DNA of 62,976 nucleotides, filler included, from Octopus bimaculoides (lineage: Eukaryota), in assembly GCF_001194135.2 (NCBI RefSeq). It is 6 parts of 5 records of this genome, joined end to end, with 100 filler letters (N's around TTAATTAATTAA, not from the genome) between each part and the next. Parts side by side here need not be neighbours in the genome. Positions count along the whole stretch, not along the records: positions 45,503 to 53,822 come from NC_068989.1; 5 more parts are not named here. One strand, given 5' to 3'. Made by a program: the position numbers and the translations under genes. Of the stretch, positions 1 through 62,976 are shown piece after piece (the first letter of the stretch is position 1; every line of letters begins with the position of its first letter). Under the pieces are notes generated by a model. The model made no database searches. It was not told the DNA's origin and worked only from the letters and a program-made list of their open reading frames with translations.

Positions 1-300
1 ATGGTAGGTGAGGAGAAAAGGGAGGCGGGAAACGGCAGGGCGGGTACGGGGGGAGAGAGCAGATGCACGGTCCACAGAACGTGCTCTGGCAAAGGCGGTG
101 TGGATGGTGGTGGGTGGATATCCACGCAGGCTAAAGTGGCGAGCCATGAGTTGAGACTGAGTCTCAAAGTCATGGCTGTCACTACAAAGTCTGCGTAGAC
201 GGAGGAATTGGGAATAGGGGATGGAAAGTTTTGTGTGTTTAGGGTGGGAGGAGGAGAAGTTGAGATAGGAGTGTGAGTCTGTGTGTTTGTAGTGGATGGA
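1..300 (-). mobile_element. Penelope-like retroelement fragment (RT thumb region), GC-richer family
   Basis: Minus-strand translation IYYKHTDSHSYLNFSSSHPKHTKLSIPYSQFLRLRRLCSDSHDFETQSQLMARHFSLRGYPP matches the PLE thumb signature (KPTD.HSYL..S.HP...K.SIPYSQFLRLRRIC..RGYP). It runs off the window start. Confidence 0.85.
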
Positions 301-379
301 GGTGCTAAGGGCACACACATATATATATGCATATATACATAAATATATGTACATACTTACGTTTATATGTATATATGTA

Positions 380-877
380 TATGCATATATGGGTGCAAGA
401 CGTCACAAAACGTAAACAACACGAAATACGAAAACATGAAATACGAAGGCAAACCTGGGTATGCGACCGAGAGGAACAAATTGAAAACAAGACAAGTAAC
501 ATAAAGAACAACCGTTCACCAACTGATTATCTACTCCACATTTCGAACAATTCACGACGATATATGTCTTCGAGAAACAGTTGCTCCCGGGAACCAAAAT
601 AAAATTTGGGATTTGCAGAGGGTCAAAGTTGGTAACAAAAACAAGACATACGACAAACGAAACGAAACGAAAACAAACAGAGCGGGCCGTTAGACCAGAC
701 GAGGTAAGGTAGCGAATGCTGGGAGAAGAATTTTTGATAAAAGAAAAGATAGGAGGGGAGACAGATAAGAATGCGTCTGGACTGCGCGACAGACTGAAGG
801 AAAAGAAAGATGATCACGTGAGGAAATGAAAGATGAACGATGGTCACGTGTGAGCAATGAGAAAGAGTAAAGGAGGA

Positions 878-930
<53 letters not shown>

Positions 931-1100
931 GAGAGACAGATAGATAGAAAACGGTGAAGGGGAGAAAAAAGAATTAGAGAAAGTATGAGAGAGAGAAAAA
1001 ACGAAAGGGGGAGAAGGGGAGAAAAAAGAATTAGAGAAAGGAAGAGAGAAAAGGGGGATGATTAGTGAATATAATATTTTTTAGCTAAAGGGGTAATCAG
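380..1100 (-). repeat. Putative pseudo-LTR / 3' non-coding part of a Penelope-like element
   Basis: Lies just downstream of the minus-strand PLE ORF. A recognisably homologous block (GAGGGTCAAAGTTG ... AAAGAAAGATG.TCACGTGAGGAAA ... TAGAAAACGGTGAAG) recurs at about 46375-46740, so it is a dispersed repeat. Confidence 0.6.
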
Positions 1101-1289
1101 TGGATATAATATTTCTTAGCTAAAGGGAGGTAAATCCTTTTTTTACCTTTTTTCCGGTTGGTGTTTTATTTGTGAAGTTCATTATATATTTATGTTAAAT
1201 TCTGGTTCGTATTTTTCAATTAATATAGCCTCTTTATTAGTCGTTGTTGAGTTGAGGTCCTTTCCGTGCATTGGCATAGTGGGAATATT

Positions 1290-3185
1290 GTGAATTGTGG
1301 TTGACGTTCTTTAGCACATCTGTCTATGTGACCACTGAGTGGTATTTAACAGCATTGGAGTGGTAGTTTGTTGTCTGTGTAGTGTAGATGTACGTCTTAG
1401 GGACATTCCTGTTGAACCTATATAGTTCCCACTGCAGCCGGAACATATGACGTAGATGAGATTTTCAGAGGTGCAAGTGAAGTCAGTTTTAATTTTAAAT
1501 TTTTGTCCTTGTTTAAAAAGGAATTCTGAGCCTTTCATTAGGTTGGGACATGTTCTACAGTTCGGTCGTCCACTTTTTTAAACTCTTGTTTCCGTTATTT
1601 TTTAGTATAGTTTTGCATTTGTGAGTATCCGCTTTAGTGGTTTGGGCTGTTTGTTACTCTTAATAATTTTATGGGTGTGTAGAATTTCATTCAGCAAAGG
1701 ATCCTTATATAGTACTGGGAGGTTTTGGATAGTAGTGTTATATTCTTCGTTGTTTCTAGGGTTTTATGTGGTTAGGGTTAGTAATATATTTAGAGTGGGT
1801 GTGTTTTTCTTTTGTTTGACCTCTCTTAGTGGTTGTATATTAATTCTTTTAGCATGTTTGCCCCATCGTCTATAAGCGAAGTTGGGTAGTGTCTGTCGAC
1901 GAATATGTTTTTAAGTTCTTGTAGTCTGAGTTCTCTGGTGTCACTTTCCGACACTAAAGGGCAGATTCTTCTCGCTAGATTGAATGGGATATTTATTTTA
2001 ATATGTCTCGGATGGCATGAGCTAAATAATAAGTATTGTTTTGAGTTCGTAGTTTTGTAAAATATGTTGGTTTCTATTTTATTTTTAATTAACTTTGTTG
2101 ATTAGTATATCTACAAAAGTGAGTTGCTTTTTGTTATGTTCCATTACTTTTTTTATTAGTGTATCTAGAAAAGGGATTTCCTTTTTGTTGTGTTCCATTC
2201 CGAATTGTATATTTGTATTTATCCAATTGAGAAGTCATTTGAATTCCGAAAGTTTCTCCATGTTCTCATTCCATAGAATGAAACTGTCATCCAAGTATCT
2301 TTTCCAATCTTCCTTTATGTACTGGGAAAGTGGATATACTATTAGTTCCAAATAGCCCATTGCTAGGTTTGCAAGAACGGAGGCTGTGTTGGTTCCCATC
2401 GAAACTCCAAATTTTTATCAGTATACAGTGGTATCAAAAATGAAGTGATTTTGCTGGAGAATAAATTTTTATGATTAAATTATGAACTCTTTGCTAATAC
2501 GTTCTGGTTTTTCTTCTGAATATTTTTCCAGACAGAACTGAGTTGCTTCTCATCCATAATTATGGGGAGGTATTAGTTTACAGGTTTACAACAGCAAAAG
2601 AGACCATAAGTGTTTTTTCCTTTATTCTTTTTGGGAGGTGGTTTAACATGTCCAAATCATCTCTAATGTAGCTTTTAACGTATTTTAGAAGTAGTTTCAA
2701 GAGGGTGTCAATTAAGTAACTCAGTCGGTGCGTTTCACAGGGTGGACCGGCTATAATGAACCTATAATGAGTCTTAGTTTAAGGTCTCCTCGTGTTGGTA
2801 TATGTATGCATGACTTCCGTGATTTTTTTAATTGCTTCATGAATTTTATGAATTTTCGGTAAGCCATAACAAAGGCTGGGTTTACATTTAAAATTAGTTA
2901 TGTAGTCTATTTCTTTTTTCGTCAGGCCTTTTTCGTGTAGTTGAACTAATGTCGAGAGATTTTTCATTATTCTTTGAGGATTGTAGTCTTCGATCTTTTC
3001 GTAGTAGTCTTCATTATCCAGCATGGATACTACTAGGTTTTTGTAGTAGTCCGTGTCCATCACTACTACCGCACTCCCTTTATCGGCTTCTTTAATTGTT
3101 AATTCCTCATCATTTCGTAATTCAGTTAACTCTTGCCGTTGGGTAGTGCTGAAATTTGAGTTAATTTTTTATTTGTGTAAGGTGT
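1290..3185 (-). mobile_element. Degenerate Penelope-like retroelement ORF: RT plus C-terminal GIY-YIG endonuclease
   Basis: Minus strand shows IKEADKGSAVVVMD (RT N-terminus), YGLPKIHK, GVSMGTNTASVLANLAMGYLE, the YLDD catalytic motif (about 2286-2300) and NLIYVICSGCSGNYIGSTG (GIY-YIG, 1311-1538). It carries multiple stops and frameshifts. Confidence 0.92.
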
Positions 3186-4519
3186 TCTCGCCATAAAGGT
3201 TTATCTGTCTTTTTCAAGCAAGAAAATAAAGCTTGTTTTAGTACTGACCTTAATGTACTCATGCAAAAACTAGGACACGTGCATGTGGCTAACGAATGGA
3301 GATTATTTATAGACTCGAGTAAGGTTAGCCTCAAAGCTGTGTTGTTACATAATGGTAATGAAAAACCTTCTATTCCTGCGGGTCATGTCAGTATGGAAGA
3401 AACTTGTGAGTCGATGGAACTCATTCTGAAAGAAGTTAATTATTCAGTTCATAAGTGGAATATTTGTGGTGATTTAAAGGTGATTTCCTAGGACTGCAGC
3501 TGGGATATACCAGAAATATATGCTTCTTGTGTGTTTGGAATAGCCATGATGACAGCAACCATTACATTGTAAAGAGTGGCCTAAAAGAGATGAGCGCATA
3601 GTTCATCGGTACAATGTGCAGTATATGCTACTGGTAGACGCGTAAAAGATCTTCCTTCCACCCCTTCACATCCAACTTGGCCTCATGAAAAACTATGACA
3701 CACGATGGTTGTGGCTTCCAGTACCTAGAAGTAAAATTTGGTGCAGAGAAAAGTGACGCAAAACTGAAAGCAGGCATTTTCATTGGACCTGAGATCAGAG
3801 AATTGATATCTGATAGTAAATTCAGAGGTAAACTGAATCCAGTTGAGCTGACGGCATGAGATTTATTCGTGTTAGTTGTATAGAACTTTCTTGGAAATCA
3901 TAGAGTTGAAAACTATGCTGATTTAATAAACAACATGTTAACAGCGTGTGAAAGAATGGGATGCCGAATGTCCCTTAAAATGCACTTCTTGCATTCTCAT
4001 CTCGAATTTTTCCAACGAATCTTGGTGCCCTTAGTGATGAGCATGATGAGAGGTTCCACCAGGACATATCTGAGATGGAAACGCGGTATCAAGGCCGGTT
4101 CAATCTACGCATGATGGGCGACTACTGCTGGTTCCTACAACAGAAGACCAACACGATGCATAACCCAAAAAGCAAATGTGTCAAACGTTTCTGAACTGAG
4201 CATATCAAAAATAAAGTGAGTATTCCTTTAAAATAAATATACTATGTACCATTATGTTATATTATTTACCTTGAACATAAATTTACTACATACAGTACTA
4301 ATATACTATAATAATAATTATTATTTACCTTGAACTTAACTCTTCCTGATTCTAATATATTTAAATATATAATTATGCGCATAACTCAAAATCCTGACGT
4401 GCTATAGCAGTTCTGAGTTCAGATTCGGAATCAGCATACTCGATTTAGTTTGGTACAGCACCATTTCTCTGGGTAACAGACAATAGATCTTTTTTTTTTA
4501 TTATTATTTTTGTCTAGTG
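3186..4519 (+). mobile_element. 5'-truncated DNA transposon remnant, Chapaev3-like (CMC) transposase pseudogene with right end
   Basis: Frameshifted motifs WRLFIDSSKVSLKAVLLHNGN, ICGDLKV, GYTRNICFLCVW, LPPLHIQLGLMK, GIFIGPEIREL, MSLKMHFLHSHLEFF, LSDEHDERFHQDI, MMGDYCW, with stop at 4192-4194. The 3' terminus reads ...TTTTTGTCTAGTG (4519), consistent with CAC...GTG ends. The family name comes from remembered motifs. Confidence 0.75.
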
Positions 4520-4624
4520 TAATGATTATTACTATGATTTTTTCTTTAAATGAAATTTACTTAATACTGTTTGCTGAGTATATTAATTAGCAACTACGGC
4601 TTTGTACACTATACATTAATAATC

Positions 4625-4800
4625 CTTCCTACTATAGGCACAAGGCCACACATTTTGGGGGCAAGGGCTTAGTTGATATGATCGACCCATCCACTGCACG
4701 ACTGATATTTAATTTATCGTCCCCGAAAGGATGAAAGGCGAAGTCGACCTCGGCGGAATTTCAACTCAGAACGTAAAGACGGACGAAAGGCCGCTAAGCT
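4625..4800 (-). mobile_element. SINE family A (tRNA-related, core GCCTTTCATCCTTTCGGGGTCGATAAA..AGTACCAG)
   Basis: Reverse complement of the core shared with many other copies in this window. Confidence 0.85.
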
Positions 4801-4833
4801 TACTACTGCTGCTGCTGCTGCTGCTGTTGATGT

Positions 4834-4865
<32 letters not shown>

Positions 4866-4895
4866 CTACTTTTGCTGCTGCTGCTGCTGCTGCTG

Positions 4896-4978
<83 letters not shown>
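4800..4978. repeat. Compound trinucleotide microsatellite (CTG)n(CTA)n(ATA)n running into an N gap
   Basis: Directly visible. It explains the poly-L/poly-I ORF calls. Confidence 0.95.
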
Positions 4979-5629
4979 NNNNNNNNNNNNNNNNNNNNNN
5001 NNNNNNNNNNNNNNNNNNNNNNNNNNNNNNNNNNNNNNNNNNNNNNNNNNNNNNNNNNNNNNNNNNNNNNNNNNNNNNNNNNNNNNNNNNNNNNNNNNNN
5101 NNNNNNNNNNNNNNNNNNNNNNNNNNNNNNNNNNNNNNNNNNNNNNNNNNNNNNNNNNNNNNNNNNNNNNNNNNNNNNNNNNNNNNNNNNNNNNNNNNNN
5201 NNNNNNNNNNNNNNNNNNNNNNNNNNNNNNNNNNNNNNNNNNNNNNNNNNNNNNNNNNNNNNNNNNNNNNNNNNNNNNNNNNNNNNNNNNNNNNNNNNNN
5301 NNNNNNNNNNNNNNNNNNNNNNNNNNNNNNNNNNNNNNNNNNNNNNNNNNNNNNNNNNNNNNNNNNNNNNNNNNNNNNNNNNNNNNNNNNNNNNNNNNNN
5401 NNNNNNNNNNNNNNNNNNNNNNNNNNNNNNNNNNNNNNNNNNNNNNNNNNNNNNNNNNNNNNNNNNNNNNNNNNNNNNNNNNNNNNNNNNNNNNNNNNNN
5501 NNNNNNNNNNNNNNNNNNNNNNNNNNNNNNNNNNNNNNNNNNNNNNNNNNNNNNNNNNNNNNNNNNNNNNNNNNNNNNNNNNNNNNNNNNNNNNNNNNNN
5601 NNNNNNNNNNNNNNNNNNNNNNNNGTGTG

Positions 5630-6550
5630 ATATCTGTATGGTTGTATATGTGACCCATTAGTTCTTTATTGTTCGTGTTTACTGTTGTGCAGTTCAAAAT
5701 GTTTAAGATGTGCCATCTAAAAGTTGTGTGTGTGTGGATTGAATTGTGCTTGTGATGGTGGGGTCTGTGATAATAGTGGTGATGCTGGTAATGATGGGGG
5801 ATGATGTTGTTGTTGACGGCATTGGTGTGGGGGGGTCCTCCTCTGAGGCGAATCTCACTTCGACAATCCAATATCCCCCCCCCCCATAACCCACTGGCTT
5901 GTATGTTTTGTTCTTCCAAATTGTTCTTCAAGGGATTTTTTCAATTTGCTGCTGTATTACCTCGTTTACTCTTCTACTTTTGGTTCCAGTCGTCTTATAT
6001 AGAACTGTCCGTAAATTAATTTCTTGCAACACTGTTCTAGGAATATTTAGTACCACATTTTCTCCTCATTTCTCCAGCATACATTTAGCAGTTTTGAATT
6101 CACTTTCGTTTATAAAAAATATCTCCGCTTATTTCTAGAGTCGCTTGCATAAAATCCATAAGAGAGGATATGCTTAATTCGTTTTCTTTGTTGTCTTTTT
6201 TGTTAATGATGTTGTTGGTAATGGTGATTGGTTTTCTGTTGCTACTGGCACTGGTGATAGAGGTGGCACTGTTTTCACTGGTGTTTTTTTTTTTTTTGCT
6301 TTTCGTTGCCATTAATTTCTTTTTTGTCCCTGCGATGATGAAGGTGGTGTTGAAAGCCACCAAAAGCTTCTTTCATACACTTCACTTGTGCTATTGTTGA
6401 TATTGTTGCTGCTGTTTCTGATGTTGTTGCTACTACTGCTGCTGCTGCTAAAGCTGTGATTGTCTTTTACGACTTGGCTGTTCTCTTTTCCGGATGACCG
6501 GCTGTTCTTTCCGGCGGACGAACAATTCTCGTTCGTCATCTCTTTTTTTT
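5630..6550 (-). mobile_element. Degenerate ORF1-like fragment of a LINE (uncertain family)
   Basis: Interrupted minus-strand reading ...SISSLMDFMQATLEISGDIF...YKPVGYGGGGYWIVEVRFASEE. It has a low-complexity N-rich lead-in followed by an SSL..MDF segment, as at 27330-28250. Confidence 0.35.
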
Positions 6551-7539
6551 TTCTTTCAGCAAAAAATGAGGGCTAAGGATGGCACGTATTAATGACGGAG
6601 CCACCTTATCTGTAAACAAGATAAAAAAGGTAAAAAGAGAGTCACTTACTGTAATGTGTTTTTTCAATGACAATGACAATATTGGCCAAGGTTACCGTGG
6701 TCTTTTCCGTAGGCTTTTCTTTCCATGGATAAACCTAAACTGTTCCCCCCTTTTACACCAGAACATTGCTGCGATACACGATCTCTATTTGATCGCCCTT
6801 TTTTTCCCCTCTCTCTCTTTACGATCCCTTTTGATCGAAAATCTACCACCCCTTTTTCTTTTTTTTCTTCTCTCTCTCCTTCCCATTACCAAAAAGAAAA
6901 GCTCTTCTTTGTACCTTGTCCCCTCTGTGTTGAGCCCTGTGTGGCTAATAAAGAAACATATCTTAGCCTAAACAAACACCGAAATAACCGCTAAGGGCTA
7001 CATATGAAGAACTAACCAGTTCCTCAAGGTCCTAGTTAGTTTACTTATGTAACAATAACAAATGTATAATAATCTGTAACAATATGAATAACAACAAATT
7101 TACGGGAGTGATGTGTCGATAGACGACCAACAACAACAACAACACTAATAATAAATTAATTAATAACTAGTAATAAATATATTTACTAATAAACATTAAT
7201 AACTTTAATTATAACAGCTTTAATAATCTTAATATTAATTATAAATCAGACTTTATTTCCCTTCACTGCTAAATATTTCATTGCTAATATTAAAGATAAT
7301 GAAGCAGATTAGAAAATGTTGGTAAGCTTTTTAATTCTTCCTTCTTTTTTTTTTATTCATTATTTAGCGCCGCAGTTTAACTATTTGTGGTCATTTTTTA
7401 AAACATGGTTAATTCCTCGATAAAATTCCACATGTTTTTCTTTTCTTCCTTGCCTGAGTCAATATATTTCCCAGATAATCTTTAATGAAATGTATTTTAA
7501 ACAAATTTTAATTAAATATTCCATATAAACATGCTAATA

Positions 7540-7980
7540 CAAAATTGGTTTCAAATTTTGGCACAATGCCAACAATTTCGAGGATCAGTCGAGGGTAAGT
7601 CGATTATTTTGAGCTCACACTACCAGACTGGTACTTGTAATATAGATCCCGAAATGATGAAAGGCAAAATCGATTTTGGCGGAATTTGAACAAAGAAAGT
7701 GAAGACCTGACAGAAATGCTGCTAAGCCACTTCTGCCCGACATGCTAACGGTTCTGCCAGTTCGCCGCTTTAATATTGGTTTCAAATTTTAGCACAGGGC
7801 CATCAATTTCGGAGCAGGGGATAAGTCGATTACATTGACCTCAATGCCCGACGGGAACTTATTTTATCAATCCCGGGAGGATGAAAGACAAAGTCGACCT
7901 TGGCGGTATTTGAACTCAGGACATAAAGACAGACGAGAGCCCGTTAAGTATTTTGCTCGGCGCGTTAACAATTTCGTTAA
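7540..7980 (-). mobile_element. Two adjacent SINE family A copies
   Basis: Two consecutive reverse-complement matches to the family A core (GGATGAAAG.CAAAGTCGACCT.GGCGG.ATTTGAAC). Confidence 0.8.
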
Positions 7981-8648
7981 CTATCCACCATAACCTATCA
8001 ATATAATATAGCGTCACGTTCTCTCATTTTCTTTGAACCATAAACACTTATGATTTTTTTAATAAACCATATGGCTTACATAAATCTACTTCTCCTTGTA
8101 ATTAATAAACCTAGTAAATTTTAGTATTTCTTAACTTTTCTAAATTAATCATTCTATTATCTCAGTTTCACTTAAATTCCCAATAGAACTCACACCAAAC
8201 TACAGCTTACATACATGTTATCGCGCACTTCATTACTAATTATTTTTAGTTTCATTTCTATTCTATTTATTTTTATAACACATTTCTTAGTGAGTGTATA
8301 CTACGTAACATATGTGTATGTATGTCATTATTCAGTTTTATTTCAAGATTTCTTGCCAATAGAGAAAGAACCGGTTTCTAACCAAGATCCAAGGCTTCTT
8401 CAGTGAAATTTCAACATCAACAACAGGGTATTTTTGTATATGTGTATGTATGGATACGTATGTATTGTCATGCATATAGTTGCATATCTAGACGTGCTCG
8501 TATATATTTAAATGATAAACTTCTGAAAAGTTTTATAGATTTTTACTGTTCCAGTAATGGATTGGATCTGTAGTCTTGGAATCAGATTTCTCCTTTCTGG
8601 TTTTGAGAAGCCTAATTTCTCAAGATTGGTATTTAGGTAGTGTGTTAC

Positions 8649-8679
<31 letters not shown>

Positions 8680-9199
8680 TGTATGTATATATGTATGTAT
8701 TTATATGTATATGCATACAATTTTGTCAAAAACTACGATCAAAAGAATTCTTCCTAAATGGTAGTCAAGGTGGTGCCCCAGCATGGCCGCAGTTTAATGA
8801 CTGAAACAAGTACAAAAGTAAACTTATTTTGTTTATGACTAGTGACTCCTTTATACAAAATAAAAGTAAGCATACTCGTTTCAAAACATCGAAATAGCCT
8901 AACAGAGGATGAGGTCAATTATTTAACTAACTTCGCAGTAAAGACCAGTAACTTTTATGGACTACCTAGACTCTATTAATCGAAAGAAATTTTAGATAAC
9001 GTAAAACGGACCCCCACCCCACCCAATATATGTCGAAATTCCAAAAGCTACAGAGTTGAAATTACATCCAATCATTGCAGAACCAACATCAAATACACAA
9101 GGTGGTGCCCCAGCATGGCTGCAGGAGTCACAAGTTAAAAACAAAATAAGTTGAGCTTGTAAAAGACTCAGAATTTTGCTGGAAACTTCGAATAAAGAA

Positions 9200-9700
9200 A
9201 TTCTCATTAAATACTGGATATACGGATGAATCTATAGTCAAAAGCAAAACAGGATTCAAACTTCTCTGAAACAGAGACAAACCTTTATACAAAATGATGC
9301 CAAACTTTGTCCGAGGTGATATGGACTTTCAAAATTCACATGTGAGAGTGCACATCTGGAGACAATTCTCATTAGTTTTGATGCGACTAGTTTATACACC
9401 AATATTTCGCATGTCTAGGAACTGAAGGCATAAATTTCTATTTGATAAGGAAAGATTCCCAAACATTTTATTTGAGAAGTATTTAAATCAATACTTGGAA
9501 ACAATTACTTCTTTAACAATGACTTATGTTTGCAAGTAAAAGGAACAGTGATGGATACAAAAGTAGACCATACTTACGCAACACTCGTAACGGGTTCCTT
9601 AGAGGACAAACTCTATTCTCAACTAGCACAAACATTTAATCAACAATTCTCCATTTACATAAAAAGTAATTATATTTTAGAATGAAATGGGATTTGTAGA
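9200..9700 (+). mobile_element. Degenerate PLE reverse-transcriptase fragment
   Basis: LISFDATSLYTNISH ... NNYFFNNDLCLQVKGTVMDTKVDHTYATLVTGSLEDKLY correspond to RT motifs A and B of PLEs. Confidence 0.8.
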
Positions 9701-10619
9701 CACCTAATGATTTATAAACATCTAATTATGAAAGTGGGAAAGCAATTTCTATTCATTTTATATATATGTATATATATATATATATATNNNNNNNNNNNNN
9801 NNNNNNNNNNNNNNNNNNNNNNNNNNNNNNNNNNNNNNNNNNNNNNNNNNNNNNNNNNNNNNNNNNNNNNNNNNNNNNNNNNNNNNNNNNNNNNNNNNNN
9901 NNNNNNNNNNNNNNNNNNNNNNNNNNNNNNNNNNNNNNNNNNNNNNNNNNNNNNNNNNNNNNNNNNNNNNNNNNNNNNNNNNNNNNNNNNNNNNNNNNNN
10001 NNNNNNNNNNNNNNNNNNNNNNNNNNNNNNNNNNNNNNNNNNNNNNNNNNNNNNNNNNNNNNNNNNNNNNNNNNNNNNNNNNNNNNNNNNNNNNNNNNNN
10101 NNNNNNNNNNNNNNNNNNNNNNNNNNNNNNNNNNNNNNNNNNNNNNNNNNNNNNNNNNNNNNNNNNNNNNNNNNNNNNNNNNNNNNNNNNNNNNNNNNNN
10201 NNNNNNNNNNNNNNNNNNNNNNNNNNNNNNNNNNNNNNNNNNNNNNNNNNNNNNNNNNNNNNNNNNNNNNNNNNNNNNNNNNNNNNNNNNNNNNNNNNGA
10301 TATTTTTACAAAAATTAATAAAGAACCCGAGTGTATTGAATAAAGGCTTTGTTCTTTGTGAGTCTTACGTTTATTTCTAGCACAAGAGCTATTGCGGCAA
10401 TCTTCCAGAAAGGATTCAGTGGTCACTTTCCACCGAAATCTTTAGTGGCCATCCTTCTCAAAGGCTTTTTGCAGTCATCGAAGAATACAAACAGATTTCT
10501 AGTGTACAAGAATGAATCCCATTTGTTCATAGGACTAAACTTTAAAAGAAGCAACAAGATGACTAATCGTTAGCAACTAAAATAATAGAATATTTATTTT
10601 ATCGAACAGGGACGAAAAT

Positions 10620-10661
<42 letters not shown>

Positions 10662-11454
10662 AAAGCAAGTCCTGGTGTCTCAACATTTATGACAACCTAC
10701 GATGTAAGAGCTCCTACATAGTCACTATACCAGCAAAAAATGGCAGCTAAATCTCTTTTAAAACCATACCATGACATTAACAGAGAAGAACGCACTAGAT
10801 AATGGAGTCACTGGTATATTATATCTGAGAAAGACGGGGTAGTCACGGTTGGAACACCTCTGGTTATACGTTGTCATTGTCTTGTCTGATAAATGGCTAT
10901 ACAACAACAACCATAGCTTGGCTATCGTTCAAGACAAAATCATACACACATCGTATGCCTTGATTAATTTCATGTGTGTGTATAAGTGAGTATGTGCGTG
11001 AATATGTGTGTGGAGGTGCGTGTATGAGTGCATGTGTGTATGAATGTGTGTGTATGTGTTTGTATGGAGTATATAAATAGTTAAATGTGTGTATAACATG
11101 TGTATGAATAATATAGGGTTTGTGTATGTAAGTGTATAAATGTTTGTGTGTGAGCGTGTGTATATGTGTATGTGTTTGGGTTTGTATGAGCGTGTGCATA
11201 CAAGCGTATGTGTATGGATTTGTATGGGTGACTGAATAGTTTAATGTGTGTGTGCATATGTATGCGTGAGCATGTGTATTCGTGCGTATGAACAGTTTAA
11301 TGTGTGTGTATATGTGTGTATATGTGTGTATATGTATATGTATAAGCGTGCTTATGTATGAGTGCTTGTGTGTAAGGGAGATGTGAATGAATAATTGACT
11401 AATTTCATTCGAGTTTATGGTTCGTACATAATTTATTTTGTTTTCTACCTTTCA

Positions 11455-11492
<38 letters not shown>

Positions 11493-11625
11493 TTATTTAT
11501 TTATTTATTTATTTATTATTTTGCAAGGCTTGCCAATTCACATGTGAGTGAAGAAATTAGAGGAATATTTTGCTTTCATATTTGGTTTGCAGCTTCTTGA
11601 TGTGAAATCGCATATTGAAACAGAC

Positions 11626-11680
<55 letters not shown>

Positions 11681-12009
11681 TGTTGTTGTTGTTGTTGTTG
11701 TTGTTGCTGTATCTTGAGTAGGGTCAATGCGTGTGTTTATTGTTGGCATCATGACCCTCCCAAGATACAACAACAATATTAAAGGAGCTTAATGTGAATA
11801 TCCAATAATTTCTCTTCTGTTCCTAACATTTCTGATATCCGGCATAATTCAGCACACTTAACGAAAAAAAGAAAAGGAACAGAAGGGAAAAAAAAGAAAA
11901 AATGATAAAGAATTTCTCATTGCAATAAACTAAGAACTCATTTCACCATTTCTTAAGAACCAACTAACCATCAAGTTCAATCATTTTTCCTTTTCTCCTT
12001 TTTTTTTTA

Positions 12010-12175
12010 TGATTGGTTATTCTATTCCAGATGCCTTGTATAATTTTCGAGTGTTGAGAATTCGATCTCATTGGCTGATTGCAGAGTTAGATTTGTCGTG
12101 TAAATTGATTTCATTTTTTTCTTTTCTTTATTCATCCCGCCCCCTTCCCTCGTCACAACTAGATTCATTGGAACG
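12010..12175 (+). promoter_or_regulatory. Candidate promoter (three inverted CCAAT boxes and a GC box)
   Basis: ATTGG at 12012, 12070 and 12167 and CCCGCCCCC at 12136-12144, in non-repetitive sequence just upstream of an ATG at 12217. Confidence 0.3.
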
Positions 12176-12216
12176 GAACTTCATGCTTCATAAATACAAG
12201 CGTCTAAAGAGGACGC

Positions 12217-12307
12217 ATGCGTGCTGTCATCACGAAATACCATTCCCAGAACGATTACAAATCCAAATCACTTATACTGACGAATGATAAATCTTGTACT
12301 AAGAATG
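12217..12307 (+). CDS. Candidate first coding exon of an unidentified gene (MRAVITKYHSQNDYKSKSLILTNDKSCTKN)
   Basis: ATG at 12217, donor G|GTGTGT at 12308, phase 1, compatible with the candidate exon at 12853. No recognisable homology. Confidence 0.22.
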
Positions 12308-12635
12308 GTGTGTGTGTATGTGTGTGTGTCTATATANNNNNNNNNNNNNNNNNNNNNNNNNNNNNNNNNNNNNNNNNNNNNNNNNNNNNNNNNNNNNNNN
12401 NNNNNNNNNNNNNNNNNNNNNNNNNNNNNNNNNNNNNNNNNNNNNNNNNNNNNNNNNNNNNNNNNNNNNNNNNNNNNNNNNNNNNNNNNNNNNNNNNNNN
12501 NNNNNNNNNNNNNNNNNNNNNNNNNNNNNNNNNNNNNNNNNNNNNNNNNNNNNNNNNNNNNNNNNNNNNNNNNNNNNNNNNNNNNNNNNNNNNNNNNNNN
12601 NNNNNNNNNNNNNNNNNNNNNNNNNNNNNNNNNNN

Positions 12636-12670
<35 letters not shown>

Positions 12671-12852
12671 ATAATAAATCTCTGAGCGAGATGTAAACAG
12701 TAACAGCACGACATCGTGAAGTATATTTGCCACCTAAATTTCCCACTTTCATGATTTATTATTGCTTGTTTCTCCTTTTTCGAGATCAGCGATCGTTTGT
12801 CACTGGAAAAACCATATAGTATTTTGCGTTTGGAATTAGTTCTCGTTCCTAG

Positions 12853-12914
12853 CTGTTGATCGTCACACGCTGATGACAGGTTACTACCCAGAAACCCAGG
12901 TCCCTATGTATCAC
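12853..12914 (+). CDS. Candidate internal exon (A-VDRHTLMTGYYPETQVPMYH)
   Basis: Acceptor TTCTCGTTCCTAG| and strong donor CAC|GTAAGG. Only the phase-1 frame is open across the 62 bp. Confidence 0.35.
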
Positions 12915-14094
12915 GTAAGGCTAGAGATGGGAACGATGATTTCACTTCGCAAGTACTGATTGGACGGACACAGACAACATGTCGTTAGCCAGCTGGAGGG
13001 GATGTCTTCCTGGACTATAAACAACAGTAGCATCGTCCGCTATGGGTCAGCCACATTTAGGTAGCAGATATACTTCACGATATATATATAATATATATAC
13101 ACACATAAACATATATATNNNNNNNNNNNNNNNNNNNNNNNNNNNNNNNNNNNNNNNNNNNNNNNNNNNNNNNNNNNNNNNNNNNNNNNNNNNNNNNNNN
13201 NNNNNNNNNNNNNNNNNNNNNNNNNNNNNNNNNNNNNNNNNNNNNNNNNNNNNNNNNNNNNNNNNNNNNNNNNNNNNNNNNNNNNNNNNNNNNNNNNNNN
13301 NNNNNNNNNNNNNNNNNNNNNNNNNNNNNNNNNNNNNNNNNNNNNNNNNNNNNNNNNNNNNNNNNNNNNNNNNNNNNNNNNNNNNNNNNNNNNNNNNNNN
13401 NNNNNNNNNNNNNNNNNNNNNNNNNNNNNNNNNNNNNNNNNNNNNNNNNNNNNNNNNNNNNNNNNNNNNNNNNNNNNNNNNNNNNNNNNNNNNNNNNNNN
13501 NNNNNNNNNNNNNNNNNNNNNNNNNNNNNNNNNNNNNNNNNNNNNNNNNNNNNNNNNNNNNNNNNNNNNNNNNNNNNNNNNNNNNNNNNNNNNNNNNNNN
13601 NNNNNNNNNNNNNNNNNNNNNNNNNNNNNNNNNNNNNNNNNNNNNNNNNNNNNNNNNNNNNNNNNNNNNNNNNNNNNNNNNNNNNNNNNNNNNNNNNNNN
13701 NNNNNNNNNNNNNNNNNNNNNNNNNNNNNNNNNNNNNNNNNNNNNNNNNNNNNNNNNNNNNNNNNNNNNNNNNNNNNNNNNNNNNNNNNNNNNNNNNNNN
13801 NNNNNNNNNNNNNNNNNNNNNNNNAATAAAATCATTTGAATTTGTCTTACTTTGAGCGATCGAATCCTGAGAGTGAACCCAGACCGAGGGACGATATCGA
13901 CACTTCTACTTTTGGAGCGATCAAGTTGATACCTCGCATTGTGATACTCGTGTTTTGAAAGGTTTCATGAGATGAGTGATACTCGTTGATCCTCGTCGAT
14001 GCTCGTTGATACTCCTCTTTTTGGGAAGTGCTGCTGGGTAACTTACTTACTAGCACTCCGTCGACTACGACGGCGAGGGTTCCAGTTGATTCGA

Positions 14095-14225
14095 TCAATG
14101 TAACAGCCTGCTCGTGAAATTAACATGCAAGTGGCTGAGTACTCCACAGACACGCGTACCTTTAACGTGCTGTAGTTCTCAGGTTGATTCAGCCTGATAC
14201 ACCGAATGTGACAAGACTGACTCTG
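14095..14225 (-). mobile_element. SINE fragment (separate family)
   Basis: AACAGCCTGCTCGTGAAATTAACATGCAAGTGGCTGAGTACTCCACAGACACGCGTACC resembles a remembered cephalopod SINE body. There is only one copy here. Confidence 0.45.
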
Positions 14226-14333
14226 TGAATTACTGGTATTACTCACTTTTGCCGTTTGAGTGGATTAACATCAATTACCTAGCACTCCGCTGAGTAATTT
14301 ATGTTGCAAAAACTCGTTGACTCGGCTTACTAT

Positions 14334-15063
14334 CACTAGCGTAGCCAGAGTGTGTGCCGCCGGGGCGCGAAATTATTTTTCCCGCGAGAGTTCCGGACCG
14401 CCGTTATGAACTCATTTGCTTACAGCCAATCAGAGCTCAAACTATCAAACTAATTTATGAGCGCAGAACAAGTGATGGGTGATCAGATAAGGTCACTTGG
14501 TTAAGGAATGACCATGCTTCTTTTCGCTTTTAAGAACGCTTGTTATTCTTGTTCTTGTGTCAAACATGGCTGCCTCTGCGTAGTTATTTGTGTTGTTGTT
14601 TACTTTGTAAAACAGTAAGGGGAGAGGGTTGCTAGCACATCACCCTCTACCCACATCTTTCCCATCCACGTCTTTACCATATAGGACCCTAACAAAATCC
14701 GATAATAGGTATAGATGCAAATCTATCTAATAACTTGTTCTCTTCTAAAACCAAGCATAACTTGGTGATCGGTCGACTTACAACACCATCCTTAGTCTTG
14801 AGGTTACTTGGCAGACTGTGTTTGTTAACTTGACAACAAGGTCAGGGTGAGTTCTGATTGGGTGTATGTAAATGAGTTCATTACTGGGGTCCGGAACTCT
14901 CGTGGAAAAAAAATTTCGCGTCCGGGGCGGCCCGTTAGTTTGTCGCCTCGGGGCCCCCACGAAAAGTACATATTATCTACAGCAGACACAAAAGTGGTTC
15001 CACCCCTATAGAAGTGCCGCCCGGGGCGCAACGCCCCTCCGTCACACTCTAGCTACGATAGCG
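14334..15063. mobile_element. Non-autonomous hAT-like DNA transposon (730 bp)
   Basis: Imperfect 15-bp TIRs (CACTAGCGTAGCCAG / CTAGCTACGATAGCG, 12/15) and an 8-bp TSD, CTTACTAT (14326-14333) / CTTACTGT (15064-15071). It also has an internal ~83-bp inverted repeat (14356-14438 vs 14849-14931). Confidence 0.8.
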
Positions 15064-15163
15064 CTTACTGTTATATTCGTTTGTGTTGACGAATGGAAAG
15101 CAAAACAGTGACACACACATACAGACATGCACACACACACACACACATGCTCTCACACACACA

Positions 15164-15199
<36 letters not shown>

Positions 15200-15460
15200 A
15201 TCATATACATATGCATACACACATACATACACACACGCGAGTACTGGCATAAACATACATTTTAAGGACCAACGAGCAGAGCCTCTAACATGGTGGTTCG
15301 ACTTGCTGGAAATAGCACCCAAATCTCCCTCGCATCCAGATTCGACTCTCTTATATAAACGACCTATTATATAATGTAGTCCTCGGTACACTGTTCCAGG
15401 AAAGAAAAACAAAAAAAAATGCCTGGTCTTTGATTGCTGATCTTCTGTACCAATTCTGAG

Positions 15461-15619
15461 GTGGAGCAGAATTGGTACAGCAACAGCAACAACAACAGCA
15501 GCAGCGGCGGCATGTTATACACTCCATACAATATTCCCGTCCCACACGCCAAACATACACCAGCTGCATGCACGGAACCAAGTATATACACCTGGCAAGG
15601 TTTACCATTTCACATTCAG
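15461..15619 (+). CDS. Candidate phase 0-0 exon (VEQNWYSNSNNNSSSGGMLYTPYNIPVPHAKHTPAACTEPSIYTWQGLPFHIQ)
   Basis: Pyrimidine-rich tract ending CTGAG|, donor CAG|GTATTT, 159 bp open, GC-richer unique sequence. An alternative poly-Q frame is also open over most of it. Confidence 0.35.
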
Positions 15620-15910
15620 GTATTTTAATCTAATCCTGTAACGATGATGCCGATATATTCAGGGGTTGTTTTATAGAAACACTAACAAGTACATATACGT
15701 CTGTACATGCACTTAAATTTCTACGTTCTTCTGCTTTTATTGCATAGAAAGAGAGCGAAAGAGATAGAGTGAGTGAGAGTGAGAGTGAGAGTGAGAGAGA
15801 GAGGTGGGGAGGAAAGGAGGGGAGAAAAGGAAGGTGGAAAGAAAGTGCTTTCAGTGGAATTTAGAACAGGGAATATGTATGCGTGAGTGGGGTATATTAT
15901 CTTAAATATA

Positions 15911-16341
15911 CAGTAATCTCTCGCCATATCGCGGTTCACCTATCGCGGTTTATTATTTAAGCTTCCATCGATTCCTCCGTGGTGTTGTTCTGCATTTATA
16001 GATGTTTTCGATCTAGTTTGGATATTTTGCCATCAAATTTGAATTCATTGCAATCAAATTTCAATTCTTTGCCATCAAATTTTAATTTTTTGCAATCAAA
16101 TTTCAATTCTTTGCCATCAAATTTTAATTCTTTGCAATCAAATTTCAATTCTTTGCAATCAAATTTGATGGCAAACAATCCAAAATAGATCGAAAACATC
16201 TATATAATAAAATAAATATATACAAATTATAAAAATTATTTTTAAAACTACATACAGTACAATTGTGTTCCTACTTTGCTGATTTCCATCTATCACGTGG
16301 GGTTTTGGAACGTAACACCCGCGATAATCGAGGGATTACTG
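15911..16341. mobile_element. pogo/Tigger-type MITE containing a foldback minisatellite
   Basis: TIRs CAGTAATCTCTCGCCATATCGCGG / CCGCGATAATCGAGGGATTACTG, flanked by TA on both sides. Confidence 0.8.
16027..16166. repeat. 21-bp minisatellite, about 6.7 copies (TTGC[C/A]ATCAAATTT[C/T/G]AATT[C/T][T/A])
   Basis: Units start at 16027, 16048, 16069, 16090, 16111, 16132 and 16153. Confidence 0.95.
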
Positions 16342-16353
16342 TATATTATATAT

Positions 16354-16490
16354 AGGCGTGGCTCTGTGGTAAGGAGCTTGCTTCCTAACCACATGGTTCC
16401 GAGTTCAGTCCCACTGCGTGCACTTTTGACAAGTGTTTTCCGCTGTAGCCTCGGGCTGACCAAAGCCTTGTGAGTGGATATGGCAGACAG
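16354..16490 (+). mobile_element. SINE family C (tRNA-derived head GGCGTGGCT.TGTGGTAAG..GCTTGCTTCC.AACCACATGGTTCC..GTTCAGTCCC)
   Basis: A/B-box-like head. Further copies at about 45950-46105, 47467-47625 and 60450-60575. Confidence 0.85.
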
Positions 16491-16538
16491 ATGTGTGTGT
16501 GTGTGTGTGCGTGTGTGTGCGCGTGTGTGTGTGCGCGC

Positions 16539-16601
<63 letters not shown>

Positions 16602-16983
16602 NNNNNNNNNNNNNNNNNNNNNNNNNNNNNNNNNNNNNNNNNNNNNNNNNNNNNNNNNNNNNNNNNNNNNNNNNNNNNNNNNNNNNNNNNNNNNNNNNNN
16701 NNNNNNNNNNNNNNNNNNNNNNNNNNNNNNNNNNNNNNNNNNNNNNNNNNNNNNNNNNNNNNNNNNNNNNNNNNNNNNNNNNNNNNNNNNNNNNNNNNNN
16801 NNNNNNNNNNNNNNNNNNNNNNNNNNNNNNNNNNNNNNNNNNNNNNNNNNNNNNNNNNNNNNNNNNNNNNNNNNNNNNNNNNNNNNNNNNNNNNNNNNNN
16901 NNNNNNNNNNNNNNNNNNNNNNNNNNNNNNNNNNNNNNNNNNNNNNNNNNNNNNNNNNNNNNNNNNNNNNNNNNNNNNNNNNN

Positions 16984-17029
<46 letters not shown>

Positions 17030-19879
17030 CTTGGCGTTTATTTTTTTTTGTTTGTTAATTCTAAGTTTCAAAAATTCGAAACGACCGAACATATAATTCG
17101 TGTGTCACATACACTCGGAGAACACCACATCACTTTCGAAATATATTTTGAGATGAAGAGATGAAGTAGAGACAACATCCATCGCATGGTCAATAGTAGA
17201 TATGACATTAGCGTTTAGGTATATGTCGAATTACTGTAAACTCCGTCTCTCAAAGATACTTCGTATTTTGGTCGTGTGGAGATATCGGTGAGAGACATAT
17301 ATAAAGATGTTATGTCTCACACGCTTAGATGGGTCAGAAGAAAGCAGAGAGCTAATCACCGTATACTTGGTAGAACTTAAACCAGTTAACCGACATAGAT
17401 TAGCGTGGGTTTGTTGAGCTTTTAGTTTATTGCTTAACAATATCGAATAAATTACTTTGACTAAGCTGCGTCCAGGCAAATGTTTGGCTGAGAGTAGGGA
17501 AAAGTTGTTAAGTTCCAATTCAGTCCTGATTGAGCAGAACCTAAGATCAAAGACTTTGAAATCGTCACTATAGCACTTCCAATTTGATGAAATGAAAAAT
17601 GAGTTTGTTGTAGAGAGACAACACGAGTGCTACTCTTCGAGTCTCTGTGATTAGTACCTAGTGACATACATACATACATACATACACATATACATGCATA
17701 CATACATACATACATGCATGCATACATACATATATATACACACATGCATTCATACATATATGCTTACGTATATACATACAGGCTGGCAGGCAGGCAGGCA
17801 GGCAGGCAAGCAGGCAGATAGGCAGGCATGCATGCATACATACATACATACATACATACATACATACATACATACAGTCGGTTTTTGTTTGTGGTCTATA
17901 AGTAAGAATCAAAGTACCTTGTTTGTCAGATTAGAATATAAACCCAACATTAAGGATGTAAAAGAATTCTATGAACGATTAAATAAATAATTAATTAACC
18001 ACCGTCAACAAGCGGTCTACACTAAGGTTGAACAAGGTAACTGTTGTAGTTTTCGTTACATGCAATCGATTTCACTTTTATATTGTCTTTACACATCGAG
18101 CCAAATAAGGATTTTTTTTTTTTTTTTGTTAAATTTATTGACATGCTCTTCCGAATGGATTCTGGTGGCAAGAATGATATAGAAAGGTTTTGCAACTAAA
18201 ACAATACAAGCCTTCTATCAAGCATTGGTTCTCCCGAGAACTTAAGCATTGATTTAGACAATTTTTTTTTATCTCCGTTCTCACTCTAATGATTTTTACT
18301 TAACAGGATTGTACACATACCATATGAAAGAGTTTTTCCCACACATCTAAGATATCTGAAAACAAAAATGTTGACGGCGAAAATGTCCACGATAAGAATT
18401 GTTTACGGAAATAATTGCGGTAAAAAATACCTGACGCGAAAATTAACAACCGCCTCACGTTAAATAAAGGAGAAAATATCAAGCGGTTCGCCTTCCGGCT
18501 CAGCCCTGATTGTACTATAATAATATGAGAGGTAATCTTCTAATTCAGCTCGTAGTGTCGTCTGCTTAGTGTCTGTGATCGATGAGGAGATAGTTATTCC
18601 GAAATGCTTGCATCTCAGTCTAGGTAGATGGCGCTACGAGCTGATCTATGCGTATACAAACCATTGTCAGCAAGTGAGATATATTCTCCGTGACAACACG
18701 CAATAAATTGCTTGTTCCCCAGTTCGAACGTGCATCAAGCATATTCGGACTGATAAAACAATTTCAAAATAATATTATGAGGAAAATATTACTTGAATGG
18801 AAATCACTTTAATATGAAGGAGAGGCATTATCACGTTATCACGTGATCGACCAGATTATCGGATGTTATAATACATCACTGGTCACTATGCGCTGTGTAT
18901 CGTCTTAGCTTTCGAATGATACCCCCCNNNNNNNNNNNNCCCCCCCCGTTGGCTGGACGAGCAGACCAAAATCCCCCCTGATCGGAAGTCTTCTGCGTCG
19001 TAATGTTATCCATTAACATCCGAGTAGACTGAAGCAGCGTGAAAGGAAGTGTTTTACTAAAGAATACAACGCGTACGAACCTTCACGCTTTATTATTATA
19101 CTAAAAAAAATACTGCATCAGGCTTGAAGTATGATGACTGACTAATGATATAAAAGAGTGGAACAGTGCCTGTTTCATCGTTTCCGACACATTCCGTGAA
19201 CACGGTGATATTGAATGCAAGCCTCGTGTTCTCCTTTATTTGAAACCTAGCGCAGGGTTGTGAAACATAAGACTCACAGAAGGGAAACGGCCTGACAGTA
19301 TTCAGGCTCTTGGCTGAATTTATATCTTTTGTCTTTTACTTGCTTCAGTTATTAGACTGCGGCCATACTTGGGTACGTCTTTGACAAGTTTCAGTCGAAC
19401 AAATCGACCTCAGTACTTAAAAAATAATTATTGATTTTAAAATATTCTGTAAAATATACAACTAGCATGTGTTCAGAACTGAAACCCCAAAAAGAGCACA
19501 TTGGGGAATCTTGAATGAAAAGCAAGGTAAACGAAAGTTATCAATCCATATACAAGATGTGACTTATTTCACTTTCATTTTGTCTGAACATGCCAATCCA
19601 AATAGAAAGGCTTTCTTTTCTTTTCTTTTCTCTTCCATTTTTACAAATTTACGGATGGATTCTGGTGACATGAACAATATTACAAGGCCTCGCAGTTGAA
19701 AGTATGCAACCCTTTTATCAAGCATTTGGTCTTTTCAAGAAATGAATGCATTTATTTGGACAATTTCTATCTCCGTTATCATTCTTAGAACTTTTACTTA
19801 ATTGAATAGTATACATAGCATGTGATGATTTGTTTTTCACACATCTCTGCACACAAACCTTTTTAACACCTCGTATTCT

Positions 19880-20250
19880 TGATTTGTTATCTATATACTT
19901 AGACCTACATCATATATAGGATTTTTAGTGTGCATTAACCCTATCCAGCTTGCGAGATCTAGTTTATGCTTCAATGGTTCATTAAAGCCAAGCGAGTTTG
20001 ACATCCTTGATCTAACAAACCTGTAAAGCAATATAATTTTACTATAACAACCTATAATAAAATACAAACGACAACTTCCCTTTTTACTGTCCTCAATGTA
20101 CGGAAATAATGGAGTGGGAAGCCAATGCACACCACCACATCATATTTCAAAGGATCTCACTTCATCCTTCACAAAGTCTTCTGGAACAAAAACTAATGAA
20201 AAAGACGTTTATCAATTCATATACGACAAGATGTGATCTACATCGCCTTC
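19880..20250 (+). mobile_element. Very degenerate PLE thumb/linker fragment
   Basis: YIIYRIFSV.. and PIIKYKRQLP resemble the PLE thumb and the P.I.Y.R linker. Many stops. Confidence 0.35.
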
Positions 20251-20269
20251 ACTTTCTCAGTATAAAGGG

Positions 20270-20612
20270 CAAAGGCAAAGACCCCCTTCGGTTATGAATG
20301 ACCATGGGACTACACCTAATAAGTTCCCTTCCGAAACATAAGTCCGGGCAAGGTTGTTTATGGAAGACCAACAGTCGCCTATGCATACCAGCTTCCCCTC
20401 TCCTCTCCACTGATGTTATCCAAGGGAAAGATAAAGGCCGATACAGTTTGGCACCAGCGACGTTGCAACTCATTTCTACATCTGAGTTAACTGGAGCAAC
20501 ATGACATAAAGTGTCTTGCTCAAGAACACAACACATAGCCCGGTCCGGGAATCGAACTCACTACCTCATGATTGTGATCCCGACGTTCTAACTATTGAGC
20601 CATGCGCTTTAT
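20270..20612 (-). mobile_element. SINE family D (near full length, tRNA-like head at right end)
   Basis: Minus-strand head GCGCATGGCTCAATAGTTAGAACGTCGGGATCACAATCATGAGGTAGTGAGTTCGATTCCCGGACCGGG carries A and B boxes. The body shares TGAAGTGTTTTGCTCAAGAACACAAC-type segments with other copies (19030-19070, 43290-43330). Confidence 0.8.
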
Positions 20613-21894
20613 CAGTATAGCCTAGCCAAATGTAGGGACTTTTCTCTCTTTCTTTCTTTTTCTTGTTTTTTTTTTTTGCAAATTTACGTGCAGATTCGTC
20701 TGAATGGATACTCCCACCCCTCAAATTGAATGTCCAATCAGAATACCGAGCCACATTTACCGTATGGTAGATAGTAAACTAGTCTTTATAATGGTTTCGA
20801 ATTTTGGCCCAAGGCCAGTAATTTCGNNNNNNNNNNNNNNNNNNNNNNNNNNNNNNNNNNNNNNNNNNNNNNNNNNNNNNNNNNNNNNNNNNNNNNNNNN
20901 NNNNNNNNNNNNNNNNNNNNNNNNNNNNNNNNNNNNNNNNNNNNNNNNNNNNNNNNNNNNNNNNNNNNNNNNNNNNNNNNNNNNNNNNNNNNNNNNNNNN
21001 NNNNNNNNNNNNNNNNNNNNNNNNNNNNNNNNNNNNNNNNNNNNNNNNNNNNNNNNNNNNNNNNNNNNNNNNNNNNNNNNNNNNNNNNNNNNNNNNNNNN
21101 NNNNNNNNNNNNNNNNNNNNNNNNNNNNNNNNNNNNNNNNNNNNNNNNNNNNNNNNNNNNNNNNNNNNNNNNNNNNNNNNNNNNNNNNNNNNNNNNNNNN
21201 NNNNNNNNNNNNNNNNNNNNNNNNNNNNNNNNNNNNNNNNNNNNNNNNNNNNNNNNNNNNNNNNNNNNNNNNNNNNNNNNNNNNNNNNNNNNNNNNNNNN
21301 NNNNNNNNNNNNNNNNNNNNNNNNNNNNNNNNNNNNNNNNNNNNNNNNNNNNNNNNNNNNNNNNNNNNNNNNNNNNNNNNNNNNNNNNNNNNNNNNNNNN
21401 NNNNNNNNNNNNNNNNNNNNNNNNNNNNNNNNNNNNNNNNNNNNNNNNNNNNNNNNNNNNNNNNNNNNNNNNNNNNNNNNNNNNNNNNNNNNNNNNNNNN
21501 NNNNNNNNNNNNNNNNNNNNNNNNNNNNNNNNNNNNNNNNNNNNNNNNNNNNNNNNNNNNNNNNNNNNNNNNNNNNNNNNNNNNNNNNNNNNNNNNNNNN
21601 NNNNNNNNNNNNNNNNNNNNNNNNNNNNNNNNNNNNNNNNNNNNNNNNNNNNNNNNNNNNNNNNNNTCCCTCTCTCTCTCTTTTCTTCTCTCTCTCTCTT
21701 TTCTTCTCTCTCTCTCTTTTCTTCTCTCTCTCTCTTTTCTTCTCTCTCTCTCTCCATCTCTCTCCTCTCCCTCACTCTCCATTTGAATGTTTTCTTTTTC
21801 GTATAACTTTGAAAGAAATTATTGGATATTGTTGATGTCAAGAAAACACAATTTTCTAAAAATATCAAATATATGATACATATTGTCGTTTGCC

Positions 21895-21990
21895 GTAAAC
21901 AAGATGAGATAAACAGGATTTAGTAAACAACATGCCGTAAACAAGATGCGATAAACAACACACAGTAAACAAGACGCAGTAAACAAACTT
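21895..21990. repeat. 14-bp-period minisatellite, 7 units each starting RTAAACA
   Basis: GTAAACAA/ATAAACA start exactly at 21895, 21909, 21923, 21937, 21951, 21965 and 21979. Confidence 0.9.
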
Positions 21991-22331
21991 CAGTTTTTTT
22001 TCTTATTATTATTACCCCAAACTGAGAAAACAATTAATTAGACTGGGTTAAGTTGTTATACTATATAGAAACACTAACCCGATTGACCCTGTTTAACACT
22101 ATTAAACAGGGTCAATCAGGTTCTAGGGCATCTTTTTGTAGTTTTTATTCACATTTTCGCAAGCAGTCAGACGATGAGTCTGGTTTGAGGATATCGTGAG
22201 ATACGGCTTCCAACTGTGGTAACCACGTAAGATATGACCATCCACTCTTCCATCTTCACATCTGTCTCGAAAGCCACGCAATAATAATGATAATAATAAT
22301 AATAATTATAATAATAATAATAATAATAATA

Positions 22332-23389
22332 GCAAAAGAGAAAGACAGAGAAAAATCCCAGCAATGGTTGAGAAGCACAGGACTTAAAGCAGAGACTGAA
22401 GGATTTTTAATTGCTGCACAAGACCAAAGCCTCCCCACTAGAAATTACCAAAAACACATAATGAAAAGAAACATATCAAGTAACCGTAGAATATGTGGAG
22501 ATGGACAAGAAACAATAAATCACATTATCTCTGGCTGCCCAGTCCTGGCTAAGAAGGAATATATTCACAGACACGACAGAGCTGGGACCTATATACACTG
22601 GACGCTATGCCAACACTATGGAATAACAACAGAAAAAAGATGGTATAAACACACGCCAGAAAAGGTCACAGAAAACGAGAAAGCAACCATACTCTGGGAT
22701 ATTCCAATACACACAGATAGAGAAATTAAGGCAAATAGACCAGATATAGTTGTCAAAGATCATGAAGAAAAAAATGCTTTCTAATTGATGTATCAATACC
22801 AGCAGATGACAACGTTTCCCTTAAAAAAATGGAAAAACTTTNNNNNNNNNNNNNNNNNNNNNNNNNNNNNNNNNNNNNNNNNNNNNNNNNNNNNNNNNNN
22901 NNNNNNNNNNNNNNNNNNNNNNNNNNNNNNNNNNNNNNNNNNNNNNNNNNNNNNNNNNNNNNNNNNNNNNNNNNNNNNNNNNNNNNNNNNNNNNNNNNNN
23001 NNNNNNNNNNNNNNNNNNNNNNNNNNNNNNNNNNNNNNNNNNNNNNNNNNNNNNNNNNNNNNNNNNNNNNNNNNNNNNNNNNNNNNNNNNNNNNNNNNNN
23101 NNNNNNNNNNNNNNNNNNNNNNNNNNNNNNNNNNNNNNNNNNNNNNNNNNNNNNNNNNAGGTATAATAAAAAAAATATTCAGACAAATACATAACAAAAA
23201 CACCAGGACTTACAAATATATGTAACCTACAGAAAATTGCACTACTGGGCACTGCACACATCCTACGCAAAACACTTTCAATACAGTAACCATAGGAGCA
23301 TCACAGCAAACCACAGCACATACCCAAGGCACACAGAGCTGCGTTCGGTAGTGAAGTGAAAGCACGTTATAAAAATAAAACTACTGAAC

Positions 23390-23390
<1 letters not shown>
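22332..23390 (+). mobile_element. 5'-truncated R4/Dong-like non-LTR retrotransposon (CCHC + restriction-like endonuclease + 3'UTR)
   Basis: WLRSTGLKAETEGFLIAAQDQSLPTRNY, ICGDGQETINHIISGC, RHD, NRPDIVV and LQKIALLGTAHILRKTLSIQ* (stop 23287-23289). It starts after and ends in (TAA)n, with an internal N gap. Confidence 0.9.
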
Positions 23391-23452
<62 letters not shown>

Positions 23453-23559
23453 TTAGCCAAAACTCATGTCGGATAAGAGGTAATATTAACAATGACAAAT
23501 AGTAAAAAAATGAAAATATTAATATCAGTGATGATAATAATAATAATGAAAGGAAGCGG

Positions 23560-24000
23560 CTGGAATCACTCCATATCCTGATTGTTGATACATCTAGTGA
23601 TGGTATCACAATAAAACCACTGGTAATTGCGCAACCTGATAATCGCTACCTCATATGAGTGACAATGAAAAAACAAAATATCGTGAATAACGGTGGTAAT
23701 GAAACTGAAGCACTTGATGGTGATAGCGTTGCACCCGGCTGGTTCAGAGATATTGGTCCGACTCCTTCCTGTCGTTATGCAGTAAGGGACCAGCACACAC
23801 GGCGTAGATGGAACGAACAAGTCAATGCTGTGGTTATGGAGTGTTACTACCTGAGCAAACCTGTAGACGAAAATGGTGTTCATATTAAGGAATACCGACA
23901 ACGTATGTATGATCAATGGAGAGAAAGAGGATTGTTTTAACTCACGGAACAGAGATTATGTGATCAAGCTAGAGCAATAAGAAAGAATCCTTGGTTCACG
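23560..24000 (+). mobile_element. N-terminal fragment of an R4-clade non-LTR ORF
   Basis: RRRWNEQVNAVVMECYYLSKP...YRQRMYDQWRERGLF*LTEQRLCDQARAIRKN matches the N-terminal domain pattern of R4/Dong-type ORFs. Confidence 0.75.
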
Positions 24001-24185
24001 TCGGGCGAAATCCTTAGCTGTATTTCGCCCGTCGTTATATTCTGAGTTCAAGTTCCGCCGAGGTCGACTTTACTTTTCATCCATACGGGGTCGGTAAAAC
24101 AAGTACCAGTTGAGGTCCGGGATTGCTGTAATCAACTTAGCCCCTCCCCACAAAATTTCGGGCCTTGTTCCTATAGCAGAAAGGA
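24001..24185 (+). mobile_element. SINE family A copy interrupting the R4-like sequence
   Basis: TTCTGAGTTCAAGTTCCGCCGAGGTCGACTTTACTTTTCATCC core, followed by an (ATT)n(CAT)n tail. Confidence 0.85.
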
Positions 24186-24202
24186 TTATTATTATTATTA
24201 TT

Positions 24203-24313
<111 letters not shown>

Positions 24314-24559
24314 ACTTGGCATAATCGAATTCGCCAATACTTGCACTGGAGCATATGTTTTCACTATGATACATCCGGAACCAGTCACTGAGGGGGACTA
24401 TGAGATACATACAGACAGGCAAGGGGAGCCGTTAAATAGCCATCCTATCATCGTGACTTCTTACAGCAGCCCTGAAGACCGAGTGGGAGAGGAGGGAGAG
24501 AGAGGTGGGGGGACGAAGAGGAAGCAGGTAAGCTCGCCGAAATTCCAGCGTGGGGACAA

Positions 24560-25760
24560 AACCATGTATGGAAATCTACCTGGGAATACTTGAGGCAGAT
24601 GGAATCAAACGCAACAACATGAAGGAAAAAACAAAAAGAGAGTACCTGCGGCGAGTGAGAAAAATATTGGCTTCAAAGCTGAATGCAAGAAACATAATTT
24701 CGGCAATAAACTCGCGCGCAGTCGCAGTAGTTCGGTATGGCGCTGGAATCCTGAAGTGAACAGAAGAGCTAAAGGAGATAGCCAGGAAGTCAGGAAAGCT
24801 CCTAACGATGTGTGGACCCCATCATCCACGTGCAGACACTGATCGCCTATATATGAAGAGAGAAAATGGAGGAAGGGGACTGATAAATGAGGAAGACTGT
24901 GCACATCAAATTCAGGAGCTTAATGAGATACCTAGATCAAGGTAAGGAAACCTTTCTACTGACAGTTAGGAACGAGGGAGAATTGAAAGCAGAGAAAAAA
25001 GAAAAATAAAGGAAAAAGTTCAAAAAGGACATGAAGAAGAATTACGCAAGAAGGGTCTACATAATCAATTCCATATAGCCACAACAGAAATTTCTGGAAA
25101 AAATAGCTGGGATTGGCTGATGAAATGAACCCTAAAAAAAGAGAACGAGAGCACTATACTGGCAGCACATGACCAAGCTTTAGCCTCGAACTGGAGAGTC
25201 AACCTTAGGAGTGAGCGAGTATCTCCGCCGTGCTGCATCTGTAATAGAGTGGATGAAACCATTGCCCATATCACGAACGAATGCCCCAGACTTGCCCAAA
25301 ACCAATACAAGTTGCGACGACACCATCAGGTAGCGAAAGTGCTACTGTGGAAACTGTGCGAAAAGTGGGGGTTAGAGAGAGGCAAGACGTGGTATGAGCA
25401 CAAACCACAGAGAGTGGCAGAGTTGGAGACTAGCAAAGTCCTTTGCGATTTTCCAGTCCAAACAGATCAGGTGCAAGAGCATAACAGACTGGAACTGGTG
25501 GTGGTGGACAAGGTGCACCATATATGCTATATAGTTGACGTTGCATGCCCCTGGACCCACGAATAGTCAAGAAAGAAGCCGAAAAGATAGATAAATACAA
25601 CCCTCTTAAGTACGAAACAAACCGGCTATGGAAAATGAAGAAGGTGAAGATAGAGCCAATTATTGTTGAGTCCTTGGAAACAGTATCAGAAGGCATCAAA
25701 GGGAATATAACAGTCAGAATAATGGGGAAAGTATTAGTTGAAAAGAATAAATAGCATAGT
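24560..25760 (+). mobile_element. 3' half of a second R4-clade subfamily (thumb, CCHC, endonuclease), degenerate
   Basis: EYLRRVRKILASKLNARNIISAINSRAVAVVRYGAG, RLYMKRENGGRGL, CCICNRVDETIAHITNEC, RRHHQVAK, ELVVVDK, YIVDVACP. Contains stops and frameshifts. Confidence 0.9.
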
Positions 25761-25805
25761 ACCAATAGGCTGCAGGTAGCAAGCCCGCTCAGTCCTGGCT
25801 AAGAA

Positions 25806-26061
25806 TAAATCATATTATCTCTGGCTGCCCAGTCCTGGCTAAGAAGGAATATATTCACAGACACGACAAAGCTGGGACCTATATACACTGGACGCTATGC
25901 CAACACTATGGAATAACAACAGAAAAAAGATGGTATAAACACACGCCAGAAAAGGTCACAGAAAACGAGAAAGCAACCATACTCTGGGATATGCCAATAC
26001 ACACAGATAGAGAAATTAAGGCAAATAGACCAGATATAGTTGTCAAAGATCATGAAGAAAA
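25806..26061 (+). mobile_element. Near-identical partial copy of the R4-like element at about 22519-22771
   Basis: Matches AATCA.ATTATCTCTGGCTGCCCAG...CATGAAGAAAA with only a few substitutions and ends at an N gap. Confidence 0.9.
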
Positions 26062-26387
26062 NNNNNNNNNNNNNNNNNNNNNNNNNNNNNNNNNNNNNNN
26101 NNNNNNNNNNNNNNNNNNNNNNNNNNNNNNNNNNNNNNNNNNNNNNNNNNNNNNNNNNNNNNNNNNNNNNNNNNNNNNNNNNNNNNNNNNNNNNNNNNNN
26201 NNNNNNNNNNNNNNNNNNNNNNNNNNNNNNNNNNNNNNNNNNNNNNNNNNNNNNNNNNNNNNNNNNNNNNNNNNNNNNNNNNNNNNNNNNNNNNNNNNNN
26301 NNNNNNNNNNNNNNNNNNNNNNNNNNNNNNNNNNNNNNNNNNNNNNNNNNNNNNNNNNNNNNNNNNNNNNNNNNNNNNNNNNNNNNN

Positions 26388-26465
<78 letters not shown>

Positions 26466-26466
26466 G

Positions 26467-26537
<71 letters not shown>

Positions 26538-26569
26538 CACAACAACAACGACGACGACGACGATGATAA

Positions 26570-27100
26570 GGTGCTGATTCTACAAAGAACCAATTCTTTG
26601 TAGAAACAATTGACTACCTCAACTCTGGATGCTCTATGTTAATCACAAATGAATATAACATTAATCGCCATGATAGACTTAGTCAGTATGTGGACAGCTG
26701 ATATGCCGTAAGTCTGGTACTCTCGTGTAAGAAGAACCGGCGGGAAGATGAGCCTTCCAAATAGTAAACAATACAGACATTATTTTGGACTTTAATATTC
26801 AAAATGATCGATTATTCCAGCCAATAAGAGAAGACATTGTGGTAAAAGTATCATAGTGACAAAACCCCGACAGACTGCAACATCTTGGATGAGAATTTAA
26901 ATAAATGCAAACATCTAGGACTAGAGGCCACAAAAATGTGGCATCTAAGAACAACAACTGTACCTGTGATCGTTGGAACTTTAGGGATAATACTAAATGG
27001 TACTTTGATACATTTTGGACAATTACTAGGAAACGCAAAAGTACCAGAAAATTGTTCTCGTGGAAACTACGCACATCCTATGAAAAACACTGTCGATCTG
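26570..27100 (+). mobile_element. Old R4-clade endonuclease/3' fragment
   Basis: RHDRLSQYV ... DENLNKCKHLGLEATKMWHLRTTTVPVIVGTLGII. It follows an (AAT)n tract. Confidence 0.75.
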
Positions 27101-27329
27101 AGATTATCTGAATTTTTTACGCTCTTTCAAAACTGTAAATATTACAGTAAGCTTTTACTGAAATCTTAATTCTTAATGTTTGGTTTCCTTTTCTTGCAAT
27201 ATATCTGTGCTAATAATGAGTAACACTCATAGTAATATGTTCGACTTGTTGTTACTCTGGGTGAGACTTGGAACAGCTCGTATAAAACAAAGCACCAGCA
27301 ATAACGAAAATAGAAATTATAGTAATCGT

Positions 27330-28250
27330 TTCTTAATTGACCACAAAGCCCGAAATGAAAGGTTCAGAAGATATTGATTTAAAGCAGCAAAACACAGAGG
27401 CGTTTACAGACATACAAGAAAAACAATGAAGTGACAATAGGATTTTAAACCGTGAAAATACCCCAGTAGGACGAGGAGGCCTCTGATGGTTACCCATGGA
27501 AGCTGGAAGCCAAGCAAAAAGCAAAGATAACATTACCACTAAAGAAGGTACCCTAACCTTGCTGTCCTCAAATTTATAGCCGCATGCTTTGAGCACTCCC
27601 GTTCACTTAGTTCAGACCCACCTCTCTTATTCACCTCTCAACAAATTTGCTGGAGAGTTTTTCACTTTTTGCTTTTTGTTTTCCCTCTCTTTCTTCAAAA
27701 GTATTCATTTTGACGAGATCTTCAAAACTATTTCCTAACCAGGAGAGTTTTCGCAGTTAGAGAAATCCATGGCAGGAAGAAGAGAAGAGCGTCTGCGCAA
27801 TTTAACGTCTGTGTTTATATTTGTAATCTGGTTGGCTGCTGCGGGTAGGGTATTTTGGGCTTTGGTGATGTTGCCAATGTTGTTTTCTTGGGTTTTGGTG
27901 TTGGTGTCTGCCACTGCCGTTATATATTGCGTTATGCTGTTGTTCATTTTGGAGTCGCTAGAACAACACCAAAATAACAACATCAGCTGTTTTTTATGTT
28001 GTTGCTCTTGGTACAGCTGCTATTGGTGCTGCTACTGTTGATGCTCTTACTGTTTTTATTGTTCATGTTGCTGCTGAGGCGGAGATGTCAGCAGTAGAGG
28101 AGTCTTTCTACTTCCTTGTTTTTTTGTTTTCTTTTGTAATGGGTTTGAGTCTCCATATATATGGCGTCTCAGCCTTCGGTCCTTAAATGCTAAGAGCAGC
28201 TGCAAACCATTTAAGAGGTTGATCAAGTCAGAGACGGCCTCCATACCCCT
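27330..28250 (-). mobile_element. Degenerate ORF1-like LINE fragment (uncertain)
   Basis: Interrupted minus-strand reading SSLLPAMDFSNCENS ... GYKFEDSKVRVP ... with a layout similar to 5630-6550. Confidence 0.3.
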
Positions 28251-28899
28251 TGGTTAGTTTAATATAATAATTCCATTCCAATGCATGATCAAGTTTCCTT
28301 TCCCAGTCTGCAAAATACTAATTTTTCTATGCCGTGTATCGCGACCGCTTCAAACAAGGAGATATCCACTTCTGGTGGTTACCTCAGTTACCTTTATTTT
28401 CACACTCACTGACTGAGGTATGTTGGTATCAGGAGTAAATCGTCACACTTTAATGTGGTTGTCGAATTTTCTTTCGTTTCTTCTTCGGCCTCAACACCTT
28501 CATCAAGTTGCGCAAGTTTTTATGCTCCAGATTGGTTTAAAGCAACTTTCAATCTGGGCTTGCGTCGCTGGCTCAAGTCATCTCGTTTTCATTTCAATAC
28601 ATGTATATGTTATCGTTTTAGGATTCCTCATGAATTTGTTACGGTGAGATGCATTTAAAAAATTTTTTTAGTTTTTTTCCGTTAGAACAATTGTCTCTAG
28701 TTTTCTACCAACATTTGCTAAACCATTTCTACATTGTTTGCAAGCCGCGCTGTTTAATATCTTTATCGTATTAAAGTGTGTGCTGGTGATGGTGGAGATG
28801 GTGATGGTGGTGCTAGTGGTGGTGGTGGTTGTGGTAGTGGTGGTTGTGGTGCTGGTGGTGGTGATGATGATGGTATTTGCTTCAATATTCTCCCATCTT

Positions 28900-29088
28900 A
28901 AAGGCGACGAGCTAGCAGAAACGTTAACACGTCTTTACGTTCCGAGTTCAAATTCCGCCGAGGTCGACTTTGCCTTTCATCCTTTCGGGGTCGATAAAGT
29001 AAGTACCAGTTGCGTACTGGGTCGATCTAATCGACTGCCCCCCTCCCCAAAAATTTCAGTCCTTGTACCTAGAGTAGAAAAGAATATT
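28900..29088 (+). mobile_element. SINE family A
   Basis: Full core and the 3' CCTTGT.CCTAGAGTAGAAAAGAAT end. Confidence 0.9.
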
Positions 29089-29638
29089 CTCCATCTTGCA
29101 TGCTTCTGTTGATGCTGCTGTTAGCATTTCTGCGGTGGTGTTATGCTGGTAGTATTGCTTCCATGCCTTTTTCAGGAGTTGCTTTTGTTGTAATCATCGT
29201 AGTCGTGGTCGTTGTTATTGCTGTCATCGCTGTTGTTATTCATATATTCTCTGTTAAATGTAGCATGTAACGATAGGTAAGGTCTTTCATTATGAATCTT
29301 CCAAAAAACAATCTCCTCCCTCGATTTCAGAAATCGTTTTACCTTTTTCTTTTTTTTTTTTTTTTTTCAAAACCTTATGTATACATTCGCTCATCAAAAT
29401 TTCAGAATTCGCCCCGAAGTGACGAAAATTTTACACAGCCAACAAGCCTCAAAAGATCCTAGTTGACTTTATAGCACAATGGTACAAGAGAAACCAAAAT
29501 TACTTTGTTCAAAGCAACACAACTCGGTAACAACTTACGAAGTCTTTCATTTGCAAACACAATGAAGATAATTATAATGAAACTAATAACAATAACAATA
29601 ACAATAACAACAGCGACAACAACGAAAAGGATAATGAT

Positions 29639-29672
<34 letters not shown>

Positions 29673-29685
29673 GTAATATACCCGT

Positions 29686-29986
29686 AATGCGAGCTCGCAG
29701 AAGCGTTAGCATGCCGGGCGAAATACTTAGCGGTATTTCGTCTGCCGTTACGTTCTGAGTTCAAATTTCGCCAAGGTCGACTTTGCCTTTCATCCTTTCG
29801 GGGTCGACAAAGTAAGTACCAGTTGCGTACTGGTGTCGAATTAATTGACTGGCCCCCTTCCTCAAGAATTTCGGGACTTCTGCCTAGAGTAGAAAAGAAT
29901 TCTTTATACTATAGGCACAAGGCCTGAAATTTGGAGGAGGGAAATAGTCGAGTACATCGACCTCAGTGCTCAACTGGTATTTATTT
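29686..29986 (+). mobile_element. SINE family A followed by a partial inverted copy
   Basis: Core at about 29750-29830. The opposite-orientation 3' end TACTATAGGCACAAGGCC starts at about 29906. Confidence 0.85.
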
Positions 29987-30086
29987 NNNNNNNNNNNNNN
30001 NNNNNNNNNNNNNNNNNNNNNNNNNNNNNNTTAATTAATTAANNNNNNNNNNNNNNNNNNNNNNNNNNNNNNNNNNNNNNNNNNNN
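29987..30086. other. Artificial scaffold-join spacer (44 N + TTAATTAATTAA + 44 N)
   Basis: The palindromic 12-mer has stops in all six frames and sits inside N runs. It recurs at 45447, 53867, 57406 and 61773. Confidence 0.95.
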
Positions 30087-30266
30087 ATATATATAAACAT
30101 ATATATATATGTTGATATCAAACATTGAGAATGATTGTTCAATACCACCTTGGTAGATAAAAATCCTTTATGAGTTAAGGCTACCGTTAGTTTCATGTAA
30201 GAGAGAAATATCTTAACAGTTATCAAAACTATCACTTGGAATATAGGTGTTCGTCTCCATCTTTTA

Positions 30267-30484
30267 TGAGGGGGTGCTGAAAAGTTCCTGGCTTTGTGTA
30301 AAAGAAAATACAGGAGGATCAGTTAATTATGATTTTATCCAACATATTCCCTTCTCAGATTCACACACTTATTGCAGCAATCCTTCAGTTTTTCTAAGCC
30401 CTGAAAAAGAACTTGGAAGGTTGGGCCTCCAACCAGGCCTTTCCCGATACCCTTAAAGCCAGGAACTTTTCAGCGCCCTTTGAG
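30267..30484. mobile_element. mariner-type MITE
   Basis: TIRs TGAGGGGGTGCTGAAAAGTTCCTGGCTTT / AAAGCCAGGAACTTTTCAGCGCCCTTTGA, with TA at the left flank. Confidence 0.85.
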
Positions 30485-30489
30485 ACACA

Positions 30490-30725
30490 GATCAACAGGT
30501 TCTCAATGATATCCCAGACAACATCCTTCATAAGTTTGTTCATTCTGTTCCTGGCTGTTTGAGGAAATTTGTTGATGCCACCGGTGCTTACGTTGAAATA
30601 TCAAGATTTACTTTAATTTTCCCATGTAATAAAGAACATGTATCATTTGTTTCAACAAATTTGTAAAAGGAATATGGATTTTATTACCAATTTTTAATGC
30701 CTACTTATGTTTCATCCACCCTGTA
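30490..30725 (+). mobile_element. Tc1-like transposase C-terminal remnant and right end
   Basis: LNDIPDNILHKFVHSVPGCLRKFVDATGAYVEI resembles the Tc1 C-terminus (W..IP...I..LV.SMP.RL..VI.A.G). The sequence ends CACCCTG-TA. Confidence 0.55.
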
Positions 30726-31110
30726 TGTATATATTCATGACAGGTTCCCACTCAATTTCCATCTACTACATTCACTCCCAATGCATTGGTAGGCCCAGAG
30801 CTATAGTAGAAGGCACTGGTCCAAGCTGCTACACAGTGAGACTGAACCTAAAATGACACGGTTGCAAATCGAGCTTCTTAACCACACAGCCATGTAAAAT
30901 CTTTCTATTTTTTTTCATACCATTTTGCACATTTGGTGTGTTATTTTCCAATCCATCCAAACACCAAGGTGACTCTTCCAATAATGGACCAAACTAGAGA
31001 CTGACTCTTGGTTTGGACTGGTCTATTATCACAGAAAGTGGTTTTCACACCATGTTCTCATTTTACGTGGGTGTCTCCAAGTTAGGCCAACTTTAACAAC
31101 ATGGAGTTGG

Positions 31111-31212
31111 TTAAAACATGTCCACTTGCTCCATGTGAACTGAGGTCTTTGACAGGTTTTCTTCTGGTTCCATCTCTGTATCTGGCATTGGTGGAATATA
31201 TACCAATCTTTC
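31111..31212 (-). CDS. Candidate terminal exon (ERLVYIPPMPDTEMEPEENLSKTSVHMEQVDMF*)
   Basis: Phase-0 start after ATTTTGGTAG, a weak acceptor. It is phase-compatible with 32236-32327. No family recognised. Confidence 0.25.
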   Translation of the reverse strand, partial: ERLVYIPPMPDTEMEPEENLSKTSVHMEQVDMF

Positions 31213-32235
31213 CTACCAAAATTGCTTCTGAGTCTTTCGTTTTTGTATCTAGTTTGCAAAATTCTTGATGTAAAAGACATTTGCCCAAGGTACCACACAT
31301 TGGGACTGAACCCAAACCACATGGTTGCAACATGAGCCAATTTATTTGACGTATATCTATTGAGGCACAGGCATTGCTGACCAAAGCCCTGTGAGTGTAT
31401 TTGATAGATGAAAACTGAAAGAAGCCTTTCGTGTGTGTGTGTTTGTCCTCCTCCTCCTCCTCCCCCTCTTCTTCTTTTTCTTCTTCTTTCTCCTCCTCNN
31501 NNNNNNNNNNNNNNNNNNNNNNNNNNNNNNNNNNNNNNNNNNNNNNNNNNNNNNNNNNNNNNNNNNNNNNNNNNNNNNNNNNNNNNNNNNNNNNTCCTCC
31601 TCCTCCTCTTCCTCCTCCTCCTCCTCCTCCACCACCACCTGACAAATGGTGTTGGTGTGTTTACATCCCTGTAACATTGTGGTCTGGCAAAAGAGACTAA
31701 TAGAATAAAAAATTCAGTCCTGGGGTTGAATCATTCAGCTAAAAATTCTTCATGCCAGTGCCCCAGCATGGCCACAGCCAAATGAGTGAAACAAGTAAAA
31801 AATATAAGATAAAATACGAAGTACTTTTAATTAATTCAAATGAAAATATTAAAATACAAATTTTGTAGATATGCCATTAAAATAAAACTGAATTTTTATT
31901 TTAATATTTTAAAATTTTAACATTTCATAACCTTTAATATGAAAATTAAAATACTTTCTTTTAAAAATAATAATAATAATAATAATAATAATATTAAAAA
32001 GTTCTTTAGGCAGAATGATAAAATAGCTTAATATTGATTTTCAATCTCTTATAACACTGTTCAGCAATTTTTTTCGTCATATCTGTTACAAACTAAAATG
32101 TTCATTTTCAAATTTTGAGTTTTCCTTCATAATTTCATGAATCCTCCGACCCTCCCCGTCACCATACACCCACATATGCACACAAGAGGACAACCACTTC
32201 CTTGCTAATCCTGCCGGTTTCTCATTAATGCTTAC

Positions 32236-32327
32236 TTTAATGTAGAGATGCAATCCACACTGCATACAAGAATCTGTTCCTTCTTCAGCATCGCTAATTT
32301 GTTTGTCTTTGCCAAGCATCCATTCAT
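32236..32327 (-). CDS. Candidate internal exon (D-EWMLGKDKQISDAEEGTDSCMQCGLHLYIK)
   Basis: Acceptor CTGCTGCAG|, strong donor AAA|GTAAGC, 92 bp of complex unique sequence. Two frames are open. Confidence 0.35.
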
Positions 32328-32609
32328 CTGCAGCAGTTTAAAGAGCTGCACTTCGCAAAACTTTGAAATGACAGCCATGTAATTTTGTTTTTTAAAGAAA
32401 GAATCTTTTCTATGCTCTACTTCATGTCTTCATTTAGTTATTTCTGTTCATCTATCCATCTATCTCTGTCTGACTATCTATTAGTCTGTCTGTTTGTCTG
32501 TCCAGCTGTCTGTCTATCTGTCTATGTATCTGTCTGTCTGCCTGTTTATCTGTCTATCTGTCTGTGTTTGCTTATCTATCTATCCATTCCCCTCTCTCTC
32601 ATACATATG

Positions 32610-32648
<39 letters not shown>

Positions 32649-33489
32649 ATGTGTGTGTGTGTGTGAATGTGTGTGTGTATATATANNNNNNNNNNNNNNN
32701 NNNNNNNNNNNNNNNNNNNNNNNNNNNNNNNNNNNNNNNNNNNNNNNNNNNNNNNNNNNNNNNNNNNNNNNNNNNNNNNNNNNNNNNNNNNNNNNNNNNN
32801 NNNNNNNNNNNNNNNNNNNNNNNNNNNNNNNNNNNNNNNNNNNNNNNNNNNNNNNNNNNNNNNNNNNNNNNNNNNNNNNNNNNNNNNNNNNNNNNNNNNN
32901 NNNNNNNNNNNNNNNNNNNNNNNNNNNNNNNNNNNNNNNNNNNNNNNNNNNNNNNNNNNNNNNNNNNNNNNNNNNNNNNNNNNNNNNNNNNNNNNNNNNN
33001 NNNNNNNNNNNNNNNNNNNNNNNNNNNNNNNNNNNNNNNNNNNNNNNNNNNNNNNNNNNNNNNNNNNNNNNNNNNNNNNNNNNNNNNNNNNNNNNNNNNN
33101 NNNNNNNNNNNNNNNNNNNNNNNNNNNNNNNNNNNNNNNNNNNNNNNNNNNNNNNNNNNNNNNNNNNNNNNNNNNNNNNNNNNNNNNNNNNNNNNNNNNN
33201 NNNNNNNNNNNNNNNNNNNNNNNNNNNNNNNNNNNNNNNNNNNNNNNNNNNNNNNNNNNNNNNNNNNNNNNNNNNNNNNNNNNNNNNNNNNNNNNNNNNN
33301 NNNNNNNNNNNNNNNNNNNNNNNNNNNNNNNNNNNNNNNNNNNNNNNNNNNNNNNNNNNNNNNNNNNNNNNNNNNNNNNNNNNNNNNNNNNNNNNNNNNN
33401 NNNNNNNNNNNNNNNNNNNNNNNNNNNNNNNNNNNNNNNNNNNNNNNNNNNNNNNNNNNNNNNNNNNNNNNNNATATATATGTATATAT

Positions 33490-33522
<33 letters not shown>

Positions 33523-33899
33523 ATATATATATATGTGTGTGTATAATATATATATATATATAAAACACATATATATATATAACTGACCATCTGCCTGTCT
33601 ATCCCTCTGTTTGACTATCAATCTGTCAGTCTAGCTAGCTATCTCTCTTGAGAGGGCGAGATAGAGAGAGAGAGGGAGAGAGAGAGAGAGAGACAAAGAC
33701 TGAGGCAAACAGACAGACTGACAGATATATATGACATATAATAAACCTGACTTTGTGCATTGAATAAAATGGGGAAAAAGAGAAAACGCAGACAAGCTGT
33801 GATCCTGAGACTTGAGATTCTAAACTCCTCAACACTCCCTCTGTGTATTTCTAACATGGTTTCAGCTCTTGTTCCCCCACCTCTCTCTCTCGTCTTCGT

Positions 33900-34440
33900 T
33901 TTAATTCTCTCTTTCTTGAATCTTTCTTCTGTTTCAGTTTCTTTCTTTCTTTCCTTCTTCCTTTTTTTCTTTCTTTCTTTCTTCCTTCCTTTCTTTCTGT
34001 CTTTCTTTCTTTCTTTCTGTCTTCCTTTCTTTCTGTCTTTCTTTCTGTCTTTCTTCCTTCCTTTCTTTCTTTCTTTCTGTCTTTCCTTCTTTCTTTCTGT
34101 CTTTGTTTCTTTCTTTCTGTCTTCCTTTCTTTCTGTCTTTCTTTCTGTTTTTCTTCCTTTCTTTCTTTCTGTCTTCCTTCCTTCCTTTCTTTTTTCTTCC
34201 TTTTTCTTTCTTTCTTCCTTCCTTTCTTCCTTCTTTCCTTTCTTTCTTTCTTTCTTCCTTTCTTTCTCATCTCTCAGTCACCTTCTCTCACACGTCTTCA
34301 TTTTCTCTTTATTCTCTCATTCTATTTTCTCCCTCTGTCTGTCTCTCACTCTTTCATTCTTCTCTCTCACTCATTCTTCTCACTCTTTCTCTCTTCTCTC
34401 CTCTCACTGTCTCGCCCTTTCCCGTCGCCCTCTCTCTATG
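33900..34440. repeat. Pyrimidine-rich (CTTT/CTGT)n simple-repeat tract
   Basis: Directly visible. It is the source of the F/L/S-rich and K/R/E-rich spurious ORFs. Confidence 0.95.
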
Positions 34441-35068
34441 ACAGTCTAAATGTACTTTTAAATCATTATTTCACAAGAATTTTGAAGCATCAATAACAAC
34501 GCAAACAGCAAAATATCCGCCTCCTCCTCCCCACCACCACCACTACCACCACCATCATCATTACTATCATCATCATCACCATCATCGTCATCGTCGACGA
34601 CAACTGGCAGTACCACAAACAAACGGAGAAGCTAAGGGGCCATTCAGCATGCTAGAAATAGCAGAGAAATCTCCCTTAATTCCTACCATCTTCGAAAACA
34701 ATGGAAGGAAGATACAGTGGAAAATGTAGTCGCGGATATATATATATATATATGACACGATGGTCGTGGCTGGAATGTCTTTGATCACTTGGCTGCAGCA
34801 GCAACATTAACTACTACTACTACTACTACTACAACAAAAACACGATCCCATTTTCCGTCACATTCACACATCCGCTTCGTTACGATCTTCAGCATGATGA
34901 TAATGATGATGATGATAATAGTGATGATGACGGCGATGACGTCGAAGACGATGATGATGATGATGGTGAAGATGATGATGATGCTGATGATGTTCATCAG
35001 CATCATCAAACAATAGAAACCATAAGGACTACGGCTCCAATAACCGCTATTATCACCATGACTACTAT

Positions 35069-35118
<50 letters not shown>

Positions 35119-35400
35119 GTATCGGTACTGCTGCTGCTGCTGTTACCGCCGCCACCATCACCACCATGGCTGTACGGAAACCGTGACCATCACTACTGTA
35201 AACACCATATTACTGCCCTCCCCCCCACCTCATCACCAACAAGCAGCATCCTTTACCTTTACTGCCGCTACCTGAAGAAACGTTGCTCTTAACTAACCAT
35301 TATAAGCACATCTGATCACAACTACAGTCGCCACCACCACCACCAGCACCACCACTGTCATCATCATCACCAAAATCATCGTCGTCATCATTACATTAAA

Positions 35401-35600
35401 CAAAGTAAAAACAACAAAAAAAGACCACGTTTATATCCTCGTTATAACGAACCGTTGACAACCACCACCATCATCGTCATCATCATCATCATCATCATTA
35501 TAATCGCGACCGTGAGCGTGGTCACCACTGTTGTCATCATTTTCGGTGGAACCACAAGAACACAGAAAGAGATTCCGAAAACACCTTGCGCCTCTCCCAA
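35401..35600 (+). CDS. Candidate exon end: basic stretch, hydrophobic segment, then TPCASP (possible type II membrane protein)
   Basis: The frame is open from 35293 and ends at a perfect donor AA|GTAAGT (35601). The acceptor is not identified and part of the hydrophobic run is an (ATC)n microsatellite. Confidence 0.25.
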
Positions 35601-35882
35601 GTAAGTTTATAGCAAAAACACGCACACACGGACGCACACACACACAAACACACACATACGAACACACACACGGACGCACACACACACACAAACACATACA
35701 CACACGCACACACACACACACACACGCACATGCATGTCCGCTGTGGCACACGGGCGCACAGTCCAAATAATTAATTAAGTGAACAAGTAATTAATAAACT
35801 TACCAATTTGTTCCGGTGGAATTGTTTCGGACATCTTCGTAGAACTCCTTAATACGTTCCTTTTCTTTAATTGGTGACATTG

Positions 35883-35918
<36 letters not shown>

Positions 35919-36129
35919 TGTATATATAAATATATATATGTGTGTTTAATATGTGTTGTGTGAGAGAGATCGAAGCCTTTCTCTGGATGGGCGGAACAAA
36001 CTAAGAAGCTTGGCAGTGAGTGAATGTGTCGTTGGTGATGTGTCTTTGGCTGTGTGCTGTTGTGTAGTTGCTGTGTTGTGTGTTTGTGATGTGGTGTTGT
36101 GTGGTGTTGTCGGAGAGCGGCAATTTGTG

Positions 36130-36391
36130 CGTAATGGAGAGAGAGAGAGACAGAGAGACACAGAGAGAGAGTGAGGAAGAGACGGAGTGAGAGGGGAGAG
36201 AGGGGGAGAAGGAGAGTGTCAAAGAGAAAGAGATCGAGTAAAAGAGAGAAAGAGTGAGGGAGAGAGAGAAAGACAGTCAGACAGATAGGCTGACAGTCAG
36301 TCAGTCAGTCAGACAAAGAGGAGAGCAAGGATCGGAGACAGAAATAGAGAGAGAGACAGACAGAGAGATAGACAGAGAGATAGATAAATAG

Positions 36392-36422
<31 letters not shown>

Positions 36423-36493
36423 GATAGACAGACAGATAGACAGACAGACAGAGAGATAGACAGACAGAGAGATAGACAGACAGAAAGACAGAC

Positions 36494-36531
<38 letters not shown>

Positions 36532-38000
36532 GGAGGGAGGGAGGAAGGAAGAAATAATTAATGGGAGGGAGTGTGTGAGAAGAGGTGGGAGACAAAGGGG
36601 AGAAAGAAAGTAAAGGTAAAAAGGATTGTGCGAATGTTTGAGGGGGAGAGTAAGAGAATGAGAGAAAGAAAAGGTGATAAGTTTAAGAAGCCTCTTGACA
36701 AGTGGAGAAGTAGTAAAAGAAAGGGTAAAATTCAGACAGAGGGGGAAAAGAAAGAGAATGTATGGAAGGGGGGGGTGTAAAAATTTGAGCGGAGAGAAAA
36801 GAGACCGTGAGAATTATAGAGAAGAACAGAGTAGAAAGATTTAGAGAGAGAAAGAGGGAGAGAGGGAGGGAGGGAGAGCATGAAGGTGCAGTTGAAAGAT
36901 AGAAAGAGAGAGGAGAGTGAATCGGCGTGGGAGTGATATCTGGAGAGAGGGAGAGAGAAGGAGGTACAAGAATAAATGAGAGAGAGAGAGAGAGAGGAAA
37001 AGCAGATGGAGAATGGAAGAAGGAAGGAGAGGGAGGAGGAACAATTTGGAATTGGGGGAAAGGAAGGGAAGGGAAATAAGGAGGAAATTTGATGAACAGA
37101 GAGAGAGGGGGGGAGAGAAAGACCGGTATGGAAAGGAAGGAGAGGAAGGACTGGAAAGGGAGAAAGAGAGGGAGAAATAAAGTGAATGTGGTAGTCAGAG
37201 AGAGAGAGAGAGAAAGAGTGAGAGACAGAGGTAGGTAAAGATATACAGAAGACTACAATGGGAGAGAGGGAGAGAGAGAGAGAGAGAGAGAGAGCAAATA
37301 AAAGGAGAGAGTAACATAAAAGATAGATAGACAGATAGATAGAGAGAGATAAGGTAGGTAAAGATACACTGAAGACCAGAATGTAATTGAGAAGGTAAGA
37401 GAGAGAAAAGAGGGAGTGGGAGAAAGAGTGTATTTAAGGAGACAAAGAAAGGGAAGGAGAAAAACAAAGATATTACATAAAGACAAAAGATGTTGAGAGG
37501 GAAGAGGAAAATGAGGGGAAAGAGTTAAATGGAGAAAGGAAGATTGAGAGGAAAGCAGGCGATAGGGAAGAAGGAGGAGTGTGAGAAAGTGAGAAAGAGA
37601 GTGAAAGAGAGAGGTAGAGAAGGTGGAATAAAGAGAGCTTGGCAAGAATAGTGAGAAAGAGAGGGAAAGAAAGAGATAGAGTGAAAGAGATAGAAAACAG
37701 TTAGAAAAAAAGAGTGAGAAAGACAACAAGAGTGAGAGAAACAGAGAGAGAGAGAGAGAGAAACAGAGCGAGTGAGTGCGTGAGAGTAAGAGAAAGAAAA
37801 AGAAAAGTACATAAAAAATGTGAGAGAAGAGGAAAAGTGATTGACAAACATAAAAAGAGAGACAGATTCAATAGGTGAAAAAGGGAGTGATATATATATA
37901 TATATATATATGAAGGAGAAAGAAAGAAAGAGAGAGAGGGGGGAGAGAGAAAGGGAGAGAGATAGAGAGAGCGAGCGGGAGAGGGAGAGACAGACAGGGA
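36130..38000. repeat. Long purine-rich low-complexity / (AG)n, (AGAT)n, (AGAC)n tract
   Basis: Directly visible. Confidence 0.95.
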
Positions 38001-38382
38001 AATTACACTTGGAGAAAAAGGAAAATAGAAAGTTTTGGTTTTTCTGTGTATGTGTGAATGTATGTATTTAATATGTGTGTATGCGTATGTGTGTGTTTGT
38101 ATGCGAGTGCATCTCTCTCTCTCTATCTATCTATCTGTTTAATTATCGATCTATATATCTATATATTATTCTATCACTGTCTGTGTATGTATGTATGTTT
38201 TCTTTTCTCTCTCTCTCACGCTCTCTCTCTCTCTCTCACGCTCTCTCTCTCTCTCTCACGCTCTCTCTCTCTCTCTCACGCTCTCTCTCTCTNNNNNNNN
38301 NNNNNNNNNNNNNNNNNNNNNTTCTCTCTCTCTCACGCTCTCTCTCTCTCTCTCACGCTCTCTCTCTCTCTCTCTGTTTCGT

Positions 38383-39005
38383 TTAGAGTTTAATTCCGAT
38401 CGGCCACCTGCTTTGTAACAAGGTTGTAAAAGCATCTTGTTTTGTTCCATCATCTTTGAAATCTTCAGAAAGTCTTGCTGATTTTTATACTCCCCGATAT
38501 CGCGATCATTTGTAGATATACGAATTCAGGAGTTGTATGTATGTATGTATATATGCATGTATGTATGTATGTATGTATGTATGTTTGTATTATGTGTATG
38601 TATGTATGTATATATGCATGTTTGTATGTATGTGTGTATGTATGTGTCTATCTATCTGTCGGTCTGTCTGCCAGTTTGCTTGATTCCGGTTGTGTCGGTC
38701 TGTCGTCAGTCTGTTAGTCTTGTCCGTACCCATTACTTTTCTGATAATTATTTCCCCACCACCCTCTTTTATCGGCTGCTCTCACTCTTCGTGCATTTCT
38801 TTTCGTTGCTTTTCTCTTTCTTCTTCCACCACCATCGTTAAAAGAAGAAAAGAAAAGAAAAAACTCCTTCAAACTTCAGAATTACACAAAAAGATATTCC
38901 TTTTTTTTTTTTTTTTTTTTTTTTTTCTTCAAGAGACAAAACGAAACGGTCGAGGAAGGTGGAAACAGAAGGGGAAAGAATGAATAACTGAGAGAGAGGG
39001 AGAGG

Positions 39006-39041
<36 letters not shown>

Positions 39042-39067
39042 TTGGTAGACAGATAAGCTGACCAATA

Positions 39068-39108
<41 letters not shown>

Positions 39109-39320
39109 CGATGGTCAGTTATACATATAGATTGATAGGTAAATAGATAGACAGATAGACAAACAGACATACAGATAGGTAGAGAGATAGAGAGCTAGAC
39201 AGATAGATAGATAGATAAGTAGATAGACCAATGGTCAGTTATATATAGAGAGAGATAGAGAGATAAACAGATAGACAGATAGATAGACAGACAGACAGAT
39301 AGACAGATAAATAGACAGGC

Positions 39321-39353
<33 letters not shown>

Positions 39354-40048
39354 GGCAGATAGATAGATAGATAGATAGATGGATAGATAGGGGTGGGCAC
39401 CAGTGAACCAGGACAATTGAATTGAATTGAATTTTAAGGCAGCGAGGAAAATGGCGAGGGTGGATAAAGGAAAGGAGGGTGTTGGTGAGATAATGCGTGC
39501 GTGCGTGCGTGTGTATGTGTGCGTGTATGCTTGTAAGTGTCTGTTAAGTGTGTGTGAGAAAGAGAGAGAAAGTACGAGTCTGTGTGTGTATGTGTGTGAA
39601 TGAGAGAATGTGTTAGTGTCTATAAGTGTGAAGGTGAAAGAGTGTGTATGAAAGAGAGAAAGAGTGTATCTGTGTGGATGAGAGTGTACGTAAGTATGAG
39701 TGTATCTTTGTGTGTGTGTGTATCTTTGTGTGTGTGTGTGTGTGTTTAAATTGCTAGGAGAAGGTGAGGGCGTCGGTGTTTGCATGGTGAAAGTTTGGAG
39801 AAAATGAGCGGGGACTGTCAGAAAGATATTGGATTGCAGGAGTATGTAGACACACACACACGCACGCACACACTATTCTTTGATCAGACCAAAAATATCG
39901 CCATGTTTCTATATGTATTTGTGTGTGTGTGTGTTTATGTGCATATGTAGATGTGTAGTTCTATGTATTACTGTGGTGGGAGGGGCATATTACATAAGGC
40001 TTATTATACAGACACATAAATGTGATAAATGTGTGTGTGCGCGCGCGC

Positions 40049-40084
<36 letters not shown>

Positions 40085-40645
40085 ATATAAACTTCTAATT
40101 ATTATTATTATTTAAAAGAATTTTATTCTCTCCCTCTCTCTCTCTGTTCGCTATTATATATTTTCGGCATACTGCGTGGGTGTGTGATTTTTGTGTTTGT
40201 TAAATTGATGTAGAATATGGTGTATATTTTGGAAACGCGTGTTATGGAGGACATTTTTTCATCTCTACATATGTATATTCACTTTCTCTTTTTAATTCAG
40301 AGTCAATTTTGATCGTCCACCTGCTTTGTGAGAATCTTGTTTTAACCATGATCCTTAAATCTTAAAGTTTCACAGATTTTTATCCCCCCAGATATCATGA
40401 TCATTCGTGGCATATGAATTAAGCATTCGAATGTATGTTTGATTGTGTGTGCGCACGCTCACGTCTTTTCTTTCTTTCTTTCTTTCTTTTTTTTTGTTTA
40501 TTTCATTTAGAATCAATTTTGATCGTCCACCTGTTTTTTTATAGCAAGGTTGTGAAGGAAAGCATCTTGTTTTAACCGTTATCCTTTAAATCTTGGCGGT
40601 CTTGCAGATTTTTGTTGTCCCAGATATTGCGATCGATTGAAGAGC
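38383..40645. repeat. Three diverged copies of a ~140-bp local repeat (about 38387, 40301, 40511)
   Basis: Shared core AAT.Y.GATCG.CCACCTG ... ATCTTGTTTT ... AAATCTT ... GATTTTT ... CCC.GATAT..YGATC. Confidence 0.8.
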
Positions 40646-40688
40646 TTTCTCTGGCCAAGAACCAAAATTCAGCTATTATACATGCATG

Positions 40689-40732
<44 letters not shown>

Positions 40733-40960
40733 TATACCCGGCTTTTAATGCATAAGTATGTGTTTCATTGTACTCGTGTGACCATTGTATGCATGTCCCT
40801 GTGACACAACACACTTGTCTTCATGTAAAGTTGTCATTGTATGTACACATACATACACATAAAACTTTCAGTGTGTGTGTGTGTGTGTGTGTGTGTGTTC
40901 GACAAAAGAGACCGATTGAATAAGTACCAGGCTTAAATAAAATAGGTACTGAAGTCGATA

Positions 40961-42568
40961 CCGTGTTTCCCCGAAAATAAGACCTGGTCTTATATTAATT
41001 TTGCATTAAAAAAAACGCACTAAGGCTCATTTTCGAGGGATGTCTTATATTTTTGTGGAAAAAATCCAAGAAAGACAAAAAAGTCTCATGTCCTCGTGTA
41101 AAAGGAATAAATTGTAAAAAGGAAACCCATGTTTTTAGTTCCCAAAGTTTATTCGTTTATTGTTTTTCGTCAAGTACAAACATTTCATCCTCTTCTGGAA
41201 CATAAATCATCGAAATCCTGAACTTCAGACTGAATTTCTTGCAGAATCATGGACCCCAATCTCTCATGTTTGGCGATATAACTTTCCTTAAATGAACACT
41301 TTTTGTCCAAGTACCCTCCTCGTAGTGCATTGGCAAAGCAATTGTTGGTAATTTTATTTCATGAATTCTTCACCCATTTCACGACTATTTAGAGGTTGCG
41401 TTTGACAAAGTTTCCACGCTAATTTCTCTCCATTCTATGTTCGATATATTCATTCACTTCCATCCGCAAATAATCCTTGAAGGGCTTTTTTATTTTACAA
41501 GAATTAATGTTTGTAGATATGAAGTCATTTCTGTGGGAATCATTATGTGGTCAATTCTTCTTTCAGNNNNNNNNNNNNNNNNNNNNNNNNNNNNNNNNNN
41601 NNNNNNNNNNNNNNNNNNNNNNNNNNNNNNNNNNNNNNNNNNNNNNNNNNNNNNNNNNNNNNNNNNNNNNNNNNNNNNNNNNNNNNNNNNNNNNNNATTG
41701 CTAAAATACAAGTAACTCTTGCACTTTCGTATCCCGTTGAGGCAATGTTGATTGACGAGGCATCTGTCTGTTCAGTTGTCGTTTTAGATCCTTGGCCCAT
41801 AAATACTGCAGTCTCATCCATACAAATTATTGGAGAGATTGTCTTTAGAAAAGTAGATACCATCAACGAAGGACTTGAATGCAAGTGCACGTTGGATCAC
41901 TTCAGCATGCTCCAACTTGAACAATGTTGCCTATCTTCTAAGAGAGAGAGCTCATATCGCCCAAGGAAGTTATCCAACCAATGAGCTAATGCTTTGAATA
42001 TCTCTGGGGGTATATCCAACTGTAGTGCCATTCCAAGAGCAAATTCTTGAATATCAGCCCTACGTACAACCAAAGCCTTTGTTCTTCTGTTAGGAATCCA
42101 TGCCGAGGTGATATCTTCCAGCTTCGAAAATAACGGTTGTCGACCTGATCCACACTTGCGCTTCTTAGTAATTCCCTCATCCATCTGTCTGCTGAGATTA
42201 TCGTGCTCTGCTCGCCATTTTCAAACCATTCGGAAATCCAACATCTTCTCCTTACAGAAAGCCATAAGATTCTTACGTGACTTTTCCACAATTCTTTTCT
42301 TGTACTCCACGGAATAACTCTTTCTTTTTGCACTCATCTTGCCTGGGGGACAAGAGAGTCAAACCAAGGGAGTCAACTCCGTGTCTGCGCGCTTAGCGCA
42401 GACTTTAGCCAAGCTACAGTAGTTGGTTTATTTTGCAAGCATCACATGGTCTTGCTAACAAGCTGGTACATTTTTGACTAGGTCTTATTTTCGAGGTAGG
42501 GTTTATATTAAAAATATCTTGAAAAATCATGGTAGGTCAGAGTGGGTCTTATTTTCGGGGAAACACGG
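40961..42568 (-). mobile_element. pogo/Tigger-family DNA transposon (1.6 kb), disrupted transposase, inserted in a SINE
   Basis: Perfect TIR CCGTGTTTCCCCGAAAATAAGACC at both ends with TA flanks. Minus-strand ATG at 42337 (MSAKRKSYSVEYKK), a CENP-B-type HTH (GRQPLFSKLED...WLDNFLGRYELS) and a DDE_1 start (ICMDETAV...TGYESARVTCILA). Frameshifted, and too short for a full pogo ORF. The SINE sequence GGTACTGAAGTCGA|TA|CATTCGATTAAAA is split by the element. Confidence 0.93.
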
Positions 42569-44849
42569 TACATTCGATTAAAACCTGTAAGCTAACGGTT
42601 CAGCAAAAGCGACGGATAAAATAAATACCAGATAAAATAAGTATTAAGACATTCATTTTCTAAAACCTTTCCAGGCGGTGCCTCAGCATATATATATATT
42701 ATATATATATAATACAAATAATAAATGAGTATATGCATATATACGTACTTGTATGTACATACTTACATCTACCTTTATATATAGATGCATATCTGGGTAC
42801 AGGACATTGCAAACAAAACGTAGACAAAATGATAAACAAGTGCAGAAAACACACAGGCCACATAGAGAACATTTCCTTCATCAGCTGCCACCATTCAACA
42901 CTGGCGTTATATATATATATATATATATNNNNNNNNNNNNNNNNNNNNNNNNNNNNNNNNNNNNNNNNNNNNNNNNNTATATATATAACCACAGAGTTAC
43001 TATCGGGTTTGCAGTAGAAAATAAGATGCCTCGTGATTGAAAATCGAGTTTCTTAATCCTTCATTTAATGTTTTAATGAAGCGGAATTTTCTGTAAAATA
43101 TATGCATGAGTTTCGTGCCAAAATATATTTGGGAAACGCTGTACTAATATTATGAATAACATATCTGTTTTCAGTAACAAACTATTTCGTATAGAGGGCA
43201 TAAAGATTAAAATAAAGTAAATTTCGCTTTGTTGTATGGGATTTCGCTTTGTCTTATGGAATATAAAGCGTCGAAGTGATCGCAGAGCAACGTGAAATGA
43301 AGTGTTTTACCCAAGAACACAATGCACCACCTGGTCTAGGAATTGAAATCATGATCTAGTGAGCTGAGTTCAACACCCTAACCACTAAGCCATGCACCCT
43401 CATTATAAATATAGCTCTGATGCTCTAACGCAGGAACAAGTGCCATGGGACCCATGTTCACCAAAGAACCGAGTTGTCAGAAAAGGAAAGGAAAATTGCT
43501 ATATTATTCAACTAGAGATCAGTTTCGATCTCGGATCTTTTCTGTTTGGCTGCCAATTTTCAATCGCTTCAATTTGCATTTGAATTGATTTCATAATTGG
43601 TGTAATGATGTAGTTTTATATGCTAATCAATGCCATGGAATTCATTTTCGCCATAAATCAGTAAATAAAGTTATTAACTTTTAAAGTTTGCAAATTTTGG
43701 GTAATTTTAGCCAATCGTAAGCCAGACACATTCATGCCTGTATCCATAGTAACAAGCCAAACACGAGGACTCTTTTGTCTGCGAGATAGCACGTGCTGAG
43801 AAATATATTCTACGCGAAATGTGCCCATCTGCTGCTTGTATACTAGCCGAGAGATGTTTTTGCATAATCGTATGAATTCCCGAGTATAGAATACAAATTC
43901 GCAACAACTTTCTGAAAATTCCAAAAAATTAAAGAAAGTTATGTCGTGCGTAAAGGAGAAGTTGAATTTATTTACAGTTTCATGTTAAAACGCATCACGC
44001 ACAAAATGACAGCTTCCAAATCCTGTTTTCTGATTGGGTGAAAATGATCAAACTTTAAACCTCTACAACTTTAAAAAAAAATTTCTGGAAAAAGTGAAAT
44101 ACCTCCTGAGATTCAACTTGGAAAACTACATTAATACACTAAATTTTGAAATTTTCAATTAACTTCAAAATTTCCATAGATGAAACCAAACAGAAAAGAT
44201 CCTTGATCTCTGCTGTCCGGACCCGTTTTGGGGCATTCAACTAACGTATATTGTTCCACCACATCGTTCGGAAATGTCATACTTTGTAAACCCCACCACC
44301 ATCACCAAAACATCGCCTCGTTAATACATCTTTAAATCTGAATACAAAACAGAGAGCTGTCAACAGGAGCGAACGTCCTACCAACACAACAAACCACGTG
44401 ATTAAACTGCCTGAAACCAAAATGCCTGCTGATAACTACCGAAAAGCATAACAGTCATAGACAACACTGCCAATCATTTAATTAGCCTAAAGCGGAATAT
44501 GTTGATACTTATCAAAAATATATGACGTCGCCGACGATACTACCAGTCACGTGATTATTTCTGAACCCAAACTTATCTGCTGTTATCAGTCAATAGGAAT
44601 TGAACGTTGGACGTCATCGATAACGCTGCGAACCACGTGATCGATTACTTAACAAACCACAAGAAAAATTTAAAGATGCGCTAAATATTTTGAATACTTT
44701 GAACTAGCAGTTCTCACGCCGACAGAAATCAGATCAACCTCACCTTTCCCTGCAAAACATTAATGAACATATTTTGCCCTTCCTTTATTAATGAAAATAC
44801 AAAATGGTTTGTATTGATATTAACCACAAGTAGGCTTTGTAACCAGCTG

Positions 44850-44975
44850 AGTAGAAAACCCTTCCTGTGTGCGCGGGGCTGGTCGTGTTATCAGAATGAA
44901 TGACGAAAGAATACCCAAAGTCCTATTGTACTGCCAGCTTGATAGCGGGCACAAGGATGTTGGTCGACCCAGCAG
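44850..44975 (+). mobile_element. RTE-like LINE 3' ORF fragment
   Basis: AGRVIRMNDERIPKVLLYCQLDSGHKDVGRP matches the RTE C-terminal W.GHV.RM...RIPK..LYG.L..G.R..GRP motif. Confidence 0.75.
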
Positions 44976-45584
44976 TCAATATAGCTCACACCAGATAAGG
45001 TATTGGTTTCCTCATCGCTAGTCGCTAATTCATTCCTTCTAACTTAGGTTAACTTCTCTTAGCATAGCGTTCTCGCCATCCTACTAACAGCGTAACCCTG
45101 TTGTCTCTCTGCAACATCTTTGAGCTAACAGCCTTGTAGTGAACAGAATGGAGATCGTCGGGTCAAAATGGTTTAAGACACTTTGTTTTAACCAGCATTA
45201 ACAGGCCTAGGAGTGCAAGGTAAAGGAGAAAAGCGGCTGCACATATACCGCCTGCACTGACCCGTAATCCTCATACTTGCAACATCTACTGTTGTTTTTG
45301 CAAATCGTTGGTGGGATTCGATATAATTGAGAAGAAAAGTGCAGGTTGTCGGATCCTCATACGTTGAAAGCGACAGGAGGGTCCATCATACATACATATA
45401 TANNNNNNNNNNNNNNNNNNNNNNNNNNNNNNNNNNNNNNNNNNNNTTAATTAATTAANNNNNNNNNNNNNNNNNNNNNNNNNNNNNNNNNNNNNNNNNN
45501 NNTATATACACACACACACATATGTATATATCGTCAACTAAACGTGACTAAGGGTGTAAATAACACATTGCTAGAAATGGGAAA

Positions 45585-45899
45585 TAAAATGCTCCAATGC
45601 TGTTACAAAGCACATAATATATACTTTGATAGGGGCTGCAATCGCGCCGAACACTTAACCGAGAATTCCTTATTTCATGGTGAATATATATACACTGATA
45701 CGGCGAGCTAGCCCGGAATCAACCGAACAAGCTGGCTCCTCTGTGTTTAGCCCCTTATGGGCAATAAAGAAATAAGATGGCTACGGAAATGGCCGGAACT
45801 GGTTGATCAGTCTATGGAATTCTCGCTTCGGTTTTAGGGTTGATTGCAGCCCCTATCAGAGTATATGTTATGTGCTTTGTAGAAGCATTAGAGTACTTT
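45585..45899. mobile_element. Foldback/MITE-like element with ~58-bp inverted repeats
   Basis: ACAAAGCACATAATATATACTTTGATAGGGGCTGCAATC vs GATTGCAGCCCCTATCAGAGTATATGTTATGTGCTTTGT. No clear TSD. Confidence 0.7.
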
Positions 45900-46374
45900 A
45901 GCTCCTAAGCTTCCATCTGTATTATGCCTTTATGGCAAATGTAATGAAATAAAGAAGCATGCTTCCCAACCACATGGTTCCTGGTTCAGACCCTCCACGT
46001 AATACCTTCAGCAAGTGTCTTCTCTTGTAGCTTCGGGCCGACCAGTGCCTTGTGAGTGAATTTTGGTAGACGGAAACTGAAAGAAGTCCGTGATGCATAT
46101 ATATATACGTATATATTCTTTTACTTGTTTCAGTCATTTAACTGCAGTCATGCTGGAGCACCGCCTTAAAGGTCTTTTAATCGAAGAAATCGATGCCAGG
46201 ACTTATTCTTTGTAAACATAGTACTTATTTTATCGGTCCTTTTGCAAATGACATGAAAACAGCACAAGTAAACACTGAGAAAGGACTCTTCATCAGTTGT
46301 CAACTGTCTGTCTACTCCTCATTTCGAGCATTCAATGACAATAGAGTCTTCAAAGTTAGTTGCTTCCACAAATT

Positions 46375-46740
46375 CTAAAATAAGATTTAGGATTTATGGA
46401 GGGTCAAAGTTGAGAACAACAAAATGACAGTGGAGATATACAAGGAAACCGAACGAAAACAAACATGGAGGGTCGTTAGACCAGAACGAGAGGAAAATAG
46501 TGAACTCTGAGAGAAACTTTTTTTTAAAAGAGAAAATATAGAAGAGAGAGAAAAACACGTCCGTTCTTTTTAACGTCCGTGCAGGGAAAGAAAGATGGTC
46601 ACGTGAGGAAAAGAAAGATGGACGATGGTCACGTGTAGGCAACGAGACAGAGAGAAAGAGGGAGGGAGAGAGAGACAAATAGAAAACGGTGAAGAAGGGG
46701 GGGGGAGAAAAGAGAATTAGAGAAGGATGAAGGAAGAAAA
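46375..46740 (-). repeat. Second copy of the PLE-associated non-coding block seen at about 590-1050
   Basis: Collinear shared motifs with 590-1050. Confidence 0.75.
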
Positions 46741-46945
46741 CAGTATAGAGTAGAGAGTTCCATCAAAAAGGTGAAGATAAACTTACTTGGAAGTGGATGC
46801 GTCGCATTCAATTAAATAACAAATAAAATATAATATATATATAAAATACAGTTTTATATTTAAGAGATTAGGAATTATGTACATTATTTATATTATTTAA
46901 ATTATTTACATTTGACGGATATTTGTCCTCATCTTGTTTGTTGTT

Positions 46946-46991
46946 AACACAAACTTTCGGCTGACATACCCTCCAGCCTTCATCAGGTGTC
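46946..46991 (-). ncRNA. Degenerate minimal type I hammerhead-ribozyme motif in a PLE pLTR-like repeat
   Basis: Minus strand reads GACAC-CTGATGA-A-GGCTG..CAGCC-GAAA-GTTT-GTGTT. Stems I and II and the core are present, but stem III does not pair. Confidence 0.45.
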
Positions 46992-47038
46992 TTGGGGAAA
47001 TTTCGAACCTGGGTTCTCATTCCTAAGGTAATTTTCGA

Positions 47039-47092
<54 letters not shown>

Positions 47093-47094
47093 CA

Positions 47095-47466
47095 AGGTTA
47101 CTGACTGGAATCGAACTCGGAATCTTGGGGCTAGTAGCCGGCGCTCTTAGCCACTACGCCATATAAATCCTAAGCAGTATTTTTTCCGACTGTTCAGAGT
47201 TAAAATCCCACTGAGGTCAATTTTGCCTTTCATCCTTTCAGAATCGACGAAATAAAATACCAGTCAAGTAACAGAGTCAATGCAATCGACTTGTCTCCTC
47301 CCTTCAAATTGATCGCCTTGTACTAAAATCAGAAAGAATGTTTAAAAGTCATAATTGAGACAATGAAGGGAGCAAGATTCGGGGGACTTTCATCAGGCCT
47401 AATACAGCAAACCGTTATGTGCGTCTGTCATCGTGATGCATTGTAAATAACATTTGCAGGTGTATG
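47095..47466 (+). repeat. Diverged duplicate of the intronic segment preceding the aquaglyceroporin exon (cf. 48105-48489)
   Basis: Collinear over ~360 bp with scattered substitutions. It ends TTTGCAG|GTGTATG versus CTGCGCAG|GTATATG at the real exon. Confidence 0.9.
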
Positions 47467-47848
47467 TGTGGTTGTGTGGTAAGAGGTTTGCTTCCCAATC
47501 ACATGGTTTCGGTTACAGCCCTTCTACTATGGGTCCGAGCTAACGAAAGCTTTGCTAGTGGATTTGGCAGGCGAAAACTGAAAGAAGCCCTTCGTATGCA
47601 GAATGTATGTATGTACGTATGTATGTATGTATCTGTGTGTATTTGCCTTTGTGCCTGTGTTTGCTCCCTACCACCGCTTGACAACCGGCATAGGTTTGTT
47701 ACGGCTCTTCGGCAAAAGTGACTGTTATGTAATTATCATATTTAAAAAATATGTTCTGGCGTCTATTCGTCCAACTAAAGCCCTTCACGGTGGTATTCCA
47801 TCATGGCTATAGTCCAATGAGTGAAACCAGTAAAAGATAAAAGAAAAC

Positions 47849-47965
47849 AGATGCATGCTATATATCACAAGTTTGACATAAACAAACAGTCATACTTTGG
47901 AAAGAAAAAAGATGCATGCTATATATCACAAGTTTGACATAAACAAACAGCCATACTTTAGAAAG
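47849..47965. repeat. 61-bp tandem duplication
   Basis: AGATGCATGCTATATATCACAAGTTTGACATAAACAAACAG.CATACTTT.GAAAG occurs twice. Confidence 0.95.
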
Positions 47966-48482
47966 CCACTAATTTTAAAATGGGATGCTTTGGTCGGTAT
48001 GNNNNNNNNNNNNNNNNNNNNNNNNNNNNNNNNNNNNNNNNNNNNNNNNNNNNNNNNNNNNNNNNNNNNNNNNNNNNNNNNNNNNNNNNNNNNNNNNNNN
48101 NATTCAGGTTACTGCCTGGAATCGAACTCGGAATCTTGGAGTTAGTAGCCCACACTCTTAGCCACTACGCCATATTAATCCTAAGCAGTATTTTTTCCGA
48201 CTGTTCTGAGTTAAAATCCCACTGAGGTCAATTTTGCCTTTCATCCTTTCAGAGTCGACGAAATAAAATACCAGTCAAGTAACAGAGTCAATGCAATCGA
48301 CTTGTCTCCTCCCTTCAAATTGATCGCCTTGTATTAAAATCAGAAAGAATGTTTAAAAGTTATAATCGAGACAATGAAAGGTGCAAGATTCGGGGGACTT
48401 TCATCAGGCCTAATACAGCAAACCGTTATGTGCGTCTGTCATCGCGATGCATTGTAAATATGATTTCTTTATTTCTGCGCAG

Positions 48483-48700
48483 GTATATGCAACATTCTTC
48501 TTCTGTGGTGGAATACTTGCAATTATTGACTCCAACAGTGCGGTTTCAAGTCCAAACATGGCGCCATTGGCTATTGGTTTGCTTCTTACAGCTGTTGCCA
48601 GTTCTTATGGCTTAAACGGTGGTCCAGCAGTAAACCCAGCATTAGATTTGGGACCACGAATTGTCTTGCTGCTTGCAGGTTGGGGAATAGAACCATTTAC
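48483..48700 (+). CDS. Aquaglyceroporin (MIP family, GlpF/AQP3-7-9-10 type) internal exon encoding TM4-TM5-loop E with the second NPA box
   Basis: Acceptor TTTCTTTATTTCTGCGCAG|, donor AC|GTAAGA, 218 bp, phase 0 to 2. Translation is VYATFFFCGGILAIIDSNSAVSSPNMAPLAIGLLLTAVASSYGLNGGPAVNPALDLGPRIVLLLAGWGIEPFT. The D after NPAx, GPR and the AGWG..F ending are glyceroporin hallmarks. From memory, the boundaries match exon 5 of vertebrate AQP3. No other exons of this gene were found in the window. Confidence 0.95.
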
Positions 48701-49065
48701 GTAAGATTCTTAACCTTATCTCTTTAATTGTATGTTCATATGTGCATGCATAACTCTTCCGCTCCCTCTCTCTCATATGTACATATATGTATATACGTCT
48801 ACATGTATGCGCGCCTGTGTTTGTGTATTCTTTTATCCTTTTATTCTTTTACTTGTTTCAGTCATTAAACTGTTGCCAAGCTGGGGCACTGCCTTGAAAG
48901 AATTTAGTCGAACGAATCTACTATAGGACATTTTTCGAGCCTGGTACATATTCTATCAGTCTCTTACTAAGCGACGAGGACGTAAACGCATCAACACCGG
49001 TTGTCAATTGGTGCTGGTGTGTTTACAGTCACAAAGTTACAAACACACACACACACACACGCACG

Positions 49066-49103
<38 letters not shown>

Positions 49104-49744
49104 TATATACCCCTAATGTAGATCTCNNNNNNNNNNNNNNNNNNNNNNNNNNNNNNNNNNNNNNNNNNNNNNNNNNNNNNNNNNNNNNNNNNNNNNNNNN
49201 NNNNNNNNNNNNNNNNNNNNNNNNNNNNNNNNNNNNNNNNNNNNNNNNNNNNNNNNNNNNNNNNNNNNNNNNNNNNNNNNNNNNNNNNNNNNNNNNNNNN
49301 NNNNNNNNNNNNNNNNNNNNNNNNNNNNNNNNNNNNNNNNNNNNNNNNNNNNNNNNNNNNNNNNNNNNNNNNNNNNNNNNNNNNNNNNNNNNNNNNNNNN
49401 NNNNNNNNNNNNNNNNNNNNNNNNNNNNNNNNNNNNNNNNNNNNNNNNNNNNNNNNNNNNNNNNNNNNNNNNNNNNNNNNNNNNNNNNNNNNNNNNNNNN
49501 NNNNNNNNNNNNNNNNNNNNNNNNNNNNNNNNNNNNNNNNNNNNNNNNNNNNNNNNNNNNNNNNNNNNNNNNNNNNNNNNNNNNNNNNNNNNNNNNNNNN
49601 NNNNNNNNNNNNNNNNNNNNNNNNNNNNNNNNNNNNNNNNNNNNNNNNNNNNNNNNAAGAACATAAATGTGCAACAAGGTGGAAAAAGAGCACTCAAATA
49701 CCAGAGGTAGAGTAATATGCTTCATTTAAAAGCAGCAGAAATAT

Positions 49745-49798
49745 AACAAAAAACTGTTACTCGGAGTTTCACGTTCCGGTTCATCGGACAGTTTTGTT
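49745..49798 (-). ncRNA. Minimal type I hammerhead-ribozyme motif (U4C variant) in a PLE pLTR-like fragment
   Basis: Minus strand reads AACAAAACTGT-CCGATGA-AC(CGGAAC)GT-GAAA-CT(CCG)AG-TA-ACAGTTTT(TT)GTT, giving an 8-11 bp stem I, short stems II and III and a GUA triplet. Confidence 0.6.
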
Positions 49799-50229
49799 AA
49801 AAATGGGAGAGAAATGACGATGCAATCAAAACTAATATAAATTAAAAAACATGGATCTGTTTCATTGGTCGTTTCAAATAACGGTCTTATGTATGCAATG
49901 AACAAAATAAACAAAACAAATGAATTCAATATAGATTCATCCTATTTTTTTAAAATCAAAGAAAACCTTAAATTGAAAAGTGAATTTAAAATACATATTG
50001 TAAATAATTATATTCGAATTAACACATTAAAATTAAAATAAAGTTTACGCTGCATTAAAATAAATAAAAATTTTACAACAGTATACGCATACTAGACTAT
50101 CTACAACATACATATATGCATCAAAATACACAGATTCATACGTACAGACAATATACGTATATAGGCATATATTTGTAAGACATAAATACATGCACGAATA
50201 CACCTGTATACATATACACATATGCACGC

Positions 50230-50690
50230 AATCATGCCCGCGCATGTCTTAAAGCCTTCACTTTATTTTGTAGTCTCGTTTTCCATATTTTTAATCTTTC
50301 CCTGTGAGATATCTAATCTTCTGGTGACTACTACCCCTCCTGCATAGATCAATAAAATAGTGTCTCCTATATTTTTAGCATCTATCCTATTGATAACAGA
50401 ATCTACTTCCCCAGTCATTTCTGGCAGCTTCCTTCTGTTGGTACCTTCCAATGCTGACAATCTTTTTCTTACGTTTTTTACTCATTACCTCTTGCAACTT
50501 ATCTAAACTCTCCTGATCTTCCTCACTTCAATCACTTAACTCGCTGGTGCCAGTTGCCTCTTCCTTATTGATAGCGCTATTATTATTTTATCCTTTAGAT
50601 TCTTCTTTGGTTTGAGCTGTATCTCTTATGTTGTTTTTTTTTCCTATTGACTGGTCTTTCTTTTCCAGTTCTCTATTCTATCTTCACTCC
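50230..50690 (-). mobile_element. R4-clade non-LTR N-terminal fragment
   Basis: KKRLSALEGTNRRKLPEMTGEVDSVINRIDAKNIGDTILLIYAGGVVVTRRL resembles the pre-RT region of R4/Dong-type ORFs. Confidence 0.65.
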
Positions 50691-50739
50691 TAATAATGAA
50701 CCTAATACCGGTTCCTCACTAAATAAATATCCCCTCACA

Positions 50740-52090
50740 AGTTGATACCGAACCCCCCTACAAATCTATGTTGTTTTAGACGCCCAACCTCTTGTCCTTT
50801 AGATAATCGCTGTCTCACAAAAAACATCATTTACAAGTGTACAGTATCAGCTGCCAACTACATATATATATCGGTTTGTGCAGTACCACCTTCAAAGCTA
50901 GAGTGAACAACCACGACTCCAGTTTCAAGTCCCAAACAAAATCCAGCAGTACATCTTTATCTCAGCTTATCCATAAACTAGAGAATTATTCAACTCTTTA
51001 CACTCTTAAGTGGTCCTTAGTCACCCATGCCAAACCATACAGCAGCTATAAGTATGATCTCTGCATAGCCGAGGTCTTAGCTATTGTGCAATCCACGGAT
51101 TGCCTTAACGAACGCAGCAGTATAATCTTTTCTTGCAAACATCGATCACTAAATCTATTCTCAAACTACAAATAACAACCCCCACCCCACCTACATCTTT
51201 TCCCCCTAGCCTTAATACACTTTTACCCCTTATTCATCCTCACTACCACTATATATTAAACCACCAATATATTCCCATTATTTTCCCTTTAGTTCCCTAC
51301 TGTCGTTTATATATTTCTCTTCCCTTTATCTTCCCTTGCCGTTTATGACCTTTTTTCCCTTATTTCTCCTGCCCCCCTCCTACTTTCCTTTGTAAACTTA
51401 CAAGTACAAACGTACACCTCTACTACTTCATACTGTAAACACGCTCGCCGCACACAACAATATACATTTCTTAATTGGTAAAAGTAGATGCTACAATTCT
51501 TTCCCATTCTCTCTTGATATCCATTTCTAATACTACCCCATTTCTTCATCCATACTTTCTCTCCCCATTGACCACAAATATTTCCCCACCCTCTTCCCTC
51601 TTCCCTCCACATTATCTTTTTTCCAAATATCACTCCCCTTGCTAATCTCTGTTATTCGGCCAAAATAGCCCTATTGAATACTACCGGTCAAATGACCTTG
51701 CTTAAATTCCTCATTCTTCTCTCTCCCTTATGTTTTTATTCCTTTTATTCTTTTATTTTTATTCCTAATTCCTCTCTACATTTATATTCTCCACTTTTAC
51801 AGTGCTCTCTACACATTCTAATCGAATCTTCCATGTGTTAACATGTACCTCCTTGCGACCATGTAAACTTGCATTTGATCAAGGTACCCTTGGCCTGACG
51901 AGTAGCCTGCGGTATACACTTCGCTTGGATATTCACCACTTCCGAGGTTCGACTTGCTATGAAACATATGTAGCCCGGATCTTATCTATTCCATTCCATA
52001 ACTCTTGTATTCTTATTCGCATACCCGGCAACCCTGGTCACCTACTGTGAAATATAAAACTAGCTTTTTTCAGTTTATCGCACTTCGATA
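50740..52090 (+). mobile_element. 3' part of a Penelope-like element: GIY-YIG endonuclease plus pyrimidine-rich pLTR
   Basis: CCFRRPTSCPLDNRCLTKNIIYKCTV..NYIYIGLCSTTFKARVNNHDSSFK...LKWSLV...LCIAEVLAI...LNERS...CKHRSLNLFSNYK* (stop at 51173-51175). The downstream non-coding region contains a hammerhead motif. Confidence 0.9.
51892..51975 (+). ncRNA. Type I hammerhead-ribozyme motif with intact core and palindromic stem III
   Basis: GGC-CTGACGA-GTAGC(49 nt)GCTAT-GAAA-CATATG-TA-GCC. The core is canonical and the predicted cleavage is after A51972. Confidence 0.7.
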
Positions 52091-52356
52091 CGAAAAAGAT
52101 CCACCATTGTCCCTGAACGTTCTTTTTCAATATTTACTAAGGATTGCTTGAAACTTAAAATCATCTCACGACGATCACATGCATTCATATCAAAAATAGG
52201 ACCGCAGAAAATATGAAGAGTAAAAATATTATTCTAATATCTTATTTATTTATTTATATTCATAAAATAAGGATAAAAATCACGTTAATGAGCATGGAAA
52301 TAAGCAATTTATATATTAAATTAATAATTATATATATATATATATACTTATTTTAA

Positions 52357-53789
52357 GGGAGAAAGTCGAAACAAGACTTGTCTCGGATCTTTTTGATTTG
52401 ACGGGCAACATTTTTCATTTATGTTTTATGTAGTGTTTTTGGTACCGAAACACTTTCAAACTTCGTATACTTGTATATTTTGTGTTATAGAACAGATAAA
52501 AAATTTTGTATTCGAACTTATTTAATGTTAAAAATTGACTTATTTCGATAATTTCAACCAATCACTGACGTTTATTCAGTTGAATACAGTTACTGATGTG
52601 GCGGTGTATATGGTATTAATCCCTGTTAGTTCTGACATTTCCGATTTACAAGACTGTTCGTAAACACGTGTGTTGCTTATTTTTTCAATTAGCGAAAAAT
52701 TGTTACAAACACAGATACGCACAGCGTAATTTATTATATAAACAATATATGCGTATAAATTAACATTTTTTCTGTAATTTTGTCTGCTTCAAAAGAAAAC
52801 AAACCAAAAAAACCGGATGAAATATGTCAACAGGGAATAACAGTTTTGTCACCGGCAAAAAATTATTGTTTACAAAACAGCAGTAACTGTATTCAGCTGA
52901 ATAGACATCAGTGATTGGTTGAAATTACAGAAATACGACAACTTTAACATGAAATAACTTGCGATGTACAATTTTTTGTTAAGAAGGCTAAGAGAAAAAG
53001 TTATTTTATATGACACATTCTACCAGTGTCCCAAGTTTGAAAGTGTTTCGTTAAGAAAACAAGTGTTGCCCGTCAAACCAAAAAGATCCCTTGTCTCCTC
53101 CATACGGAATTAATGTCCAAACATTACGAAGCTACCTAAAAAAATTCCATAAACACATGCGATTGAAAGCGGGCTAGTGAGAAGATATTTAAAAGGACTC
53201 CACATTAGTTGCAAATTAGCTAATTTCAAGATTATCTTCTTAAACAGATTTTCTTCTATCGTCAACGCAATATATGTAAAAAAAAATATACGAGCAGGTG
53301 TTAATACAAAGCCATAACAAAGCGAGTTTGCACGTCTATGCACAAACACTTGCAAGTATAGATTCGAAAAAGTCAGACTAAAGTCATCTCACGACAACCA
53401 CATGCATTTATATTAAAAAAATAGGACCGCAGAAAATACGGGCTTTTGATGAGGAGTAAAAATATTATACTAATGTTCATTTATTTATTTATATTCATAA
53501 AATAAGGATAAAAATAAGGATAATTATCAGGTAGTCATGCGATTTAAGATTTTAATCTGTTTAAGATTTTAATCTTGAAATTAGCTAATTCGTAATTAAT
53601 TTCATTTTATTTTATTCATTTTATCTAGTTTCAGCTCATGAGCTGTGGCCATGCTGGGGCACCGAAAATATCTTCTTACTAGCCTGCTTTCAATCGCTTA
53701 TATTTATGGAGTTGTTTCGGTAGCTTCATAATGTTTGGACATTAATTCAGTATAAACTGAGGAGATAAGTCTTGTTTCGACTTTATCCC
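52357..53789. mobile_element. Kolobok-like non-autonomous DNA transposon (TTAA TSD, GGG...CCC ends, ~125-bp TIRs)
   Basis: TTAA at 52353-52356 and 53790-53793. The terminal 28 bp match 26/28. Once the nested element is removed, the TIR continues at 53098-53190 versus 53665-53760. Confidence 0.8.
52385..53089. mobile_element. 705-bp non-autonomous DNA transposon nested in the left TIR of the Kolobok-like element (GG termini, 8-bp TSD; possibly Merlin-like)
   Basis: TIR GGATCTTTTTG.TTTGACGGGCAACA (25/26), perfect TSD CTTGTCTC at 52377-52384 and 53090-53097, and further internal inverted blocks (about 52553-52595 vs 52881-52924). Confidence 0.85.
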
Positions 53790-54278
53790 TTAAAAGAATT
53801 ATATATATATATATATATATATNNNNNNNNNNNNNNNNNNNNNNNNNNNNNNNNNNNNNNNNNNNNTTAATTAATTAANNNNNNNNNNNNNNNNNNNNNN
53901 NNNNNNNNNNNNNNNNNNNNNNTACATATGTATTATGTATGTATGTATGTATGTGGTTTACTGTTCCGTTAAGGTAAGATCAGCAAAAAACAAATGCTCC
54001 ATCCAATGAGAGATAAATATCATTTCATGTACACAGCATAAAGATACAAGCTACTAATAGGTTCTTGCTTTGGAGACACGGGTCTAAGCAGGTTTTTAAA
54101 ACGTGCCTTATGTCTCCAAGCAATTTGCGGGCTCTGAGCCCCTGGTGTGTTTTATTTGCAAATCAGGACTCTGGTACCAGCTATCTCATCTGTTGTCCAT
54201 ATTACCATCAGTCGTTCCCCTTCCCCATATTATTCACCGAAACCATCCCTCTACGAGCCACTAAGTCAACTTCTACAT

Positions 54279-54585
54279 CAGTAGTCCTCAATCAGGGTCC
54301 ATATGGCCCTTAAGGGTCCGTATAAACTTTTTGGGGTTTCACGTAACGAAATAGTAAATCGGGGATTGATAATAGCATTTTAAGGGCCCCTGAGAATGTT
54401 TTGCTTTAGTAGTATGTATTGCAATAAGCAGCTGGGTTTCTTTCTCTAACATTTTACATAATAAGAATTTTGAAAAAGTTTGTATAAAACCAATTTTTAG
54501 ACATCGAATGGCTAAGGGAGTCCACTTGAATACACTCGTAATCAAAGGGGTCCATAGATAAAAAAAAAATGGTTGAGATACCCTG
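54279..54585. mobile_element. hAT-type MITE (307 bp)
   Basis: CAG...CTG termini (CAGTAGTCCTCAATC / GGTTGAGATACCCTG) and a perfect 8-bp TSD TTCTACAT at 54271-54278 and 54586-54593. Confidence 0.88.
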
Positions 54586-54769
54586 TTCTACATGGTTAAT
54601 AGACTAGCTAGAAATAGCAGCCACATTTCCCACAAATATGATAACACCGTTTTAGAACAACATATTGTGCTCTGTCTAACCGATTTTCATGTGCATGGGT
54701 TAAAAGGGGTGGTCAAGGATGGAATACATTTGATCATGAGTGTACTCACTAAGGAATAGGTAGGAATAA

Positions 54770-55232
54770 AAGGCCAAAATAATGGTTGCAAATTTTGCCA
54801 CAAGAGCAACAATTTTGGGGAAGGAGATAGTCGAATACATCGACCTCAGTATTTAACTGGTACGTATTTCATCGATACCGAAAGGATGAAAAGTGAAGTC
54901 GACCTCGGCGGAATTTGAACTCAAAACATAGCGACAGACGAAATACCGTTAAGCATTTCGTCCAGCGCGCTAACGATTCTGTCAGCTTGCCACTTTAAAA
55001 GCAGCTAAAATAAGAAACGTTATTATCGTTATTAACGCAACATATAATATCAATGTTATTATCTAAGGTGGCGAGCTGGCAGAATCGTTAACACGCCGAG
55101 CGAAATGCTTTGCAGCGTTTCGCTTGTGTTTTTTAGTTCTGGGTTCAAATTTCGCCGAGGTCGACTTTGCCTTTCATCCTTCTAATGTCGATAAAATAAG
55201 TACCAGTTGCATACTGGGGTTGATGTAATCGG
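54770..55232. mobile_element. Two SINE family A copies in divergent orientation (54770-54998 minus, 55066-55232 plus)
   Basis: Family A core on opposite strands, about 70 bp apart. Confidence 0.85.
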
Positions 55233-55239
55233 TTTGCTC

Positions 55240-56300
55240 ACATCATCTTCATCATCATCATCTTCAACACCACCATCATTATCTTCATCATCATCATCAT
55301 CAACCTCACCGCCACCACTACCACGATCATCATCATCGTCATTATCACCACCACCAACACCATTATCATCATCGTCACCCGCATCATCATCATCATCGTC
55401 ACCACCACCAACACCATTATCATCATCGTCACCACCACCACCACCATCAACATCATCGTCACCACCACCAACACCATTATCATCATCGTCACCACCANNN
55501 NNNNNNNNNNNNNNNNNNNNNNNNNNNNNNNNNNNNNNNNNNNNNNNNNNNNNNNNNNNNNNNNNNNNNNNNNNNNNNNNNNNNNNNNNNNNNNNNNNNN
55601 NNNNNNNNNNNNNNNNNNNNNNNNNNNNNNNNNNNNNNNNNNNNNNNNNNNNNNNNNNNNNNNNNNNNNNNNNNNNNNNNNNNNNNNNNNNNNNNNNNNN
55701 NNNNNNNNNNNNNNNNNNNNNNNNNNNNNNNNNNNNNNNNNNNNNNNNNNNNNNNNNNNNNNNNNNNNNNNNNNNNNNNNNNNNNNNNNNNNNNNNNNNN
55801 NNNNNNNNNNNNNNNNNNNNNNNNNNNNNNNNNNNNNNNNNNNNNNNNNNNNNNNNNNNNNNNNNNNNNNNNNNNNNNNNNNNNNNNNNNNNNNNNNNNN
55901 NNNNNNNNNNNNNNNNNNNNNNNNNNNNNNNNNNNNNNNNNNNNNNNNNNNNNNNNNNNNNNNNNNNNNNNNNNNNNNNNNNNNNNNNNNNNNNNNNNNN
56001 NNNNNNNNNNNNNNNNNNNNNNNNNNNNNNNNNNNNNNNNNTAATAATAACAGCAGCAACGGCATCAACATTCTAAAAAATCCCGCATAAACGACACAGG
56101 GAAAAAATACAATCAAAAACTTTACAGCCAGTACCACTAACAACGTGACCAGTACTAGCATCACCATTACCCTCATCACCCTGAACACCACCACCACCAA
56201 CAACAACGCAACAACAATATCTGCAGCAACAACAACAGCAACACCATCATCACAAGTACCACAACTGCGCCTCCAACACCACTATCACTACGTCGAAAGC
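55240..56300. repeat. (CAT/CAC)n-rich degenerate minisatellite spanning an N gap
   Basis: Recurrent unit ACCACCACCAACACCATTATCATCATCGTC. Confidence 0.85.
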
Positions 56301-56523
56301 TATCACCAGCTTCATTACAACCACCAACGCCAACGACACCAGGGTCTTTGGCAATATAATTACTTTAAACATGAAAATAATAGGATTTCCATGAACGCCA
56401 GAGTGGCCAGCATCTTCGTAATTAAACACAAAAGGGCATTGCTAGCAAAAGACGGAAGAATTTAACACTCATATAAACACAAACACGCGTACATACACAC
56501 GCATAATATATATACGCATACAC

Positions 56524-56561
<38 letters not shown>

Positions 56562-56696
56562 ATATACAACCATATATATATGTATATACATACATACATG
56601 CGTATATATATGTATATAAATACGTGTGTGTGTGTATATATACATATATGTATATATATATACACATACATATATATATGTATAAAAATACATGTT

Positions 56697-56752
<56 letters not shown>

Positions 56753-57330
56753 CATGCATATATATATTCATATATATATATGTATTCATATATATATATA
56801 TACATATTCATATATATATACATACATGTATATAACCTTATTTGTGTGTGTATGCATATGTATGTATGTATATGTATGCAAAATATGCAACCAAATTGAT
56901 ATACACGCATATACGGCGATTCCCACATGCACATGCACATGCCCAAACATGAGAGAGAAGTAAAAAAGGAAAATAAATACAGAAATTAAACAAACAGACG
57001 GGTGAACGATCGAACACAAAATACAAAACGAGGACGAAAATCCATTGTGGATCATTCACCGGAAACTAAATCGACGCCTGCGCATCAAGAAATATCGATG
57101 AACAACATTCCTCCATATTGACAGTAGCAGGTCTCACGTGAAATTGTATTTCTCGCTCCTTCACTACATTAAACTATCTTAGAATATATTTTGAAACTTT
57201 TTACTGGTTTTAATTGATTTGCTGGGTGTTGGTGCTGTTGATGGTGGTGGTTGTGGGGATATATTTGTTGTACACCCACACGCATTCTGCCATCTCTACC
57301 ACATCCTTTTACGCACATACACACAAAGTA

Positions 57331-57361
<31 letters not shown>

Positions 57362-57461
57362 NNNNNNNNNNNNNNNNNNNNNNNNNNNNNNNNNNNNNNN
57401 NNNNNTTAATTAATTAANNNNNNNNNNNNNNNNNNNNNNNNNNNNNNNNNNNNNNNNNNNN

Positions 57462-57720
57462 GCGGGTGGCACATAAAAGACACCATTTTGAGCGTGGCCG
57501 TTGCCAGTATCGCCTGACTGGCCTTCGTGCAGGTGACACGTAAAAGCACCTACTACACTCACTGAGTGGTTGGCGTTAGGAAGGGCATCCAGCTGTAGAA
57601 ACTCTGCCAAATTTAGATTGGAGCCTGGTGTTGCCATCCGGTTTCACCAGTCCTCAGTCAAGTCATCCAACCCATGCTAGCATGGAAAGCGGACGTTAAA
57701 CGATGATGATGATGATGATG
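57462..57720 (+). mobile_element. SINE family E (ends ...CAACCCATGCTAGCATGGAAAGCGGACGTTAAACGATGATGATG)
   Basis: A second copy is at about 61830-62000. The (GAT)n tail is typical of RTE-partnered SINEs (inference). Confidence 0.85.
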
Positions 57721-59539
57721 TGTTATGGGTGGTGATAACCGGGTTTGTGGTTGATACAGCAAGTTTGGAACTGGAGAACATGTCAACTATTCCTAAATAA
57801 ATTTGTCTTTCCTAGAGTCAACAAAACATCTTCATTTAGATATGTACCAATTGACTATTGACCCAACAGTCTGGTTTGTTACTCAGATAATCAATTTACT
57901 TTCATTATGTCTCATGCAGAGCAGAAGAGAAAAGTTGTGCATTCTTAGCATCAATTAAAGAATAGAGAAATGTTGAAAATGAGAAGGACAGTGAAAAACA
58001 ATGGTTGTGAGGTAAAGTTGCTGGCCTACTAGCTATGTAGTTGGGAGTTCAAACCTACTATATACAACCATTGAACTATGCCCTGAAGTAGGTTTAATAT
58101 TCAGCTTACCACACATTACCTCACAATATGATCAGATAATCTGTGTGGTTACTTGCCTTGGTAGAAATAGCAGCCAAATTTTTCTTAGATCAGACACTAC
58201 CATCTATAAAAAATGGTTCTGTTCAAAGTGGTTGATTGAGAAGAAATTGCACTCTTATCTCACTATTAAGTGGTTAGGATTTGGAAGGACATCCAGCTTA
58301 TAAAATTTATTCCAAAACACTACAGTATCCATGCTAAGAAGTGGGGGAAAATGGGTATAAAAACAGAAATATATAAAATATCCATTTCTTCAAGATGTAT
58401 ACACTCAATTTACTTAAGTGAAGCAGCCATTTGTGAAAGCCTTATCTAGTTTCTAATTTATAAAAATCTGCCCCTGTTAAGCAATTATTATGCAGTTTGT
58501 GGCATTCATGTGTTTAGTCATAATACACACATGTATATTTGTCATCATCAGGGTACATGTCCCTACAACTGGCTGTATCCAGCCTGGTCAAAGTTACTTT
58601 CATCTTGGATAACCTCTTGTATGTTGTTAGTCTTGTGGGCATTATTCTGTTAGCTGTTCAAGGATAAAAGATAAAGCTTCTTCCTGAGTCATATAGCCTC
58701 ATAGGGCCAGTTTCCTGGTGTCCATGGTGCATATATTTCACCCTGGGCAGGTCACCAGACCTTTGCAGGAATACTCATTTTGATGCCAACTGAATGGACT
58801 GGAGATATATGAACACAAAGCATTACCTGGTCCAGGAATCGAAACCACAATCTTTTGATCATGAATCCACACATTCATTAATCACTAAATCATGTGCCTC
58901 CCTTGTCACCTGTTTGGTCTACTTACACTTCTGTTGCTTGAAAAGAATCGATTATGTTGATGACCACTATCCTCTCTCAGATCCAACTGGCTCTTTTTTC
59001 TTTTTGTTTTTGTCATATAGTATCTGTTACATCATAATATATTCCATGACTCCATCTTGGATGGTGACTAATCATTGTGAGCTTTCTTTATCAGCCTTAC
59101 TGATATGCTTCATCATCACATCATCATCCTTTAATGTCTGTTTTCCATGCTGGCATGGGTTGGACAGTTTGTCATAATGGAGTCCAGCTTGCTGAATGCA
59201 ACCCAGTTGCTGGTTGCAATATTTTGTTGCCAAGTTATCATAGAAACCATAGGCATCAAATTCTTTAAACTCCTTATCTTGATGTTGATTCTGATGATTG
59301 TTCTATCCGACATGGTATTATTTAATCTTTTACTTGTTTCACTCATTAGACTTTGGACAGGCTGGGGCTCTACCTTAAAGAATTTTGTACTCAAATGAAT
59401 TGACCCCAGTACTTATTTATTTTCAAACCTAGTACTTATTCTATTAGTTGCATTTGCTGAACCACTAAGTTACAGGGACATAAATACACCAACACTGGTT
59501 GAGGATAAACAAACACATACACATCGCATTTATATATAT

Positions 59540-59900
59540 AAATGACATGATTCCTGGGAGCGACAGTTACAAGTTTTATTTAAGGATTTAGTAGTGGTAC
59601 TCCTATCTGCAATATCAATACTACAATTTGTTTCACTAGAATCTGGCTCCATAGGATCTTTATTTAAACTATAACTAATATTATTACTAAGTTTATATCT
59701 ATTATTTGCAGCTATAATTGAGCCTAAATTTGGAGTTGTCGAGTATGACAATTTCAAACAATGTTTATTGAAAATTGAGTGGTATTTATGTCCTTGGGGG
59801 AAGTTTTTCTCAACACTCTTATAAAATAATTTAGGGAGGTTCCTAATTTGAATGGGAAAAAGGTGGATTGAACCAAATTATATCCCATTTCCTAAATTTC
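59540..59900 (-). mobile_element. PLE linker fragment of the same type as 50740-51175
   Basis: FNPPFS ... KHCLKLSYSTTPNLGSIIAANNRYKL ... KTCNCRSQESCHL, the linker and Cys-rich motif that precede the GIY-YIG domain. Confidence 0.8.
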
Positions 59901-61325
59901 TTATCATTTTTATTAGTCATAACAGTCAGCCTTTAATTCATGTTTTTAAAACCATATATATTTCTATATTTTTATCATCTTTGTCTTAATATAAATATGT
60001 GGTTATTTGAATGGAATAATATCTCATGTCATACATCTGAATTATGAATTTGATTGTCTGAATGTTTAAGACTAATATCTGAAATTTTTAACTTATACCA
60101 AATTTGATTAATCTTTAGCACATATACGAGTGAAACAACAGTTGTACTATATACTGGAGCTTTATCTTCATTAAAATTCTTGTATTCTATATATATATAT
60201 ATNNNNNNNNNNNNNNNNATATATACATGGGAGAATTTACGAAAAAAACAACAGACGAAGACAGGTGGTGTAAACAACAAATGGATATATTAGTTTAACG
60301 CTCGGGAATAGAGAAAGTCTTTAATGTTTCGAGCTACGCTCTTCAACTAAAAGGAACACAGAAAGAAATAAGGAGAGAAACAAGGAGAAAAAATATATAA
60401 ATGTAGTGGTCAGCGATCTATCATGGCGAATATATATATATATGATGGGCTTCTTTCAGTTTCTATTTAACAAATCCACTCACAAGGGTTCTAGTGGAAG
60501 ACACTTGCCTGAGGTACCACACAGTGGGACTGAACCCAGAACCATGTGATTGAGTAGCAATCTTCTTACCACAGAACCAGAAAGAGAGAGTGAAAGTGAG
60601 ATACACTAAACAGTGGAAAGGCAGGTTAAGACAACTTGAAATGTTAGACAAACACCTTTAGTAAACATACAATTTAGCATCACTGTGGAAAATAAGCACA
60701 ACCGTTACACCACAGGCTTTACGTTAGAGGGAAGAAAGAGGTAACATTCCCTTTTTCTGTGCACTGTTGTTTAAAACTTGTGGCCTAACAACTGTGTTTA
60801 CTTTACAGAGTGATGCTAAATTGTATGTTTACAAAAGGTTTGCCTTACATTTCAGATAATTCGAAAAAGAAAACAAAAAAAAACGAAGCATGTATAATGC
60901 ACTATTTAATTACTTCATATGTATATGTGGTATGTGCATTTATATATGTATGTATGTATGCATCTTTCATCATCTATCTTTTATATGTTTCAGTCAGTAG
61001 ACTGAGGCCATACTGGGGCACCGCCTTGAAGAATTTTTAGTTGAATGAATTGATTGTAGAGCTTATTTTTTTCAAGCCTTGTGCTTATATTTATTGGTCT
61101 CTTTTTTTTTTGCCAGACCACTAAGTTGCAGGGATGTAAACACACCAACATTGGCTGTCATGTGGTTAATGAGACAAACACAGACACAAAGACACACACA
61201 TATATGATAGGCATCTTTTCACTTTCCATCTACCAAATCTGCTCACAAATCTTTGATTAGCCCAAGGCTAAAGTAGGAGACAATTCAGATAATTCTAAAA
61301 AAGAAAACAAAAACAAAAAGCATGT

Positions 61326-61375
<50 letters not shown>

Positions 61376-61829
61376 AACCTTGGGAGAGGCATTATGCCAG
61401 TAATAAACACACGCACTGGTTCAATCCTTTATTCATTTATAAACAGTATTTAGTGTTTTTGTTTTTTTTGTAAAATCATTTCATTGCACTCTTGCAATCT
61501 CTTCAGTAACCCATCTCTCCACTTCCATTTATATATATCTATATATATATATGTACTACTCTCTTTTACTTGTTTCAGTCATTTGACTGCGACCATGCTG
61601 AAGCATCACCTTTAGTCAAACAAATCGACCCCAGGACTTATTCTTTGTAAGCCTAGTACTTATTCTATCGGCCTCTTTTGCTGAACGACTAAGTTACGGG
61701 GATGTAAATACACCAGCATCGGTTGTCANNNNNNNNNNNNNNNNNNNNNNNNNNNNNNNNNNNNNNNNNNNNTTAATTAATTAANNNNNNNNNNNNNNNN
61801 NNNNNNNNNNNNNNNNNNNNNNNNNNNNT

Positions 61830-62000
61830 AAAAGCACCCGCTACACTCTCGGAGTGGTTGGCGTTAGGAAGGGCATCCGGCTGAAGAAACTCTGCCAAAT
61901 GAGATTGGACCATTGTGTAGCCATCTGGTTCGCCAGTCCTCAGTCAAATCGTCCAACCCATGCTAGCATGAAAGGCGGACGTTAAACGATGATGATGATA
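61830..62000 (+). mobile_element. SINE family E
   Basis: Matches 57540-57720. Confidence 0.85.
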
Positions 62001-62500
62001 TATAAGAATTACTATAATATTAGGGATAAAAATCCTAATTTACAGGTAAAAATTCAATTTATCAAAATTAAAATTTAATTAAATTTCACAATATATAATA
62101 TATAAATATACAATTTAGAGAAAAAACCCACAATTCTTGAATTCATCCATGAAAATCTAGTCACATATAGAAAAATTTAATAAGTAAATACACCTATAAT
62201 AAAAATACAAAGTAATAAATATTAAAATAATAAAACGACTACATGTGTTTCATAACCACATTTTCAAGTACAAAATAAAATAAAAATCAAATCGATTCAA
62301 AATAAATCGATCGAAAATCAAATCGATTCAAAATAAATCAATCGAAAATCAATTCTATTCAAAAATACAGCTAATCTTCGGGTCAAAATATAACAACAAT
62401 AATAATAATAAAATGACCGTATATATATCAACTAACAATAAATAACAAAGTATATAAAAATACTTATTTTACCAATAAATAAAAGAAAAACATTTAACAA

Positions 62501-62642
62501 TATTACTGAAAATAAATGCAATACTTATCTTATTGAAGCTTTAGTTTAAACTAAAATTTTAAACATTATACTATTACTGAAAATAAATGCAATACTTATC
62601 TTATCGAAGCTTTAGTTTAAACTAAAATTTTAAACATTATAC
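62501..62642. repeat. 71-bp tandem duplication in an extremely AT-rich tract
   Basis: TATTACTGAAAATAAATGCAATACTTATCTTAT.GAAGCTTTAGTTTAAACTAAAATTTTAAACATTATAC occurs twice. Confidence 0.95.
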
Positions 62643-62976
62643 TATTAACTTAGCGTTTATTAGAATTAAGTCTCGTGAAAATATGGCGTAGAGAAAAGTA
62701 TTAGAATAAAGGGATATATAAACATGAAAGAAAGTTTTATTTATAAAATCAAGAATAAAAATTTTATTTATAAAATCAAAATATATTATAGCTTAAATCA
62801 TAATAAAAAAAATTAACTGTATTATAAACATTTTCAGGAAATTTTAAAATCTAAGTAACTTTAGAGTCTACAGAATAAAAACTAAAATACTATAAATTAA
62901 TAGATTTACATTAAATAAATTAATTGATTAAAATATTTATATTATTTATTTTATAAAAATCATAGTATCATTTAAT

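What the first reader, a model, noticed from the sequence alone, without database searches (positions are those of the whole stretch)
48483..48700. Aquaglyceroporin with an arginine-less, uncharged selectivity filter (NPA-L-D)
Seen: the exon encodes ...TAVASSYGLNGGPAVNPALDLGPR..., with TTA (Leu) at 48642-48644. TTA is two substitutions from AGA or CGA, so a single base-call error is unlikely, and A-to-I editing cannot create Arg here. Known: GlpF/AQP3-type channels have NPARD, and that Arg is the core of the ar/R filter that sets pore size and excludes protons and cations. The following Asp and GPR are glyceroporin signatures and are retained here. Aligned to AQP3 (VIGTSMGFNSGYAVNPARD), two other filter positions in this exon also differ: Gly to Ala in helix 5 and Tyr to Pro in loop E. 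Trypanosoma brucei AQP2, which also has Leu in place of this Arg, passes large organic cations such as pentamidine. Inference: this may be a lineage-specific wide-pore or cation-permeant channel rather than an ordinary glycerol facilitator. Intact splice sites and reading frame argue against pseudogene decay.
Basis: partly seen in the sequence, partly recalled or inferred. Interest (0 to 1): 0.78.

Follow-up and report, generated by a model that had tools for sequence, protein, structure and literature searches.

The report
Octopus glycerol-type channel lacking filter arginine
This is one real exon of an octopus membrane-channel gene in which the positively charged arginine that normally guards the pore has been replaced by leucine; octopuses and the argonaut have kept the change under strong selection, so the channel probably lets through different molecules from its ordinary relatives.

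Summary
Window 48483-48700 (+) is a 218-nt exon with an AG acceptor and a GTAAGA donor. It encodes helix 5, loop E and the second NPA of an aquaglyceroporin, reading NPA-Leu(TTA)-Asp.

It is exon 5 of a 7-exon gene that is intact in Octopus sinensis, O. vulgaris and Argonauta hians. All three keep Leu; Argonauta uses the synonymous codon CTA. dN/dS between O. sinensis and Argonauta is 0.077, with saturated dS, so this is neither a pseudogene nor a base-call error.

The orthologues have also lost the aromatic filter residue. Their filter is Ser/Val/Pro/Leu (Ala at the second position in the window), against W/G/F/R in GlpF. In 270 other aquaglyceroporin-like full-length proteins the position is Arg in every case.

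Cephalopods also carry a second Arg-less paralogue group. Octopods have NPA-Ile-Asp, and Sepia esculenta transcripts have NPA-Leu-Asp. That group is equally constrained (dN/dS 0.075).

The closest precedents, Trypanosoma brucei AQP2 and human AQP11, are convergent rather than homologous cases.

A wider, uncharged filter with changed selectivity is my inference. Cation permeation is untested. I found no description of this in the searchable literature. I rate it a new variant of a known kind.

The parts
48483..48700 (+). Coding exon 5 of 7 (218 nt, phase 0 start) of the octopod Arg-less aquaglyceroporin ('clade A'). It encodes the end of helix 4, helix 5, loop E with the second NPA half-helix, and residues 149-221 of the O. 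sinensis orthologue.
   Evidence: Translation. Pfam MIP and PDB matches. Same exon length and boundaries in O. sinensis, O. vulgaris and A. hians.
48461..48482 (+). Pyrimidine tract and AG acceptor of intron 4 (TGATTTCTTTATTTCTGCGCAG)
   Evidence: The acceptor AG directly precedes the exon in all four species.
48701..48706 (+). Donor site GTAAGA of intron 5
   Evidence: Identical GTAAGA in all four species.
48597..48599 (+). Helix-5 filter position (GlpF G191 / AQP3 G203): Ala (GCC) here, Val (GTC/GTT) in the three other species
48624..48626 (+). Loop-E filter position 1 (GlpF F200 / AQP3 Y212): Pro (CCA)
48633..48641 (+). Second NPA motif (AAC CCA GCA), canonical
48642..48644 (+). Loop-E filter position 2 (GlpF R206 / AQP3 R218): Leu (TTA) in place of the otherwise invariant Arg
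   Evidence: TTA in O. sinensis and O. vulgaris, CTA in A. hians. Arg in 270 of 270 canonical relatives.
48645..48659 (+). Asp-Leu-Gly-Pro-Arg, the aquaglyceroporin signature after the second NPA (Froger P2 = Asp, P3 = Arg), retained
45503..48482 (+). 3' part of intron 4. It is repeat-rich and holds a 100-N gap at 48002-48101. It is collinear with O. sinensis intron 4 at 84-85% identity in the two blocks aligned.
48701..53822 (+). 5' part of intron 5, with a 530-N gap at 49127-49656. Exon 6 is not reached; in O. sinensis it lies 5.6 kb downstream of exon 5.

Best explanation
The feature is exon 5 of a functional, conserved octopod gene of the aquaglyceroporin branch of the MIP channel family. 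The window comes from an octopodid other than O. sinensis or O. vulgaris.

Shown:
- The protein has the full aquaglyceroporin fold, both NPA motifs, and the Asp/Arg/Pro-Ile signature residues.
- All four residues of the extracellular aromatic/arginine constriction are replaced. The filter is Ser / Val (Ala here) / Pro / Leu, against Trp/Gly/Phe/Arg in GlpF and Phe/Gly/Tyr/Arg in AQP3.
- The replacement is kept under strong purifying selection across Octopus and Argonauta.

Inferred: the constriction has lost three things. These are its positive charge, its hydrogen-bond donors, and the aromatic corner that binds the carbon backbone of glycerol. It therefore no longer works as the classic glycerol-selective filter. 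Most likely the channel is a wider, uncharged pore for neutral solutes, with a broader or shifted size cut-off. Selectivity against ions would then rest on the intact NPA/NPA region. The barrier to protons and organic cations would be lowered but not necessarily abolished.

A second, more hydrophobic Arg-less paralogue group occurs in octopods and the cuttlefish Sepia esculenta (Ala/Ile/Cys/Ile, Val/Ile/Phe/Leu; first NPA degenerate). Loss of the arginine is therefore an old cephalopod trait, arising either once before a duplication or twice in parallel.
For: Identity and fold:
- Pfam MIP match for the exon and for the full O. sinensis orthologue, 154 bits.
- The best PDB sequence matches are AQP10, AQP3, AQP7 and GlpF, E = 1e-49 to 1e-36.
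- The AlphaFold2 model of the O. sinensis orthologue has pLDDT 89.9 and pTM 0.87.
- Its best structural matches are AQP3 (TM 0.86/0.89, rmsd 1.6 A), AQP7, AQP10 and GlpF. Water-selective aquaporins score lower.

Orthology:
- The window's introns align collinearly with the O. sinensis gene, at 84-88% identity in three blocks aligned globally.
- The exon is 95.9% identical against 88.7% and 88.9% in its immediate flanks.

Intact gene:
- There are 7 coding exons. Exons 1-6 have identical lengths in O. sinensis and A. hians, and the O. sinensis exons align full-length to O. vulgaris.
- All introns are GT-AG and there are no stop codons.

Selection:
- Nei-Gojobori dN/dS is 0.077 between O. sinensis and A. 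hians over exons 1-6 (dS 1.58, dN 0.12).
- It is 0.16 for window versus O. sinensis over exon 5, from 6 synonymous and 3 non-synonymous changes.
- The Leu codon itself changed synonymously, TTA versus CTA.

Filter mapping:
- GlpF W48/G191/F200/R206 columns read S/V/P/L in the orthologues.
- An ungapped HMMER alignment to AQP3 confirms F63 aligned to Ser.

Rarity: Arg in 270 of 270 other full-length relatives. The only exceptions are cephalopod sequences.

Second group:
- Members are P0288, P0290, P0140 and P0289.
- Its dN/dS is 0.075.
- The Sepia esculenta origin follows from SRA run numbers listed in PMC9538352 and PMC10571815.

Mechanistic precedents:
- In TbAQP2, Leu264 with aliphatic filter residues is linked to passage of larger solutes (PMC8311954).
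- In human AQP11, Arg is replaced by Leu219, with Val/Val/Ala neighbours and a wide hydrophobic pore of at least 4 A (PMC12857728).

From my own knowledge of the literature: removing the filter Arg in AQP1 lowers the proton barrier (Beitz et al. 2006; Wu et al. 2009).
Against: - No permeability, pore-radius or expression data were available. The structure tool returns no coordinates, so the pore could not be measured.
- No transcript of this gene (clade A) was found in the protein collection. Only genome-derived models are present.
- By side-chain volume (my own rough arithmetic from standard residue volumes), S/V/P/L is no smaller than the G/G/I/R filter of AQP10. 'Wide' therefore rests mainly on the loss of Arg and the aromatics, not on size alone.
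- Both NPA motifs are intact, unlike TbAQP2. This argues against free cation passage.
- In the window itself only exon 5 is visible. Intactness of this species' other exons is assumed from the orthologues.
Confidence: 0.7

Rival explanations
1. It is a cation-permeant or large-organic-cation channel in the manner of TbAQP2. Loss of Arg would open a path for charged solutes such as ammonium, methylamines, polyamines or protons.
For: - Leu sits at the Arg position, as in TbAQP2.
- The negative-to-neutral change Asp to Asn at GlpF position 151 is shared by both Arg-less groups. This suggests a remodelled charge network around the filter.
- From my own knowledge: AQP1 Arg195 mutants leak protons.
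Against: - Both NPA motifs are canonical in this gene, whereas TbAQP2 has NSA/NPS.
- From my own knowledge: the NPA region is an independent cation barrier.
- No acidic residues are gained in the filter.
- Nothing was measured.
Confidence: 0.15
2. The protein is conserved but is not primarily a solute channel. The hydrophobic constriction could be closed or dewetted, and the protein could serve another role such as adhesion, a regulatory subunit in heterotetramers, or a gas or lipid-facing function.
For: - Strong purifying selection shows function but not which function.
- The second group has very hydrophobic filters (V/I/F/L, A/I/C/I) and degenerate first NPA motifs.
- From my own knowledge: some MIPs such as AQP0 and Big brain have mainly non-channel roles.
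Against: - The pore-forming elements are all kept in clade A: both NPA motifs, the buried Glu of helix 1, and the loop-E signature.
- Human AQP11, with a similar V/V/A/L filter, has an open wide pore.
Confidence: 0.1
3. The Leu is an artefact (base-call or assembly error), or the locus is a pseudogene or dead duplicate.
For: - The assembly is gappy, with N runs at 48002-48101 and 49127-49656.
- There is a duplicated 300-nt block just upstream of the exon.
- Only one exon is visible in the piece.
Against: - Three independent assemblies of other species have Leu at the same codon, one with a synonymous codon.
- dN/dS is 0.077.
- Splice sites and frame are intact in all species.
- The exon is more conserved than its flanks.
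Confidence: 0.02

Closest known systems
Trypanosoma brucei aquaglyceroporin 2 (TbAQP2)
   Same: - It belongs to the aquaglyceroporin branch.
- The filter Arg is replaced by Leu (L264) and the aromatic filter residues by non-aromatic ones (I110, V249, L258) (PMC8311954).
- The predicted octopus structure superposes on TbAQP2 at TM 0.80/0.92.
   Different: - Only about 30% identical.
- The octopus gene groups with mollusc aquaglyceroporins in the tree, so the resemblance is convergent.
- TbAQP2 also has altered NPA motifs (NSA/NPS), whereas this gene keeps NPA/NPA.
- The octopus filter is smaller and partly polar (Ser, Pro) rather than all-aliphatic.
- Drug and cation permeation is shown for TbAQP2 and untested here.
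Human AQP11 (unorthodox aquaporin class, with AQP12)
   Same: The conserved Arg is replaced by Leu219. The neighbouring filter residues are Val/Val/Ala, giving a wide, hydrophobic pore without a distinct constriction (PMC12857728). This is very like S/V/P/L and V/I/F/L.
   Different: - It is a different MIP class. AQP11 has NPC as its first motif, is ER-resident, forms trimers and has seven helices.
- AQP11 is not among the 60 best PDB sequence matches or the 50 best structural matches of the octopus protein.
- The octopus protein keeps the Asp after NPA-x and the other aquaglyceroporin signatures.
Mollusc 'aquaporin-9/10-like' aquaglyceroporins (scallop, Mytilus, Batillaria) and human AQP10
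   Same: - These are the nearest relatives by sequence, 44-46% identity.
- They are neighbours in the tree.
- They already lack the helix-2 aromatic (filter G/G/Y/R; human AQP10 has Gly at that position in the alignment).
- Seven-coding-exon structure: not compared in these relatives. It was shown only for the three cephalopod groups.
   Different: All of them keep Arg, Gly at helix 5 and an aromatic or Ile at loop-E position 1. The octopod gene has changed all of these, plus Tyr to Cys at Froger P1.
Canonical cephalopod aquaglyceroporin ('aquaporin-7-like', O. sinensis P0171 / A. hians P0176)
   Same: Same genomes and same seven-exon layout, with exon 5 also 218 nt. It has the aquaglyceroporin signature residues.
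   Different: Its filter is W/G/Y/R with an AGA Arg codon. It is only 36% identical to the Arg-less gene.

Membership tests
MIP / aquaporin superfamily (Pfam PF00230) | Significant match to the MIP profile above the curated cut-off | tested here: met
   Exon alone: 36.1 bits against a cut-off of 25, E = 7.7e-9. Full O. sinensis orthologue: 154 bits.
MIP / aquaporin superfamily (Pfam PF00230) | Six membrane helices plus two re-entrant half-helices, each carrying an NPA motif | tested here: met
   The second NPA is in the window (48633-48641). The first NPA and the full fold are shown for the orthologue: AF2 pLDDT 89.9, with helices as expected, and TM 0.8-0.9 to solved aquaglyceroporins. This species' other exons lie outside the piece.
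Aquaglyceroporins (GlpF / AQP3, 7, 9, 10 branch) | Closer in sequence and structure to aquaglyceroporins than to water-selective aquaporins | tested here: met
   PDB sequence search: AQP10, AQP3, AQP7 and GlpF at E = 1e-49 to 1e-36, against 1e-16 or weaker for AQP2, AQP5 and AQP1. Foldseek gives the same order.
Aquaglyceroporins (GlpF / AQP3, 7, 9, 10 branch) | Froger signature positions P2-P5: Asp after the second NPA-x, Arg/Lys four residues on, and Pro-Ile/Leu in helix 6 | tested here: met
   D, R, P, I in the orthologues. P2 and P3 are visible in the window (48645-48659).
Aquaglyceroporins (GlpF / AQP3, 7, 9, 10 branch) | Froger P1 aromatic (Tyr108 of GlpF) | tested here: not met
   Cys in both clade A orthologues. 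Tyr in 96% of 270 canonical relatives.
Aquaglyceroporins (GlpF / AQP3, 7, 9, 10 branch) | Arginine at loop-E position 2 of the aromatic/arginine filter | tested here: not met
   Leu (TTA 48642-48644). Arg in 270 of 270 canonical relatives.
Aquaglyceroporins (GlpF / AQP3, 7, 9, 10 branch) | Aromatic corner of the filter (helix-2 Trp/Phe and loop-E Phe/Tyr) with Gly at helix 5 | tested here: not met
   Ser, Pro and Val (Ala in the window).
Aquaglyceroporins (GlpF / AQP3, 7, 9, 10 branch) | Facilitated glycerol transport | not testable with these tools
   Needs expression and flux assays.
TbAQP2-type Arg-less wide-pore aquaglyceroporin | Neutral Leu in place of the filter Arg, with non-aromatic filter neighbours | tested here: met
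   S/V(A)/P/L, compared with I/V/L/L in TbAQP2.
TbAQP2-type Arg-less wide-pore aquaglyceroporin | Altered NPA motifs (NSA / NPS) | tested here: not met
   NPA / NPA in clade A. The second cephalopod group does have NPV, NPT or NPG as its first motif.
TbAQP2-type Arg-less wide-pore aquaglyceroporin | Common descent with TbAQP2 | tested here: not met
   30% identity. In the tree the gene lies next to mollusc aquaglyceroporins. The resemblance is convergent.
TbAQP2-type Arg-less wide-pore aquaglyceroporin | Permeation of large solutes or organic cations | not testable with these tools
   Needs uptake assays or electrophysiology.
Unorthodox aquaporins (AQP11/12) | Sequence membership of the class: NPC/NPT first motif and no Asp after the second NPA-x | tested here: not met
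   The first motif is NPA and the Asp is retained. AQP11 is absent from the best 60 sequence and best 50 structure matches. Only the Arg-to-Leu trait is shared.

The most novel reading that the evidence does not exclude
Coleoid cephalopods have an ancient two-member family of arginine-less aquaglyceroporins. These would work as low-selectivity conduits for large organic solutes or cations, such as methylamines, ammonium or polyamines. That would be a solute or cation pathway not known from any other animal aquaglyceroporin, convergent with the drug-conducting TbAQP2 of trypanosomes.
Probability: 0.15. Interest if true: 0.8.

Novelty: new variant of a known kind. Interest (0 to 1): 0.62.

Why it matters
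The filter arginine is the most conserved pore residue of the aquaporin family. It is held to be essential both for binding solutes and for keeping protons and cations out. Here, animal aquaglyceroporins have done without it under strong selection, in two paralogue groups. At least one group predates the octopus-cuttlefish split.

This offers a natural experiment on what the arginine is for. It gives an animal counterpart to TbAQP2 and AQP11, and a candidate pathway for unusual solutes in cephalopod physiology (osmolytes, nitrogen excretion).

It is directly testable with standard oocyte or yeast assays and a Leu-to-Arg revertant. It also flags that automatic names such as 'aquaporin-8' and 'aquaporin-9' for these genes are misleading.

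Tried and rejected
- Word-indexed protein search with the 73-aa exon found nothing. The exhaustive representative search was needed to find the orthologues.
- Exact look-up of the 85-aa window ORF and of isoform X2 (P0001) found no contig. The longer isoform P0151 worked.
The GlpF numbering was validated by recovering W48, G191, F200 and R206. Only this one exon matched in the piece.
- tRNA and Rfam scans of the piece found nothing.
- I looked for an intron-position character that would unite the two Arg-less groups. All three cephalopod aquaglyceroporin groups share the same seven-exon layout, so it is uninformative.
- Single origin of the Arg loss is not settled. Neighbour-joining bootstrap for the two groups as sisters is 96% with all columns. 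It falls to 59% once the 22 filter and shared-change columns are removed. Both are long branches, so I do not claim a single origin.
- Rejected: pseudogene, sequencing error, and AQP11/12 membership (see rival explanations and the membership table).
- Five full-text searches for aquaporin, mollusc, cephalopod and Arg-to-Leu terms found no paper describing these cephalopod channels. The library covers only open-access papers and preprints, so absence is not proof.
- No clade A orthologue from squid or cuttlefish appeared. The Sepia hit in the same collection belongs to the second group, clade B. I could not tell loss from lack of sampling.

Full report
**What is in the window**

Bases 48483-48700 on the + strand form a 218-nt open exon. 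A pyrimidine tract and AG (48461-48482) precede it, and GTAAGA (48701-48706) follows it.

It translates to VYATFFFCGGILAIIDSNSAVSSPNMAPLAIGLLLTAVASSYGLNGGPAVNPALDLGPRIVLLLAGWGIEPF. NPA is at 48633-48641, Leu (TTA) at 48642-48644, Asp at 48645-47 and GPR at 48651-59.

The peptide passes the Pfam MIP cut-off on its own, at 36 bits and E = 7.7e-9. Its best solved relatives are the aquaglyceroporins AQP3, GlpF, AQP10 and AQP7. In the HMMER alignment to AQP3:
- Leu aligns with Arg218.
- Pro aligns with Tyr212.
- Ala (48597-48599) aligns with Gly203.

The rest of the piece is repeat-rich intron with two N gaps.

**Which gene it is**

An exhaustive profile search with the exon found two near-identical proteins. 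They are named 'aquaporin-8 isoform X2' / 'aquaporin-9 isoform X1' of Octopus sinensis (XP_029642182 / XP_029642181) and CAI9727840 of O. vulgaris. A further search added an 80%-identical protein of Argonauta hians.

I fetched the three genomic loci and threaded the proteins onto the DNA.
- The gene has seven coding exons of 78, 121, 138, 107, 218, 152 and 110/107 nt.
- All introns are GT-AG, in both O. sinensis and A. hians.
- The same seven exons are intact in O. vulgaris, although its deposited 200-aa model skips three of them.
- The window exon is exon 5.

The window's flanking introns align collinearly with the O. sinensis gene. In O. sinensis the neighbouring exons lie 8.8 kb upstream and 5.6 kb downstream of exon 5. 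That explains why the piece holds only exon 5. The source is therefore an octopodid related to, but distinct from, O. sinensis and O. vulgaris.

**Is the leucine real and maintained?**

All three other species read NPA-Leu-Asp. Octopus uses TTA and Argonauta uses CTA, a synonymous difference at the very codon in question.

Selection and conservation:
- Nei-Gojobori dN/dS between O. sinensis and A. hians over exons 1-6 is 0.077 (dS 1.58, saturated; dN 0.12).
- For window versus O. sinensis over exon 5 there are 6 synonymous and 3 non-synonymous changes, giving dN/dS 0.16.
- The exon is 95.9% identical to O. sinensis, its immediate flanks 88.7% and 88.9%, and more distant intron 84-88%.

Base-call error and pseudogene decay are thereby excluded for the lineage.

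**The whole filter, not only the arginine**

I mapped the four filter positions of GlpF (W48, G191, F200, R206; the numbering was checked). The orthologues read Ser / Val / Pro / Leu, with both NPA motifs canonical. The Phe63-to-Ser alignment to AQP3 is ungapped.

The window species has Ala where the other three have Val, from a single C/T difference at 48598.

The aquaglyceroporin signature positions P2-P5 (Asp, Arg, Pro, Ile) are kept. P1 is Cys instead of the usual Tyr.

In an alignment of 288 full-length relatives, 270 have Arg at the filter position. Every exception is a cephalopod sequence.

**Fold**

An AlphaFold2 model of the O. sinensis protein, built on a 60-sequence alignment, has pLDDT 89.9 and pTM 0.87, with the expected helices. 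Its best structural matches, in order, are:
- AQP3 (TM 0.86/0.89, rmsd 1.6 A), AQP7, AQP10 and GlpF;
- then TbAQP2 (0.80/0.92);
- then water-selective aquaporins, which rank lower.

No coordinates are returned, so I could not compute a pore radius.

**A second Arg-less group**

Three other sequences in the first survey also had Leu at the filter position. Two of them, P0140 and its fragment P0087, led to a second group; the third, P0137, remains unidentified. A search with P0140 showed the group's members:

| Source | First / second motif, next two residues | Filter |
|---|---|---|
| O. sinensis 'aquaporin-9-like' and A. hians 'aquaporin-9' | NPV / NPA-Ile-Asp | A/I/C/I |
| Transcript from many Logan RNA-seq assemblies | NPT / NPA-Leu-Asp | V/I/F/L |
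| Transcript from run SRR27666075 | NPG / NAT-Leu-Asp | A/I/I/L |

The runs carrying the V/I/F/L transcript (SRR19578105, SRR23936182, SRR20545810) are Sepia esculenta larval RNA-seq, according to the data statements of PMC9538352, PMC10571815 and related papers. This group is therefore transcribed and predates the octopus-cuttlefish split.

It is as constrained as the first group, with dN/dS 0.075 between O. sinensis and A. hians.

Codons at the Arg position:
- AGA (Arg) in the canonical paralogue of A. hians.
- ATA and ATT (Ile) in the octopod second group.
- TTA and CTA (Leu) in the window's gene.
- TTG (Leu) in both second-group transcripts, Sepia and SRR27666075.

Single-step paths from Arg to these codons therefore exist.

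Both Arg-less groups share further changes at positions that are highly conserved elsewhere:
- Asp to Asn at GlpF position 151.
- Thr to Leu at 214.
- Gly to Val/Ile at 191.
- Loss of Tyr at 108.

In a neighbour-joining tree the two groups are sisters at 96% bootstrap. They sit beside mollusc G/G/Y/R aquaglyceroporins. Support drops to 59% when the filter and shared columns are removed, and both branches are long. One ancient loss is plausible but unproven. Exon structure does not discriminate.

Octopods also keep a canonical W/G/Y/R aquaglyceroporin.

**How it most likely works**

Shown: an intact, selected aquaglyceroporin scaffold with the NPA region preserved and the extracellular constriction completely re-lined.

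Inferred from established knowledge of GlpF and aquaporins: the Arg supplies hydrogen-bond donors and a positive field. The Trp/Phe corner holds the carbon backbone of glycerol. Losing all three removes the classic glycerol-selective site and the charge barrier.

The two known cases with Leu at this position both have wide pores and broadened permeability. These are TbAQP2 (PMC8311954) and human AQP11 (PMC12857728).

I therefore favour a wider, uncharged neutral-solute pore whose ion exclusion rests on the NPA region (confidence about 0.7 for the overall explanation). Real cation conduction is a minority possibility (about 0.15), and a non-channel role is a smaller one.

**Comparison and novelty**

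By descent the gene belongs to the aquaglyceroporin branch. It fails that branch's defining filter features, so it is best called a divergent, Arg-less aquaglyceroporin.

It resembles TbAQP2 and AQP11 by convergence and is a member of neither group.

Full-text searches found phylogenies that include cephalopod Aqp3-like sequences (bioRxiv 10.1101/2022.07.25.501387). None described this filter.

I rate it a new variant of a known kind, of moderate-to-good interest and readily testable.

Noticed in passing
Not in the window: proteins P0288 (O. sinensis), P0290 (A. hians), P0140 (Sepia esculenta transcripts, loci L004-L009), P0289 (L010); gene loci L011, L012: A second cephalopod aquaglyceroporin group also lacks the filter arginine. 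Octopods have Ile, and the cuttlefish and one unidentified run have Leu. Its first NPA is degenerate (NPV/NPT/NPG), and in one case the second motif is NAT. dN/dS is 0.075 between O. sinensis and A. hians.
   Followed up: partly
L003 (O. vulgaris OX597822.1), exons at 10001-10078, 15055-15175, 19252-19389, 24710-24816, 33281-33498, 40058-40209, 44521-44630: The deposited O. vulgaris protein CAI9727840 (200 aa) is a mis-modelled version of this gene that skips exons 3, 4 and 6. All seven exons are intact in the genome and give a 307-aa protein that differs from the O. sinensis one at a single residue.
   Followed up: yes
window 47095-47394 and 48106-48405: A 300-nt direct repeat at 95% identity lies on either side of the 100-N gap. 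The second copy ends about 20 nt before the exon's pyrimidine tract. In O. sinensis a full copy lies 6.5 kb upstream of the exon (L002 28993-29283), and only the last ~83 nt (L002 35651-35733) sit upstream of the exon. This is either an interspersed repeat family or an assembly duplication at the gap.
   Followed up: partly
window 47840-47965, 47041-47092, 49039-49099: Intronic simple repeats: a 61-nt unit duplicated in tandem, (TTA)17 and (AC)30. Other short dispersed and inverted repeats fill 52150-53822.
   Followed up: no
protein P0155 (Mytilus californianus 'aquaporin-10-like'): This close canonical relative has NCA instead of NPA in loop E, while keeping Arg-Asp after it.
   Followed up: no
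protein P0137 (ENA metagenome assembly, 90 aa): An exon-like MIP fragment from an unidentified organism also reads NPA-Leu-Asp, with Ala and Leu at the two neighbouring filter positions. It is only about 45% identical to anything else retrieved.
   Followed up: no
window 50837-51175 (+): A 112-aa ORF in intron 5 has no Pfam match. By eye its start (..YIG....F..R...H..) recalls a GIY-YIG-type nuclease of a mobile element. This was not confirmed.
   Followed up: partly
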